Below, piece by piece: positions 1-64,000 of a stretch of 64,000 nt of DNA. The DNA lies in contig CM120640.1 in the NCBI GenBank assembly GCA_051362555.1, forward strand, positions 66,814,788 through 66,878,787, in the 5' to 3' direction. The DNA is from Lingula anatina (taxonomy: Eukaryota; Animalia; Brachiopoda). The position numbers and the translations under genes were made by a program. The notes beneath the pieces were generated by a model. The model searched no databases and was not told the DNA's origin. It was given only the letters and a program-made list of their open reading frames with translations. Within the stretch, counting starts at the first letter, position 1. Each line of letters starts with the position of its first letter.

Positions 1-109
1 AACCTTCTGCCACTTTAACAATGAAAGGAAGACTGAATTTCTCCACCACTTCCTCGGTAGAGTAATAAACTTTTGACCAAGTCAACTCGGAAACGTCTGA
101 CTCGGCCAT
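1..109 (-). CDS. N-terminus of a CABIT-domain (GAREM/Themis-like) protein, continuing beyond the left edge
   Basis: ATG at 109 opens MAESDVSELTWSKVYYSTEEVVEKFSLPFIVKVAEG. The W-S...V..F-x-L-P-x-I-V-K-V-x-E-G pattern resembles the start of CABIT domains. Only 36 codons are visible. Confidence 0.6.
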   Translation of the reverse strand, partial: MAESDVSELTWSKVYYSTEEVVEKFSLPFIVKVAEG

Positions 110-325
110 GTTCTTTACTCGTACTGGTTATGAGATATCACGCAACTAGGTCAAACATGGGTTCGATTACTAAGGAACAAAAACATTATTTGTCCCGCGT
201 AGTTCAGGTTTTTGATAGGCAGACCCTGGATTAAAGTCCAAGTGATAACATAAGGGTAAGTTGAGCGAGCGCGTTTTTGTAAGCTTTGTCACTTCCTGGT
301 TTACTTATAACTAGAAAGATCTATT

Positions 326-600
326 GTCCCATTGGGTATTTTTGTTACCCGTGAAAAGCCACTTTTTATTTCCCGAGATGCGTGAAAGGCTCATATTATT
401 AAGCGTTATCCCGTGACTCGTGAATGGGGCTTTGATTCAGCGAAGTTATTATACACGGCGATTCATGATTTTCAGGGGATTTCGACTCGCATTATCGCTG
501 ACATATGAACAAAGTTTTACTTGTGAACTGTGTTTTGTGAATATATGTTTTTATTTATCCCGTCAACTGTGTTCACTGCCCCCCCCCCAATTGGACCCTC
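326..600. mobile_element. Possible degenerate MITE
   Basis: GTCCCATTGGG (326-336) and CCCAATTGGAC (~586-596) form an imperfect inverted pair around a CpG-containing interior with repeated CGTGA motifs. Confidence 0.3.
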
Positions 601-887
601 TCTATTGGAGCAAAAATATACTTGAATAAAAAAAAAACCTTTGTATTTCCTTACCGTATCTACAAGTGGCAAGGGGGAAATACATCAGAATCACAAAGAT
701 AAGATATCCATTTCTGAACGCAGGTCCACATGGATAATATTCATTTTTATACAGAAACAACTTAGGAAAAAAGCGCATTGCAGTGCATATTGTTAGTATT
801 AAACCTTAAAACAAGGCAGCAGATACCCCTAATTACATAAAAAATACAATTAAGTACAAGTCTACCTGGTAACAAAATGGGGCTATT

Positions 888-1297
888 ATTAATCACCTTC
901 GCCAAGGAGGTTACGTTTATACTTTGTTTGTCTGTTTATTGAACTTTGAAGATTATATTTTGGCGATGATCCATTGATAAAATAATTGTAAATTATTATT
1001 TTTGTCTGTCTGTCTGTTAGCAACAACATGCAAAAAGATAGGGACTTTGATTAGATTTTCAAAATAGGTCGGAAAGGGGCTATATTTGGGTGGTGATTAA
1101 GCAGTTAATAAATTAGTTTCTAAATTAATTAATTAATCAATAATTGTGAGATTATAGGTACTTGATAAATTAATTAAATAATAATAAATACTAATGAGAA
1201 TTGAGTTAATCTATTAATAAACTAGTTAATACAGATAAATGAGAATGAGAATCAAGTTGTCTTGGCGGAGGTTGTGCTTGCCCAGTGCTTTCCAGTT
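888..1297 (+). mobile_element. Short non-autonomous Helentron (HINE/DINE-1-like) element
   Basis: 5' subTIR ACCTTCGCCAAG followed by GAGGTT, a (TGTC/TGTT)n microsatellite, 3' subTIR CTTGGCGGAGGT (1261-1272), then a degenerate stem-loop and TTTCCAGTT end. This is the canonical HINE layout. Confidence 0.7.
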
Positions 1298-1687
1298 GTT
1301 TATGAAAAATGACAGCTATGCTCGACCTTATTTGATGTTGACCAAACAGTAGAGTCATCTCCTTACATATGTTTACCATACCAAAACACAATCAAAAGAA
1401 TAGTTTGTATTATTCCTGTCAAAACACATATTTGCATAACTGAAATGTCACGCACACATTCACTAACACCAATAAAGATGAAATGAAGGCAGCATGTATA
1501 ATTCAAAATAAATTATATTTTGGTATATTAATGGCTTCACCATTAACCACACAGAGAAATTCATGAATGAGCTGTTATCAAAATACTATTGTTTTTCTTT
1601 AACTTTGCACTATAATAATTTCTTTGTAACAATAACACATAGAACATGTAAAAAGCAACATTCAATTTGGTCATCAAATTATTTAAG

Positions 1688-4600
1688 TCAGTCTTTGTAT
1701 TCTTCCTCATCAACAGCAGTAAAATGTGACTGGATCATTATTTTTAAAGTTTCAATGAATTCCTGTGAAGAATCACTTCTAGGAAGGTAACTTCTTATAG
1801 ATGCCTGGAGCTGAAATTACAATATCAACAACATTTAGGTTTTGAGAAACATATACGTGGTATTAAGCTTTAGTTTAAGGTTGATTTATCTAACAGGAGG
1901 AAAAAACTGCATCTTTCACAATAATACACTTATATTAACTGTATGTACGTAGTAGTAGTACGTAGTAGTAGTTAACTGTCAATTCAACAGGTTTCAATGG
2001 TAGACAAAAAACTGTACTCTCTTTGAAAACACAATTGGATGCAAGTCAAAGCAAACAACCTTTATACTATGTCACAATACACAAAAGAAACTCATGGCAC
2101 CCACTTTTTCTAAGCAGCTTGCTGTGGAGGCACTTTTATATCTCAGTAGCATCTCCACTCTGCTAGTGTACACTGCAAACTTCTCTATTAGACATCTCAG
2201 TGTCTTCTGGAAGTCCTCATTTAATACACCGTTCACATCCGGGAACAAAACATAACTGAACTGGTAAGGGATTTCTGAAATCACCAGTTAATGTATTAAT
2301 GCTTTGCCATTTTGCTGACACATTACATGCTGTTCCAACAATAAATGATGACAGTAATAAAATGATGATGACAATTTTTAAAAAGAGATTCAAGTAGAGG
2401 ACATATTATTCATTTCCTTTTGAACAAATACATTTTGCTAAGATGTACGACTCTGTCTTAGCTTTACATCCCTGATCATTAATAGCAGACTGAAAATGCC
2501 CCATGGCGATGAAGAAAAAAAAAATCGATCATCCTTAACATTAAAATACCTCTTTAAAAGATTCTATTGATCATATTCAGTTAAGTTCAAAGTACCACAT
2601 GCATTCAAAGATCAAAGAAATGTACACCTATAAAGAATACTTACTGAAGTCACCAGCACTACTCTGCTCTTGACTAACTGTCAGACATTTTATCTGGGAC
2701 ACCATGCTGTTGTTGAGTCTGTTGTAAGGACTGATAATAATGCCAATGAAGTGGTTACCTCCTTTTGAAAACCATTCCTGGAGGGGAAAACAGTGTGTCA
2801 TTTATTCTATATAAAATATCAGAAATACCAAAGGCAATGAAACTTTTCTAATTTTTAAAGTAATTGGACAATGGCAAACATATCTCTCCTTGTAACCTTC
2901 ACTAGAGATTCACATACTCAGTCATTACTGATCAAGCTAAAAAAATGAATTAATAGTTTTACCTGAAACTTTTCTTGTGTCTCAATATCTCTTATGGAAG
3001 GATTTGGTGCGAATGTTGGATGTGAATGATACCAGCCAACAACATTGTAGCCTAGGGTTCTGATCTTCTCACTAGCCTGAGTTTGGGACACTGCAAAAAA
3101 ATAACAAAAAAATTATAATGATAAGATAATTTCAAAAAATAATAAATCACAATAATAGAAATTAAATTAAATTTCAGTTAGGAGCTTGGTTTTTATCATA
3201 GCAGACAGTGATGACTATATGTCAGTCCCTAAAAATAACAGAAAGTATGCTTCGTCACTTTGCTCTTTGTATGTTGTGGAAAATGTCAAAACATGCCTAG
3301 AGAGTTGCACCTAAAAAGAACCCTGTGTTGTGCATACAAACCTGGGTCCATCTCACACTGCATCCCTGTGCTGAGGCTATTACAAGGCTCTGCTATAAAC
3401 ACTTGAAGTTTCCCCTGTTCCTCAGAGAATGTGCCTCCCAGAAGCCCTATCACCTCGGTCTTAGCCATGTGTGAATGGACGTCCATCATGGTCTGGGCTG
3501 AGGTGGACAGATCCACCAGGAAAGGAGCCTGCATTTTAACAGAGGGGTCAAAACATTAGACATATCTAAAAAATAGCACTTGGTGGGGTTTTACAATTTT
3601 CTAGAAAAGACTTTATTGTGTTGAAGTTATTTAGAAACAGACAGTTGAAAATTGCAATTGAGACGTATTTTCCATAACAATCACATCAATCAATTAAATC
3701 TGTGCTAAAAATGATACTGCGTTCACTTGCCTTCTTTTCCTCAGAGAAGTTCATACAAGGTACCAGCTTGAATGGATCATATTTTATTTTGTAAACTTTG
3801 GGTTTGGATGAGCCTTCTTCTGTAGGTTTGTGCTAAAGACAAAATGTGGATAAACACCTTACATTTTATATCAAGCATTAATAACATTTCACTGTGATCT
3901 AAATCTTGACATCTACGTATATATCTATAAATCACAGGCAGTACCTAATACATTTTTGCTGATTTGACAGAGAAAGTGTTTTTATCATGAAAATTTCAAC
4001 ATCTTAGCTCCATAACAATACCTCTATTGTTGTTCCCTCTAACTCATCTTCATTGATCCAATTTCCAAAGGCATCTCTAACTCTTCTCTTTCTAGGTCTC
4101 TGCAAATTGAACTAAGATATATTCACCTATTGCACTGTAGGGCAACCTACAATTTGCAAACTAAAGAGCCTTTTGGTTTCTGTTTTAAAATCAGGATGCC
4201 ATTAAATACACTTAAACAGTTGTCCTATATATAACATACATATGTTTTAATGCAATTTGCACCATAAAAATATACTTTACCATGGCTTCCATTTTCTCTG
4301 CTTGAAGGGCTTGTAAAGTCTCCTTGTCAATCTTGACTTTAGAGGGTAATGTCAATCTTTTTGTTGGTCTCTTGTAACAAACCTCTTCTACAAAATACAA
4401 ATTTATACAATAGCCTTCTCGTTTCACTACTTTTCCTAAAATTATGTTAGGTCAATGAAAGATGATTCAATGCTTTTCTTGGAAATTCTAAATATATGTT
4501 AATGTAATTTAAAACATCAAATATTTAAGTTTGCCACTCATATAATTCCATTATCTGAAAGTGCTTTGAATACTTACCACAATTAAAGTTAATACATCCT

Positions 4601-7600
4601 TTTACTTCTAAATAAGTATGAATACGACCAATGCAATTCACATCTCCGCAGTTTTTCAAACCTGGACGTACTGCAGTCTTGTACAGAAATTTTGGTTTGC
4701 ACTTTTCCCTACAAAAAAGGACAAAATTAAATGAAAATCAAAAGGATAATCATATAATTAAAGGGATAACAAGAAAATTGATGATGTTGTGCAATTATTC
4801 CAGAAGAGTTAAAAAGGTAAAAGATGAATTTTTCTTAAAAAACTGGTTGCCAACTAATGTTTCGGGTCTTACAGCTTAAAAACTACTTTTTTCCTCGTCT
4901 TATCTTACCATGCATCAATAATGTGGTTTCTGATCGTCAGGTATCTTTGGGGTGTCTTCATAGGGCGCCCATCAAAGAATTCTGAATGAATATATTTTTC
5001 TTCATCTAGAATCTGATCCCGTTCCAAAGAAGTTTCTTCAACAGGTATTGGAAATGTAGCAGTCTTCCCTGTTGATGTCAATATCTCAAACTCTGAAGAA
5101 TATAAATACAAAATAAAATTTTTAAAAAGTGCTGCATTACTTGGTCATTACATCATGTCCCACAGTATAACAAGTCAACCACCAAATTCATTTCTCTATT
5201 AACATCTATAATGGGTTACTATATAACAGCTTTATGTCCACATAGAAAACAATATTTATAGTCACAGACTGGTTCAGCTGATTCAAAACCTTCAAGTACC
5301 TGCCAATTAATTGTCATTAGTCTGCTACCTGTGGTGCCATGGCAGGCTGTGCCTACTTACCACATGGGTTAAATGTGTCATCCTCCTGTTCTCCACCTTG
5401 TAGTTCACTGCTGGAAGTGGAGTTGCCATCCATTTCACAAGGCAGCACACCATGACTATTATACTGGTCTGAGGTACTGATCACTGAAGAACTACTAGAA
5501 ATACTGCCATTTAGCAATGATTCTTCTGTGTCTTTACTTTTGCCTAAGACACCTGATTGACGTGATACTTCATTCCTGTGTTCTGTAATATCATGAGATC
5601 CCAGATATGTGCCTGTGTCATTTGGTACATCTTTCTCTACATTTTCTTCCTCATCTACTTCTGGCTGTGTTTCAAGATGCACTGATTGAATGAGTTTATC
5701 ATAAACAGAACTAGGAGATGATGACCTTTGTAATAAAACTGCATTGTCAGTTTCAACCTCAGAGTCATCCTCAATGTCTATTTCTACATCTTCATCTTCC
5801 TCAACTTTTTCAATACATATTACATCATCTGGTAGTTCCTTCTTTTGTGGAGATTGCAATATGTTATCCATGTCTCTAATATCCAGCTTCATATCCAGGT
5901 TCTCATGGATACCAGTATCCAGATTAGGACATGAGTGGTTTAATGTCACATTAGTAGGCAATATGGAGGTCTCAGTACATGACTGAACAGCTGACACTGG
6001 ATCTGAATGACAGGTATCTTCTTCAAGTCTTGGTTTTTTCTTTGATTTATGTCGAAGAGGCATGCTTGGCTTCAGCTGTTTTCTCTGGGGTGAAGCTAAA
6101 GCTGATGGCACTGTTGGTTGACCAGTTGTGACTAACTTCAGTGCAGTTTCCAATGGATCAGGTGGCTTGTCACTGCCTCTAGAAATTTCTTCCAGGTCTT
6201 TGAGGTCAAAAGATTGCAGTAGCCTTGCATTGTGCTTGTTCTGAAATGCAGTATACAACATGATGAATACAAACATGTTGTAATTCTACATAATTACATG
6301 GCAAATATTCTTACACACATGCATGCATGACACAACAAAAGCTGAAAAAATATATATTTGTAGCTTTGATTAAGTACCAGTATTGTATTATGTTGACAAA
6401 AACATATAACTCGGATTTGTGGCTCGCTGCACCATAACTGGCACCACATTTGGGCACGAATTAAAATATTTTGGTAAGCATTGTCCAAGTTTGGGTCAGT
6501 AAGGGTTGAAGGCTACCTACAAAACACTTTAGACTTTAACTTACTTGTGTTTTAAAGAACTGCTGAGCATAGTTCTTCACCTGTAGGGTAGTTCTAGTTG
6601 GGATTAACTGTGCAATCTTGGTCCAACTTCTACCAAATATTTCCTGTAAACAAAAGATATTTCAGTCAAAAGTTAGCATTGTGTAAATAATGCTGAAAGC
6701 TTAATAAAAATAATTCTCCAGATGGCCAGATAGACTATCTATAAGCCACTGAATCAAAAATTTTTTATATGGCAGTAACACTATGATTTTAAAGTAATAA
6801 ATGCAAAATTTAACTGAATATTAAGTTATGACTTATTAAAATCCATTGTTCAGGAGTGGACATTTTTAATCCAGCAGACCATTTAAAATCACAAAAATGG
6901 AAAATAAAACTGAATAATTCTCACCAATCCTTTATGAAACAAGTCCTTTTCTTCTTGTGTCCATGGTTTCTTGTATGTGGATGAGGTCTGTGTGCTGCAA
7001 GAGGGCTTGGTTTTTCCAACACTCTTGGTGCCATTCAAATAATGTCTGAGATGCTTTAAGGAAACATGTCTCATCTGGGTTTCAGAACACTAAACCTCCA
7101 TGCAACACATGTATTACTGGCTTTTATGCTTTATATATTTTGTGAAAATGGGTAAATGTATACTTTCACAAAACAAATAATTATTATCAAATATGATCCT
7201 TAACAGAGTTCATTCTAAAGCAAAGTCTATGGTGCTTTTCAAAACAAGTTAGTGTGCTCTTGCTAGTGTGCATGAACTCCACAGTGACTCTATCTGAATT
7301 CATTTGAACAGATTAACAGACTAACACACCTTTTACTGGCACTGAGTAGAATACAGAGAAGCTGGTGACTATACAAGTACAATGGAAATAAGAGGAGGCA
7401 ATCTGAACAGCTCCTAAATATGAATCTTAGCAAAGATGAAGTTCTGTATCTGATCATTTATCAAAAATGTTTTCTAAGATAAGGATACTGTTCCTCTAGA
7501 AGCATTTTCTCTATGGTTGCCTTGCTTTTTTCATCCATGGTCAGATGATCCAGAGACCAGCCCTGGGGAAAAATAATAATTATAAGGCAGTGACAGATAG

Positions 7601-8254
7601 CATTTTAAGCACTGTTGGTATTAATATAAATTACCTACTCATTGCTGTAAAAAAAATCAGTAGTTATATATATTTAAATTTTGTTTCATTTCATCTGAAT
7701 GGAGTAATGCATTTGACTGCTCTATTTCACCAGAATATAGTTTAACAAAAATTATTCATAAATATTACAAAATAATATCTTACTTGTTCCAGCATCCATG
7801 GTGGCTGTGTAAATTCTGGCAGCAGATTCGCGGTTTTGGAAGGCAGCTCATTTACATCATAAGCAACTGATGGTTCTGGCCTAGTTTATTCAAAATTAAT
7901 ACATACTGAGATTATCTTTTAGACCTACCACACTTACTTGGCAAATTCGATTAATTAAAATATATAATGGGCAAAAATTATATTTAAATCATACAGAAAT
8001 GGTATGTATAGCACCTGCTTATTCAGTTAAGTTGGACATCAAGTTATTGTTCTTTTGTCGCGATTCAGTTTCTTTAGAATTGTACGTTGAATGTGTGCGT
8101 TAACACGACTGCAAACACAGGTACTTATAATCAAAATTAAGAGACATGTGGACTCTTGACAACAGGAAAATTCTACGTCATATACGCTACCGTAAACTTA
8201 CTCAATAGCCAATTCAAAATCGCCTTCAATGTCAACTTCGTCTTCGTCGGCCAT
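1688..8254 (-). CDS. MYSM1: Histone H2A deubiquitinase MYSM1 (SANT, SWIRM and MPN/JAMM domains), ~16 coding exons
   Basis: Exon 1 (8202-8254) [13 protein letters not shown]; SANT exons 6925-7045 and 6545-6643 ([11 protein letters not shown]...[24 protein letters not shown]); SWIRM ([21 protein letters not shown], ~4908-5092); MPN exons ~3342-3528 ([18 protein letters not shown]) and ~2963-3090 with JAMM motif [21 protein letters not shown]; last exon 1688-1810 ends in TGA. Confidence 0.95.
7046..7488 (-). other. U12-type (minor spliceosome) GT-AG intron of MYSM1
   Basis: 5' splice site GTATCCTTA, U12-like branch sequence TTTCCTTAAAG about 8 nt before the CAG acceptor, no polypyrimidine tract. 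Splicing gives in-frame MLLEEQ-HYL. Confidence 0.9.
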
Positions 8255-8734
8255 AGTATATACTTTATTTTGACCGGTAGAGGTCAGACGTTATCCAAGA
8301 AACGCTTATTTTTAAATATATTCTCTCATTTTGGAAAATATTGATCTACATAATTTGATATTTTAGCTTATTTGAATTATTTTGACACTTTTTCGTTGGT
8401 GATACATTTTTTTTGGACATTGAAAATGTATAAGTGGCTATCACTGTCTAGTTAATTGCATGGGCTTTTCTTTGCAATAAGTAAACTAATTAGGCCCCTA
8501 AAAATTAATCCCACCAATTTTACAAAAAACATGGTTGTAAGATAATATTCTTGACAATTACCAGGAAGTGTTTTTAATTTTGTACAGCATATTATGATTT
8601 TTATTTTCTAAGTTGTTATATATATCAATAAAAGGTAATATTTACCGTAGAGTCTTTGTTGTGAAACAAGGACCGAATCATGCTGTCACATGATTTTATA
8701 TGGCTTGGCAGACGAAAGAGGCGGATCTCGGAGG
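8255..8734. promoter_or_regulatory. Probable bidirectional promoter shared by MYSM1 and WASHC5
   Basis: The MYSM1 ATG (8254, -) and a likely non-coding first exon of WASHC5 (donor GGAG|GTAAAT at ~8735, +) diverge within 500 bp. ETS-like CAGGAAGT at 8562-8569; CpGs retained locally. Confidence 0.6.
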
Positions 8735-9308
8735 TAAATATTGAGAAGGGCATTTGTATTCCTTCATGTATGTTTTTAGAAATTTGACTGCATTTTTAAT
8801 GAAGGACATTCGAGGAGCTAATGTAAGCTTATATTTGAAGATAGAGTAACTGCTGCAAAAGAACAGAAACCATTGCACTTCTACACATGATAGTTTACGG
8901 GATGTACATGTACTGTACTACATGTACATGATGTAGATGTACCGGGTATTTCTTTGAAATATACAGCACTGAATAATGCAGCCAAAACAGATATGCCATT
9001 GAAGAGCTACTGTATACAAGTACAAACACACAGAGTTTTATACTAACTACTCCAAATCACCAATGATAGAAAGACAAGGAGGATAAATTCAGTTAGGATA
9101 TCAGATTATGTTGACAATCTTTGTGAGTCCAGTTTCAATTCACTCAACCTTCACTTTTTATGTCTCACTAATATGATGAATTTGCAACCAAATTGGTCAC
9201 TGTTTACAACATGTGACTTTGTCACTATCCGGATTTTCATTATTTTTTATTTGCAGCAGTGCCATAACCAAATGATGCATATGGAAATTTAACCACAAAA
9301 ACACAACT

Positions 9309-30923
<21,615 letters not shown>

Positions 30924-32453
30924 AACTGGTTGATATTACCTAGATGAATGAAGGATCAGAAGAAACCATTCTTATTCAAATCTGCTTCTGATACAGCACC
31001 TGGATAACCCAGAACTAAGAAGATGCATAAAAAATATTGGAAAAGATACAGAAAAAAAAACAATATTTTTTCATGCTGCTTAAGTCATGTAATTGCCTAA
31101 TGAAAATGTGGTCAATAAGTACTTGTCAACATATTTGAGTTGCAAAACATGGAATTAATATGAAAAATATTTCAAAGGTTTGAAGCCTGCAGATGATTGC
31201 CTGTTGATCAAGTGATGGTCATGTATGTGTAGTTTCTATTCAAGATTGCACATTTGAGAGTAATTTCCAGGCTATTTTGCAGTTAAACATCTGAGGCATT
31301 TAAATGTTTGTGTAAAATTTTGGAGAAAATAAGGTAAAGATTTTTTTAAATCAGTCAATGCATACACAAATGAGAGTAACCTCGTTTGGCATGGATTTCA
31401 TTAGTCTGGTAAAATGGTTATCTCACAAGTTTTTCATTTTTTTGTGCACAAACTCTTGGGTGATTTCTTTCGTCCAAGACCAACTAAACACACGAAGTTG
31501 TATTTGAGTTTCATTTGTGGTATGTTTACCCTCAGCCCACCACAAAAGCACCTGCTCCGCAGGGGGCCATGCCCTGCCGAGATCACAGGTAGAACGTGGT
31601 GTGGGATGGTGCACAGGGCATTAGCTGCCTATTTAAGACTTGGGAGAAAGAGAAAAGCACGTGGAGCTTCCAAGTCAGACAAGAAGCCTATTTATATGTA
31701 ATAAGACAGGTGTGCAAGAACTATAGGGCCTGATATTGGGTTGCTCACCAACTGTAATATATGAACATCTTGTATGAAATAGGATTCCGTTAGTAGTACT
31801 TATACATAATTTGGATTATGCAGATATGGTGTAACATTACGTCGCAGACCCTTCCTTTAGGGAAAAGTACTGGAATTCTTCTAGATTTTTTGTTTGTTTT
31901 GGGGGGAGGGGGGCATATAAATAAATGTGAGTGATACAAAAAAAAAATAAAAATAACACAATGATACAATTGTTAATTTTTAATTCATACAAAAATATCA
32001 TAATTTTGTGTAATCTAAAATTGTTAGTGAAGTAATATTTTAAAGAGTTGAAATATTTTTGGAATCAGAATACTTTGAAAGCTATTCAGAGAAATTGGTG
32101 TAATTGTTGTCCTATGTAAATTAAATGCATTTTTACCCAAGATATCATCGATAAAAACTTACTGGTGCAATGTTAAATGACCATTGAATGTTACTTAACA
32201 TGAGGATACAATAATTTGTAAAAATTCCAAATGATCTTAAAAATCAATTATGGAATGATTATAAACAGATTTAATTTGAACATTAAATCATAAGATATGT
32301 TTTAAACATGGGCAAGTTTTTCTTTCTTGACAGTATTTTGTTTTAATCTGACACATGGATTGTTCACTGATTGTCACATGCTACTCCTAGGCTCACTTGA
32401 TGTGACCTTATTGCACATATATTTGACCAAGTACCAGAGTTCAAATTTTCTCT

Positions 32454-32694
32454 TCATTCTGGTGTGAACTTCCCCTCTGCAAACAATTTCTTCCACACAC
32501 TTCCACTGGGATATTCATACTCCAACAAGGATTCCTCTTTCATCTCTGCACTGTAACCTGGATCCTAAAAACCATGATAAGATTTTTTTTTCAATGTCAG
32601 ACTTTGCGATATCAATATTGTAGGAATGTTTTGAAGAAGTCTATGTAAAGTATGTATGGATGCCACAAACACATGCAGGTACACACAGGTAGGT

Positions 32695-32744
<50 letters not shown>

Positions 32745-32877
32745 CTGTATATATATATTAAAAAGTAAAAACGTTTTACCTGTATGAGTAATGAGTAATA
32801 TTATATATAATAAAAAGGAAAAAAGAACAGCAACTTTTTTTTGGGGGGCAAAAAAGTTGCTGTTCTTTTTTCCTTTT

Positions 32878-32931
<54 letters not shown>

Positions 32932-35900
32932 CAATGCATACCTTAGGGACTGTGTAACACCCATCTTTAACTACACATGGAGATTTAAAGTGCTCATGAA
33001 GATGGTCCACATATTCTGTCACTCTAAAACAGAATGCAATATTATCAGATATTGTAAAATAATACAATGAATAAAACACTACCAAAATTTTAGTTAGTAT
33101 GAAAAATACATATCTAGATACATTTATTTTGATAGTTAACAATAAAATGTACATATCTCATCCAAGTACTATCTTTGTGGAAGTGGAGAAAGAAAAGAAA
33201 AGTCTAAGTTGCCTGTTTTCCATGGAAGCTGACACACAGATGTAGTCAAAGATGCATAAATGGTTGATATATTCACACAAGCCTACTCCTCCACCATGCG
33301 GGCATACTGGTACTGCAATGAAAAACCTTATAGGGTCATTTTGACTGGAATCCGTCTAAATTTGAGATTTCTCACCCTTTTGTCTGTTTAACGTTATAAG
33401 GATTGAGACAGAAGATGACATCATACTGTTCAACATTGTGGTATGCCTCATTAATTTTAAGTACAAGTATGTTTTATCAAAATATGCCTGAAAAATTGAA
33501 CCAAAATTCACCTACCTCCATACTTGTAAGCCATCAACAAAACCACCAAGATCTCATTGACTCCTCCCAGACGACAGCTGTCAATCTGGCAAAATTGCAT
33601 GGCACCTTCCACGATAAACTGTTTGAACATGACACGGTTCTGGCACATTTCCCCTGTTGCCACTCCAATACCATAAGGCTTCAATGCCTGGAAAAAATAA
33701 GAGCAGATTTTTGGAATATCACTTTTAAATCATCATCATGATCAAAGTTTGTTATTTTTGTCTATTTTTTATCAATCCTTGTATTATCCATCAGTCATTG
33801 AATGGTACTTTTTTCAGGCATTCCCAAATTTCCTACCTTGGACTGTTTGATGTAACGTTATCTTTTAGAATAATTGGTTTTTTAAAAATTACTTTAGCAA
33901 TAGCAGCATGTCCCATAATGTCATCAGGACTAGTGGGTTCCTCAATCCACAAAGGCTTGAACTCAGCCAATTGTTTCATCCAATCTATAGACTGTTGCAC
34001 ATCCCAGCGCTGGTTAGCATCTGTCATCTAGAAATGTTAAGAAATGCAAACGGGTCACAACTGTTACAAAGTACATCAAGATATTCATTGTCTGTGGGGA
34101 TTTTAAATTTGTTCGTGTCTTGTGTAACAGAAATGATATGATTGTGCAGACATAATTTTTTACATTCAGTACTGGCCTTAAAACTAATATTACTTAGGTA
34201 CAGACAATTTGCACTTTCTTACCGTTTTTTCACTGGGCAAAAAAAACATCTAGAATACAGTCACATCACATGTTCATGCACTGGTATCCCACAACATAAA
34301 TACTTACCAAGACCTTGTCATATCCTATCTGTTCCCTGATCACTCTACATCTTCTTATGTCATCCTTTAGGTCAGCACCAACTTTCACCTTGAATCTGTA
34401 AAATTTCAGTGTAAAATCTTCATAAAATAATACAGATTTAAAGAAAAATAATAAAAATTTATGTCACTCCACCTTTTTTTATCATGATAGAATTTTTATT
34501 TTGCATTTCACATATTGAATTAAGAAAGGGGGCTTAAATTTGAATAAAGGAAACTGTATGCTATGTAATAAATAAACAAGGCAGCAAAGCTGTCAAATGT
34601 ACAGACAAAGAACAGAAAATAAAGATGCAAATAAGTGAAAAATTAAATTTTCACAAAAAACTGTTAAATTGCCACAAAAATTTACCAAACAGACTGCGTT
34701 GCCTATTGAAGCTGTATGTTAGACCCATGTTTCTTTCCTGTAAGTTTGATAACAGGAAGTGACATGATTTCCCTTAAATGGTCATCATAGGAGCAGTGCC
34801 CAAAATAGGAGTTTCTTCAAATTTTGATGCAACATTACATAATGTTTAACAGCATAATGACAATCAAATGTTATTAATAAAATATTAGTAACATGGACAT
34901 TCAGAAAATGTGACAAGCAAAAGTCTTCAAGATCATGGAACTTTAAAGTCACACCTTGAAAATGCCAATATGTGAAAAATAAAATTTTCACAAAAAACTG
35001 TTTAACTGCCAAAAAAAAAATAAATAAATAAATAAAAATACCAAACAGACTGCATTGCCTACTGAAGCTGTATTTTAGTCCCATGTTTCTTTCCTGTAAG
35101 TTTGAGAACAGTAAGTGACATGATTTTCCTTAAATGGTCATCATGGAAGCAGTGCCCAAAATAGGGGTTTCTTCAAATTTTGATGCAATATTACATAATG
35201 TTTAACAGCTTAATGACCATCAATTTTTAATTATAAAATATTTGTTTCACAGATATTCAGAAAATGTGACTAGCAAAGGTCTTCAGGCCCATGGAACTTC
35301 AAAGTCACGCCTTGAAAATGCCAAAATGTAAACAAGACAGCACTGTTCTGAAATGGGTTTATTTCCATTTTCAACACTTTTTTAACATAAAACAAAATAA
35401 ACATTTTACTGCCATTTTATATGACCAACTAAGAAAATTGATGAGATGGGAAAAGTATCAATAGAACAGTGTTAAATGTCCAATTTCCTCCATTCTGAGA
35501 TTCTGAACATAGTGGATGATTGAATCTGACAAACTGCAATGATATGAGTTTATTTCCATTTTTGACACTTTATTACACATTACATGATAACAAATTTACC
35601 ATGTTTTTTACATGATCAACTAACAATGTTGTAAAGATGCAGGAAATATCAAACAAACACTTTTAGGCATCTTATTAGTTAAATAATGAGACTGTTAACA
35701 TGCCTAATAATTGAATCTGAGGAAATGTGAAAAACAGTTTAACTTCTAAAATAATGGCCCGATTATGCTGATTTTCGAACTCAACCTGCGTTTTAGTAAG
35801 ATTGACCACCCCTGTGAGTATAATTACAATTGGCCAATCCGTTTTTCTTATATTGTGTTATCAGTGTTGTATTTATATTGAAAATAGTGAAAAAACAGCA

Positions 35901-38900
35901 TAAATTCCCTAAAAATGGCCCAATCATGCTGATTTTCGAACTTGACCTGCGTATTATGAATATTCATCAGTTCTGTAAGTTTCAAGTTAAAAGGTAAAAT
36001 GGTTTTCCACTTATCGTGTTATCGGTGCTGCATATATGCTGAAAAAAGTGAAAAAACAGCATAAATTCCCTAAAAGTGACCTGATCATGCTGATTTTCGA
36101 ACTTGACCTGCGTATTATGAATATTCATCAGTTCTGCAAGTTTCAAGTCAAAAGGTAAAATGGTTTTCCACTTATCGTGTTATCGGTAAAAGTGCACGGC
36201 GACGACGGCGCCGACGGCGCTGTCGGCGACGACAGACGCAGATGATGGCTATATGTACAGACACATCTGTGTCTGTACATAAAAAAGCAGAAATATCAAA
36301 TGTATGTGTGACAAAAAATATCAAAGTTTTGTCTTACAATTTGAAAAGTTTAAAAAATGGATATCATCAAACTAGTTTCAAAATGTCTTGTTCAAAGACA
36401 AATTTTAAGTTTTAGCATTATTTACTCAAAAGTTCACCTACTTGGTAAATCCTTCTGCCATGGCTTCTTGACACAACTGAAACATCCCATACAAACATTC
36501 ATCACTTCTTCTTATTATCAAACGTGTAAAAGATGCAAATTTTTCAATATCCTAATATTAAGAGGTGTGTGTAATTCTGATTTTATAACATAAATATGTA
36601 TCTCACAAGTGCCATAACCCAAGTGGTTTTACCTTCTTTATCCTCTCTTCACTGTAACCCAACCAGCCAGCAGAGGTAGTATATGCAGGGTATCCCTTTG
36701 ATAACAACTCCTTCTCTGTAATATATAATACCATTTTATCCAAAACAATTACCAAGCCACTCCTTTTTTTTAAATTTTAATACATATAATACGGTAGTCA
36801 AGTAAGAGGAGCTGAAAATCTTTGTGTGTAGGTAATCTTTAAAATGGCACTCCTTTTTTTGCATTTTTTGGGATTCACTTTTAGTAAAAACAAAGTTACC
36901 CTACCTCTTTCTGCTTTGGTAGACTGATTTTTCTTCAGTATTGCTAAACCAAAGAAAAAACATTTAAAATCAATAAAAATAACAAAAATATTCCAGAGTA
37001 TTTTACTTATTTTTATAATTTAAAAATATGAAGCCTTCAAGTTTGCCTTACCTCATGCAATGTGATGCCATTAACAAACACCCCATTTCCATAGATAAGA
37101 TCAACCTACTTTAGATCGACCTAACTCCCTGGGGGTTCATGCTAAATAGCTGTCAGCCGGGCAGACACGAAAGTTAATTACCCCCTTACAGCTTGTAGTA
37201 GGCGGGACGGACATTTAAGTCGGATTATCTGAAAGTAATCTAGTGAGACTCCCCGTGGGGATCGATCGATCTAAAATCTATGGGAATAGAGCCAAACACT
37301 TTACATTACAAATGTTATCCATGGGTTGTTTTAAATGTGAATATCTCTGATTGTTGTCATCTATCTTCTCTAACACATCTCAGGGAACACCACTCACCTA
37401 TTGCTTCCTCTGGTGTGAGAGCATCTGACCTAATCATTAATAACAAAAGAAAATAATTTGTATTACAATATTAGCATATAAACACATCAAGATAACATTC
37501 TGATAGAAGTTAACCTGTGTCCTGTAGTATTGTCATTCATGTTGAACATTTTAAACTTTTCAATTTCTACACAAACTTTTGAAAGCATACCATGCATGGT
37601 GAAAGCTTTTATCCCAACAAAATTAACACCATTCAACATAAATTCAATGTAATTGGACACTAACAACATGGACACTAATTTTTTTAAAAAACACCTGTTA
37701 ACACTCCAATGAAAGGGACCATGCAGATTGAGAAGAGCCAAGTGCTAGTAAGGCCGCGACCTAAATATGGCGGACCTACATGAAAGGAAGACTGCTAATC
37801 CTGTAATGGTCCCTCCACCTCTCACACGCCTCCCCACACGTCGTCCCTGCAGGGGCACAGTAATTAAATCTCGGCTCAATTCAACCAGTCGAGGGACAAC
37901 GCGTGGGGAGGCGTGTGAGAGGCAGGGAAACCATTACAGGATTAGCGGTCTTCCTTTCATGTAGGTCCGCCATATTTAAGTCGCGGCCTTACTAGCACTC
38001 GGCTTTTCTCGATCTGAATGGTCCTTAATAAGTGGATACTTACAGATATCTGAAGTCCATTGTGGACACTAACTTTTCTGGTTCCTGAAACCAATACATG
38101 TTTGACAACTATTTATGTGGCAGAATAAAATGTACGATTGATGTCAAGGTACAAGTATGTTATTCGTATATATCCACACTAAACAGTTTTTTACAAATAT
38201 TCAGGAGTAAAATATATTTTACACAGACAAGTATATTTCTAATTATGCTAAGAATATGCCATCCAGAAACATTAACCTTATGTGTTTATAAGAATTGAAA
38301 CCATTTATAAGTATCTACTAATATCTAACAAGTATTTAAAATTACCATTGCTCATAAAATAACTTACCATATCAACTAAAAGTTTCCACAATGGCTGTAA
38401 GAAAATAAATTTCAAATGTTAAATAAGTGAAAATGCAATGGACTAATGAATTTGAAATATACTTATGTGGTCATTGTTGAAACCTAAAATGTACCCCAAA
38501 GACAATGATAATAAGATTTTTTTTCTATTTTGAAAAACTTTCAATGATTTTCGAGCTTTGATTGCCTAGTGTAATATTCTTAAACAGGTTTCATATATAC
38601 CTTTCCCTCCATCTTGGCCCACATATCCCATAATGCATTAACAATCCCTGCCGTCGCCAGGTGAACCACACCCTTCTCTGGGCCAAGCTAAAAGCAAACA
38701 GACACTGACACTCGAGTGTTTATATCAATAATTGGAATCATTCAGTATCTCTTGGTATGTTGTTAATGACCAGAGAAATTTTCATCATTAAAATATGGTT
38801 CAGTTATTTTCCCAACAATGAGAGAGCTGCTACACTCAATCGCAGCAAACAGACACCAGATATAACCAGCCTAATCTAAGTCAAGTTTTAACTTGAAATC

Positions 38901-40517
38901 TTAAAAGATTTAAAGTTATTTAATGCTACCAGTATATCTTCATATTGTTTTTGATCTGAATTATGCATTCTGTACTAACCTGGTTATAATATGGCCTACT
39001 AGTACGTATGTATAAGTATCTAATATGAAAAATTTCGACCATGATAAATATTACAATCTAAACTTACCCATCGAAATTGTGTGTCATTCACCAGCTTCTC
39101 CCAAAAGACACCAAAATTGTCAAATATGTCTGACACCTTCTTCCCAACTACCATTCTGCCCATGTATTTTATGGAATTACACACTGCAAAACATCCAATA
39201 GTCAACTTTTATTTCAATTAGGAAACAATAATAAATACATTTTGTAAGGTTTTGAAAATTTTTTAAAAAAATTGTCATTTTCATTAAAAAAATGTCTCAA
39301 TGTTTTTTGACAAAATGACTCGAAAAAGTATTTTCTTGACCTTCTAACATACAGCATTCATAAGCAGCTGACATACCAAGGTCAGTTCCCCTGCCTGCAG
39401 TAAAGGTTAACCCATGCCCCCTTAACTGAGTGTCTGTACAGATAACAACATAGGCACATGAGTAGTCTGGATCACCATGCTAAAACACAGTAATTCAAAA
39501 CCCAGTCAGATATACAACAATGTGCTGTGTCCTCTCCTGACACTGACCCTGAGTAACCTGCTGACTGCTGTAGTTTAGGGACCATTCCCAGACCCTTTCA
39601 TACTAACTGTGGATCGATCTACCTCCAAGGGTATTCTTGCTAAATTGCAATCAACTTAAGCTGCTTAGATGTTTGCCATGCCTACTGAAGCTGTTAGGGG
39701 GTAATTATAACTGGCGTTTAGCAGCTTCATTAGGCGTGTCAGACAGCTAAGCCGTTTAAGCTGAAAGCAATTTAGCGAGAAACCCCTTGGAGTTCCTCGG
39801 TATGGGAACCAAGTCTTATTAAGAATAACCAGGCACTGACAGCAAGCTACTCATATAGGGCTGACACAGCAGGAATAATGCACTGTACTGGTATGAGTGT
39901 GACATACCCAAGTCATTGCCTCTTCCAAGAGAAAAAGTCAATCCATGCCCTTCAAGTTTTAGGGAGTCTGTTTTGAATATAACATAGGCGCATGAGTAGT
40001 CTGGGTCTGCATGCTATAATATGGTAAAATTCCTATATGTCAAGTAAATATAATTAATCAATTAATTGATTGATTAATTAAATAATTAATTAATTAATTA
40101 ATTAATTAACAGTGGATAAAAAACAAAATAAAACTAACAAAATTTAGATCTTAAATACATAATTTGGTGAAATCTTTCTTTAAACAACTTCATTTATTGT
40201 ACTGCATCTGGCACATAAAAATAGCTTAATTTACAGCCAAATCTTCTACACATCTTGGAGCCATCAAACTCCATTCATACTCTGGCATTCATTGCAAAAA
40301 TCATTCCACTCCTGCAAAGCCGACATACCGGTACACTGCTCAATGGTTTGACAAGCCCATGGTCATGTAGATGTTCAAAGTAGTACCGGTATCTAGATTT
40401 CATGTAATGCATTGTTTTTTGGTTGTTTAAAAAAACTTATTTGTCTAGCTGAGGTTTTACGATACTCCTTCCTTGCAATTGGCTTGTCTGTGTGTGTGTG
40501 TGTGTGTCGTGTGTGAT

Positions 40518-40564
<47 letters not shown>

Positions 40565-40650
40565 GAGTTTACCATGGCATCCGAACCATGCGCCTCCAAT
40601 GAAGTTGGAAAGCGAACATCCTTCACGGTCAGCTCTGTTATTGTGGCCAT
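32454..40650 (-). CDS. ENOSF1: Mitochondrial enolase superfamily member 1 / L-fuconate dehydratase (rTS), with duplicated exon 2
   Basis: Exon 1 40573-40650 ([16 protein letters not shown]); exon 2 present twice; [13 protein letters not shown] (~38600-38688); [14 protein letters not shown] (~36633-36715); KFKVKVG KxK motif (~34308-34395); MTDANQRW...[10 protein letters not shown] (33893-34027); ATGE and [13 protein letters not shown]; [10 protein letters not shown]; last exon ends FTPE-TGA at 32454. Confidence 0.96.
32698..32928. repeat. Two (TA)n microsatellites in the last ENOSF1 intron
   Basis: TA runs at ~32698-32734 and ~32882-32928. Confidence 0.95.
34575..36282 (-). mobile_element. 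1.7-kb Helentron-associated interspersed element (HINE) with internal tandem arrays, complete copy
   Basis: On the - strand: TT, subTIR/palindrome ATGTACAGACACA-GA-TGTGTCTGTACAT, (GTC/GCC)n microsatellite, ~3 x 161-bp units, 2 x ~190-bp diverged units, 2 x ~340-356-bp units, 3' subTIR TGTCTGTACAT, stem-loop GACAGC-TTT-GCTGCC and TTGTT end. Confidence 0.88.
37082..37293. mobile_element. Fold-back MITE, family shared with 39578-39811
   Basis: TIR-like ATTTCCATAGAT / ATCTATGGGAAT plus TTTAGATCGA / TCGATCTAAA. Core AGTTAATTACCCCCTTACAGCT is near the reverse complement of AGCTGTTAGGGGGTAATTATAACT at ~39689. Confidence 0.65.
37715..38025. mobile_element. Long-TIR palindromic MITE (~130-bp arms, ~45-bp spacer)
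   Basis: GGACCATGCAGATTGAG...CGTCCCT (37716-37847) is ~90% reverse-complementary to AGGGACAACG...GAATGGTCC (37892-38024). TTAA lies at the right junction. Confidence 0.9.
39377..39479 (-). CDS. ENOSF1: ENOSF1 exon 2b (103 nt), alternative copy
   Basis: TTTTAG| [34 protein letters not shown] +G |GTATGT; phase 0 to 1. Confidence 0.9.
39578..39811. mobile_element. Fold-back MITE between the two ENOSF1 exon-2 copies
   Basis: Nested inverted repeats CTCCAAGGG..TTGCTAAATTGC / GCAATTTAGCGAG..CCCTTGGAG and GCCTACTGAAGCTG / CAGCTTCATTAGGC; termini TTCCCA / TGGGAA. Confidence 0.7.
39908..40013 (-). CDS. ENOSF1: ENOSF1 exon 2a (106 nt), alternative copy
   Basis: TTATAG| [35 protein letters not shown] +G |GTATGT; phase 0 to 1. 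Confidence 0.9.
40488..40567. repeat. Compound (GT)n(GA)n microsatellite beside the ENOSF1 exon-1 donor
   Basis: GT run followed by a GA run ending a few nt from the donor at 40572. Confidence 0.95.
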
Positions 40651-41679
40651 GCTGCTTCGCTCACTTGTGGCTGCCTAGATAATAAGGATTATTAAGAACA
40701 CGCCCCCTCACAACACACTACGGTTGACCCCGTTCCTTCGCTCACACCTTATACGCCCCTGTTGAAAATATTTTTACTCTAAACTACTCTAATGTTTTGA
40801 TTTAACAGTTCAAATCACAATTCAGACATTGTTTTATATGTATCTAGAACACACGTTTGTATAGTCATTGTTGCAAAACTTATAAGTAGCCTCAGTTTCG
40901 TTCTGTCTCATTCACTGTCTCAAAGGTGAAAACGAGAAAGGTAAACACGTCTCTTCGCACATACACATTGGCTTACCACACAGAGTTTTTAGTGGATGAT
41001 CCGGATGACATAGATCGATGACATTCATCAGGACGTAGATCTAACATCTTTGAACATTTCGAACAATTTTTAAAATTTCGCACAAACAGTTCTAATCGTT
41101 TCTGTTCTTAGGCTTCCGTATTAGACACGTAACAAGATAAGGTGGAAACCCAGCAGTCGGTTAAAAAACATTGAGCCTAATATAGTGTTGTCAGATATGG
41201 TTTATGATCTAAATGCTTTCAGGTCTGTAAGCGGAATTTTCCCCCCAACCTTCCCGGAGATTAAATATATATTTTAAGGAATTTTATGAAGTAGGCCTAA
41301 AAGAGATAAAGATTTCCCATAAAATTTAACAGTTGCCCCACCCCCCACTCCACATCCAAGCATTTTTTTTCTCAGCCTGCATCCTTGAATTGTAATGGCG
41401 TCTAGGACAAAATACGAATTTTAGCGTTGCGGACACGTATGAATTAAGTAAACGATTATGATCACGTTGATATTTCGCATTCAGTCAAATGTGTTACTAG
41501 CGTGGGTGTGGTCCCCGTGGTCCAGTATATGTAGAGTCCCGCATGGTACGGTCACAGTCCGGTCGAATTTAGAGTAGGCCTAATAAGTCACCTACGTGAA
41601 TTATGCGCATGCGAGCAGCTTAGTTATAAAGTGTAAAATCAGCATTCATCGGAACATAATGCCATACAAAGTAGGCCTA

Positions 41680-41852
41680 CAGGTTATTTGAGGGGGGGGG
41701 GGGGGGGAGCGGATGCGATGTCAACCCTTCCCCCCCCCCCCCCCCTCTTGAAATTCTAATTTCAAGAGGAGACCATTAGTGTGATTTTTTTTTCAGAAAT
41801 CGAAGGTGGGGGGGTCAGGACCCCCATGATCCCCCCTCTAAATCCGCCACTG
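41680..41852. mobile_element. Degenerate MITE of the CAG(T/G)GGCGGA type with poly-G/poly-C tracts
   Basis: Right end CTAAATCCGCCACTG resembles the TIR of the 18968 element. Left end is eroded; size is similar (~170 bp). Confidence 0.5.
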
Positions 41853-42504
41853 AAAGTTCATGTGCGACTTTGCAATTGTTACGGCGTTTTCTATATTTTT
41901 CGTATCTATCTTTTCAAATTAAAATTACAATGCAACATATGAATAAAACTTTAATATGTGGTTTTGAATTTTGCATTTGCTTGATTTGTTTTTTAGATTT
42001 TCATGAGTTCCATATGAAGTATGCATTTTTTGCGTCAAAATTATTTTTTTCTCGAGACTAGCCTACAGAGCCCTGTGTTTAAACATGTAGTAGGCATATG
42101 TCTGTGTAGGACCAACATACTAGTAAATTCAACAGTAACTTGAAATTTTGTCATATTGTGTAGTAGGCCCTACATACACAACTTAGAAATAAGACAATTA
42201 ACAATATAATTATTCACAAAGAACATAGAAATCCCTTAAAATCAATATGTAAAATTATTTCATCTGTGATCTGAAGGAAGGAACACATGTGATTGGGCTT
42301 ATAGATTAAGGATAACCCTAAGAAGATTACAATTATTACACATGTTCTATAAATAGAGGTTTTCCAGTGTCTCACAGTCCATGTACTCATCGAGTAGGTA
42401 CATGTACTAGGGGTTCAGTAAATCTTAAATTTATCTTGGCTATGATGACTGACATTCACCCATGAAATATTTTCTGTGCACCACTGACTTTAGAGGCGTG
42501 TATT

Positions 42505-43236
42505 ATGGGTGAAATGCCTACGTATTTGAACTCCACAGTTAATTCGGGACCTGACTGTGACATCCATCCACCTGTTCCAGTTGACTCTGACTCAAGCGTC
42601 ACTCCTACGAGGTGCTGGTGTTATGTGACATACCTCATCACCTTATTCTGTTTCCTGGTAATGATCATAACAATTTTCAGAAAAATACGAACCCAAGGCA
42701 AACTGTGTGCGACTCCCGAATTATACTCAGTAATTTTGCCTGCTGTTGACTTTGTGATACTATTAACATCATCTAGACGGTGTATAGGCCTACGAGGAGC
42801 AGAGTTCAGAGGAGTGTATTCAAGTTTGACTGAGTTTCGTTCCTGTGCTTCTCGCCTTAGCGATTCCGCTGTCGGGTGGGGTTCCCTCATTTTGTTCTTA
42901 GCAATCATAGCGCAAAGGTATTTTTTGTTGCAGAGCCTGGCGAAAGCTTCCAAGCTATCCAGTCCGCGGACAACTGTGCGAGTTTTTCTAGTGACAACGT
43001 GCGTTTCACTCATTGTCGTCCTTCAGATGATTCAACTATACTTGGAAAGTGTGCACAGATCTAACAATCTGCTGGACTGGGTGCAACAGTCTGTAAAAGA
43101 TGCTGGTATCGTCTTTACATTAAAGAAGTTATTCGTTCCTGGGATTGCGGCGCTCACCCCGCTTGCAGTAATGTTGTGTTTGTCAGCATTATTTTGTTCA
43201 AGGAAAAAGAAAGGACTTGGTTTGAAATCACTTTGA
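42505..43236 (+). CDS. Intronless rhodopsin-like (class A) GPCR-like protein with TM1-TM5 only; possible pseudogene
   Basis: N-terminal NST sequon, five hydrophobic segments, TM2 LPAVD (LAxxD-like), Cys at the top of TM3, IIAQRY in place of DRY, and a TM5 proline (LTPLAVM). No CWxP or NPxxY. The same frame stays open past the TGA to 43557. Confidence 0.6.
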   Translation: MGEMPTYLNSTVNSGPDCDIHPPVPVDSDSSVTPTRCWCYVTYLITLFCFLVMIITIFRKIRTQGKLCATPELYSVILPAVDFVILLTSSRRCIGLRGAEFRGVYSSLTEFRSCASRLSDSAVGWGSLILFLAIIAQRYFLLQSLAKASKLSSPRTTVRVFLVTTCVSLIVVLQMIQLYLESVHRSNNLLDWVQQSVKDAGIVFTLKKLFVPGIAALTPLAVMLCLSALFCSRKKKGLGLKSL

Positions 43237-43694
43237 AAAGAAAAATTCTGTACAATCTCCATACCACATTGCTTCTGTAGCCGCGCCTTTTCCCAAAGTG
43301 AATATAAAAGAAAAATGTTCCACATAAAAAAAACTCACAAACAGGGCGCAGATATGTTACAATGCAGTCAACAGGATCATGAACAGTGCAACTTGCTTCT
43401 GAGGAAAACGAATGAAGAAGGAACAAAGCAGTGTCAATCCAAGGAATCAGATAAACGATTCCCCAAGAGCGTTTTGTGGAAATACAACAAGCTTCCTTGG
43501 GAATCCTTAACCTCGCAAAGAGGGAGTTGCGCTGATTTCTTTCCTTTGAATAAGTGAGCAAATTGAAATCAAAAAGCCAGTTCAAATTGTTGTTAGACAG
43601 ATAACTTAGCCATTTATTTTTCAATAAACTAAATGCAGTCACACTAGCCAAATTCTTTACGTTGGTTAAGAAACTGCTGTAAACTTTCTGTAAA

Positions 43695-44075
43695 CAGGGT
43701 CGCTAGACCAAATTTACATCAGTTTTTATTTTCATTTTTTTAACATATGATGTTTAACGGGCATATGAGCACTTTCTTTCTTTCTTTAAATATTGGGGAG
43801 GGGGGGGTCAATCCCTTATGTTGGCGATTATTTATCGTAAAAGCAACAGCATTAAGTTTTGACTAGTTATAGTTTTTAATACACTAATTTCAGTTAGAAA
43901 AATCAAAATTAAGGAGCGGCAACCTACTGTGAACGTGGTTGCTAGACGAAATTTACATTAGTTTTTGTTTTAATTTTTAACATATGAGCTTTTTTTCTCT
44001 TTTTTAAAAGTATTTTAGGGGGTGTCAACCCCAATGTTGGAGATTTTTTTATCGTAAAAACAACAGCATTAAGAT
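43695..44075. repeat. Diverged direct duplication (~245-bp period) with a third related fragment near 46150-46350
   Basis: GCTAGAC.AAATTTACAT.AGTTTTT...AACATATGA...ATGTTGG.GATT.TTTATCGTAAAA.CAACAGCATTAAG occurs at ~43700 and ~43940. Confidence 0.7.
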
Positions 44076-47000
44076 TTTTGTTGGGTCAATTAAATTATTT
44101 CCTCTTACCAGACCAATGTAAAATTGCATTTTTCCATTAGACAAAACATAGTACGCACGTTTTCCTCAAAACTAGGGTCGGGCGGGCTCGTTAACCAAAT
44201 TTTCACTGGTGTCTCAATGTGAAGTTATTTCTACCCTTTAGCATCGCGCAAATACAACATGATTTTTACTTTCAATGTAATTACCGAATAAGTATCAAAT
44301 ATTGTAAAAACGAAATGACATTGAATACTCGGTAGTTAAGATAATGTTGAGCTAAATCAAAAGCCTTTCATCTGATACCAAAATGTAAATGTAACACAAA
44401 TTGAAACAAATATTATCTTTAAGTCTGTCATTGAAAGCGGTTGTCACACCATTGGAAATGTTAATGCCAAGTTTTTACAGTGGTTATTTACTTTGAGATA
44501 GTATTGCGTGAAAGGTCTCGTTTTTTTCTTCCCTAATGTTTGCTCTTTCATACAAAAATGATGATGGAAGTTTTGTATAAGAGACGCAGAAAAAAAAGAA
44601 GAAAACAGGGGTACCACCACGTCGGAAATTACCAGTAATTCTAAGTGAAATCTTAAATTTGCTGTTCTATGGAAACTACAACTTAGGAAGAGTTTCTACG
44701 GAACCTCATGCAGACCACTTTCTGGCTAAGAAAACAGTTGAAACAAAAACTAATGTGTTTTTATGAAGAAAAGCAAGGTTATGGCCATCTTTTGAGCGGT
44801 TATTGACATAAAGGTTGAAGCAGGTGCAAGTATAATTGAAATGCAAGCCCTTAATATTCAGATCTATTCAAAGTTAAGAGGGTTGTTATGAATTTCAAAG
44901 CGTTGTTCGGATGGAATAGGTCTTATTTGGTACGGAGGGGGGCATTTATTTTTTGGAAACAAAAAGCTTGCCTACCCTTAGAAATAACACAGTTAAGGTA
45001 AATCCATTGAAGTAATTTTAATGTATATTGTATCTAATGTTTTCGCTCTAAGGATAATAACACGCTGACCAACCAACCGACACTACAGTAATAATACGAT
45101 TTTTTTCATCGACATAAGGACAACAGTTAAAAAGAGAGCCTCCAAAGCTGCTAACACAAATTGACCGCTGTTTGAGGAGGTAAGACTGTTGACAGCCTGA
45201 CTTGGGCCAACTTTCCATGCTGGCAAAGTATGTTTAACTAATCAGTGATAATCAAACGTTTATTAACGAGCTCGTATCCGTGATCAAACAAAATGTTTGA
45301 ATACTTATGAAAGGAAGGCAATTCAGAGAGCAGGGCGTTGCTGATACTGGAACTAAGGCTATGGTAACTATTAGGGGTTGGCCTAACACCGGATCCTATA
45401 CAGAAGACCTTTACGAGTAAAATCACATCAAGGTAAGTTGGATCGAGTCCGCGGATTACATGATCTTATACATTTATGGGGACCGCTATAATGCATCTTT
45501 TTACATGTTGCTGCTCGTTTAAAAAAAATAGTCAATTCGTTTTAACGAAAATTCCACGCTGATGAAAGTCAGACAGAATTGACAATTCAGTGAATGCAGT
45601 TCTTTTATGTAAAATACAAATGTACTCATCTTAGTGTTAGTGTAATAAAAAAAAAAAAAACACTTTCGGGGCACAAATTCCCTTTTTTGTTGCTTTACTC
45701 GCCGCTTCACGCGTTTCTTCACATGGGGTGGCCAAGCGTTAATCGTCAAATTTGCTGCTCCGTGGGAGATAGTGATCAGTAACTACGTAACTAAGTAATG
45801 AAAATGTGCAAGGTCGATGGCTAAGATGTAAAATGCAATCCGGTACCTGTTTTGGTTATAATAAATATATTTATTTATTTTAGTGTTTTGTTTAGGAGGA
45901 AGCCTTTCAAGAAAAATTCCTGGCATCGGATTGTAGTACTTATTGCTAATGAAACAGCCTATAGAGCGGTATTGATCGCTGTTTAGGTGAGGGAGATCTG
46001 TCGCTGTTATATCCTCAGCATGAATTAGCAAAATGTATTTTTAATGTGACAGCATTATCTCATAACTGGTCAATGTTTATTCATATATTATTTTAAGGGT
46101 TAGGAAATAAATCTTAACGTATCGAACTCCCGCATTAAGCAGCAAAACATTGTTAACAGGGTCGGTAGTTGAATTTCATTTTTCAAATATATGATCTTTA
46201 AAAAAGCATAGCAGAAATACTTCAGGGAAAACCGGTCATTAATTGTTTTTATTCTTTTTTTTAATTTTAATTAAGGGGTTGTACGTGTCAAATCCAGTGT
46301 GGGCGATTTTAGCGCATAAAAACAACACCATCACGTTCAGGTCGGTCGCTCTCTTTAACCATTTTATCAGTTTCATCTGGCTCAGTTGACTTTTCCTCAA
46401 GCTCAGATTATTTAAAAGGGCTTTTTAAAAACTTTTGGGGAGCAAAATAAAGCTATAAAACTCGTCAAAGATTAATTTTTTAATTCAAACAATAAAGACT
46501 ATATGGATAACATATAAATCTGTTTTGCAAAAATACGTACATTTCTATCAGACTGGGAAATTCAATTTTCACTTGTTGAAGAGGCATGTCACGATCGTGA
46601 AAGCAGACAGCGGTCGGTACAAATGGTCGCAGTTAGACAATTTTGGGTGTCAGATGTTTGAATTTGTATCAAAATTCTGAAACTGCAACACTTGGAAAGC
46701 TTTGTGTGCCCCTTTAACTAGACTTTTCCAACTACTTATGGGCATAGGTGACTAAATAGTGGCATTAAATACCCTGTTTTAACAAATTTTAAGCGCGTTT
46801 TCGATACTATCAAATCTGGCTGAGATTTAGTATATTTTGGGTAAGTCAGCCTAAAATGAAGTCCTTCTGGTAATGAACAATAATCTACCAACAATCAACT
46901 AAGGTAAAATCATTCACCTGCCACTCAAAATAACTTTCCCTTTTATTGAATTGTTTACCAATAACTCCACATGTTGATCGACTATTGAACGCTTTATTTC

Positions 47001-47293
47001 CTATAAAGGACACATCCTTGTTCGTTTATTCGATTAACATTAAAGAAAGCACAACAGCGGCGTAGCAACAACACAATCACGCAGAGAGGCTCTATTGTGT
47101 TGGTCGTGTGTGAAATATAGGTTGCGCATTCTCTGCCAATATTTCAGTTAGCATAAACTTTGACACTGATACCACTGACGGGTCTAGACGGAATCAAAAT
47201 ATCATGGCTTATTGTGGGAATACGCAAACATTTTACGAAAGATAGGAATATTCAGGGATATATATCATTAGCTAGATATTTACCGGGCAGATC

Positions 47294-49081
47294 ATGAAGA
47301 ACATTCGTAGACCTTGTACAGCTCCTTCTCGAGCATGTTTCTCTGTTATTCCTAGGTGGCCGCTGGATGAGCTGCCCATGAGCCAAAGCCTCAGTCATAT
47401 ACAGGGTCAGATGGCAGAAAAACGAAGAGAAAGATACGATGACAACCAGACCGTGAAAAAGGCTCACGAAATGAGTGAAACTCTGAGGTCGTACGGAAAA
47501 GAAATGTTCAACTATGCAGTGGAAAAAGCAGCAACAGAAGGCTCCAATGTGGATTTACGAATCTCTGGTAAGAAATCACCTCACTCGGGACCTACAAAGA
47601 CTGGAAGTCCTATTTATAACAAAAAACCTGAACTCATGAACGCAATTAGAACACGACCGAAATCCGAATCAATTCATTCAACTTACAACCACCAGCGGTC
47701 CAAAACTCAGCCAAGTTTACAACAATATATCAGTAAACATAACAAGGAATACAACCTTGTCGGCAAGCCGGGAGAAGACTTTGATCTAAAGGACACGAAA
47801 TTTGTGCCGATTAATTTGGGGTTGCCGGATTCTCAATCGCCCCCGGAACTTCCCCCGTTTGACGATGCTGGATCGGACAATGAGGCATCGACAATCGCCG
47901 ATGAGCTTATGCCGGAATTAGAAAAACTCGTGGAAAGTGAAAAAGACATTGATGAGCCTCCTCCGACGCTCGATGAAAATGAAAACGAAAAGAAAGTTAT
48001 AAAGACTTCAAAAATAGATCAGAGTAAAAACACCCCGACTGAGCAGGTCAAACCAAAATTGAAAAAACAAGAGAGCGTTTCCAAAGAAGACACTGAACAA
48101 AAAGAAAAGAAAGGCAAAAAAACACCAACTGGCAAAAAGTCTTCCAGTGATAACAATCGGCCAAGCAGTCAGGCCAAATCTCCCGTAAAAGGGTCTAGAG
48201 CCAAGTAAGTTTCCACCTCTTTTTTTTTTAACATAATCATCTGGTGGGAATAGTGTTAAAATCTCAGTTGCTAGCTATTGATTAACTTAGAAACTGTCGC
48301 TTTGTACAGATTCGTGATACGATACTTCAGTTAAGGGAAGAGATTTAATCCTCTCGAGTGCTATTGATCTTATTGGTTTTCTACTTGGGATTATCATACA
48401 TAATACGGGGTTATAAGCTGGTGCTCGCTCGGAATCACATGCTTAATTAAATATAAATTCGAACACAGAACCTACTAGTTTATGGTTCATCGACTCGCGT
48501 GGTGTTCAGATAATGGTTCACAGATCAAAAGATCGGCAACCTTGTGGTAATTAACACCAGAAACGAACAACAGAATTATTATGTAAAACCTGTATTTCAG
48601 ATCAACAAGGCCGTCATCGAAACTCAGCAAACAGTCCACACAGGACACGGAGGAAGAGGAGGACGAGGAGGATGAAGAAGAAGAACCGCGCCCCTATTTC
48701 CACTGTTGGGTGGACGACATAACAGTCTCTAGCGTACAAGGGGATTTACCTGGGGACGCTGACGGCGATTTGCCGGAAAACCCAATTAATAAAGACGAAG
48801 GTGTAAAAGTTGCTCCAGACAATCTAGCACAGTTGGAGGAGGCAGCTGGAAAACTGGTTTCAATGGTGAATGGGGGAAATCCTGTCGAAGAAACCCTAGG
48901 AAAAGACTTGACGAAAGACGGTGGAGCAACGCCCGGAGCGAAATGTGAAACGGAACAAACACAAGAACTGCCTGACTATGTGTGCAGGATTTCAGAGCGG
49001 AAATCGAAAGAAATTGCAATAAAAGAATGGATAGAGAGCACGAGCTTTTCTCACGCAAGCAAGTCGATGCCTCTTGTCTAG
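47294..49081 (+). CDS. Uncharacterised, largely disordered charged protein (463 aa), 2 coding exons
   Basis: Exon 47294-48204 (donor AA|GTAAGT) joins 48601-49081 (TTTCAG acceptor) in frame, 1392 nt total. Lys-rich and acidic low-complexity tracts with a short hydrophobic C-terminal motif. Confidence 0.8.
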
Positions 49082-49131
49082 TCTCAAATACCCATTGACT
49101 TTTGTGAATTGTCAGATAAGTTAAACATCAG

Positions 49132-49300
49132 CAGGCCCGTAGCCAGGGGGGGTTCGGGGGGTTCGAAAGAACCGCCCCTTTTGCTGGGAAAAGGTCCACT
49201 CTGGGTAAAAATTGAACTAGGTATATTATTGTTTTTATGGGAAAAGGTCCACTTTTTCAGAAAAAGAACCCCCCTTTTGAAATTGCTGGCTACGGGCCTG
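49132..49300. mobile_element. 169-bp MITE with perfect 15-bp TIRs and 5-bp TSD
   Basis: CAGGCCCGTAGCCAG / CTGGCTACGGGCCTG flanked by ATCAG at 49127-49131 and 49301-49305; internal direct repeat GGAAAAGGTCCACT. Confidence 0.92.
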
Positions 49301-50427
49301 ATCAGTAACATACATTTGGGTCCTCTTAGCAAAAATTGGTTCAAACGATTCATTCCATTTTACATAATCTTATCAAAATATCAAGCGAAATGAACATGTT
49401 GAAAGGAAGAGCGCTTTCGTTTTGCAATACAAATCTTTGTAATTAATCATACTATGGATTAATTTGTTTAAACTTTAGAGTCAGTGGTAGCACCTGATAA
49501 AAAGTCAACAAAATTGGCCGTGACCCTCTAAAAATAACGTAACAGGTCACATTGCCGCGATTTCGATTTAGATAAAGTGAAAAAAGGTCAAATAGGCAAG
49601 ACCTTCAGCAGATGTGTTTATCATGCCAACTATTGCTCTGGTACTGCATCGTAACTAATGTTTCCCACGAGTAATCACTCTCTCAAATGCAATAAATAAA
49701 ACTTGAAAATATTTAGAAACGTCGCCATGGGTGCTTTTCTATTTTCTGACAACGTTGAGTGGGTACACCACGAAAACAAGGTCAACATCTGTTTGAGTGT
49801 GTCATATGAATGTGCAGTTGGCATCAACTTCAAATCTCTGAAATTTTGAAAGGTTTAGTTCATCATATTTTTGTCTTACATCTTCATAGTTCTCATTTAA
49901 AAACCTATACTAATGTCTCAAAAGGCACGTTTAACTGTTTTGAACAGAATCAAGAAGTTTGCGGGTCAATGAGATAATGGACAAAAAAAAAAAAAAAAAC
50001 GCTAGAAAGCTGTTGAAGACATCAAGACATTTTAAACTGTTTCTGCCACGTGTCCTACAAATTTTCTTCAAAGGGACTTTAATGTCTAACACAACCATAG
50101 TAATATTATTTTTTTTATAAATCATACGGTGTAAAGCGCCTACAGCTGGATTCTAATGCAGTTATAAACGTTCTCGTTTAGCAATGCCGCGAAACATATC
50201 CAGACATCATGTAACGTGTTCATGCTATCGGTTGTGGAACACACTAGTATTAGATATGGGGTGTTCAGATATTATAGCACATCTACAACGGGGTAATTCA
50301 AAACAGCTTTTATTAATATTTATATTAACTCTACATTGCTTCAACATGTCTAAGGCCTCGATACATATATGGAATTTTTCTAACAAATATTGAGTGGCTT
50401 TCCAGATTTTTTTTTATTTTGGCAAAT

Positions 50428-52822
50428 CTATGAAAATTTAGGAAATACTGGAATGGTAACCGCGTTATGGTTATTTAAATAATAATCCAAATGCAAGACT
50501 TCATCAAATTTTCCTGATATGAGATCAAAACTTTCAATAACATTGCACTCCTCCCCAGCGACAACAAATATCGTATCTTGGACAATGCAAGCGCTACCCA
50601 GTGCTTTCCTAAACTTTCCCCGTTTGCTGAATTTCTTTGCCACTGTATCAAATTCTAGAAGGTCCAAGATGTACTGTCCAGTAAGGTAGATAACATTCCC
50701 TCTAGTCATTGCACAATGGAGGCCATTTTCAAATGGCAGTGGAATTTTTAAGTGTATCCAATAATCCAGTGTAGGTTCGTAACATTGTATATCATGTTTG
50801 ATGACATACAGTTTATCATTGCATACAGCAGCAGCAGCAGAGTACTGGGGTGTCAGCAATGCTGCACACTTGATCCACTGACCTGTCAATTGTGAGATGA
50901 AAAATACTCTTCATCTTCATTATCACAATAATAATAATAATAATATTTATTTATTCCTTTCTTAAGAGTAGAATTACTCACACATGCCATTACTTCTGAA
51001 CATTGAAAAACATTATTAAAAAGCATTTTCATTTTGAGAGAGAAAGAGCTGGGCAGTGAGAACTTCAATCCTGATGAAGCTAGAAAATCCTGTACTTTTT
51101 TTGGGGGGGTGGGGGGGGGGGAATTGGCCCCTTCACCTCACTGTGCAGCCCTTTGTTAAACTGATAAGATGAAAGTATCTGATTTGATTGTTAATCACAA
51201 CCACTGCATACCTGTCTTAGTGTTGTACTTTTCCACACTATCCAGTACTAGCCTGTGTCTTCCAAACCCACCAACCAAATAAAAGCTTTCATCCCAGACA
51301 CAGAGCCCGTGGTGCCTTCGAGGCTGACGAAGCTGTGTAATAATTTCCCATTGTTCTGATATGCTGTCAAACTTCCATACATCATAGAACCATTGGTTGT
51401 GCCCAAGTTTTGCTTCTCCGCCAGTAACATATAAATCCTTACCTAGAATTGAATAATGAAGGCATAACAATTTTTTTTTTTTGCATTTTAACATAAACTT
51501 TACTTCAAGATCATCTTTGAATTCCAACAGGTTGCACCAAATTCTTAATACAATAAATAAAAAAGACTTTTACGTTCTACATTGTATTTCTCAAATGAAC
51601 ATTAATGAACATGATATATAAAATGACAATAATCATGACAGAGAAAAATGTAAATTTATCAAACAGACATCTAACTTTTATATCAAAATTTTACCTATGA
51701 CACATGCTTTGCTACCATTGATCTGTTTTGAATTTGAAAAAACATTTTTCAGACTACACAGTTCCTGCAGCAGTCCCTGGTCAGGGTCTAAATACTGGAC
51801 ACTGAGGTTGGGCTGAACATCACCATTTTCAAGAGGGGCATGGTTCCCACCAACTATGCCCAATCTCAGGGGGATGCCTCTGGGATCCTGTGAAATAACA
51901 AGTCGATCAAAAATTAAATCCCATGTTTGATTCAGATTTCTTCTTTAAAGCAAAAAGGAAGAAAAAATTATAAGCAGCTGTTCATTCTACACACATTATT
52001 TCTAAGTCAAACAAGTTTAAATTTATTTCTAAGATACTTTTGTTTTGGCCAAACATTTTAAACATGATGGAAATACAGTCAACTTACACTGACCTTTTTG
52101 AAATCTGCCACTGCTGCCATCTTAAAATATTCCTTGAGCATATTCTGGATCTCTGCATTTGATTTTACTAATGGACACATTTCTATAACTTCTTGAATCT
52201 CATTTGATGCAATGAGTTCAAATCTCACCAGCTTTAATATAACTGGGAGTTGACCAAGCCTTTCATCTTTGTCATATTCAATCCATCTGAGGACACACCA
52301 CAATACATTAGCCTCACTAGACATCTGTAGATATTCACAACTTAAGTAGTCAGTCAAAGCTCGGACATCTATTTGCATAAACTCATCCTGCTGGGTAACC
52401 TCCTCAAAAAACCAGACTGCCCACCTTTTGGCCTGATTGTACAGGTTTTTCAGTGATAAAATATCTGCCAGATACATACTTCGCAAGCAGTTTGCAGTTC
52501 CAAGGTGTTTCAATAGAAATGAGCTACATTTGTCGGAAACGTTTGAAAACTGATACATGCATGCAGTTTCCAAAAGAGCATAAACATTATCCCAGGTTAT
52601 GGATATGTCTTGGTTATTGGCAAACTTTATCAAGAGCTCCACGGATTCATATGAAGCTCCTTTAAGGTTGACACAATTGGCTGTGCTCTCCATCATGTCA
52701 CTGTTAAACATTGCCTCAAAGTACGGACTGGCCTTCCTGAGTACGTCTCTGCCACACTGCAGAGAGTGACCGTCAACCACCAAAGTTATTTGGTCATCTG
52801 TGGACTGTGAGATGTCTGCCAT
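50428..52822 (-). CDS. Kelch-like protein (BTB-BACK-Kelch, CUL3 adaptor family), 4 coding exons
   Basis: Exon 52094-52822 BTB+BACK (VLRKASPYFEAMFNSDMMES; CVLRWIEYDKDER); 51695-51887 (DPRG...IVGG); ~51212-51442 (LYVTGG...PRRHHG...YLVGG...VEKYN); 50428-~50882 (KLYVI...IQCYEP). Confidence 0.92.
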
Positions 52823-54457
52823 CTTGTATTTCCTGATTTTTCTGAAGGCAGAGCATTATGTCATTTACTACGAAAGTATAGCCATTAACTGAATTATTAG
52901 ATAACGATTTAAAATTAAATACACTTTCAGAAATATCATTCTGACTGAAAAATTCAATATCAGGCTAATTCTTACATTCAGTGTTTTCAAATGCATAACC
53001 ACGTCTGCATCAGAAATGCACACTTATTGGTTTATTCAATTTAACATTTATCTGAATTACTATAAATAAGTATAACATTTCTTGAAGTTCCATCTAGGCG
53101 CTGATCTTAACTAACAAAATAGGTTATCTATTTTTAAATGGAAGACATACCTTTTATAGGCTATCCGATCTTCACATCCAGTCTTCAATTTCTTGAACAA
53201 CAGTGGTTAACCTACAGACAATGAAACATTGAAATTAAATCTATATTATTCAATGGCACAACAATAACCCAAGGTGCATTCATGAAAAATAATTGTACTA
53301 TCTAATAAAAACAACTTTAAGTCTCCACTTCCACTTTTTCACCATGTCTGATTTAATTTTGTACATTAAGACCTGAGCTTAGTTCATTAGGAATACTGAA
53401 AGCAGATAATTATTATTACTATACCTTTAAAATTAAAATTCCTAGCACTATGTGGCAGGATTGAGAATTTTTTCCTTAAAGAGGCAAATTAACTGAAATA
53501 AAGTGTCATATTGCTGATTTTATCCAATTGGAGACATAAATAGTTTACATAAAATATTAATTATCATAAGTAATATATTTTATTTATATATATATAATTA
53601 AGCACTTTGTTGTCAGATTATCCTTTAACATCAACTGTTTGGGCATTTGGTATAGACTAAAGGTAAAATTTACAGCCATTGAGCACGCTTTTGTGGTATC
53701 ATGTCTCAAGTCATTTCTTTCTGTCTAGACAACAATTTCATTTGTGGTCTGTTGCATGCCACTTGGAATATTACAGTCACACGCCACAAACTGAGTGGCT
53801 GCTAAACTTAACACTAAAACGAGAATACATTTGTGATAGTGAGTTTTAAGTGATATGCACAAGTGTGAAGCATGAGTGGATGACACAGCAGACATGGGGA
53901 AACTGACAGTCTGACCCAACATTAACCTCTGAAAAGCCAGAAGACCAGCAAGATTTTGGATGATGCAGTTCCTCTGGACTGGCAACATAAATGTGGAAAT
54001 ACCATACATAAAAGTAAATCATATGTAAATATCGACCTATGGACAAAATTAAAAGGACATGCAGATTTCTTGTAGTGCAGGTCCTCCAGACCTTCAGTAC
54101 CTCCAAAGTTTTCCCCATGTTTGTCACAGTGTGGTGGCCAGTGGTGTATCCAACCTGTTCCATGGCAGATGTCGATGACAACATACAGGCATGGTGTAAC
54201 TCAGGATCATGCATCCTGTACATATGCAAAAACACCATGTCTGGGTCTTTTTTTTTTCTTGAACATCTGCCATAGTATAAGGATCATAGGTCTCTGGTTT
54301 TCCCCAATGATTTGGATGATTTTTTATATTATTATTATTATTATTTTGCTTTTGGAAAAGTCTAACACTTTCAAAATTGACCTCTAATGTACTCTACTGT
54401 GTAGAGAAAACTATCACAGAATCTCTGATGAAACAATTACTGCAACCAACTCAGGGC

Positions 54458-54715
54458 TACCCAACTACCAAACTCGGCACCAAATGATCCTGAATTCACC
54501 AGTAGATTGGACCACACTACCCTTTTTCAAGGTGTGCATCAGTACACATTTCCAAATATCATACCCTGGAACAAATTTTGAGATGAGATGCACTAGTTGC
54601 CAACCCCGCTGAGGATCATCAGTATCACATCGTGTACACTCCTTAAAAATGGGTAGTGTAGTCCGATCTACCGGTGAATTCAGGATCATTCAGTGCTGAG
54701 TCTGGTAGTTGGGTA
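54458..54715. mobile_element. 258-bp MITE with ~80-bp imperfect TIRs, TA-flanked
   Basis: TACCCAACTACCA...AATGATCCTGAATTCACC...ACACTACCC mirrors GGGTAGTGT...GGTGAATTCAGGATCATT...TGGTAGTTGGGTA. Confidence 0.88.
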
Positions 54716-54814
54716 GGCCTGCAACTGCATATGTTTTATAAAAAAATTGAATCTTCAAAATTTTATTGAAATGAATTTATTACCCGAATACTGTAAAACA
54801 AATAATCAGTGACT

Positions 54815-56023
54815 TCACTCTTCAGGGTATTCATGATCATATTTCAACTTAACATCAGGAACCAAGTCTCTGATATGAGTTGTAGGTAGGTACCATATCA
54901 ATTGCTCAGTGGGTAGGTAAGTGTGGATCCAGTGATGAACAGAAAACGAATACGGTGCAGGTTTTTCTCTCAATTTTTTTATATAAAAGCTAACACAAGC
55001 CTCTTTTTGTTTCCTTGTCAGTTTCTCAACATTTTTACATCTGGACCTGAAGTAAAATGGTTTGTAAGGGTCAGTGGTTGGAATAAAGTATTCAGCTGGG
55101 GCCAGAAACACTCCGTCACCATTTGTATCTGATATATTTCTGCGAGAATATTCCTTCCAAACGCTAGTGAGAAAATGTGGGCCAGTGCTGTCCAGTAGGT
55201 CCCACATGTGAGAAAAGTCTGGCAGCCTTTCTACCACCAACTTAAAGAATGGATGCCCAGGTCTGCAGCCCATGATGGCATTGATTGCAAGATGTTCATT
55301 ATTGGTGTCCAGAAGGGAATGCTCAGGTGGCTCTTGTCCAAGAAAACAGTTATATTTGTAAGTCAGCGGATCTACTGGTCTCACAGCTTGCATGTCAGTA
55401 TCTGCATAAAGTCCCCCAAAGTGGTACAAAATGAAATACCTCATGGAATCAGCTCGACGAATGTTCTGCATATAGTTATCATACATGGAGAGATATGGAG
55501 GAAATGTTGTTCTGATGAACTCTCTGGCACCGTGATCAGTCCAAAACCAATACTCCCAGTCTGGGTGCACTTGCTTCCAAGACTTCACCCAAGCTGTCAC
55601 CCGAGAGGGGACATAGGGATCTTTCCAAGTCTGATGAATAATTTTTGGTATTTTGTGTTTCCCAGTAGGTGGCAACTTTTCAAAAGGAACTAAAGTTGGA
55701 TTCAGTGTTGGGTCATATAGCCTTGAATGAAGTATCCACAAGTCTATGGAATTTAATATCTTCAATAGTAGCAATATCACCAACACAGCTGCCGCTATGT
55801 ATGCAATTATCCTTCTGCATTTGTTCTTGAAGGGAATGTTTCTAGCACCTCTCCTATTATTGCAGAGTTTAAGACAAGATCTTACCATCTTGATAGAGTG
55901 TCCAGCAGTCCAAAGACTGCACAGGTATAAACTGTACAATAATGTGACACACCTGGAGATGTTCCCTGGCCTGCCAATCTGATCACATGGACCCTCTATC
56001 ATAACAGCAACATCACTGGTCAT
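54815..56023 (-). CDS. Glycosyltransferase family 32 (DXD; MIPC synthase SUR1/OCH1-like) membrane protein, intronless CDS
   Basis: TM segment IIAYIAAAVLVILLLLKIL; IPKIIHQTWK; HPDWEYWFWTD; RADSMRYFILYHFGGLYADTD; N-x-x-MGCRPGHPFF; STGPHFLT; HHWIHTY. Acceptor ...TTTTTATTCAAG at 56033 precedes the ATG at 56023 (start codon uncertain). AATAAA ~50 nt after the stop. Confidence 0.9.
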   Translation of the reverse strand: MTSDVAVMIEGPCDQIGRPGNISRCVTLLYSLYLCSLWTAGHSIKMVRSCLKLCNNRRGARNIPFKNKCRRIIAYIAAAVLVILLLLKILNSIDLWILHSRLYDPTLNPTLVPFEKLPPTGKHKIPKIIHQTWKDPYVPSRVTAWVKSWKQVHPDWEYWFWTDHGAREFIRTTFPPYLSMYDNYMQNIRRADSMRYFILYHFGGLYADTDMQAVRPVDPLTYKYNCFLGQEPPEHSLLDTNNEHLAINAIMGCRPGHPFFKLVVERLPDFSHMWDLLDSTGPHFLTSVWKEYSRRNISDTNGDGVFLAPAEYFIPTTDPYKPFYFRSRCKNVEKLTRKQKEACVSFYIKKLREKPAPYSFSVHHWIHTYLPTEQLIWYLPTTHIRDLVPDVKLKYDHEYPEE

Positions 56024-57059
56024 GAGCCCTCCCTTGAATAAAAACAAAAAGTTCATAAAATTCCATATTACAGGTAGATTATTATGCTACCTTACACTTT
56101 CTCAAAGATTTGGTCTCAGTAGTTTGCATTTGCTTCTTACTGCAGTGCCCTGGTACATACATGAACTATAATATTAGTGATAAACATAAATATAGGGGGT
56201 CACCTTGTTACATCCCAGATCTTGACAGATGATTTGAAAAAAAAAGAACACTTGAGTTTTTGGAATTGCCTAGTATTCAACCTCACATAATATGCAGGTA
56301 AGATCTTACAATGCCCTGTGCTACAAACTCTTTAGGCGACATGTTCAGTCACTTTAAAAAGTCATTTATAAATGATACTGTAGCACTGCAATATAGCTAG
56401 GAATAAAAAACTAAAATATTATGAAACTGGTGCAAGAATCAATACAAAAGAACCTTAATTGTGCAAAGAACACACAAATTTCCACGGCCTCAAGAGCCTG
56501 TAACACAGAGTGTTATGAAGCCTTATCTGCAATAAGTATACTTACTAGTAACATGTAAGGCTGAAAAATTATTCAAAATTCAAAGGCGTACTTTTTTTAA
56601 TTAAAACTGTTGTATTTATAATAAAGTTTTTAAATTAATTTTTAGATTACATTCTTACCAAGGGGAAGTTATACTGTGACGGAGTGACGATGTTGGGGCA
56701 TAAAATTATGTATCCATATTACACAACTTGACAAATACTACATATTTGGCCACATGTTGTCCTCTAGAATAAGCCAGTCATCATTCATGAATCAATATTT
56801 CGGACCACAGTCATAAGATCATTATCTATGCTAAGTATATAATAAATTCCTTCAATGTCTAAGCTCATTATTGAACAGAAAAGAGCTAACTAAGCTCTTT
56901 CCTGTAGGAAAATATCCAGGAAGATGAATGGAGTGAGGAACACGTTTCATTACCTACGGTTCTGGCTGCGGGTATACATCGATGTGACTCAATTATCCAT
57001 CTTGTCGCTATTATCAAGATGAGCCTACGATCCAGATTTCTACTGAAATAATTTCAGAT

Positions 57060-57276
57060 GCCCTTTCAAAGCGTAAAATTGACATCATTCATTTTCATTC
57101 TTATATCTATGACCAATTAGGTATGCAGCATCTACAAATCATTATAGTTTATCTTTTGTTAATACATCTACGTCGTGTCTTGGGACCCGTATGAGCCAAT
57201 CGTTTGACTGAAATTTACATCGAGGGAATTTGAATGTGTGAGAACCTGGCAAAAGCAATTTGTTTAAAACCTCAAC
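57060..57276. promoter_or_regulatory. Divergent promoter with a G2/M-type signature (CCAAT boxes + CHR)
   Basis: CCAAT at 57113-57117 and 57196-57200 and CHR TTTGAA at 57229-57234, just upstream of the DLGAP5-like ATG. CpG-retaining; the GT32 and Kelch genes lie divergently. Confidence 0.65.
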
Positions 57277-58761
57277 ATGGAAAAGTGTTTTAAAGGAGGT
57301 GAGCATGCGGCCTCCTTCAAGAAAAAATCAAGCACAATCGACAAGAGGGCATTAAGAGCTCATCGCAAATCCATTGACCGGCAAAACAAACGAGATGACC
57401 AGCTAAACAAGCGAAGAAAGATGCCAGCCGTGCTCTCTCCTTTGGTTGAGATCGACCAAAACAAAGCAGGGGAAGATGTCAGGAAAAAAGGAGAGGGTGA
57501 AACTCCCAAGAGAAAGCCAAGATGTGAAACTCCCAGGAGCAAACCTAGAGGTAATTTTACGCAATTAATATTCCGTTATCGTTTTGAATAATGTCATCGC
57601 TGCATTTCAAACGTGTATGATTCGAAAACAAATGTGCTGTATTATGGTCGTGACTGGATTTGACATGGATTAGTCTGTCAGTTTGGTTTATGACCCACGC
57701 AGCAAAATATATTGAAATATGGGTATGTTGGTGTTATTCTCCAATTCCAATTAATAATAATAAAACACTGTACACCGATTAATATGCTAGTAGTAGTAGT
57801 AGTAGCAAGGGTGAATATGGGCATTTTTACAATCCTGGGCTCCTTTTTTTCCCACCAAGGGTCAAAAATAGAAGTCATTTTTGTGTTGAAATGTGTACTT
57901 TTCTTGAAAGTATAGACCTGAAGGGTATAAGAAATGACAATCCCGAGATAAAACCTTGTGTATGTATAAAGATATGATAATTTGAATTTTGAAAATCATT
58001 TTTTTAATTTTCATAAGCTAAACCTTGAAGTGTGTGACTTTTATGGTAATTTAAGGTATTGATCTCCAAAAAACCACTTAGTTTTACTCAGAGAGTATTG
58101 CTCTTTTATGTATTTGCAAAAAAAAATGGATGAAAATATCCAAAATTTGACGAATCAATGACATTTTGCAATTTTCCTGTTTCAGTATTTAATGTGACTC
58201 CATGAAGTTTTTGATTCTGAGATATTCTGAGGACTTCTGTACTTCACTTTACCTTGCATTAGTTCTTTATTTTATGCTTCATGATTGTGTAAAATATTAT
58301 TTTGCACGGACATGTGTGCTAATTGCAGTGTCATGTTAAAATAAATGTCCTTTCCGAAACATCCCTGTTTCGGAAAGGACATTTTTTTAACATTTATGAT
58401 ATTGTTTTAATATATTGTAGTATTTGAGTTTTTATAAGTTTTAGGTGAAGTCTTTGAATACCTGGGCAAAATAGGTGAATTGAAGTCTTTTTATTACATT
58501 TTGTGCTTGTTTTGTCTATTTTGTACCAGTAATTCATTACTGGAATTTTATTTTATTAAATATTGATTCTGAGATATATTCCAGGTATTCTTTACGCCAT
58601 TATACCTTATTTCAGTTTCTTTTGTTACAGTGCATAGCTGTATAAAATATTATTTGACAAGGTCAGGTTTAAATTTAGTAATTACATTTTTAAATATGTC
58701 CTTTTAGGCATGTCCTGTGTTTCGGAATGGACATTTATTTAACATTAACGAAAATGCTAAA

Positions 58762-58809
<48 letters not shown>

Positions 58810-60690
58810 TGATGTATGTATATATTATAGATAATCACAGGAAGTTAATTATAACCCTGTGTCTGCCTGCAAGCGCCTCTGTAACCGTGCCAGTGAACTG
58901 ACTCTTGCAACTTTAACACGTGTAGCCTCATAACTATTTTCGAATACTTTTATGTACATCATAAGTAAGCAGTATTTAAAGTAAGGTAAGCTATATTATT
59001 CAAAATTATATTCTACATAAATTTGATGTGCTTCCCATCATCCTCTTCCTCATGAATAATAAATAGATGAGCAGACCAAAGAGTAAACAAGTGTTTTAGA
59101 CAATGTGTTAAAAAATGTCCTTTCTGATACAAAGCATCCAAATTACCTATATTTCTATTTATACTGATATAATCTCTTCAATTAATTGTTAATTTAACTT
59201 TGAAATACATGAACTTTGGGAAAATATGCAATGGAAGTTCTAGTAGATCCAAAGAAAAGATCCTGACTCGCAAAAATGAATTTTTTTGTTGAGGATATAT
59301 ATAGAAATTTAAAAAGATGCCATTGAAGAAATGTTTTTCTATTATTTTCATGTCATATGCATGATGCTTTAACAGTAATTTGCTCATGTCAAGTGAAACA
59401 TACAGCATTAAAGACAGAATTCTCTCTATTTATAACATTGGCAATGTAAAGGTACTTTGTTTCGGAATGGACAATTTTTAACAAGCATCTCAAAAAAGAC
59501 CACAGTTAAACGGGTTTCTGTGCACTGGGGTTTTCTTATATAAAAATAAATATCACATGTCCTGGGCTTTAGAGAAATATATATTGTTACTGGCTAGGTG
59601 TCAACATGTTCTTTTTATGTAAGAGAAACCCAATGTTTCGGAATGGACAAATTTAACGGAAAAACACGGTAGGGTTATTTTGCACTCCATGTCAAGCTCC
59701 AGAATCATCGCGCAGATTTCATTATTTGATACAAACAATACCAATACATCCAAATAATGATTAGGGTGGTAAATTATACTGTATGATTTATGATATATTT
59801 TCTGAAAGTCATTTATTTTTGTTTCGGAATGGACATTTCGTTTAACGGAAATACCAGCATGCCATTAAAAGGCTTTTTTTACTAGGATACACCTCTCTCC
59901 TGTTAATATTTAAACTTTTTTGATTCCACCATACTACTGAGTGTTTTATAATCCAAAAAAAATGCAATGTCAAACACTGTTTTAATTTATTTCAGATTGC
60001 TTTTTATTTCATATGACTAAAACGGGAAAAATTTTTGGTCATTTTTCGGACTTTGCTTTAGCATATCTTTGGACTCGGTGGTGATATTTGGTTTCTATTT
60101 TCAGTGTTTATCTTCACTTACACCATTCTCTAACATAGTGATAAAAGAATTCTTTGATCGTATGTATGTAATTTGTTAATTAGCAATATGTGGGAAAATC
60201 TGAAAAGTGCCCAGGATTGTAAAAATGCCCATATTTGGAGTGTCGACATATTATACGGCGATTCAATTTACAATAAATTAAGACGTGTATTAAAACATGC
60301 CAAACTGTCACCTTAATCAGTTGATGATTCTAAAAACCACATGATGACATTTATCATCTCACACAAAACTACCATAATTTAATTAAGTATTTTTACATTG
60401 TTTTATGTGGCTTTATAATTCTTCAATCATCAAAGCTGATAAATATTTGAGAAAATGAGTTTTATCTTAACTTGGTAACAGTTTAGTTCTGGCAGCACAA
60501 TGGCATTTGTATTTTCTCTACCTTTATTCCAGCTTCCAAAGTATCAAGACGGGAAATGCTGCAAAAATGGAAGCAAGAAAAGGATCTCAAGAGAAAACTT
60601 GATGCAAAATCAAAAGCAAATAAGCAACCCTTTAAAGTGTCAATAGTTCACCACAGTGTTGCCGAGATAAAGAATAATACAAATCAAAAG
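57277..60690 (+). CDS. DLGAP5: DLGAP5/HURP (Mars)-like mitotic spindle protein, first two coding exons; rest of gene lies beyond the right edge
   Basis: Exon 57277-57550 (RALRAHRKSIDRQNKR) and 60533-60690 (RREMLQKWKQEKDLKRKL...PFKVS) parallel the HURP N-terminal motifs IAHRKSLSQKENR and RKQMLQKYKEEKQLQKL...IFKVG. The GKAP domain is not in the window. Confidence 0.8.
57819..60230. mobile_element. 2.4-kb non-autonomous TIR DNA transposon in DLGAP5 intron 1
   Basis: Perfect 22-bp TIRs GGGCATTTTTACAATCCTGGGC / GCCCAGGATTGTAAAAATGCCC flanked by ATAT on both sides. No transposase ORF. Repeated internal motif GTTTCGGAAWGGACA; (TA)n at ~58763-58807. Confidence 0.88.
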
Positions 60691-60721
60691 GTAAAAATAA
60701 GAATGAAACTATTATCCATTA

Positions 60722-63680
60722 TTATGTACAGACACAGATGTGTCTGTACATATAGCCATCATCTGCGTCTGTCGTCGTCGCCGTCGCCGTGCAATTTTAC
60801 CGATAACACGATAAGTGGAAAACTGTTTTTTCTTTTGGCTTGAAACTTACAGAACTAATGAATATTCATAATACGCAGGTCAAGTTCGAAAATCAGCATG
60901 ATCGGGTCACTTATAGGGAATTTATGCTGTTTTTTCACTTTTTTCAGCATAAATGAAGCACCGATAACACGATAAGTGGAAAACTGTTTTACTTTTTGGC
61001 TTGAAACTTACAGAACTGATGAATATTCATAATACACAGGTCAAGTTCGAAAATCAGCGTGATTGGGTCATTTTTAATGAATTTAGGCTATTTTTTCTCT
61101 TTTTTCAGCATAAATGCAGCACTGATAACATGATAAGTGGAAAACCATTTTACTTTTTGGCTTGAAACTTACAGAACTTACAGATTTTGCTGATAAATAT
61201 TCATAATACGCAGGTCAAGTTCGAAAATCGGCATGATTGGGTCATTTTTTAGTGAATTTAGGCTATTTTTTCTCTTTTTTCAGCATATATATACAGCACC
61301 AATAACACGATAACTGGAAAACCATTTTGGCTTTTGGCTTGAAACTTAGAGAACTGATAAATATTTATAATACGCAGGTCAAGTTCGAAAATCAGCATGA
61401 TAGGGTGACTTGTAGGGAAGTTATGCTGTTTTTTTTTTTACTTTTTTCAGCATATATGCAGCACCGATAACACGATAAGTGGAAAACAGCTTTACTTTTT
61501 GGCTTCAAACTTACAAAACTGATGAAGATTCATAATCCGCAGAGCAAGTTCAAAAATCAGCATGATCAAGCCATTTTTAGGGGAGTTATGCTATTTTTTC
61601 ACTTTTTTCAACATATATGCAACACTGATAACACTATATAAGAAAAACAGATAGGCCAATTGTCATTATACTTACAGGAGTGGTCAATCTTACTAAAATG
61701 CAGGTTGAGTTGGAAAATCAGCATAATCTGGCCATTATTTTAGAAGTTATGCTGTTTTTTCACATTTCCTCAGATTCAATTCTTAAGCATGTTAACAGTC
61801 TCATTATTGAACTAATAAGATACGTAAAAGTGTTTGTTTGATATTTCCTGCATCTTTACAACATTGTTAGTTGATTATGTAAAAATGATGGTAAACTTGA
61901 TATCGTGTATTGTGTAATAAAGTGTCAAAAATGGAAATAAACTCATATCATATCATATTGCAGTTTGTTAGATTCAATCATCAACTATGTTCAGAATCTC
62001 AGAATGGAGGAAATTGGACATTTAACACTGTTCTATTGATATTTTTCCCATCTCATCAATTTTCTTAGTTTGTCATATAAAAATGGAAGTATACTGTTTA
62101 TTTTGTTTTGTTTAAAAAGTGTTAAAATGGAAATAAACCCATTTCAGAACAGTGCTGTCATTTTTACAGTTTGGCATTTTTAAGATGTGACTTTGAAGTT
62201 CCATGAGCCTGCAGATCTTTGCTAGTCACATTTTCTGAATATCCATGATACTAATATTTTATGATTAAAAATTGATGGTCATTATGCTGTAAAACATTAT
62301 GTAATATTGCATCAAAATTTGAAGAAACCCCTATTTTGGGCACTGCTCCCATGATGACCATTTAAGGAAAGTCATGTCACTTACTGTTCTCAAACTTACA
62401 GGAAAGAAACATGGGACTAAAATACAGCTTCAGTAGGCAATGCAGTCTGTTTGGTAAATTTTTCTGGTAGTTAAGCAGTTTTTTTGTGAAAATTTAATTT
62501 TTCACATATTGGCATTTTCAATGTATGACTTTGAAGTTCCATGATCCTGAAGACCTTTGCTTGTCACATTTTCTGAATATGCGTTATACTAATATTTTAT
62601 AGTTAAAAATTGATGGTCATTATGCTGTTAAACATTATGTAATGTTGCATCAAAATTTGAAGAAACCCCTGTTTTGGGCACTGCTCCCATGATGACCATT
62701 TAAGGAAGATCGTGTCAATTACTGTTCTCAAACTTACAGGAAAGAAACATGGGTCTAAAATAAAGCTTCAGTAGGCAATGCAGTCTGTTTGGTAAATTTT
62801 TCTGGCAATTAAACAGTTTTTTGTGAAAATGTAATTTTTCACATATTGGCATTTCCAAGGTGTGACTTAGAACCTCCACGGGCTTGAAGACCCATGCTAG
62901 TCACATTTTCTGAAAATTCATGACACTTATATTTTATTATTAAAAATCGATGGTCATTATGCCGTTAAGCATTATGTAATGTTGCATCAAAATAGAAGAA
63001 AACACAATTTTGGGTGCTGCTGCCTTGATGACCGTTATGGGAAAACTGTGTTACTTATGACTGTCAAACTTTCAAAAAAGAAACACAGGACTAAAATGCA
63101 GCCTGAGTTGGAAAAGCAGTCTAATTGGCTTCTTTTTCTGGAAGCTATACATTTTAGTGTAATATTCATTATCTTTTTGGCATATTCATTGTGGGACTCA
63201 GAGCTCCCATGAACATGAAGCCGAATGGTAATCATATTTTCTACATGTCCATCCTATTTATAGTCAATAAACAAAAATTGGTGATAATTATTCTCTAATT
63301 TATTATGTAATGTTACATCAAAATTGACAACAATCTTTTTGCACTGCTACTGCAAACATTATGAAAAGAAAACTGTGCTACTTATTATCATTTTTAACTT
63401 ACAAGTACGATTTTTAGGATTGGCCTTCAGCTCATATGAGAAAACCAGCTCTATTGGATTATCATTTTTATTGAATTTATGCATTTTTTGTGAAATTTTC
63501 ATTTTTCTCATTCTGGCACTTTCTAAGTATAAACTTGAACTCCGATGGGCCTGAAGCCTTATGCTTTTAATTTCGTCTGTGTTACCTGTTGTGCATAAGT
63601 TGATGTTGACTGTGCAGTTAAACATAATGTATTATTGCATCAGGATTGGTAGTCTCCTATTTTGGGCATTATGGTTTTGT
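60722..63680 (+). mobile_element. Second, longer copy of the HINE at 34575-36282, in inverted orientation; 3' end not found
   Basis: Same 5' palindrome ATGTACAGACACAGATGTGTCTGTACAT and (GTC)n. Six ~161-bp units (starts ~60800, 60961, 61122, 61299, 61464, 61625), the shared spacer, then ~338-bp units (GATGGTCATTATGC at ~62274, 62612, 62949) decaying distally. Confidence 0.88.
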
Positions 63681-63937
63681 GCTTTTCTTAAAGTGTGACT
63701 TATGGACCTAAAGACCTTTGAGTGGGTCAGTCTGTAAATTACCCTTGGGTATCACTAAATTAATTTCAGAGTTATAAAGTCATTTGCCTTAATAGGCCAT
63801 TAAATGAGATTACATAAAGCACACTTGTTGATATTTCCCTGTAAACTCCCAAAGGTAAAGCTCTCTGCTAGATTAATAATAAGGAAGCAGTGATAATTAT
63901 GAAGGTAAATTTTGTTTAATATTGCAAATAAGTTTTA

Positions 63938-63941
<4 letters not shown>

Positions 63942-63973
<32 letters not shown>
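63942..63973. repeat. (TA)n microsatellite
   Basis: TA run near the right edge. Confidence 0.95.
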
Positions 63974-63975
<2 letters not shown>

Positions 63976-64000
63976 AACTGGAAGATTAAAAGTTTGAATA

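What the first reader, a model, noticed from the sequence alone, without database searches (positions are those of the whole stretch)
39377..40013. Tandemly duplicated, probably mutually exclusive exon 2 in ENOSF1 swaps the substrate-capping region
Seen: two paralogous exons, 2a (39908-40013, [35 protein letters not shown]) and 2b (39377-39479, [34 protein letters not shown]). Both have TAG acceptors, GTATGT donors and phase 0 to 1, so including both or skipping both breaks the frame. 24 residues are identical and about 10 of those use different synonymous codons; the only indel is a whole codon. This points to an old duplication with both copies under purifying selection. Established: in the enolase superfamily (mandelate racemase subgroup, L-fuconate dehydratase) the capping-domain 20s and 50s loops determine substrate specificity. 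Inference: this exon carries the end of the 20s loop (DPDY) and the F-T/S-x-G-R-G loop, so a splice switch could yield two acid-sugar dehydratase isoforms with different specificity or kinetics (FTAGRGT vs FSLGRGN). I know of no such exon pair in vertebrate ENOSF1.
Basis: partly seen in the sequence, partly recalled or inferred. Interest (0 to 1): 0.85.

Follow-up and report, generated by a model that had tools for sequence, protein, structure and literature searches.

The report
Swappable lid exon in sugar enzyme
The lamp shell Lingula carries two old, selection-preserved copies of the exon that likely builds the lid over the active site of a fucose-breakdown enzyme; most transcripts use one copy and likely only a few per cent the other, and clams and oysters have annotated isoforms that swap the same segment, which would tune the enzyme's substrate pocket.

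Summary
Confirmed. The window holds Lingula anatina ENOSF1 (L-fuconate dehydratase family) with two homologous exon-2 copies; either alone gives a full protein, both or neither stop early. dN/dS between copies is about 0.17. RefSeq already has both isoforms. In 4 RNA runs 128 reads join 2a to exon 3; no 2a-2b or 2b-3 joint reached the 3-read listing threshold, but exon-bounded 2b coverage is about 5% of 2a. The 'one-codon indel' is a haplotype variant: 111 of 111 reads lack it. Oysters and venerid clams have equal-length RefSeq isoform pairs differing only in this segment; mussels show three variants. In all 7 pairs residue 54 goes from Leu/Val to Ala/Asn, where 86% of homologues have Ile/Leu/Val. 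One ancient origin fits best, recurrent origins are not rejected. A predicted intron hairpin may help exclusivity. The specificity switch is untested, and Asn/Thr58 alone cannot be it. The scan noted the same duplication before in the annelid Owenia (e1-7275332, unchecked here). Known kind of system, apparently undescribed for this gene.

The parts
40573..40650 (-). ENOSF1 exon 1 (coding part, residues 1-26, first half of the 20s loop), ends in phase 0
   Evidence: loose ends at the 2a acceptor read exon-1 sequence in 60 and 64 reads
39908..40013 (-). Exon 2a, major copy (Leu54, Asn58); this haplotype has an extra Leu codon at 39960-39962 that RNA reads and RefSeq X1 lack
   Evidence: 128 reads join it to exon 3
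39828..39891 (-). 5' arm of predicted intron hairpin (unique sequence just below the 2a donor); core helices 39871-39863 and 39853-39840
   Evidence: predicted only:
39577..39792 (.). Dispersed repeat element with inverted arms (39623-39696 / 39719-39792) inserted in the loop of the hairpin; reads from other copies pile on it
39502..39575 (-). 3' arm of predicted intron hairpin; core helices 39563-39550 and 39531-39523; branch-point candidate CTGAC at 39509-39505
   Evidence: predicted only:
39377..39479 (-). Exon 2b, minor copy (Ala54, Thr58); protein identical to RefSeq X2 over the exon
   Evidence: exon-bounded depth 5.65/1.7/1.62/0
39068..39183 (-). Exon 3, common acceptor
32454..38687 (-). 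Exons 4-16 of ENOSF1 (38687-38601, 38394-38368, 38084-38044, 37429-37398, 36943-36905, 36715-36633, 36476-36442, 34395-34308, 34027-33893, 33687-33516, 33312-33213, 33023-32942, 32564-32454), holding all catalytic and metal-binding residues
   Evidence: model differs from RefSeq X2 at 3 of 442 residues; joints e3-e4, e4-e5, e5-e6 seen in RNA

Best explanation
Lingula ENOSF1 has two selection-preserved copies of exon 2 that can only be used one at a time, with 2a as the default and 2b likely a real minor isoform whose smaller residue 54 would retune the substrate pocket of the same acid-sugar dehydratase. Shown: either copy alone gives a full-length protein, both or neither give an early stop; 2a-e3 is the common junction. 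Inferred: double inclusion is removed by nonsense-mediated decay and likely hindered by a hairpin in the 428-nt intervening intron whose two core helices would bring the 2a donor to about 53 nt from the 2b branch point. Inferred: the chemistry is unchanged (all catalytic residues lie in shared exons) and the swap changes the cap, chiefly Leu54 to Ala with Asn58 to Thr, shifting kinetics or the preference among L-fuconate, L-galactonate and D-arabinonate. The same a/b arrangement (bulky aliphatic major copy, Ala/Asn minor copy) exists in bivalves and likely goes back to one lophotrochozoan duplication (about even odds against repeated origins).
For: Frame logic and stops. dN/dS about 0.17, saturated flanks. 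RefSeq X1/X2 differ only here. RNA: 128 2a-e3 reads, no 2a-2b joint listed; 2b depth on the transcript strand in 3 of 4 runs with 0-0.08 in the flanking intron bins; back-calculated 6, 2, 2, 0 reads crossing the 2b acceptor and about 2 reaching its donor. X7 carries a 2a allele more like 2b yet lays nothing on 2b, which argues against cross-mapping. Equal-length isoform pairs differing only in this segment in Crassostrea virginica, Magallana gigas, Mercenaria and Ruditapes (16 residues each); b copies are orthologous within oysters (100/99) and within venerids (99/94). Residue 54 changes from L/V to A/N in 7 of 7 pairs, while 42 of 47 other rows have I/L/V and 165 of 192 distinct segments do. 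Model puts 54-55 in the loop between the hairpin and the first cap helix, TM 0.96 to human 4A35. Hairpin: unique arms duplex -61.5 kcal/mol, z -3.2, antisense -46.3 like shuffles; strongest of 16 introns; two nested helices in 1 of 600 shuffles.
Against: No 2b-e3 joint was listed in any of 4 runs; 2b use is a back-calculation from binned depth, is 0 in X7, and is lower at the donor (about 1.5%) than at the acceptor (about 6%), so some 2b molecules may be unproductive. No run showed a switch to 2b. No kinetic data. Asn and Thr at 58 are about equally common in the family (95 and 92 of 192) and both occur in characterised fuconate dehydratases. Ala54/Thr58 is also the only annotated form in Ixodes, so it is compatible with an ordinary enzyme. 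6 of 10 Lingula differences are at residues 38-46, hypervariable in the family. That residue 54 lines the pocket is recalled by analogy, not tested: the FucD and rTS-gamma structure papers were not held. The hairpin has no covariation support, at least one of 1000 shuffles beat it, and the 2b branch zone (0.70 paired) and donor (0.66) are not more paired than those of other introns (0.38-0.80; 0.35-0.89). No origin hypothesis was rejected.
Confidence: 0.55

Rival explanations
1. Both copies are functional but catalytically near-equivalent; the swap tunes stability, lid dynamics, oligomer contacts or expression in a tissue or condition rather than substrate choice.
For: Most differences lie in the distal hairpin; D31, Y32, F52, G55 and all catalytic residues are shared by the Lingula copies; PMC9741552 section 10 reports that ligand-binding residues in duplicated exons are mostly conserved between isoforms; N/T58 toggles across the family.
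Against: The one family-conserved position that changes in 7 of 7 pairs is 54, always towards a small or polar residue, which surface drift would not predict.
Confidence: 0.25
2. In Lingula 2b is a once-functional copy now nearly silent; its few reads are leakage, and the transposon-containing intron reflects relaxed constraint.
Against: 2b has intact splice sites and frame, is identical in protein between this haplotype and RefSeq X2, keeps every family-invariant residue, and its end branch equals that of 2a (0.43 each).
Confidence: 0.15
3. The pair is an assembly or annotation artefact (haplotype or paralogue collapse).
For: The window haplotype differs from RefSeq and from the RNA samples at several sites.
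Against: dS 1.4 between copies with unrelated flanks is far beyond allelic distance; a second assembly (RefSeq) has both; reads join 2a to exon 3 across 2b, skipping 724 nt; four bivalve genera repeat the pattern.
Confidence: 0.02

Closest known systems
Tandem duplicated, mutually exclusive exons in metabolic enzymes (KHK-A/C, PKM1/2, ACOX1, PFKP, OGDH 4a/4b)
   Same: Two homologous internal exons, one per transcript, next to the ligand site, with catalytic residues shared (PMC9741552 section 10; PMC7969005 passages).
   Different: Different gene and family; lophotrochozoan, not vertebrate; the minor copy is about 5% in the runs seen and no tissue switch or kinetic difference is shown; the intervening intron has a normal branch-point candidate 30 nt from the acceptor, not the distant branch point of OGDH.
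Human ENOSF1 / rTS-gamma (PDB 4A35) and Xanthomonas FucD (2HXT, 2HXU)
   Same: 63% and 53% identity, TM 0.96 and 0.94; K216, K218, D246, N248, E272, E301, H351, E382 invariant in 60 of 60 rows.
   Different: Human splice forms alpha, beta, gamma are not reported as homologous-exon swaps in the passages read; ENOSF1 is absent from the held human tandem-exon table. Activity of the Lingula proteins is untested.
RefSeq ENOSF1 isoforms X1/X2 of Lingula, Crassostrea, Magallana, Mercenaria, Ruditapes; exon-2 variants of Mytilus
   Same: Same segment swapped; L/V to A/N at 54; N/S to T at 58 in 5 of 7 pairs.
   Different: Automatic annotations only; seen here as proteins, their exon order and genomic layout could not be read; orthology to the Lingula pair is unresolved.
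Structure-assisted steric exclusion (Dscam exon 17) and competing-pairing MXE clusters
   Same: A two-exon cluster with a predicted intron hairpin that would shorten the donor to branch-point distance towards the about 50 nt threshold (threshold from PMC7969005; mechanisms listed in PMC6071210 passage).
   Different: Prediction on one sequence; no covariation; the Dscam 17 paper was seen only as a title in reference lists (not held); frame-shift decay alone can explain exclusivity here.

Membership tests
Tandem-duplicated mutually exclusive exon pair | Two adjacent homologous exons of like length and phase with own splice sites | tested here: met
Tandem-duplicated mutually exclusive exon pair | Each alone gives a full frame; both or neither do not | tested here: met
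Tandem-duplicated mutually exclusive exon pair | Copies are not joined to each other in mRNA | tested here: met
   no 2a-2b joint listed (threshold 3 reads) against 128 2a-e3 reads in 4 runs
Tandem-duplicated mutually exclusive exon pair | Both copies are found spliced on both sides in mRNA | tested here: inconclusive
   2a yes; 2b only by exon-bounded depth (about 10 reads at acceptor, about 2 at donor, back-calculated) and RefSeq X2; no 2b-e3 joint listed
Tandem-duplicated mutually exclusive exon pair | Purifying selection / conservation of both copies | tested here: met
   dN/dS about 0.17; b copies conserved within oysters and venerids
Tandem-duplicated mutually exclusive exon pair | Regulated, tissue- or stage-specific switch | tested here: inconclusive
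   2b share 7.5, 2.4, 14.8, 0% in four runs of unknown tissue, few reads
L-fuconate dehydratase / ENOSF1 (mandelate racemase subgroup) | MR_MLE_N cap plus MR_MLE_C barrel fold | tested here: met
   Pfam; fold search
L-fuconate dehydratase / ENOSF1 (mandelate racemase subgroup) | KxK, D/E/E metal ligands, His-Asp dyad residues conserved | tested here: met
   (role assignment recalled; K220A in the 2HXU title matches K218)
L-fuconate dehydratase / ENOSF1 (mandelate racemase subgroup) | Dehydrates L-fuconate | not testable with these tools
   needs an assay
Isoform pair with different substrate specificity | Differing residues contact the substrate | not testable with these tools
   coordinates of model and of 2HXU not available to scripts; primary papers not held
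RNA-structure-enforced exclusion | Conserved, covarying intron pairing | tested here: inconclusive
   strand-specific duplex z -3.2 but no second genome; splice signals not unusually paired

The most novel reading that the evidence does not exclude
One exon duplication older than the brachiopod-mollusc split (over 500 million years) gave suspension-feeding lophotrochozoans (Lingula, oysters, clams, mussels, perhaps Owenia) a splice-selectable second lid for fuconate dehydratase, in which a single pocket residue shrinks from Leu/Val to Ala/Asn and changes which algal acid sugar is broken down; mussels expanded it to three lids and also fixed a b-like lid in a paralogous gene.
Probability: 0.2. 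Interest if true: 0.8.

Novelty: new member of a known kind. Interest (0 to 1): 0.52.

Why it matters
Substrate choice in the enolase superfamily is set mainly by the cap domain (PMC9795676 passage), and the physiological role of animal ENOSF1 is still open (PMC13406643 passages). Natural isoform pairs that differ only in 34 cap residues, repeated in two or three phyla with the same directional change at one position, are a ready-made experiment on what that lid does, and would add a cross-phylum example to the short list of enzyme exon swaps, most of which are known from vertebrates and flies.

Tried and rejected
No whole genome is held for this window, so no related brachiopod genome could be compared. 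The look-up of sequencing runs listed no RNA holder, only 9 same-species raw-read runs; 4 of 9 were laid, 6-25% of each; exon 1 was not in the laid stretch, so e1 junctions rest on loose ends, and 107 loose-end rows were not shown. A protein search with exon 2b found no close b-type relative among 15 candidates. A metagenome scan gave 18 eukaryotic ENOSF1 loci, each with one exon-2 copy; only 7 of 18 show the whole e1-e3 interval, some are near-duplicates, none is identified as bivalve or brachiopod, and the pattern would miss some copies. Among 30 clusters looked up, isoform or allele pairs of Schistocerca, Ptychodera, Pycnogonum, Pomacea, Patella, Aplysia, Biomphalaria, Acanthaster, Diadema, cephalopods and marsupials showed no exon-2 swap; this is annotation-level absence only. 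Rejected: N/T58 as substrate signature. Rejected: distant branch point as in OGDH (candidate lies 30 nt from the acceptor). Not supported: sequestration of the 2b branch point or donor; two helices covering the 2b donor are within chance. Lingula 2b is as close to Ixodes, Owenia and deuterostome single copies (25-26 of 34) as to Ruditapes X2 (25), so raw similarity does not show orthology. Mytilus rows were left out. Ten literature searches listed no paper on this exon pair; subscription journals are mostly not covered. No complex was folded.

Full report
1. Observation. The two exons are as described. A 16-exon minus-strand model from 40650 to 32454 gives 443 aa with 2a and 442 aa with 2b; with both the frame stops at codon 64, with neither at codon 31, 1132 and 1022 nt before the last junction. 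After removing one codon, 24 of 34 residues and 70 of 102 nt match; dN 0.24, dS 1.41, Fisher p 1.2e-4; flanking introns share only the donor octamer. This is an old duplication under purifying selection, not chance and not allelic.

2. Identity. Exon 13 hits Lingula anatina ENOSF1 X1 at 100%. Its cluster has X1, X2 (both 442 aa) and X3. X1 is the 2a form and X2 the 2b form; they differ at 10 residues, all between 28 and 58. The window's 2b model differs from X2 at 3 residues, none in exon 2. The protein is an L-fuconate dehydratase orthologue: E 2e-198 to human 4A35, model pLDDT 93.7, TM 0.96 to 4A35 and 0.94 to Xanthomonas FucD, eight catalytic or metal-binding positions invariant in 60 of 60 aligned rows and all outside exon 2 (roles recalled).

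3. Expression. Four of nine listed same-species RNA runs were laid on 38000-40200, 6 to 25% of each. The 2a-e3 joint has 70, 46, 6 and 6 reads; loose ends at the 2a acceptor read exon-1 sequence in 60 and 64 reads of X1 and X3. No 2a-2b and no 2b-e3 joint reached the listing threshold of 3 reads from 2 starts. Depth over the first 74 nt of 2b is 5.65, 1.7, 1.62 and 0 against 69.6, 67.9, 9.3 and 10.6 on 2a, on the transcript strand, with 0.08 or less in the intron bin above and 0 in the fully intronic bin below. Back-calculation gives 6, 2, 2, 0 reads crossing the 2b acceptor and about 2 (X1) ending at its donor; pooled share 5.4% by depth, 1.5% at the donor; mates may count twice. So 2a is the default and 2b is likely a rare spliced exon; a productive 2b-e3 junction was not directly listed. 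All 111 reads over the site lack the extra Leu codon of 2a, so that indel belongs to this haplotype.

4. Other animals. Thirty clusters were looked up. Equal-length RefSeq isoform pairs that differ only in this segment exist in Crassostrea virginica and Magallana gigas (16 residues each), Mercenaria mercenaria (16) and Ruditapes philippinarum (16). Three Mytilus proteins differ at 13-15 of 34 positions inside the segment and 4-12 of 412 outside, which points to three copies, though the comparison is across species; M. californianus X3 shares the M. edulis X2 variant. A Mytilus paralogue carries F-L-N-G. Compared isoforms of gastropods, cephalopods, arthropods, echinoderms, a hemichordate and marsupials show no such swap. 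Eighteen eukaryotic loci from metagenomes each hold one copy, with the donor at the same place (the pattern demanded it); 7 of 18 show the whole e1-e3 interval; the window control gave two. An earlier, unchecked note of this scan reports a second exon-2 copy in the annelid Owenia without RNA support; I saw only the one annotated Owenia protein.

5. Origin. On 34 columns, b copies group within oysters (100/99) and within venerids (99/94), a copies within venerids (98/91); 28 of 39 inner branches are open. Among five fixed histories, one lophotrochozoan origin has the best likelihood under 3 of 3 models (by 2.4 to 11.2 units), none is rejected (lowest p-AU 0.145). Lineage-shared residues (D59-L60 in both Lingula copies, T38 in all oyster and mussel gene-A copies) favour recurrence or conversion. 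I leave it at even odds.

6. What the swap changes. In the model exon 2 covers the distal 20s loop (residues 21-30, pLDDT 60), strand 31-41, turn, strand 46-53, loop 54-55 and the start of helix 56-71. Six Lingula differences lie at 38-46, positions that vary freely in the family; four (28, 53, 54, 58) lie at the loop end. Position 58 is N in 95 and T in 92 of 192 distinct segments; Xanthomonas FucD has N and human ENOSF1 T, and 15 of 15 fungal homologues shown, many named L-galactonate dehydratase, have the same FTIGRGN as FucD, so it is no substrate signature. Position 54 is I/L/V in 165 of 192 segments (set biased by a 2b query) and 42 of 47 unpaired rows, yet changes from L/V to A or N in 7 of 7 pairs from four lineages. 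By recalled analogy with the 50s-loop pocket residues of mandelate racemase this would enlarge or polarise the pocket; this could not be checked, as the structure papers (Yew 2006, Wichelecki 2014) were not held and no coordinates were available. Ixodes has A54/T58 as its annotated form, so the b lid is compatible with an ordinary enzyme.

7. How exclusivity may work. Frame shift and early stop suffice with nonsense-mediated decay (inference; mechanism named in the PMC6071210 passage). The 2a-2b intron also folds far better than shuffles (z -8.2), mostly through a repeat element (39577-39792). The unique flanks pair too: -61.5 kcal/mol against -45.2 +/- 5.0 (z -3.2; the best of 1000 shuffles reached -64.7), the antisense strand gives -46.3, and it is the strongest end-to-end duplex of 16 introns. 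Two nested core helices (14 bp with 3 G-U pairs, 9 bp) arose in 1 of 600 shuffles. They would leave about 53 unpaired-path nt between the 2a donor and the branch candidate, near the about 50 nt steric threshold (PMC7969005 passages). Against: no covariation data, and the 2b branch zone and donor are not more paired than in other introns. I give the hairpin about 0.35 of being functional.

8. Known systems and novelty. It works like KHK-A/C, PKM1/2, ACOX1 and OGDH 4a/4b (PMC9741552 section 10 read; PMC7969005 passages). ENOSF1 has 0 occurrences in the held supplement of the human catalogue PMC8373072 and in the small held supplement of PMC9741552. PMC13406643 and PMC3197473 (passages) mention only human alpha, beta, gamma forms. 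Ten searches listed no paper on this pair, but the isoforms are already in automatic annotation. Verdict: real, old, cross-phylum, new member of a known kind; minor expression and an untested functional difference keep the score moderate.

Noticed in passing
window 39960-39962: Extra Leu codon in exon 2a of this haplotype, absent from 111 of 111 RNA reads and from RefSeq X1.
   Followed up: yes
window 33212-33024: Intron after exon 14 has a GC donor (GC-AG); the RefSeq protein agrees with that junction.
   Followed up: partly
window 39577-39792 and 37271-37175: Dispersed repeat with inverted arms, transcribed from many other loci on both strands; a 71% related piece lies in another ENOSF1 intron.
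   Followed up: partly
proteins P0193, P0207, P0217, P0269, P0270-P0275: Mytilus appears to have three exon-2 variants in one gene (one lacks the otherwise invariant Tyr32) plus a paralogue with F-L-N-G.
   Followed up: partly
protein P0044 (unnamed transcript-derived record): A b-type segment (Gly28, Ala54, Thr58) in a protein 68% identical to the Lingula enzyme; organism unknown.
   Followed up: no
window about 26700-26240, minus strand: Exons with Gly-X-Y repeats followed by a sequence that looks like a CTHRC1-type collagen-domain protein (name recalled), downstream of ENOSF1.
   Followed up: no
window 42466-43236 +: 256-codon stop-free frame with hydrophobic stretches, divergent from ENOSF1, no Pfam match.
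   Followed up: partly
window 50428-52855 - and 54815-56086 -: A BTB-BACK (kelch-like) gene and a DXD glycosyltransferase gene.
   Followed up: no
whole window: No match to four recalled thymidylate synthase motifs, so the vertebrate ENOSF1-TYMS neighbourhood is not evident here (weak test).
   Followed up: partly
L015:2680-2507: An ENOSF1 locus in which exons 1 and 2 are fused (first intron absent).
   Followed up: no
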